This document shows positions 1-54,305 of a stretch of 54,305 nucleotides of DNA, piece after piece (the stretch's first letter is position 1; every line of letters starts with the position of its first letter). This DNA is from a virus (lineage: Duplodnaviria > Caudoviricetes). The position numbers were made by a program, and so were the translations under genes. The stretch is from positions 1-54,305 of the IMG/VR virus record IMGVR_UViG_3300034161_000026; one strand, written 5' to 3'. The notes under the pieces were generated by a model that saw only the letters and a list, made by a program, of their open reading frames with translations, had not been told where the DNA came from and ran no database searches.

Positions 1-894
1 ATCGTTCATCCGGTGCATGGCCGTGGCCCCAAACTGATCTGGCTGCCCATACGGGAAGACCAGTTCCTGGTGTAGGCCGCGCTGCTTGTCGATGATGTTC
101 ATGGCCACCTTGTTCAGGACCACCAAGCGCTCATCGCCGTTCTTCACCCCTGCTTTTTCACTCCGCCCGCCGAATCCGGCAGGTATCAGAAACACGCTGG
201 TGTTCAGTTCGGGCACGCGTATCTCCCAATCCCACCGCAACTTGCACACTTCCTGTTCCCGGCAACCGCTGTTCACCTTGTAGAGGGCCATCCTCAACAG
301 ATGATCCGGTAACTCGGGAAACAAGATCGCCTGCTCTTCCCACGACATCGGGTAGGGTTTCCGGGCGGACCTCTTTTCCTCCAGCATCGAGATCATCGGT
401 ACGCTCGTCAGCCACGGCCGTTTTTCCGCGTCGCGCCACTTCCTGTGGCACAGGTTCAAGATTCGGACGACTCGCTGCAGGGCGATGTTCACCGTCCTGT
501 TCGAAACGCCCGGCTTCACCTTGCCGGTTGCCGTCTTGGTCGGTTTTTGTCGATCGCGCTTGAAGGCGGCAAGTGTTCCGTCATCAATGTGCGTGATCGG
601 CAAGTCGCCGATGTACGGATCCAGTTGTTCAATGTGGGAAGCGGACAAGGCGATTGACGCCTGATCCTTGAAGTCCACCAGGAACTTCGTGGCAGCCTCC
701 CGCCAGGTTCGCACCTGGCGCACGCCGTAAACCTTCTCCTGCCTGAGCTTTTCCAGGCGGTGAATCAGGTACTGCTCGGCTTCTTCCCTCTCGCTTGATC
801 CAGTGCTTTCTTGAAGTCGCTGACCTCGGACGACTTTGTCGATGTGCCAAATGCCGTTCCTCTCGTAGAGGCCGGACATGGTTTTTCGCGCCAT
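1..894 (-). CDS. int: Tyrosine integrase, C-terminus beyond the window edge
   Basis: Manual translation from ATG at 894: MARKTMSGLYERNGIWHIDKVVRGQRLQESTG...EAEQYLIHRLEKL...YKVNSGCREQEV...VKNGDER. Absent from ORF track because there is no stop in the window. Confidence 0.92.
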   Translation of the reverse strand, partial: MARKTMSGLYERNGIWHIDKVVRGQRLQESTGSSEREEAEQYLIHRLEKLRQEKVYGVRQVRTWREAATKFLVDFKDQASIALSASHIEQLDPYIGDLPITHIDDGTLAAFKRDRQKPTKTATGKVKPGVSNRTVNIALQRVVRILNLCHRKWRDAEKRPWLTSVPMISMLEEKRSARKPYPMSWEEQAILFPELPDHLLRMALYKVNSGCREQEVCKLRWDWEIRVPELNTSVFLIPAGFGGRSEKAGVKNGDERLVVLNKVAMNIIDKQRGLHQELVFPYGQPDQFGATAMHRMND

Positions 895-1166
895 TTATTA
901 ACTCCTTGGCGCCCACTGCGGGGCCGATTGTTATCCTCATTGCTAGCTTTTTCAATTGCCATCGACTCGATGTAAGCGTCTGCCCATGCGTCCAGTTCAA
1001 GCCGGTCAAAGGCAACACCCTGTTTTCCAATGGGGAATTCCCTGACGTGGGGGCGGACGGTGGTTTTGAATTCGGCACGGCACATGCCGAGATATGCAGG
1101 GGCATCCATAGCCCGAATGAAGCGTGGTGGGGTATCTGCTACCGCCGCCGCTCTTGTATTGGCCAT
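765..1166 (-). CDS. Excisionase-like DNA-binding protein
   Basis: PRFIRAMDAPAYLGM...FDRLELDAW pattern; immediately upstream of and overlapping int. Confidence 0.7.
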   Translation of the reverse strand: MANTRAAAVADTPPRFIRAMDAPAYLGMCRAEFKTTVRPHVREFPIGKQGVAFDRLELDAWADAYIESMAIEKASNEDNNRPRSGRQGVNKWREKPCPASTRGTAFGTSTKSSEVSDFKKALDQARGKKPSST

Positions 1167-1256
1167 GAGGGTTCCTCGAGCTGCCGTTACGGGCTGAATT
1201 ATTGAAAGGGGGGAGAGCGTTGCTGCGGGGGTTGGCTAGCCCCTGATCTGATCGAT

Positions 1257-1604
1257 TTAGCCTGTGCCGGGCTTAGTGATAGATTGGCTTTGGCGAGCAG
1301 GGAATGCCTCTCCTTCCCACCTCCCGGGTTTGCCGCGGATAGCGCCATGGTGTCCATAGCAGTGGGGTTTTTTACTGGCAAAGAGTTTCTCGCAAGCCTC
1401 AAACAACGCAGCCTCACCTTCAATTGCGATCAATTCCTGCCCTGCCATCGAGCCAACCTGAATCCATCCCGACTTGTCGCGGCCATAGTTTTCAGTCTTG
1501 AACAGTCGATAACGGTTCCGGTGTCCGGTGTTGGGTGATGAGCTCTCGGTGTTCAGGTAGAAGTGAACGCCAGCCTGATGGACCTGCAGGGTCGTTTTAG
1601 CCAT
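1257..1604 (-). CDS. Hypothetical phage early protein
   Basis: 115-aa ORF in the leftward operon. Confidence 0.6.
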   Translation of the reverse strand: MAKTTLQVHQAGVHFYLNTESSSPNTGHRNRYRLFKTENYGRDKSGWIQVGSMAGQELIAIEGEAALFEACEKLFASKKPHCYGHHGAIRGKPGRWEGEAFPARQSQSITKPGTG

Positions 1605-1782
1605 TGCGCACCTCTGTTCCAGGCACCGAGCGAAGATTCAGCAGCTTGATGCCGCAGGCCCTAGCTAGCTCTTGTAGATCTCGCACTGTGGTCTGCTCGC
1701 GTTTCATCGCCATGCCTAGATCTATAAGGCGCTGGCCGAACTCCGCGAACTCGCTTGATTGGTTCGGTGCTTGAGTGGTCAA
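1597..1782 (-). CDS. Hypothetical phage early protein
   Basis: 61-aa ORF with AGAGGA RBS, overlapping the next gene. Confidence 0.55.
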   Translation of the reverse strand: MTTQAPNQSSEFAEFGQRLIDLGMAMKREQTTVRDLQELARACGIKLLNLRSVPGTEVRNG

Positions 1783-1910
1783 TGCATGTCCTCTCTGTTA
1801 ATGGCTGCCTACAAGGCAGTTTCTCCAAGGCGAGCAAAGGCCCGCCGCGTTGTTGGCGTTCGCAAAAAATGATGGAGGCTCTGGGTTTGCCGTGAGGCAA
1901 ATGAGGAGTG

Positions 1911-1972
1911 ATGCAAAATTAGCAAAAGCTAAATAATTAATCAATACAAATTGCTAAATTAATATTTGCTAA
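1911..1972 (-). promoter_or_regulatory. PL-like promoter with three repressor operators (OL)
   Basis: 14-mers TTAGCAAAAGCTAA (1919-1932), ATACAAATTGCTAA and TTAATATTTGCTAA; minus-strand TTGATT-N17-TAATTT; same motif occurs between cI and cro. Confidence 0.75.
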
Positions 1973-2195
1973 TTCCAGAGCGGGCATGGAATGCCGCTCG
2001 TTGCTGCTCGTAGTGGCGATTCAATGGTGATAAATTTCGCGTCGTTAGCAAGCTGTACGGGCGAGTAGGGCGCGCGTTGTTCCGAGCTCGGACGATGGCA
2101 ACAGCTTTACCAAGGTTCAAGAGCGGCACGTGTTCTGGTGGGCGATGTATTCGCGCTGAAGCTGATGAAGCAATGCCCTGAAGAAGGGTTGATCA

Positions 2196-2402
2196 ATGCC
2201 AAAGAAACATCAGGAAAGCAGAGCAGCGACTGCTGCTGACATTGAGCGCTCTATCCAAGCGCTGAACAAAATGGCTGAACGCCTCTGGGGCGATGGTCGA
2301 GAGACCGAGGCGAAAGCCCTCCTTGATGCCCTGGATTCTCTAAATCGGGCGCTGGACCGGATCAGGATTGGAGAAAGCCGCAGGGCTGCAAGTCTCCATT
2401 GA
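2196..2402 (+). CDS. Hypothetical small helical protein
   Basis: 68-aa ORF with ATG start. Confidence 0.6.
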   Translation: MPKKHQESRAATAADIERSIQALNKMAERLWGDGRETEAKALLDALDSLNRALDRIRIGESRRAASLH

Positions 2403-2443
2403 GATCGACTGAGCGGGTTCTATTAGCCTCAAAAGGAATTGAG

Positions 2444-2782
2444 ATGGCATCAGTTATGTTTCTGCATGGCGAGGAAGATATTCCCGAAATTGTCCATGCT
2501 CTAAAGTCTTTTGGAGTCGCAGTAATCGGATGCATGCGCTCTCGCGCACCGGAGCTCCGAACGCTGGTCAGCGAAGCTTTGGGGGCAGAGAAGAAAGACG
2601 GCAACGGGGTTATCAACTTGCTGTTGCCGCTGAGTTACAAGGGCGACATTTGGGATACCACCGTATTTTTTTATGATGCCAAACACAGTTACCGACCGGG
2701 TACATCCATTGCGCTGGTGAATCGGGCGTTGGGCGAGTGGATTGCAGAAGGCCAGAATGATTACTACCTCTATAGTGAGTAA
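2444..2782 (+). CDS. Hypothetical protein
   Basis: AAGGA RBS before ATG at 2444. Confidence 0.55.
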   Translation: MASVMFLHGEEDIPEIVHALKSFGVAVIGCMRSRAPELRTLVSEALGAEKKDGNGVINLLLPLSYKGDIWDTTVFFYDAKHSYRPGTSIALVNRALGEWIAEGQNDYYLYSE

Positions 2783-2895
2783 ACCCTGGTAGGGATATAA
2801 CTGGAGTGGTAAGGCGTGCTTCGTCGTCGAGGATCGTCTCGATCGTTTACACCGATGAGATCAAAGCCGGCGCAATAACCAGGACGATCATAAAG

Positions 2896-3150
2896 ATGGC
2901 AGATCTCATACAAGGGCTCGACGGCCCCAGGACAGCCCAGCAGGAGCTGTTCTACGACCTTGAGGATGCGACCGCAATCATTAACTGGTCAGTTATTGAG
3001 CTAACAGACTTGGCTAGTCAGGCTACAGATGCGGGCCAGTCCGCCTTCCTTAGGAAAATGTGCATGATTCTGTCTGCAGAGCAGGAAAAGCTCCGCAGAT
3101 ACGCAGAGGAAGCGAAGGCGGGAAGGATTGTGCGAGCGAAATCAGAATAG
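2896..3150 (+). CDS. Hypothetical protein
   Basis: MADLIQGLDGPRTAQQELFYDLEDA..., start position uncertain. Confidence 0.55.
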   Translation: MADLIQGLDGPRTAQQELFYDLEDATAIINWSVIELTDLASQATDAGQSAFLRKMCMILSAEQEKLRRYAEEAKAGRIVRAKSE

Positions 3151-3351
3151 ATTGCTGCCTGCCCGTGTAAGAGATCTCTTACGCCGATACACGGTCATGG
3201 CGCACATCGGAAACCATCGGAATAAAAAATAAACTACCGTATCATCATCACTTGTGACGTTTTCTAAATAGCTACACGTCTAACGACTGATCCGGGATTC
3301 TCTCGCTGCGAAGCGACAACCCATTCGTTTATAAATTTGGAGATCCTCATC

Positions 3352-3855
3352 GTGGATTATCGTGCAGCAGCATCACAGATGATGGTTGCAGCCCTGGCTC
3401 TGATGGGTAGCTACTCCGAAGCTGCGACACACCAGAAGCCGACTCCCCGCTTGGAAGTGGAATGTAACCATCTGGAGCTTGCAGCAATGCAGAAAGAGCT
3501 AAAGGAATTAGCTGACGGTTGGTCAGAGCTTGATGGGATATTTGCAGAAGCCCTGAGATCGTGCCTCAAGCGCGATAGCATCGCCCACCAAGAGTTCTCT
3601 CGAGTGGCTGAGCTGCTAAACGCAACTCGCGCCCTCGAATCGGCGCTGAAAAATGCGCAGCCACCAGTTCAGTTAGTCGCTGACCACCTAAAGCTCCGTC
3701 GTGTTGTTGCCGGCACTCGTGCCAGGCTCTCGGAGCTAGACAGTCTTCACCGGCAAGCTACGCGCATACCTGAATACGTAGATACAGAAATCAATTTCAA
3801 TGGATTGAAAGAGCTGGCAAGTCACACAAATGCCCGCATGGCGCATATCGCCTAA
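3352..3855 (+). CDS. Helical protein, putative non-YafN antitoxin of the YafO toxin
   Basis: Ends 8 bp upstream of yafO; GGAG RBS before GTG at 3352. Confidence 0.55.
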   Translation: MDYRAAASQMMVAALALMGSYSEAATHQKPTPRLEVECNHLELAAMQKELKELADGWSELDGIFAEALRSCLKRDSIAHQEFSRVAELLNATRALESALKNAQPPVQLVADHLKLRRVVAGTRARLSELDSLHRQATRIPEYVDTEINFNGLKELASHTNARMAHIA

Positions 3856-3863
3856 GGGAGAAA

Positions 3864-4301
3864 ATGGCTTCTGTAAGCTTCCATCAGGCGACATTTGCAG
3901 AGTATTTCGAGCCGATCGATAAGATTCATCCGGGTCTATCTGAAAAAATTGCTTCCGACTTTCTGTCCTACATCGAGTCGAGGCAAACCAGAACGCCAAT
4001 GTATTTCGGCAGAGACGCACCCTACACCCAGCCCCAGGCAGCGCTCAATGCGCACCTATGTCACATACATATCAAGCTTCCGCCTGGCAAGTTCCGTCAA
4101 GACCGTGCCCAGTATTACAGGGTGTGCGACTTCAAGAAGCCTCATGAAGATGCAGCATTGGTTTACGTGCAGGGTGAGCTCGAGGAGGATCATTATTTGA
4201 TTCTTGCGTTCTTTTGGCCTGACGCTCACGAACAGGCAAGAAACAACATAGTGATGCGCTATTTGTCTCATCTAGCCAAGGATTGGCGAGACCAAAACTG
4301 A
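3864..4301 (+). CDS. yafO: YafO-family mRNA interferase toxin
   Basis: FGRDAPY, LCHIHI, LVYVQG, YLILAF..PDAH motifs. Confidence 0.8.
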   Translation: MASVSFHQATFAEYFEPIDKIHPGLSEKIASDFLSYIESRQTRTPMYFGRDAPYTQPQAALNAHLCHIHIKLPPGKFRQDRAQYYRVCDFKKPHEDAALVYVQGELEEDHYLILAFFWPDAHEQARNNIVMRYLSHLAKDWRDQN

Positions 4302-4326
4302 AGCCCGGCCCAGCGCCGGGCTTTTT
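4301..4326. terminator. Intrinsic terminator between convergent genes
   Basis: AAGCCCGGC-CCAGC-GCCGGGCTTTTT. Confidence 0.8.
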
Positions 4327-4335
4327 CGTTCCGCC

Positions 4336-4557
4336 TTACCCTGGTCCACCCATGCACTCTGCGGTGGCGGCAAGTGATGCTCCTGCCTGCTGGACAAGCT
4401 TTCGCCACTCGTCACTGGTGATGAGGTCGGCGCGCTCCATGGCGTCAGCTCGCCTCAACAACCCGAAGTACTTAACTTCTGCATCCATTTGACTTCCAGC
4501 CACTGCGAATAACTCGCGCCAGGCTGTCATGGCCAGTCTTCGCTGTGCCTCTCTCAT
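4336..4557 (-). CDS. Hypothetical phage protein
   Basis: 73-aa ORF converging on the terminator. Confidence 0.6.
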   Translation of the reverse strand: MREAQRRLAMTAWRELFAVAGSQMDAEVKYFGLLRRADAMERADLITSDEWRKLVQQAGASLAATAECMGGPG

Positions 4558-4837
4558 TGGAACCCCTAATGGTGGTCTATGGGAGTAGAGGTCAGGTTAC
4601 AGCGAGCGTTCCGAATGCTTGCACGCCATGCGACCAATGGTGGCTGTGCGCCATTAATGGTCGGGTTTTGGTTCAATTCCGCAAGATGGCAATGAGAGGT
4701 TTGGCAGGCTCATTGTTTGTTCGTAGCATGTTCGTGGTGTTGTCGACTCGTGTCGAGGGCAGTGGACCAATGGAGCAGTAGCGCCCTTCATACGGTCAAT
4801 AAGAACGCCTCGTACACCAAGTAGCGCATTGCTCGGC

Positions 4838-6097
4838 TCAAGCTTCAGAACAGATCTTGGTCGCTAGGGGGAGGGCAGCTACGATCTCGTCCATCGTCGC
4901 TTTGTCTCGGTCAAAGTAGGCTGCGCCGGCATGTGTCACCGCAAGCTGATGGTCTCCAATCTCGACGACGTCCACCAAAGCAAAAAGCGAGATTAGATCC
5001 AGCCCTTCGACTCTCCCAATCTCTGTCTCTGGCAACTCGTTCCCCTCATCCAACATGGCAGCGAACTCTTTGGCCTCTTGGTGCGTATTGAAAAGCTCCA
5101 GCATTTCCGTCGACCAAATTCTATTGAGATCGCGATACGCCACCGTCTCTGGGGATCCTGGACTCCCGAGATAATAGGCATGCCTGTTTGCGAGAGCTTG
5201 AGTGACCGGGTGATTGGGCCCTCGCCGAATGACCCAAGCGCCGTTAGGGCCCTTCGCGCTGATGTGCGGGATGAGTGCGTACTGCTTGATGGTTGGTTCA
5301 TCGTCGAACGGGTTGTAGGGCAAGGCAGGGCGACCCAAGTGCAACGCTGTCGCCCCGCAACTCAACTTTACGCGGTAGCTGTCCGATGATTCCCATACTC
5401 CGAAGAGTTCATCCTTCGCCATCAACCGAATGATCGCGGGTATCAGCACCTGGGATTTCTTCCCCATCATGGGGGCTATCCGAAGGAGCTTTCTATCCCG
5501 TTCGCTGACTTCTTCTGTCAGCACAGGATCAAGGTCCGCCGGGGTGAACTGCACGAACTCCCACTCAAGTAGGCCTTCTTTCTCTTGGGCCGCTAACGAC
5601 TGCAGACGCTCCGGTTCCATGTACAGCTGGTCCAGCCGTAATGGGATCGAGTCTGTCTCGCGTGTTGCGCGGCCGGCGCTGGTGGAAGGCTTAATTGAAT
5701 CGATCGCCGCTCTCCAATCGCAACCAGGCTCTGTCCAGACCGCGAGTGCGTCAGGGAAAACCACTCCTGACGTGCTGCTCTCTGGTTTTCCGAAGTAATA
5801 GCTTACGTACGGAAGGGCGCCGAAGAAAGTTTTTGTTATTTTCCGAGGGGCAGGGTGGGGGCCTTCAACAAGTCGATACTCAAGGACAAGATCCAAATCG
5901 CCACACATCAGTGCGCCGCGGGCGTACGATCCAACGGCCCATAGAGAAGTGATCTCAACCTGAGACGTCACTGCTTTGTTGAAGAAGAAGTCTTTGTGAG
6001 CGATGGTGCGGGTGGATGCCTCGTCAAGCCGCTGGCAGATCCGCTCTAGCTTCTTGGTGAACGACTCACGGGGATAGCGCTTCTCGAGTGCGGCCAT
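4838..6097 (-). CDS. Pol-beta-superfamily nucleotidyltransferase-domain protein with unknown C-terminal region
   Basis: LWAVGSYARGALMCGDLDLVL matches hGSxARG...DxD. Confidence 0.7.
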   Translation of the reverse strand: MAALEKRYPRESFTKKLERICQRLDEASTRTIAHKDFFFNKAVTSQVEITSLWAVGSYARGALMCGDLDLVLEYRLVEGPHPAPRKITKTFFGALPYVSYYFGKPESSTSGVVFPDALAVWTEPGCDWRAAIDSIKPSTSAGRATRETDSIPLRLDQLYMEPERLQSLAAQEKEGLLEWEFVQFTPADLDPVLTEEVSERDRKLLRIAPMMGKKSQVLIPAIIRLMAKDELFGVWESSDSYRVKLSCGATALHLGRPALPYNPFDDEPTIKQYALIPHISAKGPNGAWVIRRGPNHPVTQALANRHAYYLGSPGSPETVAYRDLNRIWSTEMLELFNTHQEAKEFAAMLDEGNELPETEIGRVEGLDLISLFALVDVVEIGDHQLAVTHAGAAYFDRDKATMDEIVAALPLATKICSEA

Positions 6098-6126
6098 GCT
6101 CTCAGCTCTTCAGGTGGACGAGAGAA

Positions 6127-6168
6127 TGACCGTACCACTCTGGGTAGCTAAACCACCATTAGCAACAG
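6127..6168 (-). repeat. 42-bp promoter/operator module, copy 1
   Basis: TGACCGTACCACTCTGG-N11-ACCATTAGCAACAG; 36/42 identical to 6796-6837. Confidence 0.85.
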
Positions 6169-6248
6169 GTACAGTAAGCTACGACGGGTAGTCGGTTTAT
6201 TTGTGCTATCAATTCAACTGCGTCAATGGCTGTGCAAGCGTGCAGTTC

Positions 6249-6485
6249 CTATAGATCCCACGCGTATCCGGTTTGTCCGCAGTTTCTGGCAATAGACGAG
6301 AAAATGTCCTCAGCGGAATATTGCTTAGCCGCCCATGCATCAAGGTTAGCTTGGATCACAGCTCTACAATTCTTTGGAAGCCCAGTTTTCCCATACGTGG
6401 GTACTGCGTTGGGATCGCCTGGCGCAGTGAATCTGCCGATGACTATTCCAATTATCAGAATCAGAACCAGCTTTAAAAGTTTCAT
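6249..6485 (-). CDS. Small membrane-anchored or exported protein with two Cys
   Basis: Hydrophobic N-terminus MKLLKLVLILIIGIVIG; ATGA overlap with the upstream gene. Confidence 0.65.
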   Translation of the reverse strand: MKLLKLVLILIIGIVIGRFTAPGDPNAVPTYGKTGLPKNCRAVIQANLDAWAAKQYSAEDIFSSIARNCGQTGYAWDL

Positions 6486-6748
6486 CTGCTCTCCTGTGCA
6501 TTGTTTACTGCTGAGATGATCTCGACATGTCGACTCTTCGCATCTTCCCATGCGTTCAGCGACACCTGCTTGGCGGCGGTTGCTTCATGAACAATTTCTT
6601 CGACTTGGCTCTGCATATCGAGCAACCGCATGTCCATTGCGTCTATCTTGTCATTCAGTTTTTGTATGAGCTTCCTGGTCGTGACGGCCTCGAAAAATGC
6701 TGAACCAGCAAAAATGAAGGCAATAAGGTAGCGGTAGTCAAAGTCCAT
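6482..6748 (-). CDS. Single-TM coiled-coil protein
   Basis: YLIAFIFAGSAFF followed by a heptad-rich segment. Confidence 0.6.
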   Translation of the reverse strand: MDFDYRYLIAFIFAGSAFFEAVTTRKLIQKLNDKIDAMDMRLLDMQSQVEEIVHEATAAKQVSLNAWEDAKSRHVEIISAVNNAQESR

Positions 6749-6795
6749 TTCTCGTCTCGCAGGCTGAGTGAAAAACAACAGATCGGAACACGCAT

Positions 6796-6837
6796 TGACC
6801 GTACCACTCTGGATGCCTGCACTACCATTAGCAACAG
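6796..6837 (-). repeat. 42-bp promoter/operator module, copy 2
   Basis: Matches 6127-6168. Confidence 0.85.
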
Positions 6838-6963
6838 CTACACTCAGTTTTTGCTATGTGAAATATGTGTGGCGCTTAAGAAAAAATAACGTTTCATTCG
6901 GATGGTATGACTGAGAGTGAGCAGACTGCCAGAGATGTTTGGGTATGAAAAAAGGAGCTTTAT

Positions 6964-7506
6964 ATGGAGATTGAATACGTTCAAGAGTCAGTTAAACTAG
7001 TAGCTGCACTTGCGTGGCCGGTAACTGTTGTAGGTGTTATGTTTTTCTTCAGATCAAATCTTATAGTTATTTTTGAGGCGCTAACAAAGCGAATTAAAGC
7101 TGGCGCCCAAATAGAAACCCCATTTTTTTCGGTTCATGCTTTAAGCACGACGCTACCTCTACCGGAGGTAGGTACTTTGGTAACTGCTGAGCATCTCGCT
7201 TTGATTCATAGCAGTTGGCGCTATCCTCAAAAAGATAGAGAGTTTGGGAGGCCGATGTACGCGTTTAACGCAATTATACAGGGGCGGGATGAGGTGTTGG
7301 ATCGAATTGAATATGTTAGATATACTTTGCATAATAGTTACCCGAATTCGATTCAGACCACAACGGACAGACTTAGCCGATTTAAGTTAAAAGAGCTAGC
7401 CTACGGAGAGAGCAATCTTCGGGCAGAGGTAAAGATATTGGCTCAAGACGAACTGGTCTGTTTGAAGCGATATATAAATCTGACGGAAACAGGTTCCCGG
7501 TTGTAA
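6964..7506 (+). CDS. N-terminal TM plus prokaryotic YEATS (pYEATS) domain protein
   Basis: LAWPVTVVGVMFFF TM; VLDRIEYVRYTLHNSYPN...FKLKELAYGES YEATS-like signature; AAGGAG RBS. Confidence 0.75.
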   Translation: MEIEYVQESVKLVAALAWPVTVVGVMFFFRSNLIVIFEALTKRIKAGAQIETPFFSVHALSTTLPLPEVGTLVTAEHLALIHSSWRYPQKDREFGRPMYAFNAIIQGRDEVLDRIEYVRYTLHNSYPNSIQTTTDRLSRFKLKELAYGESNLRAEVKILAQDELVCLKRYINLTETGSRL

Positions 7507-7510
7507 GTGG

Positions 7511-7539
7511 AAGCCCAGTCAAGTACTGGGCTTTATTTT
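7511..7539 (+). terminator. Intrinsic terminator
   Basis: AAGCCCAGT-CAAGT-ACTGGGCTTTATTTT. Confidence 0.75.
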
Positions 7540-7712
7540 GAACTTGTCCCTCGATAAATTCAATAGATGGTCATTACTTGAATTCACCAAGCATTTTTTG
7601 ATTTCGTAACCAGCGCTTTCGGTGATCTGAAGGGGTTATCAACGACGTCTACCTTCACCTACTTCACCTTTTAGGCCGGGTAGGTAAAGCCATGACAGGG
7701 TATGCAGTTATC

Positions 7713-8216
7713 TTATGGCTCATACTTGCCCGCGTCTCGAGTTTGTTCTACATGTTTTAGACCATGCCCAAACCAGCCCGTTCCCAGATGATCGCTAAAT
7801 AGGGAGTAGGCATTTTCCATAGTGACACAGTGCACTTGTTCAAATGCACTATCACAAGCTTCAGTGCTCCCGTCCCTTACATCCCCAGTACACATAGACA
7901 TATCTAATGTCAGTGGACATACAAGGAAATATACCAAAAAGCCATCCATGGTAATAAAAAAACAGTGCGTAGAGCGCATTATGTACGGGCTTAGAATCTG
8001 GCCGTTCTCCTTGCCGAACTCTTCCTCGACCTCAACGATCATCTGTTGGCGTAGCGCAGGAAGGTCAAACTGCTTTGAGCTAATAGGATCTCCTATCGTA
8101 CCGCCTGGAAAATGGTAGCCCTTTCGTTTTGCCTGCTTTTTCCCGCTTGTACCGCCCGTTCCAACAAGGACGTTCTTGAACGATTCGTCGCAAAAAATTC
8201 CATATACTTTTGCCAT
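7713..8216 (-). CDS. Divergent Nudix-fold hydrolase
   Basis: VLVG...YHFPGG...EVEEEFG, a Nudix box with an insertion; GGAGG RBS. Confidence 0.55.
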   Translation of the reverse strand: MAKVYGIFCDESFKNVLVGTGGTSGKKQAKRKGYHFPGGTIGDPISSKQFDLPALRQQMIVEVEEEFGKENGQILSPYIMRSTHCFFITMDGFLVYFLVCPLTLDMSMCTGDVRDGSTEACDSAFEQVHCVTMENAYSLFSDHLGTGWFGHGLKHVEQTRDAGKYEP

Positions 8217-8415
8217 TCCGAAGCCTCCTAAATCCCAGGTAGAAAATAACCGAAAAACAAACTTGGGTATTAGTTTAGCCATGTTGAGCACTTTAGCTTC
8301 ACAGCTTGATCTTTCACTTACTATTCACGAACCCACGGTGAATTTCCTAAATCATTTCAATAGCATACACCATGCAGTGTCCGCATCATCTACGGTTGGT
8401 GTTATGGCTTCTGAC

Positions 8416-8533
8416 GTAAGCGCAGTGGATTCGCCGTACCGAACACAGCGATCACTTTGGCCAAGGCGGTCTCGGTACCGGCGCGAATGTCCATCGGCTC
8501 GGTGGCGAGCCAGATGGAGTCGATGCGAATCAT
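8416..8533 (-). pseudogene. tnpB: Truncated IS66 TnpB
   Basis: MIRIDSIWLATEPMDIRAGTETALAKVIAVFG, then frameshift and truncation. Confidence 0.8.
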
Positions 8534-8862
8534 CGCAGTAGGTCTCGAAGAAAGGTCGCGCAGGCAGCAGCATTTTCAGTTGGCCAGTTCACTTTGATGG
8601 TGCCGAGTGGGTGCTGGATCTCAACGCAGATATTCGACGATGCAACTTGCGAATTTGCTCCGGTTATCTGCATGGGCAGCGGAATAAATGCAGGTTTCAG
8701 TGACGTGTTTTTCTGGGCGTGTATCCGAATCCATTTGTGGGCGAGGTTTGCGTTGAGGCTATGACTGAGTGCGATGCTGGCAATCGGAGCGCCGGGCTGG
8801 GCACACTCTTGAATGACCTGAGCCTTGAAGGACTTGGAGTAGGAACGGCGTTGTGGCTGCAT
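8530..8862 (-). CDS. tnpA: IS66 accessory protein TnpA
   Basis: RRSYSKSFKAQVIQEC...NANLAHKW...VNWP. Confidence 0.85.
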   Translation of the reverse strand: MQPQRRSYSKSFKAQVIQECAQPGAPIASIALSHSLNANLAHKWIRIHAQKNTSLKPAFIPLPMQITGANSQVASSNICVEIQHPLGTIKVNWPTENAAACATFLRDLLR

Positions 8863-9302
8863 GAAATACCTGCTTAAAAGGCTAGAGCTGGTGCCCACTT
8901 GAATTTAAGTGCACACCATGTCTTGGCTTTGCAGGGCTGGGTAGATGACTTGGCCGGACGGATACCCTACAGCAGCCTCGTTGGGTCCTTCACCAAGTGA
9001 TCTCCGGTGGATGAAATTAATCCCTTCGGAAAACATCCTCCAGCAATCAGTGCGCGCAATGTCTCGTGCGCTTGCTGCTCCGCATTTTTGTTCGTCATCT
9101 TCAAGCTCCACCCTTCTGTTTCGGCAATTTGAATTTGCACCTGAGCCTAGCGCATCCTTGGCCACGCGCTCCGGTTCGTGCGATCACGTCTCCGCTATTA
9201 CATTTTGCTAACTGGCGATAGACTGGATGCTCGCTGATTGGATGGGCATTTTGCCGGCTGGTGACAGCCTATTTGCGTCGTTGAAATATATGGTGGGGTG
9301 CC

Positions 9303-10202
9303 GTGGCACTACTCAGTAACTCTATACGTGCTCACTCTGAGCTGCCTGATTGGTTTGACCTGAAAAATTACAAATTTCTAAGTGATCTTGATAGTGCAGG
9401 TTGGTATGAGCAACTCTTTGCAAGAGAGCAATTGTTTCTTTTGATTAAACTCAGAAGTGACAAAAGTAAGATGCCTGATGAGTCATCACTAAGCTTTAAG
9501 ATGGCGCGCGAGATATGGAGTTCGGCTAAGGTTTCATTCAAAAACTCTGAAGTTTTATCGGCAGCGTGTGGCTATGATGGTGCTAACAGTCGCGTTAGTT
9601 CTAGCTACTCTCGCTCGGTTCACTCATTAACATATCGGGAGTATCTGCAAGAGGGGGATAAGATAAAGGATGAGCAAAAGCTAAATGCGGATTTGTGGTG
9701 GGAGAATATTAAAAGTGATCGCTTGGATGTTGCCGATCCGGCTATAAGGCTATCTCGAAAAGTTATGGGGTTTATCGATTCTCCGCTCTATATTTCGCAA
9801 AAATTTACAGCGACTCGAGCAGTGGCAGAAATCGACTTGACCATGCCGGATGCTATGTTGGTAGCGTCTTTTAAAACTTGGTTATCTGATACAAGGGCTG
9901 ATTTCTGTTTGGCAGCTCCTACGCAATATCGTCGACTGGATTTTGCTTCCTGGTGTCGAGTTGGTGTCTTGCCTTATATCGACCTCACGTCTTGGGCCGA
10001 GCTTTCAGGTAGGAAAATTCCGAACAGGGTAATGGCAAATACCATTTTTCCGACAGGCGAGGGTGGTGAGGAAACCATTAGGAAGACGACCGCCCCTCTT
10101 GCTCTAGAAATGATAGGTCGTGGGGAGTATTCAGATAGGACCATTCTCGACACGCTACTGGCCGTCGCCGCTCTTGATGGTGGAGTCGTAGAGGTTGGTT
10201 AA
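9303..10202 (+). CDS. DUF6387-like protein (type found in integrative elements and satellites)
   Basis: LPDWFDLKNY...W..QL..R, IDL..PD..L...FK.WL, VLPYIDL..W motifs recognised from memory. Confidence 0.6.
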   Translation: MALLSNSIRAHSELPDWFDLKNYKFLSDLDSAGWYEQLFAREQLFLLIKLRSDKSKMPDESSLSFKMAREIWSSAKVSFKNSEVLSAACGYDGANSRVSSSYSRSVHSLTYREYLQEGDKIKDEQKLNADLWWENIKSDRLDVADPAIRLSRKVMGFIDSPLYISQKFTATRAVAEIDLTMPDAMLVASFKTWLSDTRADFCLAAPTQYRRLDFASWCRVGVLPYIDLTSWAELSGRKIPNRVMANTIFPTGEGGEETIRKTTAPLALEMIGRGEYSDRTILDTLLAVAALDGGVVEVG

Positions 10203-10537
10203 TTCGGAAGACTTTACGTCTCGATTTTTTCCGGAAAAAAGATGGCCCTTTTGAGCGCCTTCCAATTGCTAGTTTTGTGTGAATAATTGGGAACCATCGT
10301 AACCACAGAAGCTCCGAGAGGCGCACGATGGCCATATCTGTTCCAATTTTTTCCCAGGCATTTTTCGCCAGCTATCGTCGTATTACTCTTCAGCATTCAG
10401 ATAGATTGCGATTCAAAAAAACGATCGGAAGTAACCAATTCCCCACTCCCCCGATCTTGCCGGCGAGTGCAGGGCGAATACTGCAAAGATGGCAGAGCTT
10501 TAATGGGATTCGCGGCGGTAGAGGCTATATAACTTCA

Positions 10538-11047
10538 TTAGGACTGATTTTCAGAGTCGTCGACGATCTTGATGTTTGTGCCAAACATAAGGCGCGCAAG
10601 CATCATGTAAGTCCCAGCGGTCGACTTGTCCCCCGATGCCGTAGCCTCTTTAACGATCTCAATGAACTTCTTTTCGGCCCGGTTTGTAATGTACTCCTCA
10701 AATGGTACTCCGGCGGCCTCGGCCTCACTTTTAGCCTGCTTCGCCTCCTCCGTATCCATTAACAATGCCAAATCATTGAGCATGCGCTGCCTGGTCTTTG
10801 TCGGAGGGTCAGTGGGTAGGGGGCCTCCCACAATGACGCGTAGACGTTGCTTTGGGGTTAGGTCGTCTGGCTTGACGCCAAGCGCCGCGGCCAACTTGAG
10901 CAGCACGGTTTTTCTTGGGCTTGCTTGGCCTGACTCGTACCGCGATATCTGCGATGGAGTAATTCCGATGGCATCGGCAAGTTGTTGCTGTGTAAGGTTT
11001 TTCTCACTCCTTAACGAAATGAGTTTTGAAGCGAAATCGTTGGACAT
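10538..11047 (-). CDS. XRE-family HTH regulator (Mnt-equivalent position)
   Basis: LRSEKNLTQQQLADAIGITPSQISRYESG. Confidence 0.85.
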   Translation of the reverse strand: MSNDFASKLISLRSEKNLTQQQLADAIGITPSQISRYESGQASPRKTVLLKLAAALGVKPDDLTPKQRLRVIVGGPLPTDPPTKTRQRMLNDLALLMDTEEAKQAKSEAEAAGVPFEEYITNRAEKKFIEIVKEATASGDKSTAGTYMMLARLMFGTNIKIVDDSENQS

Positions 11048-11086
11048 GTCGATCCCCTGTACGTCCCTAGAAGCGTACAGCAAACG

Positions 11087-11144
11087 CACAAAAAGCAAAA
11101 ATTGTTTGACGAGGTCACAAAAAGCACTAAACTCACAAAACGCA
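11087..11144 (+). promoter_or_regulatory. Pant-like promoter with three direct-repeat operators
   Basis: TTGACG-N16-TAAACT (11106-11133); CACAAAAAGCA at 11087 and 11116, CACAAAACGCA at 11134. Confidence 0.7.
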
Positions 11145-11158
11145 AACAAGGAGGCACC

Positions 11159-11323
11159 ATGAAGACCTTAAAAATCACCACCGCCGTCAGAATGCTCTGT
11201 GACATGAGGGAAAAGCTTGAAGGGAAGGCTGCCGAAAACGGTCGCAGTCTGAGCGGCGAAATTATCTTTCGTCTGAGGAAGTCTCTAGAGCAGGAGATGG
11301 ATCGTGGAAAACAGCAGGCATAA
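11159..11323 (+). CDS. Arc-family ribbon-helix-helix repressor
   Basis: VRM..DMREKLEGKAAENGRSLSGEIIFRL; AAGGAGG RBS. Confidence 0.85.
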   Translation: MKTLKITTAVRMLCDMREKLEGKAAENGRSLSGEIIFRLRKSLEQEMDRGKQQA

Positions 11324-11386
11324 AAAAACCCCAGCGCCGGCCAGCGCTGAGGTTTGGATAACGTCAATCTTCGAGGAAAAACGTCA
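11322..11386 (-). ncRNA. Predicted sar-like antisense RNA covering the RBS of the DUF3077/antirepressor unit
   Basis: Minus-strand TTGAGT-N16-TATGCT (11420-11393); minus-strand hairpin plus T-run at 11355-11322. Confidence 0.55.
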
Positions 11387-11697
11387 TGGATAAGCATACC
11401 GCAGTAAATGAAAAACTCAATGCTGGCGCTATCTGTATGCCGGTCACGGTGGAGTTGTCTTTCACGATCTGCAACCCGGACCAGGAACACTTGCTTGCTG
11501 TACGGCCCGGGATCCCAGTAACGGATGCCCTTGAAGAGGCGTCCTGCATTCTTAGTGAATTGAAATCATCACTTGAGGCAGCTGCGATGGGGGTCGATGG
11601 AATCACGCCTAATCAGGCATGGCTCCTGTTTCGGGCTGCGAATACAGCGAAGGCCATCGTCGACTCGACGCATGAAGGCCTGGAGAAAGCCCAATGA
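11386..11697 (+). CDS. DUF3077-like protein
   Basis: F..CN......LAVRPGIPVTDALEEASCIL; ATGA overlap with ant. Confidence 0.65.
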   Translation: MDKHTAVNEKLNAGAICMPVTVELSFTICNPDQEHLLAVRPGIPVTDALEEASCILSELKSSLEAAAMGVDGITPNQAWLLFRAANTAKAIVDSTHEGLEKAQ

Positions 11698-12494
11698 ATC
11701 TCTCATTGGGCGAACACGGGCGGACTTCTTGCGCAGCGGCAAGCCACCAGCTTGCTGAGAACTCACCTCGCGCTGTGACCATGAGCAGTTCCGAAATCGC
11801 AGAGTTGACCGGGAAGCTCCATGCTCATGTCCTTCGGGACATCCGCACGATGCTTGAGGCATTGGAAGATGATCCAGTTTTGGATCATGTCCGTGAGGAC
11901 AAGGATGGTCGTGGGTATACCGTTAATTTCCATATGGATCGGGAGCTCACGGAAACTCTTCTGACTGGCTATAGCATCCCACTTCGTCGCAAGGTTGTTC
12001 GTCGCTTGCACGAACTCGAGGAGGCCAACGCTAAACCGGCCTTCGACTATGCGGCCGCGTTGAGCGATCCCCGAACACTCTTGGCGCTGCTCACCGAAAA
12101 TGTGACGAAGGTCGTCGCGCTGGAGGCGGACAATATCGAGCTTTCGAAAGAGAACCACTTGCTGGAAGTGAAGGTTGAGCAAGACGCGCCGAAGGTCGCC
12201 TTCCACGACATGGTCACCGTGTCGCACAAGACCTACAACGCTGCCCAGGCCGCAAAGGTTATCGGCACCGGCCGCACTCGGTTGTTGCAGTTCATGCGCC
12301 AGAAGGGATGGGTGACCAGGACCAACGAGCCATACCAGGCGAAGATCGAGGCAGGCCTGCTTGATGTGAAGCTGGGAACCTTTGAGCATCCAATCGACGG
12401 CACGATCCCAACGTGCTCGACGCTAATCACCGGCAAGGGACTGAGCAAACTTCAGGCTATGTGGCAGAGCAGGGAAGAGGACTTGCTGAAGTAG
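11694..12494 (+). CDS. Phage antirepressor (Rha N-terminal plus KilAC/ANT C-terminal domain)
   Basis: MSSSEIAELTGKLHAHVLRDIR; APKVAFHD...N.PYQ..I..G...TLITGKG. Confidence 0.88.
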   Translation: MNLSLGEHGRTSCAAASHQLAENSPRAVTMSSSEIAELTGKLHAHVLRDIRTMLEALEDDPVLDHVREDKDGRGYTVNFHMDRELTETLLTGYSIPLRRKVVRRLHELEEANAKPAFDYAAALSDPRTLLALLTENVTKVVALEADNIELSKENHLLEVKVEQDAPKVAFHDMVTVSHKTYNAAQAAKVIGTGRTRLLQFMRQKGWVTRTNEPYQAKIEAGLLDVKLGTFEHPIDGTIPTCSTLITGKGLSKLQAMWQSREEDLLK

Positions 12495-12502
12495 CAGGAT
12501 AG

Positions 12503-12527
12503 AAGCCCGGCCTAGTGCCGGGCTTTT
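12503..12527. terminator. Terminator between convergent ant and cI
   Basis: AAGCCCGGC-CTAGT-GCCGGGCTTTT. Confidence 0.8.
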
Positions 12528-12539
12528 GCTATCTGGGGT

Positions 12540-12965
12540 TTATGGCTTTTCGGAGTTGGCTTTTTCGAGCAGACCGGCGATGCCTTCCAGCAGCACCAGG
12601 TCCGACTCCTTCAGCTTCCCCTTTGCCGCGGCTCTGGCCAGCTTATCGATGATGGTGATCGCCCTAGGTGAGGCGGTCCCTAGCATCGCTTGGTAAGCAG
12701 GGGATTGTTCACGAACGACCTCATGACGGGTGAACTCGCCCTCGATGACGTTTGAACCGTAGTTGCCCGGGTTAACCAGGACGCCAGGCGCCAAGCCGAT
12801 CTTCTGCTCAAGATTAAGCGCAGCTTTCTCGCCCAGGCCTCGATGCCCATTGAGGATCTGGGACAAATAGGACGCGTCCAGATCGTGCTGGTCGGCGAAT
12901 TCTTTCTGGCTGAGTTGGCCGATTACGCGCCGCAGCGCGTCGACCCGAAGAGTTTTCATATCCAT
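12540..12965 (-). CDS. cI: CI-like repressor without an S24 peptidase domain
   Basis: HTH SQKEFADQHDLDASYLSQILNGHRGLGEKAA; divergent from cro; 141 aa. Confidence 0.8.
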   Translation of the reverse strand: MDMKTLRVDALRRVIGQLSQKEFADQHDLDASYLSQILNGHRGLGEKAALNLEQKIGLAPGVLVNPGNYGSNVIEGEFTRHEVVREQSPAYQAMLGTASPRAITIIDKLARAAAKGKLKESDLVLLEGIAGLLEKANSEKP

Positions 12966-12985
12966 AGGCGAATAGTGATCCCGCG

Positions 12986-13042
12986 TTAGCAAACAGTAAA
13001 TTATAAAAAGCTATTGCTATGTAAATTAGCAAAGCGTAATCT
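12986..13042 (+). promoter_or_regulatory. OR operators and PR promoter
   Basis: TTAGCAAACAGTAA, AAAGCTATTGCTAT, TTAGCAAAGCGTAA; TTGCTA-N17-TAATCT. Confidence 0.75.
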
Positions 13043-13063
13043 GAAGCTCTTTCGGAGATCACC

Positions 13064-13309
13064 ATGACGCTACTCGACCTCATCCGCTCCTTGGAGCCGG
13101 CCCAACTGGATGCTCTAGCACAGCGAAGTGGCACCAGTGTCGGCAACCTCAAACAGATTGCCTACGGGTATCGCCTGGCTGGTCCTGGACTCGCCATCAA
13201 TCTTGATCGCGAGTCGGGGAGGGCGGTGACGTGTGAAGAGCTGCGTCCTGACATCGACTGGGCTTACCTGCGTAATTCATCCACCAGCTCCGAGCAATCT
13301 GCCGCCTGA
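13064..13309 (+). CDS. cro: Cro/YdaS-like regulator
   Basis: GTSVGNLKQIAYG...VTCEELRPDIDW. Confidence 0.85.
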   Translation: MTLLDLIRSLEPAQLDALAQRSGTSVGNLKQIAYGYRLAGPGLAINLDRESGRAVTCEELRPDIDWAYLRNSSTSSEQSAA

Positions 13310-13376
13310 TCCGATGAGCAAAGTTTCGCTCAGCGACAGGATGTGCTGCCACGACAACCGCCAAGAGGTTTCCCGA

Positions 13377-13799
13377 ATGGAACAAGTACATCGCGCAATT
13401 CATGAGGCAGTGCTTGATGCGGGGCCAAAGCAATTGGCTCACCTGATGGGCATGAGCCATACCGCGCTGCTCAACCGCAGTAACCCGAATGACGACTCGC
13501 ATCGGCTCAACCTGGAGCAGTTCTTACAAATTCTGGTGCACAGCGAGAATCCTGAACCACTGCAGTTACTGGCGAGAGCCTTGGGGTACGAGTTGGTGCC
13601 AGTGGTCAAGCCGGAAGGGAAAAGCCTGGTTCAAGCGCTGGTGCACTTGGCTGCTGAGTCTGGGGATGTTTCCCGCGCGGTCCATGACGCCATGGCTGAT
13701 GGACGCGTAACGCAGATCGAGAAGGCCGGTATCCAGAAAGAAATCGGCCATGTGCGGCAGAGTTTGCTGGTGCTGGAAGAGTCGGTGAAGGTTGCGTGA
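13377..13799 (+). CDS. cII: CII-family regulatory protein
   Basis: LA.LMGMS...L.N..NPN...H.L; E.GDV.......DG.VT..E. Confidence 0.8.
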   Translation: MEQVHRAIHEAVLDAGPKQLAHLMGMSHTALLNRSNPNDDSHRLNLEQFLQILVHSENPEPLQLLARALGYELVPVVKPEGKSLVQALVHLAAESGDVSRAVHDAMADGRVTQIEKAGIQKEIGHVRQSLLVLEESVKVA

Positions 13800-13945
13800 A
13801 CACGCTGTCAGGACGGGACTTGCATTATTTCAAACGGGTGGATGATGAAATTCGCCCGGTGCAGAAAGCAACAAACCCGGCGGGAACCGGGCTTATCAAA
13901 TCGTCCTGTGCAACCAGGACAACACATCTCGTAGAGGTATTTATC

Positions 13946-14326
13946 ATGGCACACGCAATTGGTGGTGAACAAGCTCGTCGTCTGATGTTGATCAATTATC
14001 CGCTGATTCGTACGCGCGACGACCTGAGTTTTACAGCCCGTGATGTTCAGGGGCGCCTGGTCAATTGGACACGGAACAACCCCGGCGTCGCTGCCGACTG
14101 GGAAAAGGGTATGACTTTCTTCGATGAAGAAGTCAGCGCGTTGGCAGCCTTTGACGAAACAGAAGCCTTCCATGCAATTCAGTTCGCAATTCTGGGTATG
14201 GGCGGTCGCTGCACGAACCTTGAAATTGGTTTTGCTCAACGCGTCGCTGCAGCCGCGGTGTTAGGGCTGCGCGCCATGCGCGATGGTGAAACCGATTTTG
14301 TGCCTTCCGATCGGGAGGACAACTGA
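13946..14326 (+). CDS. Hypothetical phage protein
   Basis: GAGG RBS, ATG at 13946. Confidence 0.6.
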   Translation: MAHAIGGEQARRLMLINYPLIRTRDDLSFTARDVQGRLVNWTRNNPGVAADWEKGMTFFDEEVSALAAFDETEAFHAIQFAILGMGGRCTNLEIGFAQRVAAAAVLGLRAMRDGETDFVPSDREDN

Positions 14327-14589
14327 TGAGCCAATCAACTATTCCTCTCGTTCGCATCTCTGATGATGCTGACTCCATGCATTCCGCGGGCTATTTCATC
14401 GATTCCATTGGCCGACTGTTTCTCGATCTTGCAGGGGAAGCACCCGATTCGGTCGAGCGAATTCTCAATGGCTACACCGTTGGTGGGATAGCTGCCGGGC
14501 TTCGAATTGTTGGTAGCGACCTGATGTCTCGTGGTGATGATCTGAATGGTCTGCTCGCAAAGCAGGGCGGCAAGGAGGTTGCCAAATGA
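14326..14589 (+). CDS. Hypothetical phage protein
   Basis: Translationally coupled ORF. Confidence 0.6.
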   Translation: MSQSTIPLVRISDDADSMHSAGYFIDSIGRLFLDLAGEAPDSVERILNGYTVGGIAAGLRIVGSDLMSRGDDLNGLLAKQGGKEVAK

Positions 14590-14807
14590 GAACTTTACGA
14601 GAAGCACTTTTGGAGCCCTCCACGGCCTGCAAAATCGCTGGCCCTTGGCCTACCTATGCCAGCTTCCGAAATCTCCCTGAGCGTGAGCGCTGGGTGCTTT
14701 ACGGAAGCGCCAAGGCGTATCGGCAGGCTCTCGAGGATCAGGGGTTCGTCATGGCAGAGTCTTACGACGCTTTCATCAAGCGTGTCACTGACGAGATGGA
14801 GCTTTGA
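14586..14807 (+). CDS. Hypothetical phage protein
   Basis: Translationally coupled ORF. Confidence 0.65.
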   Translation: MRTLREALLEPSTACKIAGPWPTYASFRNLPERERWVLYGSAKAYRQALEDQGFVMAESYDAFIKRVTDEMEL

Positions 14808-14810
14808 CGT

Positions 14811-15584
14811 ATGAGCCTGTTGTTCAACTTCCGTCCCCTGGTTATCAATCCGCAGCTTGCAGAACGCATTGGGCTGAACGAAGCAATAGTGCTGCAGCAA
14901 CTTAAATATTGGTTGAACGAGACCGAGTCAGGTGTAGAGCACGAGGGGCGTCGCTGGGTTTACAACACTGTCGAGCAGTGGCAAAGGCAATTCCCCTTCT
15001 GGTCGGCGGATACTGTCAAACGGGCGCTCACTTCGCTCCAAAAGCAGGGTTTGGTTATGGTCGAAAAGTTAGCCAAGGCCAAGCATGACCAGACGAACCA
15101 CTACACCATCAACTATCAATCGGCTGCCCTGGTCGATCAGGGCATTTTGCACCAATCAGAAGAGGGCAAATTGCCCCAATCGGTTGGGGCAGGATGCCCT
15201 GATCTTCTTACAGAGATTACAACAAAGACTACTGCAGAGATTTCTTCGTGCAATTCGGGCGATCCGCTGAATGGGTTTGAACAATTTTGGAAGCTGTACC
15301 CGAAGAAGAAGGGGCGTAAGGACGCGGCTAAGGCTTGGTCGAAGCTGAAGCCGGACGACGAGTTACACCAGACTCTGATCGCCGCCTTGGGTAGTCACTG
15401 CATTTCCGAGGACTGGACCAAGGACGGCGGGCGCTACATCCCGAACGCCGCCACTTGGCTGAACGGTGAACGGTGGGACGACGTACTTAAGCCCGCTGGT
15501 GCCAGCTCAAGCTCTGCCTTTCACGGTCTGCCGAACCATACGCAAGAGATGTATCCGGAGGTGAAGAATGGCGCGAATTTCTAA
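14811..15584 (+). CDS. Replication initiator (O-like)
   Basis: IGLNEAIVLQQLKYW...WVYNT; FEQFWKLYPKK...ATWLNGERW. Confidence 0.85.
   Translation: MSLLFNFRPLVINPQLAERIGLNEAIVLQQLKYWLNETESGVEHEGRRWVYNTVEQWQRQFPFWSADTVKRALTSLQKQGLVMVEKLAKAKHDQTNHYTINYQSAALVDQGILHQSEEGKLPQSVGAGCPDLLTEITTKTTAEISSCNSGDPLNGFEQFWKLYPKKKGRKDAAKAWSKLKPDDELHQTLIAALGSHCISEDWTKDGGRYIPNAATWLNGERWDDVLKPAGASSSSAFHGLPNHTQEMYPEVKNGANF
15140..15245 (+). repeat. Candidate origin iterons inside the initiator gene
   Basis: GGGCATTTTGCACCAATC, GGGCAAATTGCCCCAATC and GGGCAGGATGCCCTGATC at 23-24-bp spacing, followed by CAGAGATT repeats. Confidence 0.65.
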
Positions 15585-16371
15585 TTTTTGCAGGCAGCCT
15601 CGTGTCCGCTTCTTTGATCTCGAATGTCCGTTGCATGGCTCGGTGAGTAGTTCCGAGATTGAGCAGTTCGACGGCTCTGTGTTGCCACGTGGTTGCAAGC
15701 ATTGCCACTGGGAGGCGTTGCACACGGCTCCGAGGTCGACTAAGGCGCACATCCTTGCTAGCGGTAGGAAGAAGGCTGAAGACCTGAACAAGCTGCTCGT
15801 AGGCTCTGGTATCTCCCCGCGTTTCAGCGGGTGCACATTCGACACCTACAGGACCGCCAGAGGAGCAGAAGGTATGGGCAAAGCTCTTAGTGCCTGCAAG
15901 GAATATGTTGCCCAGTTTACCGATAACTACGCAGCCGGCCGTTCACTTGTCCTTTCCGGCAACGTCGGTAACGGCAAAACCCATCTCGCTTGCGCGATGG
16001 TCCAGGCAGTCATCCGTGAACACGGGGCTCAAGCGGTAATCGCCACGGCAGCTGAGATCATCAGAGTCTTCAAGAGCGCAATGGATCGTAGCGCCGAGTA
16101 TTCCGACAGAGATGTCCTCGAAGAACTTTCCAGTTTTGATCTGTTGGTGATTGATGAGGTCGGCGCTCAAAGCGGTAGCGCGTACGAGCTTGGCGTTCTT
16201 CATGAGGTGATCGATCGACGTTACCAGTTCGTCCTGCCGACGGTAGTCGTTTCCAATCTGGTCACCGCAGATCTAGCTCGTTACATCGGGGATCGCGCAC
16301 TGGATCGCTTGCGGCAAGCTGGTGGGCAAGCTATCGGTTTCAACTGGGCATCTGCACGAGGTGCAGTATGA
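15568..16371 (+). CDS. DnaC/IstB-like helicase loader
   Basis: GNVGNGKT Walker A, LLVIDEVG Walker B, CPLHG/CKHC zinc motif. Confidence 0.9.
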   Translation: MARISNFCRQPRVRFFDLECPLHGSVSSSEIEQFDGSVLPRGCKHCHWEALHTAPRSTKAHILASGRKKAEDLNKLLVGSGISPRFSGCTFDTYRTARGAEGMGKALSACKEYVAQFTDNYAAGRSLVLSGNVGNGKTHLACAMVQAVIREHGAQAVIATAAEIIRVFKSAMDRSAEYSDRDVLEELSSFDLLVIDEVGAQSGSAYELGVLHEVIDRRYQFVLPTVVVSNLVTADLARYIGDRALDRLRQAGGQAIGFNWASARGAV

Positions 16372-17738
16372 GCCGCGAACTGTTCAGCATCGAGGCAGAG
16401 CACGGCGTACTAGGGGCAATCATGATGGACCCGACCTTGTTCGACGAAATTACCAGCAAGGTAAAAAGCTCGGACTTCCATGACCTGGAGAACGCCGCGC
16501 TGTACCAGGCAATTGTCGATTGCCATGCAACGGGGGATCCCATCGATGCGGTAACCGTCGGACTGTTCCGCCCTCGGTTGCCGAGCGGTGATAGCACACT
16601 GGCCTTCGCTGCCGAGATCGCCAAAAACATCCCTAGTGCCGCCAACTGGAAGGCTTACGCGCGTCACGTTCGAGAGCGCGCTGTACTGCGCCAGGTTGTT
16701 CAGGCTGCCGACGTAATCAGAGAGCAAGTCAGTGAGGACAGATCAGTGGCCGAGATCATCGCGTTGGCCCAGCAGGCTACTGCGGACCTGCGCGACCTGG
16801 ATGACGACCATCCTAAGTATCACCGTCTGGATCATGTCATGGGGCAGGCCGCTGAAGGCGTCAATGACAAACATCTTGGCCTTCGACCGGATTGGCCTTC
16901 GACCGGTCTCCAAAAGCTTGATGAATTGATACAGGGGATTCGCCCGAAGAAGGTGACCATCATCGCCGGCTTGCCCGGTAGTGGGAAAACCACATTGGCC
17001 CTTCAGATAGCCCAACACAGTGCCTGTGTTGCCAGGCTCCCTTGGCTGGTTTTTTCGATTGAAATGCCGGGTGAAGAATTGGGTGTGCGCGCTATCGCAT
17101 CTCTTGGCGGTGTGGACCTGCGGCGGCTCGACAATCCGGAGAAGATGCAGGATGACGACTGGGCTCGAATGGTCGGAGCCGTAGCCAAGGCACACGGAGC
17201 TCCCCTGTTCATTTGCGACGATCCGCACCAGACCCCGGCGAGCATCCGATCAACCGCCAGACAGTGTCAGCGCGAACATGGCCTTGCCGGAATCATGGTC
17301 GACTACCTCGGTCTTGTTCAGTCAGAGAGAAGAGGGCGGACGCGAAGCGAGGAAGTCGGCGCGATCAGTAAAGCGTTGCTCCGTCTTGCCAAAGAGCTCG
17401 ACGTCCCGGTGATTGAGCTCTCACAGCTGAATCGTGACTCTACTAAGCGCGTGGGCAAAAGGCCTCAAGCGAGTGACCTACGTGACTCTGGCGAGATCGA
17501 GGCAGACGCCAGTTGCATCATCCTGGTTCATCGCGACATGGACAGCGAGGGGGGCCAAAACGGAGTCACAGAGTTGATCATGCCCAAGTGTCGGCACGCG
17601 AAGGTTGGTAGCTGCCTTGTCCAGCAACAAGGGGAATATGGACGCTTCGTCGACTTCTGCGGCAATTCGTATCCATCCGACGAAGAGATCGAGATGAATC
17701 GTCCCTTCGTTAGTAAGTACAAAGGGGAAACCAAATGA
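16368..17738 (+). CDS. dnaB: Replicative DnaB-like helicase
   Basis: GLPGSGKT, VDYLGL, SQLNR, DLRDSGEIE. Confidence 0.95.
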   Translation: MSRELFSIEAEHGVLGAIMMDPTLFDEITSKVKSSDFHDLENAALYQAIVDCHATGDPIDAVTVGLFRPRLPSGDSTLAFAAEIAKNIPSAANWKAYARHVRERAVLRQVVQAADVIREQVSEDRSVAEIIALAQQATADLRDLDDDHPKYHRLDHVMGQAAEGVNDKHLGLRPDWPSTGLQKLDELIQGIRPKKVTIIAGLPGSGKTTLALQIAQHSACVARLPWLVFSIEMPGEELGVRAIASLGGVDLRRLDNPEKMQDDDWARMVGAVAKAHGAPLFICDDPHQTPASIRSTARQCQREHGLAGIMVDYLGLVQSERRGRTRSEEVGAISKALLRLAKELDVPVIELSQLNRDSTKRVGKRPQASDLRDSGEIEADASCIILVHRDMDSEGGQNGVTELIMPKCRHAKVGSCLVQQQGEYGRFVDFCGNSYPSDEEIEMNRPFVSKYKGETK

Positions 17739-18025
17739 GCAACCGAGTCGCTGCAATGCTTCCGCGCAAAAGTATGAGTGATCTGGAGCGGAAGTTTTTG
17801 AAGATCGCCGGTGAGGAGCTTGCCACTGTCAAGGTTGGCGGACCCAGCGCGCTCGCGTACTTGCTCGACATGGTCGCCTCCTGGCACGGCATGCGGGCCG
17901 AAATTGGATTTCATGATTACGGTCAGCGATGGCTAATCGAGGGGAACGCAAAGAACAAATCCGCCGACCGGTTGCTGCGCGACCTGTTTGGCCTATGCGA
18001 TCCAGATCCGAGGAAAGCCGCATGA
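17735..18025 (+). CDS. Hypothetical phage protein
   Basis: Coupled ORF between dnaB and Q. Confidence 0.6.
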   Translation: MSNRVAAMLPRKSMSDLERKFLKIAGEELATVKVGGPSALAYLLDMVASWHGMRAEIGFHDYGQRWLIEGNAKNKSADRLLRDLFGLCDPDPRKAA

Positions 18026-18411
18026 AAAAGCGAACGTACATCGGCAAGCCCTTGGGGGATACCGAGTGGATGCTGGAACAGTGGGGCTATTGGCGGATGG
18101 ACGGAATGGGCGTGCCTCGGTATGTGTCCCCACTTTATGCCTTGATTCGCGACAACACGCCGTGCGAGGGAGGGGTGAAGGAGTACTCAATGACTGATGA
18201 TCTAGGACTGGTGTTGGATGGGGCCGTCGCCCGGCTGACGATGCGTGATCAGCAGATGGGAAATTTCATCTGGTTGTACTTTGGCGCTAAGTGGCCGGCA
18301 CTGCGGATCGCAAGAGAAAACGGCCTGGGTGAAGCGAAGGCTCGGGAGGTCATTAAGGCCGGAGTCGCATGGATCGATTGCGCTCTAGAGACGATTCGCG
18401 AGGCGGCGTAA
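18022..18411 (+). CDS. Antiterminator Q-family protein
   Basis: LEQWGYW...D.AVARL...KAGVAWID; positioned before the late genes. Confidence 0.8.
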   Translation: MKKRTYIGKPLGDTEWMLEQWGYWRMDGMGVPRYVSPLYALIRDNTPCEGGVKEYSMTDDLGLVLDGAVARLTMRDQQMGNFIWLYFGAKWPALRIARENGLGEAKAREVIKAGVAWIDCALETIREAA

Positions 18412-18484
18412 AAAAGTCTTTCCACGCGGATAACGACCTGTTTTCATGGCACGGTGTTCAGCTGTTTCAGCGCGACACCACACG

Positions 18485-18513
18485 AAAAACCCGGCCATTG
18501 AGCCGGGTTTTTT
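18485..18513. terminator. Bidirectional terminator (tR'-like)
   Basis: AAAAACCCGGC-CATTGA-GCCGGGTTTTTT. Confidence 0.85.
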
Positions 18514-18514
18514 G

Positions 18515-18763
18515 TTATGGGTTTATTATTTCGGCGCGAATGGATGCTGTCGTAGTGTAGTAGCCATTCTCTTGGAGGGACTTAATTGCCTTCTCGTAAT
18601 CAAGGCCCCAGCGCGGCGGCGCGGGGGTGATATCCCATTGACCTTCATATTTGAGGCCTGCAGCTATTTTTTGAATTTCATCGGGCAGGCTGCTTAGGTC
18701 ACGACCAAGAGTAATCAGTAGGATTCTTTTGCGGGGATTGCTGAGGTAAACATCGGCTTTCAT
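18515..18763 (-). CDS. Hypothetical protein, third gene of the hicAB transcript
   Basis: AAGGAG RBS, 27 bp downstream of hicB. Confidence 0.65.
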   Translation of the reverse strand: MKADVYLSNPRKRILLITLGRDLSSLPDEIQKIAAGLKYEGQWDITPAPPRWGLDYEKAIKSLQENGYYTTTASIRAEIINP

Positions 18764-18790
18764 TTCGAGCTCCTTGGAAATGTCAGTTAA

Positions 18791-19525
18791 TTAGATGAGC
18801 GCTAAGCTATCGACTTCGCGCGCTGTTGCAGGGTCAACCATACGAGATCGACGAAACACACCAGTTGCCACAAGGGCATCTATGACCGGAACGGTTGCTT
18901 GTCGAGTGTTGCAACTGGCGTGGTGCGCAAAACCACGCAAGATGAAGTCGACGCTGTAGTCCTTGATTTGATCGTGGTTGGCATTGGATTTTCCGATCAC
19001 CAACTCACAGTTATCGCCGAAAGCTTCGACGAGCTGTCGTACTGCGAACCTGGCGGAAACTCGCGACTCTGGAAGTGTTACCCAGATATCGAACGGGTTA
19101 GTGATGGTCTCTCGACTCAATCGCAACTTGACGTTCAGAGCGCGAAGACCAGCCTCTACTGCCTCCATCTTCGAGGTATGGAGGAAGTCCACCAAGCGAT
19201 CGCCTTGAGTCTGGGCCAGGTCGAGAAGGCGGCACAGATCGGCCTTGCGCATATCGCGCACCATCATTTCGTTCCACAGAACAATTTTTGCCACGGTCAC
19301 CGCCGGTAGGCGTACGACATGTTGACCAGGTACAGGCGTTGAGGCTTTAGGAATCGGGCGACGTTGATCGACATATATCGAGAGGGCGGTCTCAATGCCG
19401 TCCACCGACTCCCGCAAAGCATCGGCGATATCGTCACCTGCGCTGTTGAACTCTGGGAGGTCTTTGCAGGTAACAGCGACGCCTGGGTTTTCGTCTTCGT
19501 GAATAGTTACTGGGTAATCAAACAT
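18791..19525 (-). CDS. hicB: HicB antitoxin with ~105-aa C-terminal extension
   Basis: MFDYPV...DLPE....GD...AL...IP..S plus HTH, then an extra domain. Confidence 0.85.
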   Translation of the reverse strand: MFDYPVTIHEDENPGVAVTCKDLPEFNSAGDDIADALRESVDGIETALSIYVDQRRPIPKASTPVPGQHVVRLPAVTVAKIVLWNEMMVRDMRKADLCRLLDLAQTQGDRLVDFLHTSKMEAVEAGLRALNVKLRLSRETITNPFDIWVTLPESRVSARFAVRQLVEAFGDNCELVIGKSNANHDQIKDYSVDFILRGFAHHASCNTRQATVPVIDALVATGVFRRSRMVDPATAREVDSLALI

Positions 19526-19593
19526 TTCTAGCCCTCCAATCGGCGGCTCTCTGTTGAATGTTTGGTGGGTGATGAATGCGAGTGAGCTGGGGC

Positions 19594-19776
19594 TCATTCA
19601 AGTCCCAGCTGTTTGATGATTCCTTTCCGGGTCGGCTCTTTCATTTCCTTTGAGCCGTGATCCGCAAAGACCGTTTGCTTGCCGTTGTAGTAGATCTTGA
19701 AGTGGCTGCCACCTTTGCCTGCTTCGAAGATCACCCCTCGGGCCTTCAACCATCGTCTGAACTCGCTGTACTTCAT
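19594..19776 (-). CDS. hicA: HicA toxin
   Basis: MKYSEFRRWLKARG...GGSH...HGSKEM...IIKQLGL. Confidence 0.92.
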   Translation of the reverse strand: MKYSEFRRWLKARGVIFEAGKGGSHFKIYYNGKQTVFADHGSKEMKEPTRKGIIKQLGLE

Positions 19777-19807
19777 CACCTCGCCTCGTTGTTTGGATGA
19801 GGCTATG

Positions 19808-19845
19808 TTACCACGTTTTTGTGGTAATACAACTATTTTGTGGTG
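19808..19845. promoter_or_regulatory. Putative HicB operator palindromes
   Basis: TTACCAC-N6-GTGGTAA plus an imperfect adjacent copy. Confidence 0.6.
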
Positions 19846-19896
19846 TTGCGTATTTTGCCATTCGGAGCCTCCGCACCTACAGGGGCTTTTCATTTT

Positions 19897-19941
19897 CGGC
19901 TCCACCACGCCCATCGTTCTGAGCTGGGCGTGGTGGAGCCG
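19897..19941 (+). repeat. 17-bp perfect inverted repeat upstream of the holin
   Basis: CGGCTCCACCACGCCCA / TGGGCGTGGTGGAGCCG. Confidence 0.9.
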
Positions 19942-19975
19942 TACCTATCACGCTCCCCGCAAGGGAGGACATCGG

Positions 19976-20302
19976 ATGAAGCTCATGCCCGAAAAGAACC
20001 CGGACACGTGGGCCGCTATCTGGGTGGCCCTGAGCAATCCACTTTGGCAGGGCGCAATTATGGCGATCCTTATCTCCTTCCTGCGCGTCCTGTATGACGC
20101 AAAAGAAACCAGCAAGCGCCGGATCTGCTTCGAGGCGTTGATCTGCGGTGGATTGAGCTTGTCAGCCAGTAGCGTCATTGAGTGGATGGCCTGGCCATCG
20201 AGTTTGTCTGTTGCCGCCGGCGGGACCATTGGCTTCCTTGGCGTCACGGCCATTCGCGAGATGGTGACCCGCTTCCTGGGTCGCAAGGTGGATTCGCTAT
20301 GA
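19976..20302 (+). CDS. Lambda-family holin with dual-start motif
   Basis: MKLMPEKNPDTW...GGTIGFLGV. Confidence 0.9.
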   Translation: MKLMPEKNPDTWAAIWVALSNPLWQGAIMAILISFLRVLYDAKETSKRRICFEALICGGLSLSASSVIEWMAWPSSLSVAAGGTIGFLGVTAIREMVTRFLGRKVDSL

Positions 20303-20688
20303 AGGCCTTTGCCGCTGCAGCAATCATCGCGCTCGTTGCCTGCCTGTTGCTGGGCATCCAGCACTACCAGGTCATCGCACTTGAAGGTCAGGTGACGATC
20401 GAGGCCAAGGGCAAGCAAGACGCCATCGCGGCCAACACCGAGAGCCAGGCGACGATCACCACCCTGCGCGCCGAAGCCCAGCGCAACGCCGCCTACACCG
20501 CCGACCTCAACAAACGAATCAAGGCCAGCGAAGACAAAGCCAAAAAGGCGAGGAAAGACTTTGAAGATCTCAAGCGCAACAGCAAGCCTGTTCGTGATTG
20601 GGCTGCTCAGCCTCTGCCTGACGGCCTGCGCGGGAAAGCCACCACCAATGGTGGTAAAGACAGAAACAGTAAGGCTGGAAGCCCCTGA
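20299..20688 (+). CDS. i-spanin (Rz-like), pair 1
   Basis: N-terminal TM, coiled coil, VRDWAAQPLPD. Confidence 0.75.
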   Translation: MKAFAAAAIIALVACLLLGIQHYQVIALEGQVTIEAKGKQDAIAANTESQATITTLRAEAQRNAAYTADLNKRIKASEDKAKKARKDFEDLKRNSKPVRDWAAQPLPDGLRGKATTNGGKDRNSKAGSP

Positions 20689-20836
20689 GTTGATCCCGTG
20701 TGAGCGGGTAGACCCTGACGAGTCTGACCTTCGCCTGAATGGTGATGTGTGGGAGCTGAAGGATCAGGCCATCAAGCTGCTGGACACGTGCGCCGACCAG
20801 GTTGACGCCCAGATCAAGCGAAGTCAGAGCAAGTAG
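20561..20836 (+). CDS. o-spanin (Rz1-like lipoprotein), pair 1
   Basis: Lipobox LTAC, Pro-rich, overlaps the i-spanin gene. Confidence 0.75.
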   Translation: MKISSATASLFVIGLLSLCLTACAGKPPPMVVKTETVRLEAPELIPCERVDPDESDLRLNGDVWELKDQAIKLLDTCADQVDAQIKRSQSK

Positions 20837-20838
20837 CC

Positions 20839-20874
20839 CGCGACACGTTTCGCGAATCATCAAAACGTGTCGCG
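20839..20874. repeat. 12-bp inverted repeat
   Basis: CGCGACACGTTT...AAACGTGTCGCG. Confidence 0.85.
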
Positions 20875-20889
20875 ACATTGGAGAAGGAC

Positions 20890-21078
20890 ATGAACAACGT
20901 CACTCGTCTGCGCCATGTCCTGCCGATGAGCCCGGACATCAACAAGGCCATCGCCGATTTGGATAGCGCTATCGCCAAGGCGGTAGACGCTGCCCAGGCC
21001 GCCGGCCTACCTCAAGGCCTGGTCGTTTCCCTGTTGCACGGGCACGCCCAAGTGCAAACCAACATCATGGTGAGCTGA
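20890..21078 (+). CDS. Hypothetical phage protein
   Basis: ATG with GAAGGA RBS. Confidence 0.65.
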   Translation: MNNVTRLRHVLPMSPDINKAIADLDSAIAKAVDAAQAAGLPQGLVVSLLHGHAQVQTNIMVS

Positions 21079-21266
21079 TGAGCGCAGACATCCATGACAT
21101 TGCAGATCAGCGCCCTCATCTGATGGTTGTTGCAAGCGATGGGGCTCACGTAATTCCGCACGCTCTGGTCAGGTCTGTAATTGCTGGAGATAAACCCTCC
21201 GCCATCCTGACCGAGCCTGTTCTGCGCCGGATCATTGAAGAGTGGCTACAGCAGGTGACCGCATGA
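21078..21266 (+). CDS. Hypothetical phage protein
   Basis: Translationally coupled ORF. Confidence 0.6.
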   Translation: MSADIHDIADQRPHLMVVASDGAHVIPHALVRSVIAGDKPSAILTEPVLRRIIEEWLQQVTA

Positions 21267-21703
21267 CGACCATTGCCTACAAAGACGGCGTAATCGCCTA
21301 TGACGGCCGTCAGACCCGCAATGATCGCATCGTTTCCGACAGTGCCCCGAAGTGCCAGGTGGTAGACGGGGTCAGCTTCTTCTTGTCGGGCTCGGTATGC
21401 GACGAGACGGCTTTGATCGCTGCGTACTTCGGCACTGCTTCGCCAGTTCCAGTGGAGTGCTCGGGTTACGTCGTCGATGGTGGAAAGCTGCTGATGGTCG
21501 GCCATGAGGACAATACGGGCATCTGGAAGCAGGAGCTGGAGCTGTCAAACCCTGACGCCATCGGAAGTGGTGCTGCATATGCCATCGCTGCAATGGATAT
21601 GGGGGCAAGCGCAGAGGATGCGGTGCGCGCTGCGATGAAGCGGGATATTTACACCGGCGGTACGATTCGCACGGTGGTCATTGATCCAGCCAAGGCGGGG
21701 TAG
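21263..21703 (+). CDS. Proteasome-beta/HslV-like Ntn-hydrolase
   Basis: M-TTIA start, AYDGR, Lys, AIGSG, RDIYTGG. Confidence 0.75.
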   Translation: MTTIAYKDGVIAYDGRQTRNDRIVSDSAPKCQVVDGVSFFLSGSVCDETALIAAYFGTASPVPVECSGYVVDGGKLLMVGHEDNTGIWKQELELSNPDAIGSGAAYAIAAMDMGASAEDAVRAAMKRDIYTGGTIRTVVIDPAKAG

Positions 21704-21734
21704 GTGTGCCGCAGGTGAGTGCGGCACGGCTGGA

Positions 21735-21944
21735 TCACTTCACTTTCAGTGCTTCTTGGATCTGGTCTGCATAGGCAGAGAGGCGTCCCATTTCCTCGTG
21801 CAGGATGGCGCCGCGCTCAGGCGAGTTACCAACTTATGAGTTGATCAATACGAGTGCTGCAGCTACAGCCGCTTCGCGAGTAATTTCTGGTGAGCCTGCG
21901 CCGCCCATATTTCTTTTGGTCAAGTCTTTGAATAGATCCGACAT
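21735..21944 (-). pseudogene. 69-codon moron gene with an internal stop
   Basis: AAGGA RBS; MSDLFKDL...LINS*VGNSPERG...EALKVK; TAA at 21836-21834. Confidence 0.6.
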
Positions 21945-22034
21945 GTTGCTTTCCTTGCTGATGAGTTGATCATCACCAATACCGGCAACACGCCACCATT
22001 TCAATCCCTACTTTCGAACTACCTGAGACAATTT

Positions 22035-22634
22035 ATGACAACCAAGCAACCCGACTGGGAGGCAATCGAACGCGCCTACCGGGCTGGTTCGCTCTCCATC
22101 AGAACTATTGCTGAGCGCCAAGGCGTGAGTGACACGGCGATCAGGAAGAAAGCCAAGGTCCAAGGATGGGCGAGGGACCTATCTGACCAGGTGCGGAAAG
22201 AGGTTCGCAGCAAGCTGGTTCGCGGTGAGGTTCGCAACGAACAAGGCGCGAACTGCGAACTTGACGCCGAGATTATCGAAGAGGCCGCAGAGGAAGGCGC
22301 CCAGGTGGTTCGCAGCCACCGCCGTGACATCCGCAAGGCCTCAAACCTTGCGAACCTGCTGATGGATGACCTGCTCAACACCATCCAGCGCCGCGAAGAG
22401 ATCGAAGACGCGATCATCGATGAGACAGACGAGGACAACAACGGCATGCGCCGCGCCTCGATGCTCGCCGCCGTAGCGCTTCCAAGCAATTCAAAAACCC
22501 TGTTCCAGCTTTCGTCGGCGATGAAGAACCTTCAGGTTCTGGAGCGCCAAGCGTTCGGCCTGGATGAAAAAGAGAAATCCGCAGATGCCGATGAGCTCTC
22601 GAGCCTGATGGACGAACTATCGAAGGAAGCCTGA
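22035..22634 (+). CDS. terS: Terminase small subunit
   Basis: PDWEAIERAYRAG..SIR.IA...GVS..AIRKKAK..GW.R; upstream of terL. Confidence 0.85.
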   Translation: MTTKQPDWEAIERAYRAGSLSIRTIAERQGVSDTAIRKKAKVQGWARDLSDQVRKEVRSKLVRGEVRNEQGANCELDAEIIEEAAEEGAQVVRSHRRDIRKASNLANLLMDDLLNTIQRREEIEDAIIDETDEDNNGMRRASMLAAVALPSNSKTLFQLSSAMKNLQVLERQAFGLDEKEKSADADELSSLMDELSKEA

Positions 22635-22635
22635 C

Positions 22636-24123
22636 ATGAAGCCCGAGCACATGAAGCTGCTCCGGGACAAGCGATGGCGCCTGAACAACCTCTACTTCAT
22701 CACGGACAAGCAGGGCAAGAAGGTCCGCTTCCGGATGACGGACGAGCAGATCGAGTACTTCGATGGGATGCACACGCGCAACATTATCCTGAAGGCTCGA
22801 CAGCTCGGCTTTACCACTGAGTGCTGCATCATCCAGCTCGACGCGGCTCTGTTCGAGTCGGCCAAGTGCGCATTGATCGCTCACACCCTGAACGACGCCA
22901 AGCGCCTGTTCCGGGAAAAGGTGAAGTATGCCTACGACAATCTGCCGGCCGAGATCCGCGCTGCCAACCCTGCGAGCAACGACGCCGCCGGTGAGCTGGT
23001 GTTCAGCAAGGGCGGCTCGCTCTACGTCTCCACGTCCTTCCGGGGCGGCACGCTGCGTTATCTGCATGTGTCCGAGTTCGGGAAGATATGCGCCAAGTTT
23101 CCACACAAGGCCCGCGAGATTGTCACCGGTGCATTTGAGGCCGTGGCCACCGACTGTTTCGTCACGATTGAATCGACGGCGGAAGGCCGGGCCGGCTACT
23201 TCTTCGATTACTCGCAGAGTGCCGAGCGCCAGCAACTGGCCGGCGTGCCTTTGGGTCTGCTGGACTGGAAGTTCTTCTTTTTTAGTTGGTGGAAGAACAA
23301 GGCCTACCGGCTTGACCCGACTGACGTGGTCATCCCGCAGCGCCTGACCGATTACTTCAACGAGCTGCATGCCAAGCACGGCATCGTCACCGATGACGGT
23401 CAGCGTGCCTGGTACGCGGCCAAGGAGAAGACGCTCGGCGACGACATGAAACGGGAATACCCGTCGATACCCGTTGAAGCCTTCCAGCAGTCTGTCGAAG
23501 GCGCTTACTACGCCCAGCAACTGACCAAGCTCTACGCGCAGCAGCGCATCGGCGTGATGCCGGACAACAGCCATTTGCCGGTGATGACCTTCTGGGATAT
23601 CGGCGTCAGCGACTCCACGGCCATCTGGTTCGTGCGTCAAGTCGGCACCGAATACCACGTCATCGATTACTACGAGAACTCGGGCGAAGGCCTGCGGCAC
23701 TACATGAAGGTGCTCAAGGACAAGGGTTACACCTATTCCGAGCACTGGGGGCCGCACGACATCGAGAACCGCGAGTTCGGCAGTGATGCGAAGACTCGCA
23801 AAGACATTGCCCGAGAAGGGTACGAGATCGATGGCCAGATCTACCGAATGACGTTCCAGGTGGTTCCGAAGATCGGCGTGGACGACGGCATTGAGCAGGT
23901 TCGCGAGATTCTGTCCAAGTGCGCTTTCGACGAATCGAAGTGTGAAGGGGGCATCACTGCACTCGAGAACTACCGCAAAGAGTGGGACGACAAGAAGGGC
24001 TGCTGGAAAGACAAGCCGCTGCATGACTGGACTTCCCACGGCTCCGATGCATTCCGGTACTTCGCTGTCGCCAAGAGCGCCAGGAAGCCGGTCAAATCAA
24101 TCAAAATGGGATTCGCACGCTAA
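22636..24123 (+). CDS. terL: Terminase large subunit
   Basis: LKARQLGFTT, LHVSE, IESTAEG, WDIGVSD, SHGSDAFRY. Confidence 0.95.
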   Translation: MKPEHMKLLRDKRWRLNNLYFITDKQGKKVRFRMTDEQIEYFDGMHTRNIILKARQLGFTTECCIIQLDAALFESAKCALIAHTLNDAKRLFREKVKYAYDNLPAEIRAANPASNDAAGELVFSKGGSLYVSTSFRGGTLRYLHVSEFGKICAKFPHKAREIVTGAFEAVATDCFVTIESTAEGRAGYFFDYSQSAERQQLAGVPLGLLDWKFFFFSWWKNKAYRLDPTDVVIPQRLTDYFNELHAKHGIVTDDGQRAWYAAKEKTLGDDMKREYPSIPVEAFQQSVEGAYYAQQLTKLYAQQRIGVMPDNSHLPVMTFWDIGVSDSTAIWFVRQVGTEYHVIDYYENSGEGLRHYMKVLKDKGYTYSEHWGPHDIENREFGSDAKTRKDIAREGYEIDGQIYRMTFQVVPKIGVDDGIEQVREILSKCAFDESKCEGGITALENYRKEWDDKKGCWKDKPLHDWTSHGSDAFRYFAVAKSARKPVKSIKMGFAR

Positions 24124-25583
24124 TGGCAGACGTCACCTACACCCGCCCGGAGTACGACGCGGCACAGTCCCGTTGGCGGCTGGTGCGCGACGTGTGCAAG
24201 GGATCCGAAACCGTAAAGGCCCGAGGCGATGTTTATCTGCCGAAGCCCAACGAACACGACACCAGCCCCGAGAATATCGCCCGCTACAAGGGCTACAAGC
24301 AGCGGGCCGTTTTCTACAACGCCACCGGGCGAACTAAAAACAGTTTGGTTGGTGCGGTGTTCCGCACCTGGCCGACGCTGACCGTCCCTGGTGCTCTCGA
24401 CTATGTGTCGAAGGACATCGACGGGCAGGGCGTGAGTGTTTACCAGCAGTCGCAATCGGTCATCGGGCATCTGCTCGAGGTTGGTCGTCACGGCCTGCTG
24501 GTGGATTACGTTGCAGTGAAGGCTGGAACCGTGAGCAAGGCTGACGAACAGGCGGGACGCGCCAGGTCGAGTGTGGCCAGCTACCCAGCCGAGTCAATCA
24601 GGAACTGGAAGACTCGAAAGGTCGGCGGCCAGCACCTGTTGAGCCTGGTTGTTCTGCGTGAGGAGGCCGATAAAGATACGGACGACGGTTTCGGCAGTGA
24701 CAAGGTCGTGCACTACCGGGTCCTTCGCCTCGACGAGGCCGGCTTCTACACGCAAGAAGTCTGGGAGGAAGGCAGTAGCGAAACGTCCATGGTTGTCGCG
24801 CCTTTCACGCCACTCAACGGCCTCGGTCAACCGTGGAAGCTGATTCCGTTCCAGTTCCTGGGTAGCGAGAACAACGACACCAGCATTGACGACTCGCCGC
24901 TGTACGACATGGCTGTGCTGAACATCGGCCATTACTGCAACAGCGCGGACTACGAAGACTCGGTGTGGTTTTCCGGTCAGCCTCAGTTCTGGATTTCCGG
25001 CCTCGATGAGGCTTGGCGCGATCACTTGGAAGCGAACGGCATTTATGTCGGCTCCCGCGCGCCATTGACGCTCCCGACCAATGGGTCGTGCGGTTTTGCT
25101 CAGCCCGAGCCGAACACGCTCGTCAAAGAGGCAATGGACGCCAAGAAGGAAGACATGGTGTCTCTTGGCGCCCGGCTGATTGAGCGGGGCAGTGCGGTGA
25201 AGACCGCGACACAGGCTGACAACGACAGCGCCGCCGAACACAGCGTGCTCTCCCTGGTGGTGAGCAACGTCAGCGAGGCCTACAGCCAGTGCTTGGTCTG
25301 GATGGCTGAGTTCACGAACGCTGCCGGTGAAGCACTCTACAAACTAAATCAGGACTTCAGCCAGATCAGCCTGGACGCAACGATCCTCACGGCACTGTTC
25401 AACGCAGTGCAGGGCGGCAAACTGCCGGCGGGCGACTTCTGGCAGTACCTGCGCGATCGCGGGGTGATCAACCCTGAGAAGACCGACGACCAGATTCGCG
25501 ACGAACTGGAATCCGAAAGCCCAGGGCCTGCCCTGGACGATACCGAGGTAGTCCCGAATGGCCGCAAACCAAGCGATCCTTGA
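24123..25583 (+). CDS. Portal protein (DUF4055 type)
   Basis: Y..RAVFYN.T.RT; follows terL. Confidence 0.88.
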   Translation: MADVTYTRPEYDAAQSRWRLVRDVCKGSETVKARGDVYLPKPNEHDTSPENIARYKGYKQRAVFYNATGRTKNSLVGAVFRTWPTLTVPGALDYVSKDIDGQGVSVYQQSQSVIGHLLEVGRHGLLVDYVAVKAGTVSKADEQAGRARSSVASYPAESIRNWKTRKVGGQHLLSLVVLREEADKDTDDGFGSDKVVHYRVLRLDEAGFYTQEVWEEGSSETSMVVAPFTPLNGLGQPWKLIPFQFLGSENNDTSIDDSPLYDMAVLNIGHYCNSADYEDSVWFSGQPQFWISGLDEAWRDHLEANGIYVGSRAPLTLPTNGSCGFAQPEPNTLVKEAMDAKKEDMVSLGARLIERGSAVKTATQADNDSAAEHSVLSLVVSNVSEAYSQCLVWMAEFTNAAGEALYKLNQDFSQISLDATILTALFNAVQGGKLPAGDFWQYLRDRGVINPEKTDDQIRDELESESPGPALDDTEVVPNGRKPSDP

Positions 25584-26649
25584 TGCCACGATTCGGCATG
25601 CGGTCTTCCTCGAACAGTTGAAGTCGGGGGAGGTCGCCAAGTTCGGGCCTTTCCTCAAGGAGATCGATCGTTATCTGCGCGAGCGACTGACCCGGACCGA
25701 CCTGACGGATTACACCATCGCCAGGCTGGAACGTTTGTTGAGTGAGGTCGACAGCCTGCTGCTGGGCATCTTCAACCGCTACAGCGACCAGTTGAACCTT
25801 GACCTCGTCGACATCGCGAACTACGAGGCTGAGTTTGAGGCGACAAGCCTGACCCGGGCTTCGCCGGTTGGCGTCACCTTTGATGCTGCGCTACCGGGTG
25901 CCGCTGCAATCAGGTCGGCAATCCTCACCAACCCACTCAGTGTGCGGGGCGCGGATGCCGGTAAGCTGCTCAAGTCGTTTATTGATGGCTTTACCGCCAC
26001 TGAGCGGCAACGCCTGACTGGCGCGATTCGGCAGGGCTTCTTCGAAGGCCAGACGAACTTCCAGATCATCAAGAACATCCGGGGCACCAAAGCGCTCCAG
26101 TACAACGACGGCATCCTGGCCACGACCAACCGTAACGCCGGCGCCATCGTGAGGACGGCGGTACAGCACGTTGCCACCCAGGCGCGCATGGAGACACTCA
26201 AAGAGAACTCCGATGTCGTCCAATCTGTGGAATGGGTCAGCACCCTAGACACGAAGACGACCAGCCAATGCCGGTCGCTCGACAAGCATCGCTTCAAGCT
26301 GACTGAAGGGCCAAGGCCGCCGATCCACATTAACTGCCGCTCGACAGTGGTGGCGGTGACTCGCTTCAGTGCGATGTTCGGAAAGGGCGCTACCCGGGCA
26401 TCCATCGGCGATGGCGGAGCACAGCAGGTCCGTGCTGACCTCAGTTATTACGACTGGCTTCAGCAGCAGCCGGCAGCGTTTCAGGACAAGGCCATCGGCC
26501 CGGTCCGCGCCAAGCTTTTCCGCGAAGGCGGCCTGACCATCGAACGATTCTCCGAGCTGCAGCTTGATCGCAACTTTGCGCCGCTAACGCTGAAGGAGAT
26601 GAAGGCTCTTGAGCCTCTGGCGTTCGAGCGGGCTGGCTTGCTATCGTGA
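25558..26649 (+). CDS. Minor head morphogenesis protein (SPP1 gp7/MuF)
   Basis: WVSTLD.KT...C..LD, PPIHINCRS. Confidence 0.9.
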   Translation: MAANQAILDATIRHAVFLEQLKSGEVAKFGPFLKEIDRYLRERLTRTDLTDYTIARLERLLSEVDSLLLGIFNRYSDQLNLDLVDIANYEAEFEATSLTRASPVGVTFDAALPGAAAIRSAILTNPLSVRGADAGKLLKSFIDGFTATERQRLTGAIRQGFFEGQTNFQIIKNIRGTKALQYNDGILATTNRNAGAIVRTAVQHVATQARMETLKENSDVVQSVEWVSTLDTKTTSQCRSLDKHRFKLTEGPRPPIHINCRSTVVAVTRFSAMFGKGATRASIGDGGAQQVRADLSYYDWLQQQPAAFQDKAIGPVRAKLFREGGLTIERFSELQLDRNFAPLTLKEMKALEPLAFERAGLLS

Positions 26650-27020
26650 TTCTATTTAGCAGGTCAGCAGGGATATTGATGCTAAGCAAATTAACTAGTA
26701 ACGACATTCTGGTTGTTGAGTGTGCGTTTATAGGAGCTTTCAATTATAAATTTGGTAGCAAGTCCAAAGATGAATACGCGACTGTTATCGTAGAGGCTGC
26801 GCGTTCTACCTTGGTTGCATTTATTCGTAAGGCCATGACCAGGGGAGTTCTGGCAAACGATGAGTTATTGAAAATATTTGATTTTGTTTTTAGCGATGAT
26901 CGATTAGCCACGCTGGTTACCAGCGCGGCTAGCGTGTTTGTCGATTACATAAATGAAATTTTTAGTCAGCGTCCTTATACGCCAGACGTATTAAGTATTT
27001 TCCATATGCGAAGTATCTGA
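26646..27020 (+). CDS. AT-rich moron, hypothetical protein
   Basis: 124-aa low-GC ORF between MuF and scaffold, followed by a terminator. Confidence 0.55.
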   Translation: MILFSRSAGILMLSKLTSNDILVVECAFIGAFNYKFGSKSKDEYATVIVEAARSTLVAFIRKAMTRGVLANDELLKIFDFVFSDDRLATLVTSAASVFVDYINEIFSQRPYTPDVLSIFHMRSI

Positions 27021-27034
27021 AATCAGCTTCATAC

Positions 27035-27058
27035 AAACCTGCTTTTGCGGGTTTTTTT
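27035..27058 (+). terminator. Intrinsic terminator
   Basis: AAACCTGC-TTTT-GCGGGTTTTTTT. Confidence 0.7.
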
Positions 27059-27103
27059 ACGCCCGCAGGCAGGGCCTGCACCTAAGTCTCTGGGAGACAA
27101 CAA

Positions 27104-27811
27104 ATGCTGAAATTCCAACTGGACAGCCTGGAAGGTGTCGATGAATCCGTGCGCGCTCTTTACACCGAGAAGGACGGCAAGTTCGTGCTCGGCATTGAAG
27201 GTCTGCCGCAGCACGAGGATGTCTCGGGCCTGAAGGCCAAGGTTGATGAGCTGCTCGGCGAGAAGAAACTGGCCGAGAAGAAAGCACGTGAGGCTGAAGA
27301 GCTGGCCCGCACCGAGCGCGAAGAAGCCGCTCGCAAATCGGGCAACGTTGAAGAGCTCGAACGTTCCTGGTCTGAGAAATACAACCGCCGTGAAGCTGAG
27401 CTGAACGGCACGTTGGAACAGGAGCGGTCAACACTGAGCGGGCAGATCCGGGATCTGACTGTGGGCCGTACCGCTACTGACATCGCATCCGCTCTGGCAA
27501 TCCCAGGCAGCGCCAAAGCCCTGTTGCCGCACATCGAGCGCCGTCTGAGCGTCGAGCAGCGCGACGGGAAGCCTGTTGTGGTCGTGCTCGACCAGCAGGG
27601 CAAGCTCTCGGCGGCAACGCTGGACGAGCTGAAAGCAGAATTCGCAAACGACACGGCGTTCGCGCCGTTGATCGCGGGTAGCAAGGCATCTGGCGGCGGG
27701 GCTGCTGGTGCCGGAGGTGGCGGCGGGGCCGCAAAAGGAAAAATCGGCGGCACCAAAGAGGAACGGACGGCTGCAATCGCAAGCCGGTTCCCAGATCTCC
27801 CTCAATCGTAA
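27104..27811 (+). CDS. Capsid scaffolding protein
   Basis: Coiled coil with Gly-rich tail, precedes the major capsid gene. Confidence 0.8.
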   Translation: MLKFQLDSLEGVDESVRALYTEKDGKFVLGIEGLPQHEDVSGLKAKVDELLGEKKLAEKKAREAEELARTEREEAARKSGNVEELERSWSEKYNRREAELNGTLEQERSTLSGQIRDLTVGRTATDIASALAIPGSAKALLPHIERRLSVEQRDGKPVVVVLDQQGKLSAATLDELKAEFANDTAFAPLIAGSKASGGGAAGAGGGGGAAKGKIGGTKEERTAAIASRFPDLPQS

Positions 27812-27821
27812 GGAATAACTC

Positions 27822-28790
27822 ATGTCCCTGTCGCAAATGCAGGTTTTCAACGAATACATCATGCCGGCGACTCTCGAGACGCTGGATCAATATCTCGCCG
27901 CGTTCAACGCTGCGAGCCGCGGCGCTATCGTGCTGTCCCCGGACGGCTTCACTGGCGACTTTCTCCAAGAGTCGTTCTTCCAGACGCTGGCCGCCGCCCA
28001 GCGCCGCGTGGACCGCTACAGCGCCAACGCCGCCGTTGCTGCCACCGACCTGACCGAGCTGAAAAACACTTCGGTGAAGGTCGCCGGCGGCTTCGGCCCG
28101 ATCCGCTATGAGCCATCGCAGATGACTTGGCTGGAGCGTCCGACCGCGCAAGGTATCGAAGTCGCGAGCCGCGCGTTCGCTGAAATCCTGCTGAAGGATC
28201 AGTTGAACACTGCGATCGCGGCACTGGTCGCAGCGATCACCGCCCAAGCCGCTGCGGTCAACGATGTTTCGGCTACCACAGGCATCACCTACGCCGGCTT
28301 GAACAACGCGCATGCGAAGTTCGGCGACGCCAGTCAGAACTTGGTTACCCAGGTGATGCAGGGCACCAGCTACCACAAGTTGGTCGGCCAGAACCTGGCG
28401 AACCAGCAGCAGCTGTTCCAGGCTGGCAACGTTCGTGTGGTGGACATCCTCGGTAAGATCTCCGTTGTAACGGATGCCCCTGCGCTGATGCAGGCCGGCA
28501 CCCCGAACAAGGAAATCATCCTGTCCTTGGTGCAAGGCGCAGCGCTGGTCCACGACGGTCGCGACATCATCAGCAACGTCCAGACCACCAACGGCAAGGA
28601 GCGCATCGAAACTACGCTGCAAACCGACTACACCTTCGGTCTGGGCCTGAAGGGCTACACCTGGGATACCACCACCGGCGGCAAGTCGCCAACCGACGCC
28701 GAACTGGCGACCGGTACTAACTGGGACAAAACCGCGACCAGCATCAAGCACACCGCCGGTGTCGCTCTGATCGGTGACGCCTCCAAGTAA
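27822..28790 (+). CDS. Major capsid protein
   Basis: 322 aa; LGLKGYTWD...SPT..L....NW; position. Confidence 0.88.
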   Translation: MSLSQMQVFNEYIMPATLETLDQYLAAFNAASRGAIVLSPDGFTGDFLQESFFQTLAAAQRRVDRYSANAAVAATDLTELKNTSVKVAGGFGPIRYEPSQMTWLERPTAQGIEVASRAFAEILLKDQLNTAIAALVAAITAQAAAVNDVSATTGITYAGLNNAHAKFGDASQNLVTQVMQGTSYHKLVGQNLANQQQLFQAGNVRVVDILGKISVVTDAPALMQAGTPNKEIILSLVQGAALVHDGRDIISNVQTTNGKERIETTLQTDYTFGLGLKGYTWDTTTGGKSPTDAELATGTNWDKTATSIKHTAGVALIGDASK

Positions 28791-28834
28791 CCCCTGAATG
28801 TTGAGCTGGGCGGTTTGCCCGGCTCGACGAGGTA

Positions 28835-29428
28835 ATGATCATGAGCAACAAAAACATCTGGTACTTGCCTGGTCCATTCCACCAGTACCAGGAAGATGTG
28901 AAGGCGCTGGCCAAGGAAAACGGTCTGCGGATTGTCGACGCGAACGCCACTGAAAGCCGTGACGACGAGGCTAAGGATGTGCCAGAAGTGACGGTGCGAC
29001 AGGTTGATTCGGCACCGGTGCTGCTGGTCGCCGATATCGGTGATTTTGACGGCGCTGCGTTGCAGGAACTGATTGGCAAGCTGAATGCAGAGCGCGACGG
29101 CATCGTGTTGCTGATCGACGCCGCCGAAGGTCTGTCAGAGTTGGAGCACCCTGCCGCCGGCGAGTTGCCTATCCGCCTGTTCGATGCACTCAAGGCCATT
29201 CACGAAGGTGTCGTCACCATCGAGGGCGAGCGCGATGGTCTGGCGGGCGAAGTTCAATCGCTGAACGCAGAGATCGAGCGCCTGAAAGCGGCAGCGAGTG
29301 AGCCGGTCGACAACGCCGAGAAGATTGCCGCGCTCAAAGCGCAACTCGACGCTGCCAAAGTGCCGTATCGGGCGAACGCTTCGGTAGAATCGCTTGAAAA
29401 GGCAGTTACTGATCTGCAGCAGGCGTAA
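28835..29428 (+). CDS. Hypothetical virion or head-associated protein
   Basis: C-terminal LKAQLDAAKVPYRANAS HeH-like motif. Confidence 0.6.
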   Translation: MIMSNKNIWYLPGPFHQYQEDVKALAKENGLRIVDANATESRDDEAKDVPEVTVRQVDSAPVLLVADIGDFDGAALQELIGKLNAERDGIVLLIDAAEGLSELEHPAAGELPIRLFDALKAIHEGVVTIEGERDGLAGEVQSLNAEIERLKAAASEPVDNAEKIAALKAQLDAAKVPYRANASVESLEKAVTDLQQA

Positions 29429-29484
29429 TAATCCGGGTGCCGGCAACGCGGCATCCGATCCAGAACACCACAGCGAGCTGATTC

Positions 29485-29988
29485 ATGACTCTCATCATTG
29501 AGGACGGTACCGGCAAGCCTGACGCCGAAAGCTACGCATCTGCTGAGGACTTGGCCATGTACGCCGTGAAGTTCGGCGTGGTCATTCCTGCCGATGTTGT
29601 CGCGCAAGAAGCACTGCTTCGCCGGGCCGCCTTGGCGATGGATGGCAAGACCTGGAAGGGTCGTAAGACGGATAGCGATCAGGCTTTGGCCTGGCCGCGC
29701 TGGGGTGTTGAGCTGGACTGCCAGATCAAGCCTGACAACTATTTGCCGGCGCGGATTCAGTACGGGCAGATGGCCTTGGCCGCTGAAATTCATCAGGACG
29801 ACATCGACCCGATCGACAAGCGCAAAGGCGCTGTGACGCTCGAGCGTGTCGAAGGTGCTGTAACTCGCGAGTACGCGACGATTTCCAACACCAGCGGCCG
29901 ACTTTTGCCGGCGGCGCCAGATCGACCGAGCGCTACGCAGTTTGCTGACTATTTGCAGCGGCGCGGACTATTTGCCGTTAGGGCCTAG
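29485..29988 (+). CDS. Head-tail adaptor (DnaT-like family)
   Basis: IEDGTG...A.SY, WKG......QAL.WPR. Confidence 0.8.
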   Translation: MTLIIEDGTGKPDAESYASAEDLAMYAVKFGVVIPADVVAQEALLRRAALAMDGKTWKGRKTDSDQALAWPRWGVELDCQIKPDNYLPARIQYGQMALAAEIHQDDIDPIDKRKGAVTLERVEGAVTREYATISNTSGRLLPAAPDRPSATQFADYLQRRGLFAVRA

Positions 29989-30033
29989 AATAGGAGTCTG
30001 GAAGCGATTTTCACTAGTCTGGCCCGATGATGT

Positions 30034-30351
30034 ATGGAGACAGTTGATTTGCTCATAGATCTATTTTCACTAGCTCTGATTTTGACAGGGATCACCGAGT
30101 GGTTTTGCCTGTGGCTGATTCTGTTTTTTAGCGCAACAGTGCGGGACCAAAGATTGCTCAAAGGCAGGCGACGAATGATTGCGTTATGCGGTCTGCCTTT
30201 GATTGCACTGTTACAGGTGGTTATGTCGTACATGTTTTACGACGATAGGCACAGCAATTGGCTGGTTGTTTTGTCTGCGGCCGCAATTCCCGCATTTGGT
30301 CTTCTATATTTGCGTGCTTTCTTTTCAAAAAGATCAGATTTTACCCACTAG
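30034..30351 (+). CDS. Three-TM membrane moron protein
   Basis: Three hydrophobic segments, lower GC. Confidence 0.6.
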   Translation: METVDLLIDLFSLALILTGITEWFCLWLILFFSATVRDQRLLKGRRRMIALCGLPLIALLQVVMSYMFYDDRHSNWLVVLSAAAIPAFGLLYLRAFFSKRSDFTH

Positions 30352-30368
30352 AAACTGCTGGAGCCACC

Positions 30369-30737
30369 ATGGCCTTCTACGACGAAATGGCCGTGATGGC
30401 TCTGGAGATGATCACAGAGTTCGGCCAGCCCGTGATCATTCGGGCGGCCACAGACGGCGAGTACGATCCAGAAACCGGAACCGCCGGCCCCGGCACAGTC
30501 AGCGAGCAAACCGCCCAAGGCATCCTGCTCGACTTCTCCGGCCAAGAATTTCAGAACAACAGCCTCATCAAGCAGGGCGACAAGAAGCTGAAGATCGCCG
30601 CGCAAGGGCTTGAGTGGGTGCCCGACCTGTTGAACAAGGTGATCGTTCAAGGCCTCACCTGGTCAATCGTCCCGCCGTTGAAAGAGATCAACCCGGCGGG
30701 AACGCCGATCCTCTACGAATTGCAGGTCCGGTCATGA
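30369..30737 (+). CDS. Head closure protein
   Basis: FGQ.V...YDP.TG...I..GD.K...P.G....Y.LQVR. Confidence 0.75.
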   Translation: MAFYDEMAVMALEMITEFGQPVIIRAATDGEYDPETGTAGPGTVSEQTAQGILLDFSGQEFQNNSLIKQGDKKLKIAAQGLEWVPDLLNKVIVQGLTWSIVPPLKEINPAGTPILYELQVRS

Positions 30738-31330
30738 GTCGCGCCGGCGCCGGCCAGTCCGGCAGCTTTGCCCTGAGTCTCGCCGAGTTCGCGGCCCAGG
30801 CTACGGAAGCCATCGACGCCAGCCTGCGCGAGATCATCATCGAAGTCGGCAACAGCGTTATCCGGATGTCGCCCGTGGGCAACCCTGAGATCTGGGTGCA
30901 AAACGCCGTCGCGAGCCAGTACAACAAGGCCGTGGACGATCACAACAGCGGCTTGCGCAGTGATCCGTCCAACTTGACTAAAGCGGGCCGGCTGAAACCC
31001 GGGCGAAAGCTGAAGGACGGCATGGACATCTCCGCGCCAAGTGGCTACGTCGGCGGCCGGTTCCGTGGGAACTGGATGTTCAGCATCGGCGCGCCGGACA
31101 GCACCACGACGGAAGAGGTCGACCCCAGCGGAGCCAAATCAACGGCGCGCATCGCTGCCGGTGCCATCGAGTTCAAGGCCGGCGATACCTGCTACATCAC
31201 CAACAGCCTTGGCTACGCCATCCCGCTGGAGTTCGGGCATTCGACTCAGGCGCCCGGCGGCATGGTCCGCGTCACCGTGGCCCGCTTCCAGCAGATCGTG
31301 ATGGAAGCCATCAGGAACAACCAGGTATGA
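30734..31330 (+). CDS. Neck protein (HK97 gp10-like)
   Basis: SPV...GRFRGNW...N...YA..LE.GHS.QAP.G.VR. Confidence 0.8.
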   Translation: MSRAGAGQSGSFALSLAEFAAQATEAIDASLREIIIEVGNSVIRMSPVGNPEIWVQNAVASQYNKAVDDHNSGLRSDPSNLTKAGRLKPGRKLKDGMDISAPSGYVGGRFRGNWMFSIGAPDSTTTEEVDPSGAKSTARIAAGAIEFKAGDTCYITNSLGYAIPLEFGHSTQAPGGMVRVTVARFQQIVMEAIRNNQV

Positions 31331-31743
31331 GCCATAACCTCATTGCATCGATCTACGAGGCCAAGCTGATCGCTTGGGCGAAGGCTTTGCCGGTGCCGCT
31401 GAAGGTCGTCGTCGAGAACGAAGCCTATACGCCCGTCAACGGCGTCACTTACCTGAGGGCGTTCACGCTTCCGGCCGACACCGCGAGCAACACGCTCGGC
31501 GGTGACCACAAGCTGTACACCGGCGTGTTTCAGGTCAGCATCGTGACGCCGTCGGGCAAGTACCGCGGCGCGGCCGGCGCAATCGCCGACCAGATAGCCG
31601 CGTTGTTCCCGCTGTTCGAGCGGAACACGAAGGGCGCCCTGATGGTGGTGACCATGACCCCGGTAGACCCCGGCCCGGGCATTCCCGACGACACCACATT
31701 CACTGTGCCCGTGTCGTTCCAGTACCGAGCCGACACCAACTAA
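31327..31743 (+). CDS. Tail terminator (DUF4128-like)
   Basis: EN..Y.P, GVFQVSI..P.G, PVS..YR. Confidence 0.75.
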   Translation: MSHNLIASIYEAKLIAWAKALPVPLKVVVENEAYTPVNGVTYLRAFTLPADTASNTLGGDHKLYTGVFQVSIVTPSGKYRGAAGAIADQIAALFPLFERNTKGALMVVTMTPVDPGPGIPDDTTFTVPVSFQYRADTN

Positions 31744-31764
31744 TCCGCCCATTGGGCAAACCCA

Positions 31765-31788
31765 GAACCCGCCATTGAGCGGGTTTTG
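31765..31788 (+). terminator. Intrinsic terminator
   Basis: AACCCGC-CATTGA-GCGGGTTTT. Confidence 0.7.
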
Positions 31789-31813
31789 TCATTTCTGAAA
31801 AGAGGAAACACCA

Positions 31814-32470
31814 ATGGCTGGCATTCAAATGCCCAACGGCGCAACTTTCGAAATTGCTTCCGCATACGGCACTGCAATCCCATTCACCACCCTGAGCAAC
31901 GCAAACCCGGCGGTGGCAGCAGCGTTGGCGCACGGCCTGGCCGAGGGCGACATCATCGCCGTGAACTCCGGTTGGACGCGCCTCGATGGCCGCGCCGTTC
32001 GGGTTGCCGATATCGCCAGCGGCACCTTTGCGCTGGGCGGCGTCAACACCACTAACGTTCAGCAGTACCCGGCGGGTTCTGGTGTCGGCTCGGCACGCGA
32101 GGTGACCTCGTTCACCGAGATCTCGCAGATTACCGAGCTGAACTCTACCGGCGGTGATCAGCAGTTCCTGACCTTTGGCTTTCTGGCTGACGACGATGAC
32201 CGTCAGATGCCGACCACCAAGAACCCGATCACGCTGAGCATCACGGTTGCCGACGATCCGTCGAAGCCTTACGTCGAGGTCTGCGAAGCAGCAGACGACG
32301 ACAAACAGGCGCGGGTCCTGCGCCTGAACCTGCCGGGTGGCAGCAGCATCATTTACAACGGCTACGTGTCGATCACTTCGACTCCGGCCATGTCGCGAAA
32401 CAACCTGATGACTCGCGTTATCAGCATCGCACTGACCGGTCGCCCAACCCGTTACGCGGCGGTGGTGTAG
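31814..32470 (+). CDS. Major tail tube protein
   Basis: PNGA, SNANPAVA, GGDQQF...FL. Confidence 0.85.
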   Translation: MAGIQMPNGATFEIASAYGTAIPFTTLSNANPAVAAALAHGLAEGDIIAVNSGWTRLDGRAVRVADIASGTFALGGVNTTNVQQYPAGSGVGSAREVTSFTEISQITELNSTGGDQQFLTFGFLADDDDRQMPTTKNPITLSITVADDPSKPYVEVCEAADDDKQARVLRLNLPGGSSIIYNGYVSITSTPAMSRNNLMTRVISIALTGRPTRYAAVV

Positions 32471-32473
32471 CCC

Positions 32474-32863
32474 ATGGCCAAGTTCAAAATTGCCCAGAAC
32501 CCCACCTTCAGCGCCGACGTAGATATCCCGCGCGTCGGCGGCACCACGATCAAGGTGCCGTTCGAGTTCAAGTATCGCGACCGCAAGGAACTGGCGGCGC
32601 TGTTCGCGGGCTGGCAGGCGAGCGTCAAGGAAGATCAGGAGTGCTTCAAAGCCAAGGGTGACGAACTCACCCTTGTGGAGATCACCGACTCCCATATTGA
32701 ACGCCAGGTGGAGCAGGTCTCGCAGTTGGTTGCCGGCTGGGGCTTTGACGACAAGTTGAGCCCTGAGTCTATCCGCGCCCTGGTCGAAACCTCGGCCGGC
32801 GCCGGTGATGCCATCGTCGACGCCTATCAAAAGGCGTTTTCCTCGGCTCGCCTGGGAAACTAA
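32474..32863 (+). CDS. Tail assembly chaperone (G-like)
   Basis: NPTF.ADV.IP, GW.FDD, ends in RLGN with a slippery site. Confidence 0.85.
   Translation: MAKFKIAQNPTFSADVDIPRVGGTTIKVPFEFKYRDRKELAALFAGWQASVKEDQECFKAKGDELTLVEITDSHIERQVEQVSQLVAGWGFDDKLSPESIRALVETSAGAGDAIVDAYQKAFSSARLGN
32854..32860 (+). other. -1 programmed frameshift site GGGAAAC
   Basis: XXXYYYZ heptamer just before the chaperone stop codon, as in lambda G/GT. Confidence 0.75.
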
Positions 32864-32880
32864 CCAGCGTCGCCCGCCGC

Positions 32881-33174
32881 ATGTACGAGCAGGGTCCGTC
32901 AGAGGCAGATCTGGCGGCGTTCGGGTTGTCGTTGGCAGACATCCCTGAAAAGGAGTGTGAAGTGCTGGCCGATAACTGGCCGGCCTTCTGCCTCTTCAGC
33001 GCCCTGTCCACGCAATGGCGCACAGGGGCGTGCGGCGCTACCGGGCTCGATTACACGTCCATTCGCGACGTTGCCGACTTCATCGGCATCAAGAAAAAAC
33101 AAATCGCTGAGATTTTTCCTGACCTTCAGGTGATGGAGGCCGAAGCCCTGCTCGTCATGAGCGAATCGAAGTAA
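32881..33174 (+). CDS. T-like chaperone extension (DUF1799-like)
   Basis: NW..F..F....TQWR....G.TGLDY, MEAEAL. Confidence 0.8.
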   Translation: MYEQGPSEADLAAFGLSLADIPEKECEVLADNWPAFCLFSALSTQWRTGACGATGLDYTSIRDVADFIGIKKKQIAEIFPDLQVMEAEALLVMSESK

Positions 33175-33184
33175 TGGAGCACTC

Positions 33185-36100
33185 ATGTCGGGCACAATCG
33201 CGCAGTTGGGCGTAGCGGTAGATTCGAGTGATGCCGTCCAGGCTGCCACGGATCTGGAGCGGCTTGTCCAGGTAGGGACGAAAGCAGAGAAAGTCGCCGA
33301 TAGCATGTCTGCCGGCTTCGACAAGGCAGCCACCGCAACAGCTGGCCTGGCTGCGGCTGAGGGCAAGCTGTCCGAATCCACTGACGACGCGATGAAGCGT
33401 CTGACGGCCATGGCCAAGGCATCGCTGGACTCAAGCGAGTACTACCAGAGCCTCACCACCAGCGTGAATACCAACGCTACGGCGCTGGACAATTCAAGTT
33501 CCTCCGCAAGCAGTCTGGCCGCGCTTCAGCGGCGTTTGCAGGCTGAGTCTGATGCTCTGGTCGGTTCGACTGATCGTCAGGCTGAGGCCGCGAAGAAATC
33601 GGCAGCAGCCACCGGCGTTCAAGCTGAGGGCCTGCAAGCGCTACTCGGCAAAATCAATCCGGCCATTGCCGCGCTCGACAAGCTCGACCAGCAGCAGGCG
33701 CAGTTGCAAAAGTACAAGGCTGCCGGCCTGATCGACGCCGATACGTTCCGGGATTACTCGGCCCGCATTGATGCATCCAGGCAGAAGCTGGGCGACTTTG
33801 ATGACGGCTTGAAGAAGACCGGCGTTTCTTCGGCGCAAACCCAGGCAGCGCTGCGTCAACTGCCTGCGCAGTTCTCCGACATTTTCACCAGCCTGGCAGG
33901 CGGGCAAAACCCGCTGATGGTGCTGATCCAGCAGGGCGGTCAGATCAAGGATTCGTTCGGCGGCGTCGGCAACACGTTCGATGTGCTGAAGGAAAAGTTT
34001 CGTTCGCTGTTCACCGGCGGCGCCGGGGCGGCGGTGCTGGGCGAGTCGTTGGCCGGCATCGCCACGAACGCAAAGAATGTGGCCGAGAATACTGGCGAAG
34101 CGGGCAAAGGCCTGTCCGACCTGGCTGAAGGCTCGAACACAGCGGCAGAGGCTGCGAAGAATGCGCAGGAGGCGGTCGGCGCTATTCGGCCAGCGATTAG
34201 CGGCGTGACGATCGGAGCCGCGGGCATGGCGCTCGCCGTGGTTGCAGCAGCGGCAGCCTTGGGCGCACTGGCCTACGGGTACAGCCAGGGCAGCAAAGAG
34301 ACAAAGGAATACAACAACGCGCTGATCTTGACCGGCAACTACGCCGGCACGTCTGCGGGTCGACTCGCCGACCTGGCTCAGCAGGTGAGCGCTACCAACG
34401 GCACCACGGGCGAGGCTGCCGCATCGTTGGCCAAGTTGGCAGCCAGCGGCGCGATCGCTGGCGAAAGTTTCAAGGACATTGCAGACGCTGCGGCAGCGAT
34501 GGAAGACGCTACCGGTAAATCTGTGGATGCGACCATTGCTGAGTTCGTCAAAATCGCCAAGGACCCGGTGGCAGCGGCGAAAGAGCTGAACGACCAGTAC
34601 CACTTCCTGACTGCCTCGACTTACTCGCAGATCGTCGCGCTCAAGGAGCAAGGCGACACCATTGGCGCCGCCAAACTGCTGACCGACACCTATGCCGATA
34701 CCGTGAAGGGCCGGGCAGGGGAGATCACCCAGAACCTCGGGACGATAGAGAAAGCCTGGAAAAACATAACGGACGAGGCTAAGAAGTCGCTCGATGCGAT
34801 AAAAAGCATCGGGCGCGATGAAGGAACAGCGAAGAGGATCGCCGATCTTACGCAGAGCGCAGCATTTGCACGAAGCGCGCTGAAAGCCGACCCGGACGAT
34901 ACCGATGCCAAAAAGAAACTCGCAGCTTCCGAGAAGGAGCTGTACGTGCTGCAGCTCACAGTTTTCACTGGTGAGCAGCGGACAAAAAACGAGGAAGATC
35001 AGGCTCGCATCCAGAAGCAGGCGATCGACGATGGGATCAAACTAAAGGCGATCAATGATTCCAATCTCACCGCCGAGGAAAAGCGCAATAAGCTGATCAG
35101 GGAGTACCAGCAATACGTCGCCGGGGTGCGCGAGGCCAACCCGAATGATCCATCGGTTCAGCCTGATTCTGTTGCGAGGGGCATCCAGAACATCAAGGAC
35201 AAGAACAAGGATCCGAAGGCGGCATCGTCTGCCGGCGCCGTCGACCTCACCGCCTTCAACACCGCTCAAAACGCCCTCAAGGAAATCCAGGCCGACTATT
35301 CGAACACCCAGAAACAACTGGATGCCGCACAGAAGGCCGGGCTGATATCGCAACAGGAATATCTGCTCAAACGCGAGGCCTTGATCGGCAACGAGCGCGA
35401 CGAGGTCACTGCGGCCTACGAGACAGAGATTGCGGCGCTCGAAGCCGCGAAGGGCGAGGCGACCACCACGGCCGAGCAGCGGATCCAGCTCGACCAGAAG
35501 ATCGCTGATGCCAGGGCAGACATGGTCAAGGCACAGAAAGCAGCGGACAGCGAACTCGAAGTGCTGGCCACGAACGAGCAGGGCCGGCTGAAGAAGCAGG
35601 AACTGGCCGTTCAGACCTACACCAGTGCGCTGCAACAGCAAGTCGACACGCTGCGCCAGCAAGGGCAGCGCGCGGCGGCAGGGCTTGGCCAAGGCGATCG
35701 GCAGCGTGGTTTGACCGACCAGCAGAACGCCATTGACGACCGCATCAACTCGCAGAAGCTCGACCTGGCCAACCAGTACGGCGATGGCTCGCGGGGCATG
35801 AGCCTTGATGAGTACACCCAGAAGCTGGCTGCTCTCAAAACCACGCAACAGGATCTGCACGACACCGTGCAATCCAACTATGACGAGATGACCGACGCCC
35901 AAGGCAACTGGAGCGCCGGCGCATCGTCGGCGTGGCAGAACTACCTGGAGTCGGCACGGGATGTTGCCGGCCAGACGAAAAGCCTGTTCACCAACGCCTT
36001 CAGCTCTATGGAAGACGCGATCGTCAATTTCGCCATGACCGGCAAGCTATCGTTCGCAGATTTCACCAAGTCGATCCTGGCTGACATGGCTCGTATTGCC

Positions 36101-36637
36101 ACGCGGCAGGCCAGTTCGGCGTTGCTGAGCAGTCTGGTGGGCGCCGCTACCAGCTACTTCACAGGAGGTGGCGACACCAACGGGTTTGCTTCCGGTACGG
36201 CTGGAGCCAGTTCATCAGCCGCGGGGGCATCCCAGGCCGGTTATACCAACGTCGACTTCTCTGGTTACAGAGCGGCCGGCGGCCCGGTCGCACCAAACTC
36301 TTTGTACGAAGTCAACGAGCTCGGGCCTGAACTGTACAACGAGGGCGGCAAGTCGTTCCTCATGACCGGCGCGAATGGCGGCAGCGTCACACCGCTGACT
36401 TCTGGTGCCGGGCCTGGGGTTGCAGCCATCAGCAATAACGGTGGTGGCTCCTCAATCAGCATCAACGCACCGGTCAGTGTGATAACGCAGGACCGAAGCT
36501 CGGAAGGCATGCAGATCGACCAGCAAGCGCTTCAGCAGAACCTCCAAACGCAAATGAAGGCGGCGGCCGAAAGAGCTGTCGCCGACTCATGGCGCGCCGG
36601 CGGCGTCAGTTTTCGAAATGTTAACGGGAGAGCCTGA
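33185..36637 (+). CDS. Tape measure protein
   Basis: 1150 aa Ala-rich; LRQLPAQF.DI..SL.GGQ.P..V.IQQGGQ.KD. Confidence 0.95.
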   Translation: MSGTIAQLGVAVDSSDAVQAATDLERLVQVGTKAEKVADSMSAGFDKAATATAGLAAAEGKLSESTDDAMKRLTAMAKASLDSSEYYQSLTTSVNTNATALDNSSSSASSLAALQRRLQAESDALVGSTDRQAEAAKKSAAATGVQAEGLQALLGKINPAIAALDKLDQQQAQLQKYKAAGLIDADTFRDYSARIDASRQKLGDFDDGLKKTGVSSAQTQAALRQLPAQFSDIFTSLAGGQNPLMVLIQQGGQIKDSFGGVGNTFDVLKEKFRSLFTGGAGAAVLGESLAGIATNAKNVAENTGEAGKGLSDLAEGSNTAAEAAKNAQEAVGAIRPAISGVTIGAAGMALAVVAAAAALGALAYGYSQGSKETKEYNNALILTGNYAGTSAGRLADLAQQVSATNGTTGEAAASLAKLAASGAIAGESFKDIADAAAAMEDATGKSVDATIAEFVKIAKDPVAAAKELNDQYHFLTASTYSQIVALKEQGDTIGAAKLLTDTYADTVKGRAGEITQNLGTIEKAWKNITDEAKKSLDAIKSIGRDEGTAKRIADLTQSAAFARSALKADPDDTDAKKKLAASEKELYVLQLTVFTGEQRTKNEEDQARIQKQAIDDGIKLKAINDSNLTAEEKRNKLIREYQQYVAGVREANPNDPSVQPDSVARGIQNIKDKNKDPKAASSAGAVDLTAFNTAQNALKEIQADYSNTQKQLDAAQKAGLISQQEYLLKREALIGNERDEVTAAYETEIAALEAAKGEATTTAEQRIQLDQKIADARADMVKAQKAADSELEVLATNEQGRLKKQELAVQTYTSALQQQVDTLRQQGQRAAAGLGQGDRQRGLTDQQNAIDDRINSQKLDLANQYGDGSRGMSLDEYTQKLAALKTTQQDLHDTVQSNYDEMTDAQGNWSAGASSAWQNYLESARDVAGQTKSLFTNAFSSMEDAIVNFAMTGKLSFADFTKSILADMARIATRQASSALLSSLVGAATSYFTGGGDTNGFASGTAGASSSAAGASQAGYTNVDFSGYRAAGGPVAPNSLYEVNELGPELYNEGGKSFLMTGANGGSVTPLTSGAGPGVAAISNNGGGSSISINAPVSVITQDRSSEGMQIDQQALQQNLQTQMKAAAERAVADSWRAGGVSFRNVNGRA

Positions 36638-36975
36638 TGGCAATCGAACGCTTCACCTGGCCAACCCAAAACGGAGACGCACCCGATATCAATTATCGGG
36701 TGCGCACCGCCCAGTTTGGCGATGGCTACAAACAAGAGTCCGGCGACGGGCCGAACAACAAAGTGGACTCCTACCCGATTTCCTACACCGGGCCAAAGAC
36801 CAAAGTGTTGGAGATGATGGCGTTTTTTGATCGGCACGCCGGGGCCAGGGCGTTTCTCTGGACCACGCCACTGGGCGAACTCGGCTTGTTCACCTGCAAA
36901 AAACCGGTTCCCACCCCCATGGGCGGGACCGTCTTCAAACTCACGGCCACTTTCGACCGGGCCTTCCAACCATAA
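36637..36975 (+). CDS. Minor tail protein M-like
   Basis: QFGDGY.Q, F.DRH.G..AF.WT.P. Confidence 0.9.
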   Translation: MAIERFTWPTQNGDAPDINYRVRTAQFGDGYKQESGDGPNNKVDSYPISYTGPKTKVLEMMAFFDRHAGARAFLWTTPLGELGLFTCKKPVPTPMGGTVFKLTATFDRAFQP

Positions 36976-36984
36976 GGGGCAATC

Positions 36985-37734
36985 ATGCCGCTGATCAGTG
37001 ACATCCAGGTTCTTCAGCCTGGCAGCGAAGTGCTGCTCTTTGAGTTGGACGGCTCGGACTATGGCGCCGATGTTCTGCGCTTCCATGGACACGCCATTCC
37101 ACACACGCCGGATGAACTTATCGCCGCTGGCGACGACGCCGACCAACTGCCTGCGAAAGCGATTTGGTTCCAGGGCAACGAGTACGGCGCCTGGCCAATG
37201 CAGATCGACGGCATTGAGGCGAACGGCGACGGCACGGCGGTACGGCCATCGCTGTCGGTCGGCAACGTCAATGGGCGCATCACGGCGCTGTGCCTGGCCT
37301 TCGACGATTTGCTTGAGTTCAAGCTGACGATGCGGCACACGCTTGGCATCTACCTCGACGCTCAGAACTTCCCGGCCGGCAACCCGACGGCCGACCCTAC
37401 CCAAGAGACGATTGAGGTCTGGTACATCGACCAGAAGACGAACGAGGACGGGGAAACGGTCAGTTGGGAGCTGGCCAGCCCGGGCGATGTCGGCGGCGAG
37501 TCGATCGGCCGGCAGGCGACCACACTTTGCCACTGGTGCCTCACTGGTGGTTACCGGGGACCAAACTGTAACTACACCGGGCCTTACGTGACGAAGGAAG
37601 GCGTCGTAACCGACAACCCTGAACTGGACGAGTGTGATGCCACGCTGGGCCGGGGCTGCATTCCGCGATTCGGTGAAGGCAATGCCTATCCGTTTGGTGG
37701 TTTCCCTGCGGTTTCCCTCATTGCCAGGAGCTGA
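36985..37734 (+). CDS. Minor tail protein L
   Basis: C.W....YRG..C.Y.G...C...C..RF, FGGFP. Confidence 0.92.
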   Translation: MPLISDIQVLQPGSEVLLFELDGSDYGADVLRFHGHAIPHTPDELIAAGDDADQLPAKAIWFQGNEYGAWPMQIDGIEANGDGTAVRPSLSVGNVNGRITALCLAFDDLLEFKLTMRHTLGIYLDAQNFPAGNPTADPTQETIEVWYIDQKTNEDGETVSWELASPGDVGGESIGRQATTLCHWCLTGGYRGPNCNYTGPYVTKEGVVTDNPELDECDATLGRGCIPRFGEGNAYPFGGFPAVSLIARS

Positions 37735-37736
37735 CC

Positions 37737-38501
37737 ATGCGCAAACACATCCTGAGCGCCATCCAGGCGCACGCGGCAGCCGAGTACCCGAAAGAGTGCT
37801 GCGGTCTGCTGCTGGGTATTGGTCGCAAGCAGCAGTATTACCCGTGTCGAAACATCGCCAGCGAGCCCAATGAAGAGTTTCGCATTGACCCCGAGGAGTA
37901 CGCAGCGGCCGAAGACATCGGCGAAGTGATCGGCGTCGTACATTCGCACCCGGACGCTACGAGCAGACCGTCACCGCGTGACCTGGCCATGTGTGAGGCC
38001 ACGGCCTTGCCTTGGCACATTCTCAGCTGGCCCGAGGGCGATCTACGCACGGTCATGCCCACCGGTGGAGTTCAGTTGCTCAAGCGTCCGTTCGTGCACG
38101 GTGCCTGGGACTGCTGGCAGGTCTGCGCTGACTGGTACAAGCGCGAATGGGGGCTGGAGTTTGAAGCATTCAAGCGCGCTGATGGCTGGTGGGAGAGCGC
38201 GGACGCCGAAAGCCTGTACGAATCGAATTACGAGGCTGCCGGGTTCGTGAAGGTGGACCGGCCTCAGCGCGGCGACATGATCGTCATGACGGTCGGCCGC
38301 ACGGCTCACCCGAACCATGCCGGGATATTCCTGGGCACTGATCCGAAATTGTCTGGCGAGGATGCCGCGACGTTCGGCCCCGGGCCTTTTCTGCTGCACC
38401 ACCTGTACGGACGCCCGAGCGAGATCATCGTCTTCGGCGGGCCTTGGCTTGATCGGACACGCCTTATTCTCAGGCACAAAGATGCCCGCTCGGCCGACTA
38501 A
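37737..38501 (+). CDS. Tail assembly protein K (JAB plus NlpC/P60)
   Basis: YPKECCG, HSHP..S..D, DCW, NHAG. Confidence 0.92.
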   Translation: MRKHILSAIQAHAAAEYPKECCGLLLGIGRKQQYYPCRNIASEPNEEFRIDPEEYAAAEDIGEVIGVVHSHPDATSRPSPRDLAMCEATALPWHILSWPEGDLRTVMPTGGVQLLKRPFVHGAWDCWQVCADWYKREWGLEFEAFKRADGWWESADAESLYESNYEAAGFVKVDRPQRGDMIVMTVGRTAHPNHAGIFLGTDPKLSGEDAATFGPGPFLLHHLYGRPSEIIVFGGPWLDRTRLILRHKDARSAD

Positions 38502-38507
38502 GCCTGT

Positions 38508-39092
38508 CTACAGGGCATGTCGGAGAGTGGCGGGATCAACACTGCAAAGGAAGTTGTGTACCCATGAAAGTAGAGAACCATGATCCTGCGCGGATTGAGC
38601 ACGGGGAAATATCGTTATCAGATATTGTGGATCGCTTCCTCGGAACCAAAACTCCCGATACTCCCATTTCACATTTTGATGAAGTGCGTCGGCAAGACCA
38701 GGATGAGCAGAGCAATTCTTGTTCGACCATTCCAGCCACAAGCGATAAATGCCCTTAATTGCCTCTTCGTTCTGAGCAAGTTGCTGATCGCGAGGAGTGA
38801 ATTCAACGTAGGAATAGAAGGCCCCGTCCATTTCTCCAGTAAGGCAACCCAGCGTCATGAACGCCCGGTTTGGTGCATTCATCGAGATCAGCAGCTCTCT
38901 CAAGCCGTTTTCTGCCGTAGCTTCATGAATGACGTCAATCAGCTCCGGGTTCTCTATCAAATTGATACCACCGTTATTGCGGTCACCATTTACTGAGACA
39001 TCTGCCGACTGAAAAGGCCAGACCTTGTAGCTTGTAGAATCGTCGATCTTTTTCATATCGGTGGTTATTGCTGCTGCTTGACTCAACGACAC
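38508..39092 (-). CDS. Moron, hypothetical protein
   Basis: 194 aa, AGGAGG RBS, antisense to the tail operon. Confidence 0.75.
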   Translation of the reverse strand: MSLSQAAAITTDMKKIDDSTSYKVWPFQSADVSVNGDRNNGGINLIENPELIDVIHEATAENGLRELLISMNAPNRAFMTLGCLTGEMDGAFYSYVEFTPRDQQLAQNEEAIKGIYRLWLEWSNKNCSAHPGLADALHQNVKWEYREFWFRGSDPQYLITIFPRAQSAQDHGSLLSWVHNFLCSVDPATLRHAL

Positions 39093-39159
39093 ATTGACCT
39101 CCTAGGTCCTATCCGCGCCGAAATTGGCGCAATCCCAGTCCTTGGGCTTGCAGGTCGCA

Positions 39160-39861
39160 TTACTTGAATACCCCTGCTTTTTCAAGGGCGCTCAAAAGTG
39201 TCCCAGCCACAGTTGGGTTTGCGGCCAGAGTTCTCATTAGTCCTATCTCGTCGAACTCTTCGCCGCGCTGATGTTTGGCAAATAACTCTAGCAGGTCTGG
39301 AGAACCTATAAAGGTGAGCATCGCCTGGACCTCGGGAGCGATCTCCGGGGGCTTTTTGTAATCCTGAAATTCGAAGTTGTTAACCTTTGCCGTTTCGAGA
39401 AATTGGCTATCTGGCCGACTTGGATTAGCGTCGATCTGGTCGAACGTCTTGGAAAGTTGCTCTGCAAGCCTTTTTAACCCTGCTCCAGTATCGTCATATC
39501 CGATATAGCGATGGTGGGAAATGTCAAACGGCACCTTTGGAGAGTTGTTGTTTTTTATGATGATGGTCCCAGGCCGGCTGGCGTGACTGAGGCCTAGCTC
39601 GTAGTAGACATTCGGATTTGGATAGGTGATGTCCACAACGACATAATCGGAACGCATGATGCGAGTGACAATATCAGCAGACACTGACCCCAAGGTTGCG
39701 ACCTCGTCGGCGCGCACGACTTCCAGTCCTGGCCTGGCAGCAAGTAGGGCTGCTGAAATAAGGCCGTCGTACTGAGATTTCAGCTCGTATGAAGTGACTT
39801 TTTTACCGTCGAACTCCTGATCGCCAATTGCCATAACCACGAAACAAGTCTTCTTTGTCAT
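39160..39861 (-). CDS. Nucleoside 2-deoxyribosyltransferase-like (deoxyribohydrolase fold) protein
   Basis: CFVVM, RADE, SDYVVVDIT..NPNVYYELG..HA, PFDI. Confidence 0.8.
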   Translation of the reverse strand: MTKKTCFVVMAIGDQEFDGKKVTSYELKSQYDGLISAALLAARPGLEVVRADEVATLGSVSADIVTRIMRSDYVVVDITYPNPNVYYELGLSHASRPGTIIIKNNNSPKVPFDISHHRYIGYDDTGAGLKRLAEQLSKTFDQIDANPSRPDSQFLETAKVNNFEFQDYKKPPEIAPEVQAMLTFIGSPDLLELFAKHQRGEEFDEIGLMRTLAANPTVAGTLLSALEKAGVFK

Positions 39862-40175
39862 ACCTTACTTCCTTGCAGTAATTGATGCCCGGCTGTGTGA
39901 GAGGCGGGGGTGGACGTCCAAATTATTCACCGTTACTCGGTGACGACCTTTCTATCCCTTCGGATATCGCTTGAAAAGGTCATCTGTGGCGCGCGCGGCA
40001 TTTATTAACTCCTCGATTTTCTCGAGAGCTTGCTTCGGATCATTCATGCGTAATCCTTTGAAACTCTATGGCGTGGAGGCAAGAAGCTACTACCGAAAGT
40101 CCGTCGCGTGTTACTGGGGATTCGTACAGGGCCAGGCCAGTGATACAGTCAGCGCTTTCCACAGGAGTGACCTGC

Positions 40176-40517
40176 ATGAAATTGATCGTAGGAGCCTTGG
40201 CTCTGGCGCTGCTTTCGGGCTGCACCGACAGCGGCCCAATAAAGGTTGGACCGGACACCTACACGATTTCAACGCGGGTTCCTTTCGGCGGGCCAGCATC
40301 TGCAAAAGGCCAGGCCCTGAAAGAAGCAAACGTATTTTGTGAATCTCAGGGGCGGGAAATACTCCTCGACCACATGCAGGCGAGCGAATGCGCTTTACAT
40401 GGCGGCTGTGGCGAAGCTGAGATCTATTTCTTCTGCATGGCTAAAGGTGATCCAGAGCTAAAGCGGCAGAGATACAGCCAGGATCCGACGCAGAAGATTG
40501 AGATCGATCAGCGCTGA
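40176..40517 (+). CDS. Lipoprotein moron
   Basis: Lipobox LSGC. Confidence 0.8.
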   Translation: MKLIVGALALALLSGCTDSGPIKVGPDTYTISTRVPFGGPASAKGQALKEANVFCESQGREILLDHMQASECALHGGCGEAEIYFFCMAKGDPELKRQRYSQDPTQKIEIDQR

Positions 40518-40577
40518 AGCTGCTGGGGCGAATAACCCGACTGCTATAGTCGGCACCTTTCAGGACGAGGAAGAATC

Positions 40578-40976
40578 ATGCGGATTTTGATAGGGGCGGT
40601 GGCTATGGCGATGCTGGCGGGGTGTGCGACGTCGCCCACGCCATTGAGCGAAGCCGACCCGGTGCCATCAACAAGACTGTTCTCATATCAGCAGCCAATC
40701 AGCAGTCAGTCGATTCTGATAGTGACCCGGGATACTGGATTTGTTGGTGGTGGCTGCAACACGACAATAAGTATTGATGGTCGGAAATCAGCCGAAATCG
40801 GATCGGGAGAAACAGCGAAGTTTTTCGTGCCGGCAGGTGATCACATCATTTCAGCGTCAGCGTGTGGCAGCGGTCTGAAAGAACGAGAGGCCAGCATCAA
40901 GGAGGGGAGTACAAAGCGTTTCCGAATATCCATCGACTCTGCGATGAGCATGGATTTATCACCAACATCGTTTTAA
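40578..40976 (+). CDS. Lipoprotein moron
   Basis: Lipobox LAGC; RDTGF.G.GC. Confidence 0.8.
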   Translation: MRILIGAVAMAMLAGCATSPTPLSEADPVPSTRLFSYQQPISSQSILIVTRDTGFVGGGCNTTISIDGRKSAEIGSGETAKFFVPAGDHIISASACGSGLKEREASIKEGSTKRFRISIDSAMSMDLSPTSF

Positions 40977-40979
40977 AGG

Positions 40980-41003
40980 AAACCGCCTAAGGGCGGTTTT
41001 TTT
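40980..41003 (+). terminator. Intrinsic terminator
   Basis: AAACCGCC-TAAG-GGCGGTTTTTTT. Confidence 0.8.
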
Positions 41004-41019
41004 ACGCCTGGAGAAACCC

Positions 41020-41610
41020 GTGACAGTGAATATCAGCCCCCATCAGTCAATGACCACCATTTTTCTTTCGGGTCCGCTCATCAATCTTTTTGGTCGAATC
41101 CACTACCGAGAGCTCGGTAGCAAATCGGTAGGCGAGGCGTTTAAGGCCTTGAAATGCACGCTGGATGGGTTTGAGGCGGCTATCAAGGATCTCGAGCGGA
41201 AAGGCATGCGCTTTGCGATATTTCGTAATCGGAAAAACGTATCCGAGAAGGATTTTGCTTTGGGCGGCGCCCAAGAAATTCGAATCGTTCCGGTGATTGC
41301 AGGCAGCAAGCGGGCCGGGCTACTCCAGACAATCATTGGTGCAGTGCTTATCGTGGCAGGCACCTACTTTGGCCAGCCATGGGCTGTTCAGTTGGGTGTT
41401 GGCCTTGTCGCCGGCGGCGTGATTCAGATGCTCAGTCCGCAAGCATCAGGCTTGAAACAAAGCTCATCCCCCGAAAACGCACCGTCCTACGCTTTCGGCG
41501 GCGCCAAGAACACTACCGCCAGCGGCAACCCAGTCCCGATCTGCATTGGCGACCGGCGCTGGGGCGGCATGATCATTTCCGCATCGATCTACGCCGAAGA
41601 CAAAACGTAA
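41020..41610 (+). CDS. Tail assembly protein I
   Basis: IRIVPVIAGSK, SYAF....NT...G.PVP...G. Confidence 0.9.
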   Translation: MTVNISPHQSMTTIFLSGPLINLFGRIHYRELGSKSVGEAFKALKCTLDGFEAAIKDLERKGMRFAIFRNRKNVSEKDFALGGAQEIRIVPVIAGSKRAGLLQTIIGAVLIVAGTYFGQPWAVQLGVGLVAGGVIQMLSPQASGLKQSSSPENAPSYAFGGAKNTTASGNPVPICIGDRRWGGMIISASIYAEDKT

Positions 41611-41667
41611 ATCGAGCGCAACACGCAGACCGCCCACAAGGCGGTTTTTTTATGCCTGGAGGAAAGC

Positions 41668-44600
41668 ATGGGCGCAGCACAGAAAATCGAAATCCACGGC
41701 GAGAAAGGCGGCAGCAGCAAGCCGAAGTCGCCGACCGAAGCCAGCGATAGCCTGCGCTCGACGAACCTGGCCAAGATCCTGATCGCTGTGGGCGAGGGCG
41801 AATTCGACGAGGTGCCGACGGACTACAATATCTTCCTCGACAACACCCCGATCCGGGACGCGAGCGGCAATTACAACTTCCCGAACGTGAAATGGGATTG
41901 GCGCTCCGGTTCCGTGGATCAGACCTATATCCCCGGTATCCCGTCGGTCGAAAACGAAACCTCGCTCAACGTAGAGCTGCGCAGCGATTCCCCGTGGGTG
42001 CGCTCGATCACCAACACTCAGCTCTCTGCTGCGCGGGTACGCTTGGCTTGGCCCGCGCTGCAACGCCAAGATGATGAAGGCAACGTTGGTGGCTACAAAA
42101 TCGAGTACGCGATTGACGTGGCCACTGACGGCGGCGCGTATCAGCAGGTTCTGCTCGACGCAGTGGACGGCAAGACCACCACACGTTATGAGCGCTCGGC
42201 GCGAATCGATTTGCCCGAGGCAACCACTGGCTGGCAGATCCGCGTTCGCCGACTGACGCCGAACCAGAACAGCAACAAGATCGCCGACACGATGCTGATC
42301 GCCGGTTACACCGAAGTGATCGACGCCAAGCTGCGCTACCCGAACACCGCGTTGCTTCACATCGAATTCGACGCCGAGCAGTTCACCAACATCCCGGTGG
42401 TCACCGTGCGGTGCCGCGCCCGCAAATGGCAGGTGCCGAGCAACTACGACCCGATCGCCCGGACCTACACCGGCACCTGGGACGGCACCATGAAACAGGC
42501 GTGGACCAATAACCCAGCCTGGGTCACTTACGGCATTTGCACTGAAGACCGTTTCGGCCTGGGCAAGCGCATCAAGTCGTTCATGGTCGACAAGTGGGAG
42601 CTTTACCGGATCGCGCAGTACGCCGACCAGATGGTGCCAAACGGGCTTGGCGGTGTTGAGCCGCGCTTCCTGTGCGACATGAACCTGCAAGGAAAAGCGG
42701 ATGCCTGGTCGCTGTTGCGCGATATCGCCGGCATTTACCGGGGCATGACCTACTGGGCTCAGGGCCAACTGGTGATGCAAGCCGATATGCCGCGCGCGCA
42801 AGACTTCGACTACGTTTTCACTCGAGCAAACGTGGTCGATGGCAAGTTTTCCTACGGCAGCGCCTCGGCGAAGACTCGATACACTCGGGCACTGGTCAGC
42901 TACGACAACCCGGCGAACAACTACGACACCGACGTCATTCCGTTCGCGGACCTGGACCTTCAGCGGCGCATGGGCGACAAGCCTACCGAGCTGAGCGCCA
43001 TCGGCTGCACCCGGGCGTCCGAGGCGCAGCGCCGCGGCAAGTGGGCGATCCTGAGCAACAATCAGGACCGCACCGTGTCGTTCAAGACCGGCATGGAGGG
43101 GGTGATTCCTCTGCCGGGCCACATCATCCCGGTGGCGGACTCGCTACTGGCGGGCCGAGAGGTTGGCGGCCGCATTTCTGCGGTGCTGGGCCGCACCGTC
43201 ACCCTTGACCGCGACACTCAGGCGAAGTCGGGCGACAGGCTGATCATCAACCTGCCCGGCGGGCGGGCCGAGGGCCGCACCGTGCAGAGCGTGAGCGGCC
43301 GCATCATCACCGTGACCACCAATTACAGCGAGGCACCTCTGCCGCAATTGCAGTGGGCGCTGGATGCCAATGACCTGGCCATACCGCTGTATCGCGTGCT
43401 CAGCACCCGACGCACGACCGAAGGCGACTTCGAAATCAGCGCACTGCATTACGACCCAAGCAAGTTTGCGTTCATCGACACCGGCGCCCGGCTTGAAGAA
43501 CGGCCGATCAGCGTAATCCCGATCACCGTCGTTCCGGCGCCGGCCAGCGTGTCCGTCACGTCGAACTCGGTCGTGTCCCAGGGCATTGCCGTCGCCACGA
43601 TGACCATCACCTGGCCGGCGGTGAACGGCGCGGTCGGGTATGACGTCGAGTGGCGCAAGGACAGTGGCAACTGGATCAAGCTGCAGCGCACCGGGATGAC
43701 CAGTGTGGACGTGGTCGGTATTTATGCCGGCGCCTACGTGGCCCGCGTCCGCGCGGTGAGCGCTTTCGACATCTCGTCGATCTGGCGTTCTTCGGTCCTG
43801 ACCAATCTCAAGGGCAAGGAGGGCTTGCCGCCGGCGGTGTCGTACCTGACGGCCACGCCGTTGCTGTTCGGTATTTACCTGAAGTGGGGTTTCCCTGCGG
43901 GTGCCGAGGATACCCAGCGCACGGAGATCTGGTACGGGCCAACGACCAGTCTAGAGGCTGCGACCAAGCTGACCGACCTGTCGTACCCGCAAAGTGATTT
44001 CTCGATGCTCGGGCTGCGCGCGGGCGTGACCTTTTACTTCTGGGCGCGCCTGGTAGATCGGATCGGCAACATTGGTCCGTGGTATCCGGTCGGCATCGGC
44101 GTGCAGGGCCAGTCGAGTTCCGACGCTTCCGCAATCCTCGCAATGATTGCCGGTGAGATCGGTCGTACCGAACTTGGCCAGGACCTGCTGGACGAGATCG
44201 ACAAGATTCCTGGCCTTCAGGCACAGATCGACGCGTTGGATGGCCTTAAAGCCTATGACCCGGACGCCACCTATTTGGAATACGATCTTGTCGTGGTCGG
44301 CAAGCGCATCTACCAAGCCACTGGCGCGGTGCCGATCAACACACCACCGCCAAATGCCGCTTACTGGCTGGACGTTGGTCAGACTGTGCAGACGGCTAAT
44401 GGGTTGGCACAGCAGGTTGCGACCAACACTGCCGACATCACCGAAATCGACGGCGTGGTCACCGCTCAAGCGACCGCATTTCAGGCGTTGCGCGCTTCGT
44501 TCCGCGACGACACAGGGGAAGGCGATCTTGCGGACGCACTGAAAGGCTGGAGCAGCACCGCAGCCATCGCAAGCGAGGAGAAGGTCCGAGCCTCGGAAAA

Positions 44601-45231
44601 CCTGGCCACAGCCCAGAAAGTAACCACGCTGACCTCGGCCGTGGGCGATAACCAGGCGGCCGTCACAGACCTCCGTCAGACCGTGGCCACTGACAAGGAA
44701 GCCACCGCGACAGCGATCACCCAAGTCAACGTGAAGGTTGGCGAGAACAGCGCGGCCATCCAAGAGACGTCGACTGCATACGCCAACACCGCCGGCAAGC
44801 TCTCGACAATGTGGTCGGTGAAAATGCAACTCACCGTCGACGGCAAGTACGTCGCCGCCGGTATTGGCCTGGGTATCGAGGATACGGGAGCAGGCCTGCA
44901 AAGCCAGTTCCTGGTGAGTGCTGATCGCTTCGCCATCGTCAATACCATTGCAGGCGGTGCCATCTCGGTGCCGTTTGCAGTGCAGGGTGGGCAGGTGTTC
45001 ATGAATTCTGCGTTTATCGCCGACGGCACGATCACCAACGCAAAGATCGGCAGTTACATCAGCTCGACCAACTACATCGCCGGTCAGCAGGGTTGGATTC
45101 TCAACAAAGACGGGACGCTGGAGATCAACGGTATTGTGCCGGGGCAGGGTCGGCTGGTGATCAACTCGCTCAACGTCTCGGTCTACGACGCGAACAACGT
45201 GCTGCGCGTTCGACTTGGATATCTGGGGTGA
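41668..45231 (+). CDS. Host specificity / central tail tip protein J
   Basis: 1187 aa; WTNNPAW, EPRF.C, GCT..SEA.R.G.W, FN3 repeats. Confidence 0.95.
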   Translation: MGAAQKIEIHGEKGGSSKPKSPTEASDSLRSTNLAKILIAVGEGEFDEVPTDYNIFLDNTPIRDASGNYNFPNVKWDWRSGSVDQTYIPGIPSVENETSLNVELRSDSPWVRSITNTQLSAARVRLAWPALQRQDDEGNVGGYKIEYAIDVATDGGAYQQVLLDAVDGKTTTRYERSARIDLPEATTGWQIRVRRLTPNQNSNKIADTMLIAGYTEVIDAKLRYPNTALLHIEFDAEQFTNIPVVTVRCRARKWQVPSNYDPIARTYTGTWDGTMKQAWTNNPAWVTYGICTEDRFGLGKRIKSFMVDKWELYRIAQYADQMVPNGLGGVEPRFLCDMNLQGKADAWSLLRDIAGIYRGMTYWAQGQLVMQADMPRAQDFDYVFTRANVVDGKFSYGSASAKTRYTRALVSYDNPANNYDTDVIPFADLDLQRRMGDKPTELSAIGCTRASEAQRRGKWAILSNNQDRTVSFKTGMEGVIPLPGHIIPVADSLLAGREVGGRISAVLGRTVTLDRDTQAKSGDRLIINLPGGRAEGRTVQSVSGRIITVTTNYSEAPLPQLQWALDANDLAIPLYRVLSTRRTTEGDFEISALHYDPSKFAFIDTGARLEERPISVIPITVVPAPASVSVTSNSVVSQGIAVATMTITWPAVNGAVGYDVEWRKDSGNWIKLQRTGMTSVDVVGIYAGAYVARVRAVSAFDISSIWRSSVLTNLKGKEGLPPAVSYLTATPLLFGIYLKWGFPAGAEDTQRTEIWYGPTTSLEAATKLTDLSYPQSDFSMLGLRAGVTFYFWARLVDRIGNIGPWYPVGIGVQGQSSSDASAILAMIAGEIGRTELGQDLLDEIDKIPGLQAQIDALDGLKAYDPDATYLEYDLVVVGKRIYQATGAVPINTPPPNAAYWLDVGQTVQTANGLAQQVATNTADITEIDGVVTAQATAFQALRASFRDDTGEGDLADALKGWSSTAAIASEEKVRASENLATAQKVTTLTSAVGDNQAAVTDLRQTVATDKEATATAITQVNVKVGENSAAIQETSTAYANTAGKLSTMWSVKMQLTVDGKYVAAGIGLGIEDTGAGLQSQFLVSADRFAIVNTIAGGAISVPFAVQGGQVFMNSAFIADGTITNAKIGSYISSTNYIAGQQGWILNKDGTLEINGIVPGQGRLVINSLNVSVYDANNVLRVRLGYLG

Positions 45232-45234
45232 TAA

Positions 45235-45558
45235 ATGGCTCATGGAATGCGGGTATGGGGGCCTGATGGAGTGCTCCAAATCGACGAAAACTCATTCACT
45301 ATCCGCGTGGCGCTCTCGGTTCTGGTGACCTTTCCAGTGGGGGGAAGCAAAGGGAATCAGGACTTTTCTGTACCTGGTGTTGGCCCCGGCAACGGCTCAG
45401 CTGTTGTAGTTCCAGTGGGAGCCTACAGCGATACTCAGTTGCAGTTTGAAACCGAGCTGCTGGATGGCGTGGCTAGGGTCTACAACCACACCCGAACGTT
45501 CGCGGCGAGCACCACGGCGTCCGGGACCATGCGTTTGATCGTGATGAGGTTTAGCTGA
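45235..45558 (+). CDS. Tail tip accessory protein
   Basis: GMRVWG.DG.LQID, follows J. Confidence 0.65.
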   Translation: MAHGMRVWGPDGVLQIDENSFTIRVALSVLVTFPVGGSKGNQDFSVPGVGPGNGSAVVVPVGAYSDTQLQFETELLDGVARVYNHTRTFAASTTASGTMRLIVMRFS

Positions 45559-46244
45559 TGGCTTCATTCGGTCTTCAATACACCAACAACACCAATACGG
45601 TCGTCATCGATTCGGAGTACGCCAGGCTGGTGGTGATCTCGTCCGGCCGCTTCGCTCCCACAGGGGAGGATTCGGGGATGGGCTCGACGACTTACTTCGC
45701 CAGGCCGGTGACTTCGCAGGAGCCGCCGCTGGTGTTCGTGCGCCCGGACACGGTGGGCGGCGTGGCCGGTCTTTGTCAGATGCGCCTGATCGGTTCGGCC
45801 GGCAATTGGACTGGGTTCTATGTCCGGGCCTACAACGCGGTAACGGCTGCGCCCAATGGCCGGTATTTTGTTGCCGCGTTTGGGGCGCAGCCGGTGGCCC
45901 AGTACGGCATGCGGCTCTGGGATGGCGCCGGGAAACTGCTGTTCGACTCAGGGACCTCGTGTGCAACGTTCACCCGGTCTTTCCAGAACTGGACTTACGT
46001 CCGGGACGACAAGGATGCTCAGGGTCTGACCCGGATTTATTACACGGTACCGTTCAACTTCCCGCAGAACGAATTCATGCTGCTTAACAGCTTCGGCATG
46101 AACATGACGTCGGGCAGTGGCATTCCGCGCAACCTCTACTGCTGGTGGGACTTTCCCAACAACACGCTCTACGCCATCACCGTGGCAGCAGCCAACCCCA
46201 TCGCGTTTTTTCTCCCAGCAGTCTTCGCCAAGCTGGCTGTTTAA
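45558..46244 (+). CDS. Tail tip accessory protein
   Basis: YGMRLWD..GKLLFDS. Confidence 0.65.
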   Translation: MASFGLQYTNNTNTVVIDSEYARLVVISSGRFAPTGEDSGMGSTTYFARPVTSQEPPLVFVRPDTVGGVAGLCQMRLIGSAGNWTGFYVRAYNAVTAAPNGRYFVAAFGAQPVAQYGMRLWDGAGKLLFDSGTSCATFTRSFQNWTYVRDDKDAQGLTRIYYTVPFNFPQNEFMLLNSFGMNMTSGSGIPRNLYCWWDFPNNTLYAITVAAANPIAFFLPAVFAKLAV

Positions 46245-46267
46245 CTCAATTCAGAAGGAAGCAAGTC

Positions 46268-47200
46268 ATGCCCTGGTACAAAGCCGGGACGGTTTCTGTC
46301 GTCCAAAATTCGAATGCTGTCATCGGCACCGGAACTGCCTTCATCGCGAACAGTCGGGTGGGGGATGCATTTCGGGGGCCAGATGGTGGCTGGTACGAGG
46401 TGACCAACATCGCCAGCGATACAGCGATGTCGATCTCGCCGAATTATCAAGGCGCAACCACTGGCGCGGGTAGTTACGCTTTGGCGCCGCTGCAGGGCTA
46501 TGTTAAGGATTCGGCGGATGCGTTGCGCGCCCTAGTCAACCAGTACGGCGCCAAACTCGCCGCGCTGGGTACGACCGGCAACTATGAAATTCTGCCACCC
46601 AACAAAGGCGGGACCGGTATTTCCGACTTGTCGGCCTTTATCCAGACCCTGCTAAACGATTCCGATGCAGCTGCGGGACGCGCCACTCTGATGGCCGCGA
46701 AATCTGGCGTAAATTCCGACATCACAGCTATTGCCGGACTGACGACCGCGTTAAGCGTCGCTCAGGGAGGCACCGGCGGCAATACGCAAAGCGCCGCGCG
46801 TACTGGGCTTGGCCTTGGTTCAGCAGCTGTAGCCGCTATCCTTGGAACGGTCAGTCAGTCCGGGGGTGTTCCGACGGGGGCGATTATCGAAAACGCGACA
46901 AATGCGAATGGGAGGTACATCAAATATGCAGATGGAACCCTGATCTGTATCGGCGGGATCAACATCACAGCAAGCGGAACACTTGCGGCAGTCGGCTCCG
47001 CGACTCTGCCCTACGCTATGATTGATTCCAACTACTACGCCGGGGCCACTATGGCGGCTCTTATCGGCACTCAAGGATTCAGCGTATTCAGGGTAACCAG
47101 ATCGGCGACGGCGATGACCATGGACTTCTGGTCGATTAGTGGCGGAGCGAGTTCCGGTACATCTGCTGCGGCTTACCTCGCAATAGGACGGTGGTTCTGA
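46268..47200 (+). CDS. Tail fibre protein
   Basis: MPWYKAGTVSV, GGTG repeats, NANG.YIKYADGT, ends in GRWF. Confidence 0.85.
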   Translation: MPWYKAGTVSVVQNSNAVIGTGTAFIANSRVGDAFRGPDGGWYEVTNIASDTAMSISPNYQGATTGAGSYALAPLQGYVKDSADALRALVNQYGAKLAALGTTGNYEILPPNKGGTGISDLSAFIQTLLNDSDAAAGRATLMAAKSGVNSDITAIAGLTTALSVAQGGTGGNTQSAARTGLGLGSAAVAAILGTVSQSGGVPTGAIIENATNANGRYIKYADGTLICIGGINITASGTLAAVGSATLPYAMIDSNYYAGATMAALIGTQGFSVFRVTRSATAMTMDFWSISGGASSGTSAAAYLAIGRWF

Positions 47201-47571
47201 TGAGAATCTATTTATCGCCTCAGCGCAGCGACGCGACGCTGCAAATTTCTCGCACAGGCAACACCCTCACCTTGAATGGTGAGTCCTTCGATTTTTCCTT
47301 GATGAACGAAGGCGACACACTTCCCGCTTCGGCTATCAAATCGACATGGTTCGTTGGACCTGTGGACAAAATTAACGGCGATCTTGTTCTGACACTGCTG
47401 TTGCCGCTGCCGCCTAACTTCAGTCCAGAGCAAGCGTTTCCGGAACCATTGATTAATGTGCCTGACGGTCCGATCACTCTTCCGCAGCCTTTGCCGGCCA
47501 TCGAGAAAACGGAGGCTAGGCAGCAGGACGCCGCCGAGACTGGGTTTCCAGCAGGGGAGTTAGAAGCATGA
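47200..47571 (+). CDS. Tail fibre-associated protein
   Basis: LSPQRSD..L...G..L..NGE.FDFS. Confidence 0.7.
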   Translation: MRIYLSPQRSDATLQISRTGNTLTLNGESFDFSLMNEGDTLPASAIKSTWFVGPVDKINGDLVLTLLLPLPPNFSPEQAFPEPLINVPDGPITLPQPLPAIEKTEARQQDAAETGFPAGELEA

Positions 47572-47849
47572 TAGAGAACATCGACTGGACCCAGTTGGTC
47601 ACCCAGAAAATCAAGGATCAGGTCAAGGCCGCGCAGGTGCTCTCGACAGTGATAGCCGAGAGCGCGAGGCGCCGCACCGTTGCAGACTCTGCAATCGCTC
47701 CACTGCAAGACGCCGTGGACGTTGACGACGCTACCGTTGCAGAGGTCGCCCTGTTGAAAGCCTGGAAGAAGTACCGAGTTGCGCTGAACCGGCTACCCGA
47801 GCAGCTGGGTTACCCGGCAGCTATCGAGTGGCCTGTGGAACCCGTCTGA
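47568..47849 (+). CDS. Tail fibre assembly chaperone (Tfa)
   Basis: IAPLQDAVD...AT..E...L.AWKKYRV.L.R...WP..P. Confidence 0.85.
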   Translation: MIENIDWTQLVTQKIKDQVKAAQVLSTVIAESARRRTVADSAIAPLQDAVDVDDATVAEVALLKAWKKYRVALNRLPEQLGYPAAIEWPVEPV

Positions 47850-47909
47850 TCAAGTGCTCGTTACCGAGTCCCGTCATCGAGCGGGATTTTTTTTGCCTGG
47901 AGAAAAGTG

Positions 47910-48335
47910 ATGTCAGTTACCGACAAAGACCGCGACATGCTCGCCCGCACCCTTTGGGGCGAGGCCCGCGGCGAGAGCCTGGCCGGCCAGATCGCCGTCG
48001 CCTGGACTATTCGCAACCGCGTCAATGACGGCAAGCTCAGATCGTGGTGGGGCGAGGGCTATGCCGGCGTGTGCCTGGCGCCGCACCAGTTCAGTTGCTG
48101 GAACAAGAACGACCCGAACTTCGCCTACCTGTCGGGCGCGAGGCAGATCCCTTTCCGTGAGCTGGTCCAGGCGCGGATCGCCGCTGATCAGGTGATTGAC
48201 GGCAAGGTGCCGGATCCTACCGGCGGCGCTACGCACTATTACGCGATCGCCATGAAGACGGCCCCGGCCTGGGCGGCGAAGGCCAAGCTAACGCTGAAAC
48301 TCGGTGGGCACGTCTTCTTTAAGGATGTACCGTGA
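47910..48335 (+). CDS. Endolysin, SleB/Hydrolase_2 cell wall hydrolase
   Basis: LART.WGEARGE, QFSCWN, DPT.GATHYY, GHVF. Confidence 0.9.
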   Translation: MSVTDKDRDMLARTLWGEARGESLAGQIAVAWTIRNRVNDGKLRSWWGEGYAGVCLAPHQFSCWNKNDPNFAYLSGARQIPFRELVQARIAADQVIDGKVPDPTGGATHYYAIAMKTAPAWAAKAKLTLKLGGHVFFKDVP

Positions 48336-48844
48336 GCCCCGCTGCGTGGAAGGTGGCCGGACTCCTGGCTCTGGTGCTGGCAACCGCCGGCGCAGCCTGG
48401 AAGGTCCAAGACTGGCGCTACGGCAAGCAGCTCGCCGAACAGGCCGGCCTGCATCAGGACGATCTGACCGCCATCAGCAGCGCGGCCGCCGCCCAGGTGC
48501 GCGCTGATCAGGATAAACGCCTGGCGCTCGAGCAGCGGCTGTCAGCCAGCGATCAAACACACCACAAGGAACTGAGCGATGCTCAAACCAATCAGGCTCG
48601 CCTGCGCGATCGCCTCGCTACTTCTGATCTGCGGCTGTCAGCCCTTCTCGAAGCCACGGACTTCGTCGGCAGCTGTTCAATGCCAGCCGCCAATGGCGGC
48701 GGCGTGGTTCATGGAAGCGCGAGCGCCCGACTTGACCCGGCGCATGCTCAACGAATTGTCGCCATCACCGACGCCGGTGACCAAGGACTGATTGCGCTGG
48801 CGGCTTGCCAAGCATATGTGAAAGCAGTGAGCTATAGCGAGTAA
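48332..48844 (+). CDS. i-spanin (Rz), pair 2
   Basis: TM, VQDWRY, ARLD, L.ACQAY. Confidence 0.85.
   Translation: MSPAAWKVAGLLALVLATAGAAWKVQDWRYGKQLAEQAGLHQDDLTAISSAAAAQVRADQDKRLALEQRLSASDQTHHKELSDAQTNQARLRDRLATSDLRLSALLEATDFVGSCSMPAANGGGVVHGSASARLDPAHAQRIVAITDAGDQGLIALAACQAYVKAVSYSE
48579..48791 (+). CDS. Embedded o-spanin (Rz1), pair 2
   Basis: Lipobox LICGC, CQPP..AAW.M, nested in the +1 frame. Confidence 0.7.
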   Translation: MLKPIRLACAIASLLLICGCQPFSKPRTSSAAVQCQPPMAAAWFMEARAPDLTRRMLNELSPSPTPVTKD

Positions 48845-48973
48845 ACTTATGAAGGAAAATCGAGAGTACATTGGCTGATGTGATTGCAGGCAAAATTTGC
48901 CAATTTATACTACTTGCAACTACACAAGCAATTCAAATAATCTCATGCTCTACCTTGATCTGGAGAGAACCAA

Positions 48974-49573
48974 TTGGCGGGAAATCAAAGTCGACTTGAG
49001 CGCATTCAGTCAATAGCATCAATAGCTTCGTCAATTGCTATCCCACTCGTTCTTGCGGTTGCCGGTTATTTTGTTCAGCGACAAATTTCTGATGATGGAA
49101 TCAAGAAGGATTATGTCTCGATTGCCACAGGAATTCTTCGCGATAAGTCTGACGGACAAGATCCAGCGTTGAGGGATTGGGCTGTGACTGTCTTGGCGAA
49201 ATATTCGCCAGTCACTTTTTCAGCAGAGGCTAAGGATGGGTTAGGGCGCGGGCTGCCTGTTCAGTTGTTCTCCACGGACTTGCCTGCCTTGGCTCGCCAA
49301 AAAAAGCAAGATCCACTTTGCTCTCCTACATGCTCCGGCAGCCTAAGTTCTTTGCTGAAAGACTTGCGGGGCCGGCTAGAAAATGAAAGTGACTCTCCTG
49401 TTGGGCCAAAATCAGCTGTCCGTGCAGCCAGATTGTTTAAGGAGTCACTAGATACTTCAATCAACTTAAATCTTGAACTCGCCAGTGCGCTTGACCATGC
49501 CAGAATATCCGGAAAGACTTGCGAGGCATTTTATGATTCCTATCATGATCTAAATATTAAGTCGGCTCCTTGA
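48974..49573 (+). CDS. Membrane-anchored moron protein
   Basis: IAIPLVLAVAGYFV TM; LRDWAV. Confidence 0.65.
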   Translation: MAGNQSRLERIQSIASIASSIAIPLVLAVAGYFVQRQISDDGIKKDYVSIATGILRDKSDGQDPALRDWAVTVLAKYSPVTFSAEAKDGLGRGLPVQLFSTDLPALARQKKQDPLCSPTCSGSLSSLLKDLRGRLENESDSPVGPKSAVRAARLFKESLDTSINLNLELASALDHARISGKTCEAFYDSYHDLNIKSAP

Positions 49574-49680
49574 TTTCTTGTATTACCTACGCGCCGATCC
49601 ACCCGGAACCATTCAAACGCCTCAGTCGGCTCGCCCTGGAGCAGAACCATGTTCGGCGCGCTCCTTGGGTGTGTCAGAGC
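49543..49680 (-). pseudogene. 3' remnant of an SOS-response-associated peptidase (SRAP/YedK)
   Basis: TPKERAE, frameshift, then MVLLQGEPTEAFEWFRVDRRVGNTRNQGADLI*. Confidence 0.7.
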
Positions 49681-49830
49681 GTCGAGCTGGGAGGCAGGCT
49701 AAGCCAGCCAATATGTAGCCCCCAGAACGATGGCGACCCATATAATGCTTAGTACAAAAAGGAGGACGATGAAGCCGTTCTCAGACATAGCAACACCTGT
49801 GGGGAGATGCCTTGTAGTGAGAATAGCCCC

Positions 49831-50241
49831 TCAAACCTTACCAACCGAGTAATCCGGCTGAAGGCAGCTCCCGATCGCGTTAACCAGTGCATCCATGGAC
49901 CATGGCTTTCGAAGATAGATTGTTGAAGAGGGCACCGAAGCGGGGTCAAGCTCAAGGCCAGATGTCAGAATCGCGGAGGTCGCTGGCCATTTGGCCCTTA
50001 CCATCTCGATGAACTCCCGGCCTTGAAGTTGCCCTGGTAACCCCTGGTCCACAATCACCAGCGGACAGTTGCCGTCTGTCTGAAGAAGAAAAATAAAAGC
50101 CGCACCAGCCGTTTCGAAGTCCAAGGACTGAACACCGATCTCCGACAGAATTTCCATCATCAACGTGCGTAAGGTTGGGTCGTCTTCAACAACGATTGCC
50201 CACCCCGTATGCGGTGAGAGATTTCTCCTTTCAACGTCCAC
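49831..50241 (-). CDS. Stand-alone receiver-domain (CheY-like) protein
   Basis: VVEDD, IVDQGLPG, LTSG, RKP. Confidence 0.85.
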   Translation of the reverse strand: MDVERRNLSPHTGWAIVVEDDPTLRTLMMEILSEIGVQSLDFETAGAAFIFLLQTDGNCPLVIVDQGLPGQLQGREFIEMVRAKWPATSAILTSGLELDPASVPSSTIYLRKPWSMDALVNAIGSCLQPDYSVGKV

Positions 50242-50493
50242 GCTCGTTTCCTTAATTGGCTCAGTTCCACCACAAAGCAGATGGGCCAGTGTAGGCCTCT
50301 TTCTCTTGAGATTGATTTTTAATGGTAGGGCCGTTTCTACGAATCGTTAGATTCGACCAGAGCTAGCTCTGCCGGACAGGGCATGGGTTCGAATACCTAT
50401 CGGGTAGGTGATCAGGTATGGGCGCAATCGATGCAGCGCTCCCCCTAGCCGCGCTGTACCATCTTCTTATCAGACGGAGTTGCGCGAGGTGGC

Positions 50494-50745
50494 ATGGTGA
50501 GTCAACACAATCCAAAAAAAGTTGAGAAGAAAGATAAGACAATTGGCGAGCGACTCCGTGAAGAACGGAGTCGACTCAGGATGACTCAGCAGGAATTTGG
50601 CTCCGCCGGCGGAGTCCGGACTGATGCTCAATACAAGTATGAAAGCGGCTTACGCATACCCAGGGCGGATTATCTCGCAGAGATATCCAAGGTCGGCGCA
50701 GACATTTACTACGTTGTTACAGGAAATCACCTTCCGCTTGGATGA
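50494..50745 (+). CDS. XRE HTH regulator
   Basis: IGERLREER.RL..TQ..FG..GGV...AQ..YE.G...P...YL. Confidence 0.85.
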   Translation: MVSQHNPKKVEKKDKTIGERLREERSRLRMTQQEFGSAGGVRTDAQYKYESGLRIPRADYLAEISKVGADIYYVVTGNHLPLG

Positions 50746-50822
50746 ATCCAGCCAGAGACGAACATCAGAACGATAAATAGCTCGAAGATCATCGTCCGCG
50801 TTTAGCCGATATAGTTCGTGTC

Positions 50823-50888
50823 GAAAGTCCGCAATCGACCCATAGCTGCCGGTCAGCACCGGCAGTAAATGGCGATTAGCGGCCATTC
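50823..50888. repeat. REP-like hairpin cluster A
   Basis: Reverse complement contains GGCAGCTATGGGTCGATTGCGGAC. Confidence 0.6.
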
Positions 50889-50947
50889 GGGCGTATTCAC
50901 ACAGGACTGTAGGTGGCTAAAACGAAACCGACGCCTGCCAATATTCC

Positions 50948-51610
50948 TTAAGTAATCAGAACTCCATATTCATTATAAATAAATTTTCGCCCACCTTTGG
51001 TATGAGCAATTAGAAATTTTTCTACCTCATCAAAGCTGTAGCTGTTCACGACATCCATTTCTGGTGTTACGCAGAATAACTCCTCCCCTTTTTCTAGATC
51101 GAAAAGAAAAATCTTATCCGTATGCCCGGTTAAATCTTTCACTGCGCTAAAGTTGGTCTTACAAAACGCCAACTTCCCATTTCTGGAAACACCACTATCT
51201 ACAATAGATGCGGTCAACTTTTTAATAATGATTGGATTGCCCTTGCAATCAAAAACATTGAAAACTGCTGAGCCGTGCTCTTCGATCCAGCTTTCGAGAC
51301 TAAACGTTCCATTATCTGCTATAGAACCTTTGTTAGGCCTAAGAATTTTTCCACGAGCAGTTACTATGTCGGCTGTGAGGTCAGCCAATAAAAACTCACC
51401 TACGCTCCTGTTATAAAATGATTTTCCAACATCTTTAGAAGATGATGCCGCCCAAGACAGAGCCCAATTTTTTAACCTAGACAGGCGATATAGTCCTTGA
51501 TAACCAATTGACTCGATGACCATTAGGGGTCTACTGAACACAATCGTACGCGTTGTATTCTTCAAGTTTCTTTCGGGACTTACCTGACTTTTCTTCATAA
51601 AGTCATTCAC
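50948..51610 (-). CDS. AT-rich beta-strand-rich hypothetical protein
   Basis: 220 aa, coupled to the upstream XRE fusion gene. Confidence 0.65.
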   Translation of the reverse strand: MNDFMKKSQVSPERNLKNTTRTIVFSRPLMVIESIGYQGLYRLSRLKNWALSWAASSSKDVGKSFYNRSVGEFLLADLTADIVTARGKILRPNKGSIADNGTFSLESWIEEHGSAVFNVFDCKGNPIIIKKLTASIVDSGVSRNGKLAFCKTNFSAVKDLTGHTDKIFLFDLEKGEELFCVTPEMDVVNSYSFDEVEKFLIAHTKGGRKFIYNEYGVLIT

Positions 51611-52068
51611 TCAATGTGATTGGCAGTATTTAATCGAGCACCCGTAGTAATGTAGTGAATGTCAGCCCCCAAGAAATTTATGTTCGCCAAATAATCAGCT
51701 TTTGGGGTTCGCATTCCTCGCTCATATTTATACTGAGCATCGGTATTCACGCCACCAACGGCTCCAAAATGTTGCTGAGTCATCTTCAATTTGACCCGCT
51801 CCTCACGTAACCGACTGCCAATAGTGCTTGGGCCCGTTCCGACAATTTCCTTGGACGCCTGCCTGGTCATACTTGCCTGTTTATAAGCGTCATCAATCTC
51901 AGCAGTGATGTCCTGGACAGCCTTTAACGTGTCCCGAATGCGCTTGACAGCTTCCACTCCACCAAATTTCTCAACGATGGTCAGTAGCCCTTGCAGAGCC
52001 TCCTCAAAGCCTCGTTGGTTAGTGTGCAAGCGTTCAATTATTTCTGCTAAAGCATGCTTTGTCGGCAT
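51607..52068 (-). CDS. Helical domain plus XRE HTH fusion protein
   Basis: C-terminus paralogous to 50494-50745; N-terminus resembles 53123-53332. Confidence 0.8.
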   Translation of the reverse strand: MPTKHALAEIIERLHTNQRGFEEALQGLLTIVEKFGGVEAVKRIRDTLKAVQDITAEIDDAYKQASMTRQASKEIVGTGPSTIGSRLREERVKLKMTQQHFGAVGGVNTDAQYKYERGMRTPKADYLANINFLGADIHYITTGARLNTANHIE

Positions 52069-52167
52069 CCCGCCTCCTCATGTGCATGAGGCAGAATCCT
52101 AGCAGTGATGCATGGAGAGGAAAAGTTATCGGGGGAGACTCGGCTGCCATCTTAAATTCATGGTGAT

Positions 52168-52254
52168 CGGGTCGATAGCTGTCCTGCACGACAGGCAGCT
52201 ATTGGCCGATTTCAGCCTGTCGCGACCGGCTTAAAACGACCCATAGTGGACATC
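52168..52254. repeat. REP-like hairpin cluster B
   Basis: GGCAGCTATTGGCCGATTTCAGCC plus inverted and partial units. Confidence 0.6.
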
Positions 52255-52328
52255 TCGTCTAGGTCACGGTATTCGACGTTGCGGATAGGCAAGGAAAGTA
52301 TTTTGCCAAATCGGTGTGACTCGACCCT

Positions 52329-52958
52329 TTAAAGCGGCCGGTTGAGCAGCAGTAAACGGGTCGCCAGAGCTGTCATTACCGCAGCGAAGCCATAAGCACC
52401 AAGGCGTTTAGATATCATGCCTTTGCTGAGGCGCCCATGCAGCCGTCCGGCGCAAAATCCGATCAGGGAATGGAAAATCAATGCGATCAGCGCAAGCAAC
52501 AAACCTAAGAACATCAATTGCGAGGTGACGCTGCTGGCACCTACGCTGACGAACTGCGGCAGGAATACCATGAAGAACAACAGCGCCTTAGGGTTTAACA
52601 GACTGTTGAGCGTGGCTCGGGCAAGGATCTTCCGAAACGAAGCCTGTATAGCTTGAGTATCAGTGTCCGCAGGAGGAGTCTTCAATGCCTGCCAGGCCAG
52701 CCACATCAGATAACAAGCCCCAGCCCACCGTAGCAAGTCAAACGCCGGCGCCCAACTCATCACCAGCGCACCGAGACCTGCGCTAACCATGACGGTCATC
52801 AGAACATCGGCCAGGGTTATTCCTAGTGCTGCGGCGAGGCCGGCGCGCCAACCGTGGGCAACTGCATGGCTGCTGACGATAGCCATGTTAGGGCCAGGCA
52901 CGATCAGCAACATCAAGGCGGCGGCAATGAATAGGTAGAGGTTAGTGGCGTCCGGCAT
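52329..52958 (-). CDS. LysE/RhtB-family exporter
   Basis: PGPNM, GACYL.WL, LNPKALLFF..FLPQF. Confidence 0.92.
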   Translation of the reverse strand: MPDATNLYLFIAAALMLLIVPGPNMAIVSSHAVAHGWRAGLAAALGITLADVLMTVMVSAGLGALVMSWAPAFDLLRWAGACYLMWLAWQALKTPPADTDTQAIQASFRKILARATLNSLLNPKALLFFMVFLPQFVSVGASSVTSQLMFLGLLLALIALIFHSLIGFCAGRLHGRLSKGMISKRLGAYGFAAVMTALATRLLLLNRPL

Positions 52959-53100
52959 AGAGCAATACTTCCTTGGGTGAGGAGTAATGCTAACCGGTAG
53001 TAGTTAGGCAGAAGCAGATACAGTGGGGATGGATTTGGCCGCAACAGTCTGGTGTGGAGAGGCAAAATCCGTTCGACAGCATGGTGAAAAAAGTTCGAGC

Positions 53101-53124
53101 GGCTGCTATTGGCCGATTGCAGTC
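53101..53124. repeat. REP-like hairpin unit C
   Basis: GGCTGCTATTGGCCGATTGCAGTC. Confidence 0.6.
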
Positions 53125-53332
53125 ACTCTGGTGCCATCAGAACCGCCAGCGTCAACTTGATAAACTCTTCGTTTTTGTCGATCGTGGCCAGCGCGCCGCG
53201 AACATTTTCGGCTATTTCGGCAGAACCGCGAGCCTCGACCCAATTGGTGAGTTCCATGATTGCCGCTTCGAGGGCGAGTTGGTTTTCGTTGATCTTGAAA
53301 AGCAGGGAAGGGAGAAGGTCTGAATTTGGCAT
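53123..53332 (-). CDS. Hypothetical small helical protein
   Basis: ENQLALEAAIMEL..WVE.RG; GAGGA RBS. Confidence 0.7.
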   Translation of the reverse strand: MPNSDLLPSLLFKINENQLALEAAIMELTNWVEARGSAEIAENVRGALATIDKNEEFIKLTLAVLMAPE

Positions 53333-53549
53333 CGCGAATCCTCGGTTAAAAGGTCAGCGTAGCAGAGCGCAAAACTTGATTGGGGGAAGTGATTCAGCTT
53401 TGCAGGACGCCGGGATGCAGGGATTTTCTCGTCGAAAGCCTGTAGGGACTTTTGCGGGAGATCGTGAAACCTGGCTGAACACCGTAGAGCGTCGATTGCA
53501 GTGGGCGCCTACGTAATATGCTGCTTTTAAAAGCTTTTTAGGACGTCCG

Positions 53550-53599
53550 CTAGCATGGGGTGCTAGGGGTCGAGTGTTCGAATCACTCCGTCCCGACCA
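53550..53599 (+). other. attR: duplicated 3' part of tRNA-Pro(GGG)
   Basis: CTAGC-ATGGGGT-GCTAG anticodon arm, GTTCGAATC T-loop, CCA end; 5' acceptor strand and D arm missing. Confidence 0.88.
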
Positions 53600-53626
53600 T
53601 ATTTACTGAGTTAAATCAGGCAATTA

Positions 53627-53652
53627 AGCCGATCACCTAGATCGGCTTTTTT
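53627..53652 (+). terminator. Terminator after the tRNA fragment
   Basis: AAGCCGATC-ACCTA-GATCGGCTTTTT. Confidence 0.8.
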
Positions 53653-53718
53653 GTGTATGCGCAAAACCTCGATAGTGCCCGCTGTCTTCCTAAAACCCGC
53701 TGACTCAGCAGACACTGT

Positions 53719-54072
53719 TCAGCTTTTTGCCCCTGATCTCTTTTCGGCGGTAACGATGCAAGCGGCGAAAAAATTGTTTTGGAATTGAGCGATCGCTTCC
53801 TGTTGCTTCGCCTCGGTCGGGTACTTGGGAATCTGGTACGCCTCTTTGATCAGTACCTTGAACAACCCGCTTATGTATTCGTTTCCAGCGTCTTCGGCTA
53901 TTTGCCACAGTGCTGACATCGGCGCACCTTCCTGCCGGCTTTTCATGACCTGCCGGGCCGAGTTTTCTGTTCGCTTGCACTCTTCGAAGTCTTCACTCGG
54001 CAGGGGGGAGCCTTGAGCCGCAAGACTGAGGGTGAACATTGCAGCGGCTGTAGCGAAGCGTTGTGTATACAT
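53719..54072 (-). CDS. Exported hypothetical protein (outside attR)
   Basis: Signal-peptide-like N-terminus, AAGGA RBS. Confidence 0.65.
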   Translation of the reverse strand: MYTQRFATAAAMFTLSLAAQGSPLPSEDFEECKRTENSARQVMKSRQEGAPMSALWQIAEDAGNEYISGLFKVLIKEAYQIPKYPTEAKQQEAIAQFQNNFFAACIVTAEKRSGAKS

Positions 54073-54305
54073 GACGCATCATCCTTGATTTAAAAGCGAA
54101 ATTTACCACTAATGGCGCGCGGCTATCGCATCTGCGACCAGAAGTTGGGGCCGGGCCTGATAAATTGCAGGCAAAGAAAAGCCCGCGACGAGAAGGGCTG
54201 ATTTAGATTCAATGAAGGACTCTGCGACTCTCTCCAATCCTGACCCGATCGAGTGCCCGGTTTAGCGCATCCAAGGCGTCCAGGAGAGCTTTAGCCTCAG
54301 ACTCC

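Follow-up and report, generated by a model that had tools for sequence, protein, structure and literature searches.

A predicted sar-type antisense RNA gene between arc and the DUF3077-ant unit of a temperate Pseudomonas phage

Introduction

In the immI region of phage P22, the small antisense RNA sar lies between the genes of the Arc repressor and the antirepressor Ant. In the P22 record, arc occupies positions 14861-15022, sar 15021-15090 on the minus strand with its terminator at 15021-15058, and ant starts at 15091. The sar promoter is annotated at 15097-15125, which corresponds to ant +7..+35, and its -10 hexamer TATACT follows TGC. The Rfam consensus of sar consists of a 6-bp 5' helix, a 16-nt loop with an anti-Shine-Dalgarno sequence, a short linker and a terminator hairpin. 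Sar has been defined experimentally and its target is ant itself. The RNA acts through base pairing (PMC12197685).

Another small RNA directed at an antirepressor is c4, found in the immI region of phages P1 and P7. It is encoded upstream of its target, on the same strand and in the same transcript, and pairs via short complementary segments. Its leader gene is icd, to which translation of ant is coupled (icd-ant). By pairing around the ribosome binding site (RBS) of the leader gene, c4 blocks antirepressor synthesis (PMC12197685). The oop RNA of lambdoid phages is likewise antisense and short, and has a dedicated promoter as well as an intrinsic terminator; it overlaps the 3' end of cII, not an RBS, and has no link to arc or ant (P22 record; PMC12197685).

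Here we examined a 54,305-base stretch of DNA from a temperate Pseudomonas phage, which we refer to as the window. In an immI-like secondary immunity module of this phage, we found what is likely to be a small gene encoding a sar-type cis-antisense RNA, predicted from its sequence and by analogy with sar to block translation of the antirepressor unit. The full-text literature outside subscription journals gave no account of a sar-like RNA in Pseudomonas phages.

Results

Layout of the immI-like module

The module comprises, in order, a divergent XRE repressor gene, arc, the candidate sar-like RNA gene, a DUF3077 gene and ant. The repressor gene (10538-11047, minus strand) encodes a protein of 169 residues with an XRE-type HTH domain (Pfam HTH_3, 9.3e-19) and takes the position that mnt holds in P22. 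On the plus strand, a promoter scan identified a Pant-like promoter, TTGACG-16-TAAACT, at 11106-11133. This was the sole site with at least 9 of 12 consensus positions in 9500-14000, and it would drive arc, DUF3077 and ant. The arc gene (11159-11323, plus strand) encodes an Arc-like ribbon-helix-helix (RHH) repressor (Pfam Arc, PF03869, 1.5e-8). After a spacer of 62 nt, the first gene of the antirepressor unit (11386-11697, plus strand) encodes a DUF3077 protein of 103 residues (Pfam PF11275, 2e-7), and is followed by ant (11694-12494, plus strand), whose product carries Phage_pRha and ANT/KilAC domains (Pfam ANT, 1.2e-20; Phage_pRha, 1.7e-8).

The stop codon of DUF3077 and the start codon of ant overlap as ATGA at 11694-11697. 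An initial annotation of this DNA had regarded the two genes as coupled through ATGA; the overlap was read at these positions and is present in 18 of the 19 DUF3077 loci described below, the remaining locus having TAATG, which supports translational coupling of ant to DUF3077. The presumed target on the mRNA, as read from the sequence, extends over 11373-11388 of the plus strand and includes the Shine-Dalgarno sequence GAGG (11373-11376) and the ATG of DUF3077 (11386-11388). Direct AACGTC repeats are found on both sides of this Shine-Dalgarno sequence. To the right of ant are a convergent cI-like gene (12540-12992) and a cro-like gene, and the hairpin that follows ant (12504-12524) has a T-run on its plus side only.

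A candidate transcription unit on the minus strand

Within the first codons of DUF3077, the minus strand reads as a sigma-70-like promoter. The -35-like hexamer TTGAGT is located at 11415-11420 (plus strand ACTCAA; ATG+30..+35) in codons 10-12, and the -10-like hexamer TATGCT at 11393-11398 (plus strand AGCATA; ATG+8..+13) in codons 3-5, with a spacer of 16 nt (11399-11414). To its left, an intrinsic terminator hairpin, identified by a terminator scan and by the covariation given below, spans 11326-11355 of the minus strand, with a core helix formed by 11353-11343 and 11338-11328. According to the scan, the hairpin has a loop of 4 and 13 pairs, which include 7 G-C pairs. The T-run consists of 7 T (11328-11322), counting three T within the stem, and the arc stop codon (11321-11323) falls inside it. 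The flank has 7 T on the minus strand versus only TTT on the plus strand. The initial annotation had already pointed out this promoter, with each hexamer and the spacer as given here, as well as a minus-strand hairpin with T-run at 11355-11322; the promoter was confirmed to the base, and the scan places the hairpin at 11355-11326 with T's down to 11322.

The two elements differ in how far they stand out in the window itself. The terminator was the strongest of 6 terminator-like sites in 9500-14000, where shuffled sequences are expected to give 4.8 +/- 1.8 sites. On the other hand, the antisense promoter matches the consensus at only 8 of 12 positions, without a TG extension, and was not listed in the promoter scan because the threshold was 9 of 12. 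Sites of equal quality (8/12) number 76 on both strands of the 54,305 bases, or about 0.7 per kb per strand. Judged from the window by itself, the antisense promoter is therefore not above chance, and it is significant solely through its conservation in related loci. With a strong terminator and a promoter at chance level, the case for an RNA gene rests on the comparison of related loci.

From the geometry of promoter and terminator, the RNA would start at about 11385-11387, run leftwards for 63-65 nt and end in the T-run at 11322-11325. This predicted sar-like antisense RNA (11322-11387, minus strand) is consistent with both the fold and a covariance model, designated R1. The minus-strand sequence from 11386 to 11318 is predicted to form two hairpins with a folding energy of -28.0 kcal/mol (z = -3.98), a value that 0 of 200 shuffled sequences equalled, and the R1 match in the window covers 11321-11388 (minus strand) with 84.8 bits. 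The 5' stem-loop (11360-11385, minus strand), supported by the fold and by covariation, has a 6-bp helix, helix 1, in which 11385-11380 pair with 11365-11360. Its loop of 14 nt bears the anti-Shine-Dalgarno sequence CCUC, and a linker connects it to the terminator. Being encoded in cis, the predicted RNA would be perfectly complementary to 11322-11387, including GAGG and AUG.

Related loci

When the region was compared with a phage collection by blastn, Pseudomonas phage Medea1 (two records) was the sole match. The DUF3077 protein, used as a query on viral contigs, identified 4 loci, and a DUF3077 alignment identified 3 loci in genome contigs, these three from Pseudomonas. An Arc alignment recovered 40 loci from viral contigs, 38 of which have an A-run and a G+C-rich hairpin directly after the Arc stop codon. 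Two loci (L046 and L047) that lack a hairpin after the Arc-like frame were dropped before counting, and one (L048) was used solely in the model search and in the survey of 38 promoter regions. Start codons were placed in 43 loci, corresponding to 35 distinct sequences of the RNA region.

Five Pfam families (DUF3077, Bro-N, Phage_pRha, P22_AR_N and ORF6N) are represented among the genes downstream of the arc-RNA cassette. DUF3077 follows in 19 of the 43 loci, and a Bro-N, pRha, P22_AR_N or ORF6N gene stands directly 3' of the cassette in the other 24. In scanned representatives of these last four families the Pfam domain does not begin until residue 14-23, past the N-terminal codons that contain the promoter, and the match of the DUF3077 protein of the window starts at residue 24. 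In Medea1, the cassette is situated between tail genes and rightward genes, and the Medea1 record has no RNA feature annotated at this position. In the Medea1 paper, a term search gave 0 occurrences of antisense, antirepressor or Rha.

Concerning bacterial genomes, R1 matched at E <= 0.001 in 13 of 151 sampled Pseudomonas genomes, one of which (G101) is unpublished. When these sequences were read by eye, 9 of the 13 displayed the two-hairpin anatomy and 4 (L059-L062) looked like plain terminators.

The distribution of the cassette bears on the coding capacity of the minus strand. An open reading frame of 80 codons (11364-11606, minus strand) runs antisense to DUF3077 and ends 9 nt before the hairpin, so that the terminator could be taken to end the mRNA of a minus-strand protein gene. 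Antisense open frames of 61-74 residues are also present in four close relatives (L002-L005). The same cassette, however, occurs in the 24 of 43 loci where DUF3077 is lacking and with it any such frame, and the length from ATG to stop varies from 61 to 80 residues among close relatives. In coding DNA that is rich in G+C, antisense frames often stay open over long stretches. We consider a protein gene at this position to be barely credible, and rejected the frame as a real gene on these grounds.

Conservation of the putative antisense promoter

We surveyed 38 distinct upstream regions, comprising 36 of the Pseudomonas type, that of L048 and that of P22. A TAnnnT hexamer was found in 37 of the 38, and in 35 the distance between this hexamer and the first base of helix 1 is exactly 8 nt, wherever the ATG sits. 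As this distance of 8 nt is kept even where the start codon is 3 nt further in, the geometry of promoter and helix is a property of the transcription unit and not of translation. The spacer between -35 and -10 measures 16 nt in 33 regions and 17 nt in 5, the -35 hexamer matches at 4 or more of 6 positions in 31/38, and a TG extension precedes the -10 hexamer in 24/38. All 15 distinct DUF3077-type regions that keep the hexamer have TTGAGT with the 16-nt spacer. The promoter of this type, TTGAGT-16-TATGCT, is always the weakest variant in the family (8/12, without TG).

We also examined codon usage in 17 distinct DUF3077 genes. Where the residue is the same, codon identity was 0.97 in codons 1-7 and 0.95 in codons 8-14, compared with 0.41-0.76 in thirteen later blocks. 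Synonymous variation is thus nearly absent in codons 1-14, the stretch that bears the promoter. A single, recently shared block of DNA does not explain this conservation, because the leaders of these genes are of different types.

These results are difficult to reconcile with a terminator that acts by itself, insulating the locus against stray transcription on the minus strand, either read-through from the cI-like gene (12540-12992) or spurious starts in ant, with the hexamers as a by-product of coding. It is true that the hexamers of the window are at chance level on their own, and that the hairpin after ant (12504-12524), with a T-run on the plus side only, makes minus-strand read-through into ant conceivable. 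Nevertheless, the cassette is kept beside other neighbours, such as the tail genes of Medea1, the spacing of 8 nt between the TAnnnT hexamer and helix 1 holds in 35 of 38 regions, spread over five unrelated protein families, and the synonymous sites of the first 14 DUF3077 codons are nearly frozen. We therefore judge insulation alone to be quite improbable, and favour a complete RNA gene with promoter and terminator.

Conservation of the predicted RNA structure

The initial annotation had named covariation across related loci as a way to check the element, and the terminator pairs did show compensatory changes. In the alignment of the 35 distinct sequences, 90.6% of the cells of the 11-pair terminator helix are paired and 7 of the 11 pairs have changes on both sides; 0 of 500 shuffles attained this level of pairing or the covariation score of the alignment. 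When the partners were shifted by 1-3 columns, pairing fell to 33-53%. The terminator also has a clear orientation. The tail on the minus strand contains 6-7 T in 8 positions in 35/35 sequences, whereas the plus-strand tail contains 1-5 (mean 2.8). G.U cells number 50 on the minus strand versus 25 on the plus strand, and paired cells amount to 90.6% versus 84.1%. The asymmetry in energy is modest, the minus strand being the stabler in 23/35 sequences and the plus strand in 12/35.

All leader types form a stem-loop adjoining the start codon, with an anti-Shine-Dalgarno sequence (UCCU or CCUC) in the apical part. MAFFT alone misaligned the 5' hairpin among leader types, and RNAalifold on that alignment recovered only the terminator. 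For this reason helix 1 was counted on an alignment fitted to the R1 structure, in which each of the 6 pairs has changes on both sides and pairing extends to 94.8% of the cells, values that lean towards that structure. On the same fitted alignment, both helices together have 92.4% of cells paired and 13 of 17 pairs with double changes, which 0 of 500 shuffles reproduced. In 31 of 34 sequences helix 1 has an outer G.U pair, which would be an A.C mismatch in the mRNA strand, so that these pairs form on the minus strand only. The 5' region folds more stably as minus-strand RNA in 32 of the 35 sequences, the exceptions being L014, L017 and L031. The unit that was initially proposed, with its promoter in the first codons, an RNA of about 65 nt over the RBS and a terminator at the end of arc, is thus conserved with fixed geometry in related loci of Pseudomonas phages and prophages.

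The strand bias argues against a cis element of the plus strand, that is, an mRNA hairpin that hides the RBS, or a binding site for a translational repressor or Arc, acting without any antisense RNA. A leader hairpin with the Shine-Dalgarno sequence in its loop also forms on the plus strand, where it is weaker, and the AACGTC direct repeats flank that sequence. The plus-strand fold, however, is the weaker one in 32/35 sequences, that strand has A.C mismatches in place of the outer helix 1 pairs, and the terminator T-run is on the minus side only in 35/35. Moreover, a plus-strand element leaves the pair of hexamers at 16-17 nt, as well as their match to the position of the P22 sar promoter, without explanation. 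Taking these points into account, we find a plus-strand element very unlikely.

The structure of the RNA is also relevant to a mechanism in which the antisense promoter acts through convergent transcription, by collision of RNA polymerases or occlusion of the Pant-like promoter, with the short RNA as a by-product and not as a trans-acting repressor of translation. About 280 nt separate the two facing promoters, and the comparative data do not separate RNA pairing from the act of transcription. In P22, the sar promoter and Pant influence each other. Interference by itself, however, needs no RNA structure, and here a stem-loop presenting an anti-Shine-Dalgarno sequence is kept through compensatory changes and has G.U pairs that form on the minus strand only. 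In addition, P22 sar works by base pairing (PMC12197685). Interference as the sole mechanism is in our view unlikely. We prefer a translation block by the paired RNA; collision with transcription from the Pant-like promoter may contribute, and is less likely to be the main effect.

Sequence models of sar

R1 was built from 14 Pseudomonas sequences only and finds all related loci. In the 41.7-kb genome of P22, its best match is sar itself (15026-15093, minus strand), at full length and with both helices, with 26.1 bits. The E-value of this match was 9.7e-5 for P22 alone and 5.5e-4 in a search of 238 kb, both of them rough values because the calibration was shortened. The second match in P22, of 14.2 bits and non-significant, was to the oop RNA region. 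Part of the likeness of R1 to sar is generic, consisting of a terminator and an anti-Shine-Dalgarno sequence.

In the opposite direction, the Rfam sar model (RF00262) gave no match in 10400-12700 of the window even at E-values up to 10. Rfam as a whole gave matches at chance level only on the window; one to Esr41, at 19.7 bits, covers the terminator alone. In 4 of 15 related loci, on the other hand, the sar model matched at full length, at the element and on the right strand, with 21.7-25.4 bits. The gathering score of RF00262 is 43 bits, above the scores of all of these loci, and the P22 control scores 97.8 bits. The element is accordingly not a member of RF00262 as curated.

Discussion

A mechanism for the element can be proposed on the basis of its sequence. 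A sigma-70 promoter in codons 3-12 of DUF3077 would direct synthesis of the antisense RNA. The loop of its 5' hairpin would expose the anti-Shine-Dalgarno sequence, and the terminator hairpin would form its 3' part. The RNA would pair with the leader of the rightward arc-DUF3077-ant mRNA and cover GAGG and AUG, so that initiation on DUF3077 would be blocked. Because the start of ant overlaps the stop of DUF3077, translation of ant would be expected to fall with that of DUF3077, and leaky or brief activity of the rightward promoter would not yield antirepressor.

If the element functions in this way, the arc-sar-ant switch would extend from the enterobacterial P22-like phages to temperate Pseudomonas phages and prophages. 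This would be an easily overlooked element of lysis-lysogeny control, relevant to phages that are considered for Pseudomonas biocontrol. Since the public RNA family model misses the lineage, genome annotation leaves it blank, as in Medea1. The family also provides a clean example in which the promoter of an RNA gene constrains the coding sequence of unrelated proteins, and it flags DUF3077 as a protein under antirepressor-type control. Concerning this protein, the accessible portion of the full-text literature held no phage-related account of DUF3077. An AlphaFold2 model of the protein had a mean pLDDT of 73.3 with a confident C-terminal helical hairpin, and a Foldseek search of this model against the PDB gave no match at E <= 0.001.

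A wider reading, which we put forward as speculation with rather low odds, is that the arc-terminator-hairpin-promoter unit is a portable cassette. It would have captured at least five unrelated antirepressor-type gene families and placed its promoter within the first 12-14 codons of each, so that their products share an N-terminal stretch (for instance M-x-N/D-N/I-S/T-T) that lies outside the Pfam domains. For loci of the DUF3077 type, the true target might then be a new small helical-hairpin protein that acts with or upstream of Ant, for example as a co-antirepressor or an anti-Arc factor. Were this the case, the DUF3077 lineage would have a two-tier switch and not a plain copy of P22 immI.

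Returning to the described systems, c4 of P1 and P7 is similar to the proposed RNA in blocking antirepressor synthesis at the RBS of a leader gene. It differs in that the element of the window would be convergent with its target, antisense in cis and transcribed from a promoter located within that target. Oop shares the short antisense RNA, the promoter and the terminator, and not the position over an RBS or the neighbouring arc and ant genes.

The closest system is sar. In both phages the antisense element is located between an Arc-family gene and the antirepressor gene or operon, and the layouts agree within 1 nt: in each, the arc stop codon marks the end of the terminator, the RNA is predicted (window) or annotated (P22) to begin at the start codon of the target gene, and the promoter occupies the first codons of that gene, with hexamers at ATG+8..+13 and +30..+35 in the window versus a promoter at +7..+35 in P22. 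The initial annotation had likened the element to P22 sar, a view supported by this agreement and by the recovery of sar with R1. The predicted RNA and sar have 63-69 nt and two hairpins, the first with a 6-bp 5' helix and an anti-Shine-Dalgarno sequence in its loop, the second being the terminator. In most Pseudomonas relatives the -10 hexamer follows TGn, as in the TGC TATACT of P22, and one related Pseudomonas locus (L015) carries a P22_AR_N antirepressor. Detection by sequence models is reciprocal but weak.

There are also clear differences. P22 sar is an experimentally defined RNA, and the element of the window a predicted one. The direct target would be a DUF3077 gene coupled to ant and not ant itself, and the terminator has a long U-run while the tail of sar is short. 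The divergent repressor of the window is an XRE-type HTH_3 protein in place of the RHH protein Mnt of P22; in the related locus L003, a protein that looks RHH-like when read by eye occupies this position. What is new with respect to P22 sar is therefore the Pseudomonas host clade, a sequence that has diverged below the Rfam threshold, the XRE partner repressor and the DUF3077 leader gene as direct target. The element and sar have the same architecture and a faint kinship in sequence, and the RNA gene of the window is probably a distant relative of sar.

The N-terminal stretch of antirepressor-type proteins

The predicted minus-strand promoter of the sar-like RNA lies inside the first codons of the gene downstream. 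Over the first six codons of the post-RNA gene, compared in the related loci L010, L001, L015, L020, L033 and L017, the unrelated antirepressor-type proteins (Bro-N, pRha, P22_AR_N and ORF6N) have in common an N-terminal stretch, for example MSNNST, MTNNTT or MNNSTT, which falls outside their Pfam domains. This shared stretch is the antisense TGn plus -10 element in translated form. In the structure model of the DUF3077 protein (11386-11697; pLDDT 73), the N-terminal half is of low confidence, and residues 45-102 form a helical hairpin at the C-terminal end that is modelled with confidence. A comparison of the model with the PDB gave no match at E <= 0.001.

Mosaic joint and width of the RNA family

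The related locus L003 encodes a 176-aa RHH-like protein (1156-1686, minus strand) and a second small RHH-like protein (1696-1938, plus strand). Because its upstream regulator pair differs, yet the RNA cassette and the DUF3077 gene are the same from the terminator onward, the mosaic joint seems to be placed at the terminator. A further leader type was found in L058, a locus in the sampled Pseudomonas genome G056 (around 1501-1566), with the same two-hairpin plan and CCUC in the first loop and a different helix sequence. The RNA family extends beyond the leader types aligned here.

Elements flanking the arc-DUF3077-ant region

The direct repeat CACAAAAAGCA occurs at 11087-11097 and 11116-11126, and a third copy at 11134-11144 reads CACAAAACGCA; the three copies are placed upstream of, inside and immediately after the Pant-like promoter (11106-11133). 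We regard these repeats as candidate operators to which Arc or the XRE repressor may bind. A 7-nt inverted repeat, CTGTACG / CGTACAG (11057-11063 and 11074-11080), sits in the interval from the XRE gene start to the Pant-like promoter; it is below the length settings of our repeat search and was spotted by eye in the sequence. We consider it a second candidate operator. At the other end, ant, which ends at 12494, is separated by a hairpin (12504-12524) from the convergent cI-like gene, whose end is at 12540. Since only the plus side of this hairpin carries a T-run, it offers no clear stop to minus-strand transcription reading through into ant.

Comparison with P22

In the P22 genome (L049), the second-best match of the Pseudomonas RNA model, a covariance model from 14 Pseudomonas sequences, was the oop promoter-terminator region (32274-32351, minus strand; 14.2 bits, E 0.14, not significant). 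In part, the model scores features that short antisense RNAs ending in a terminator share in general.
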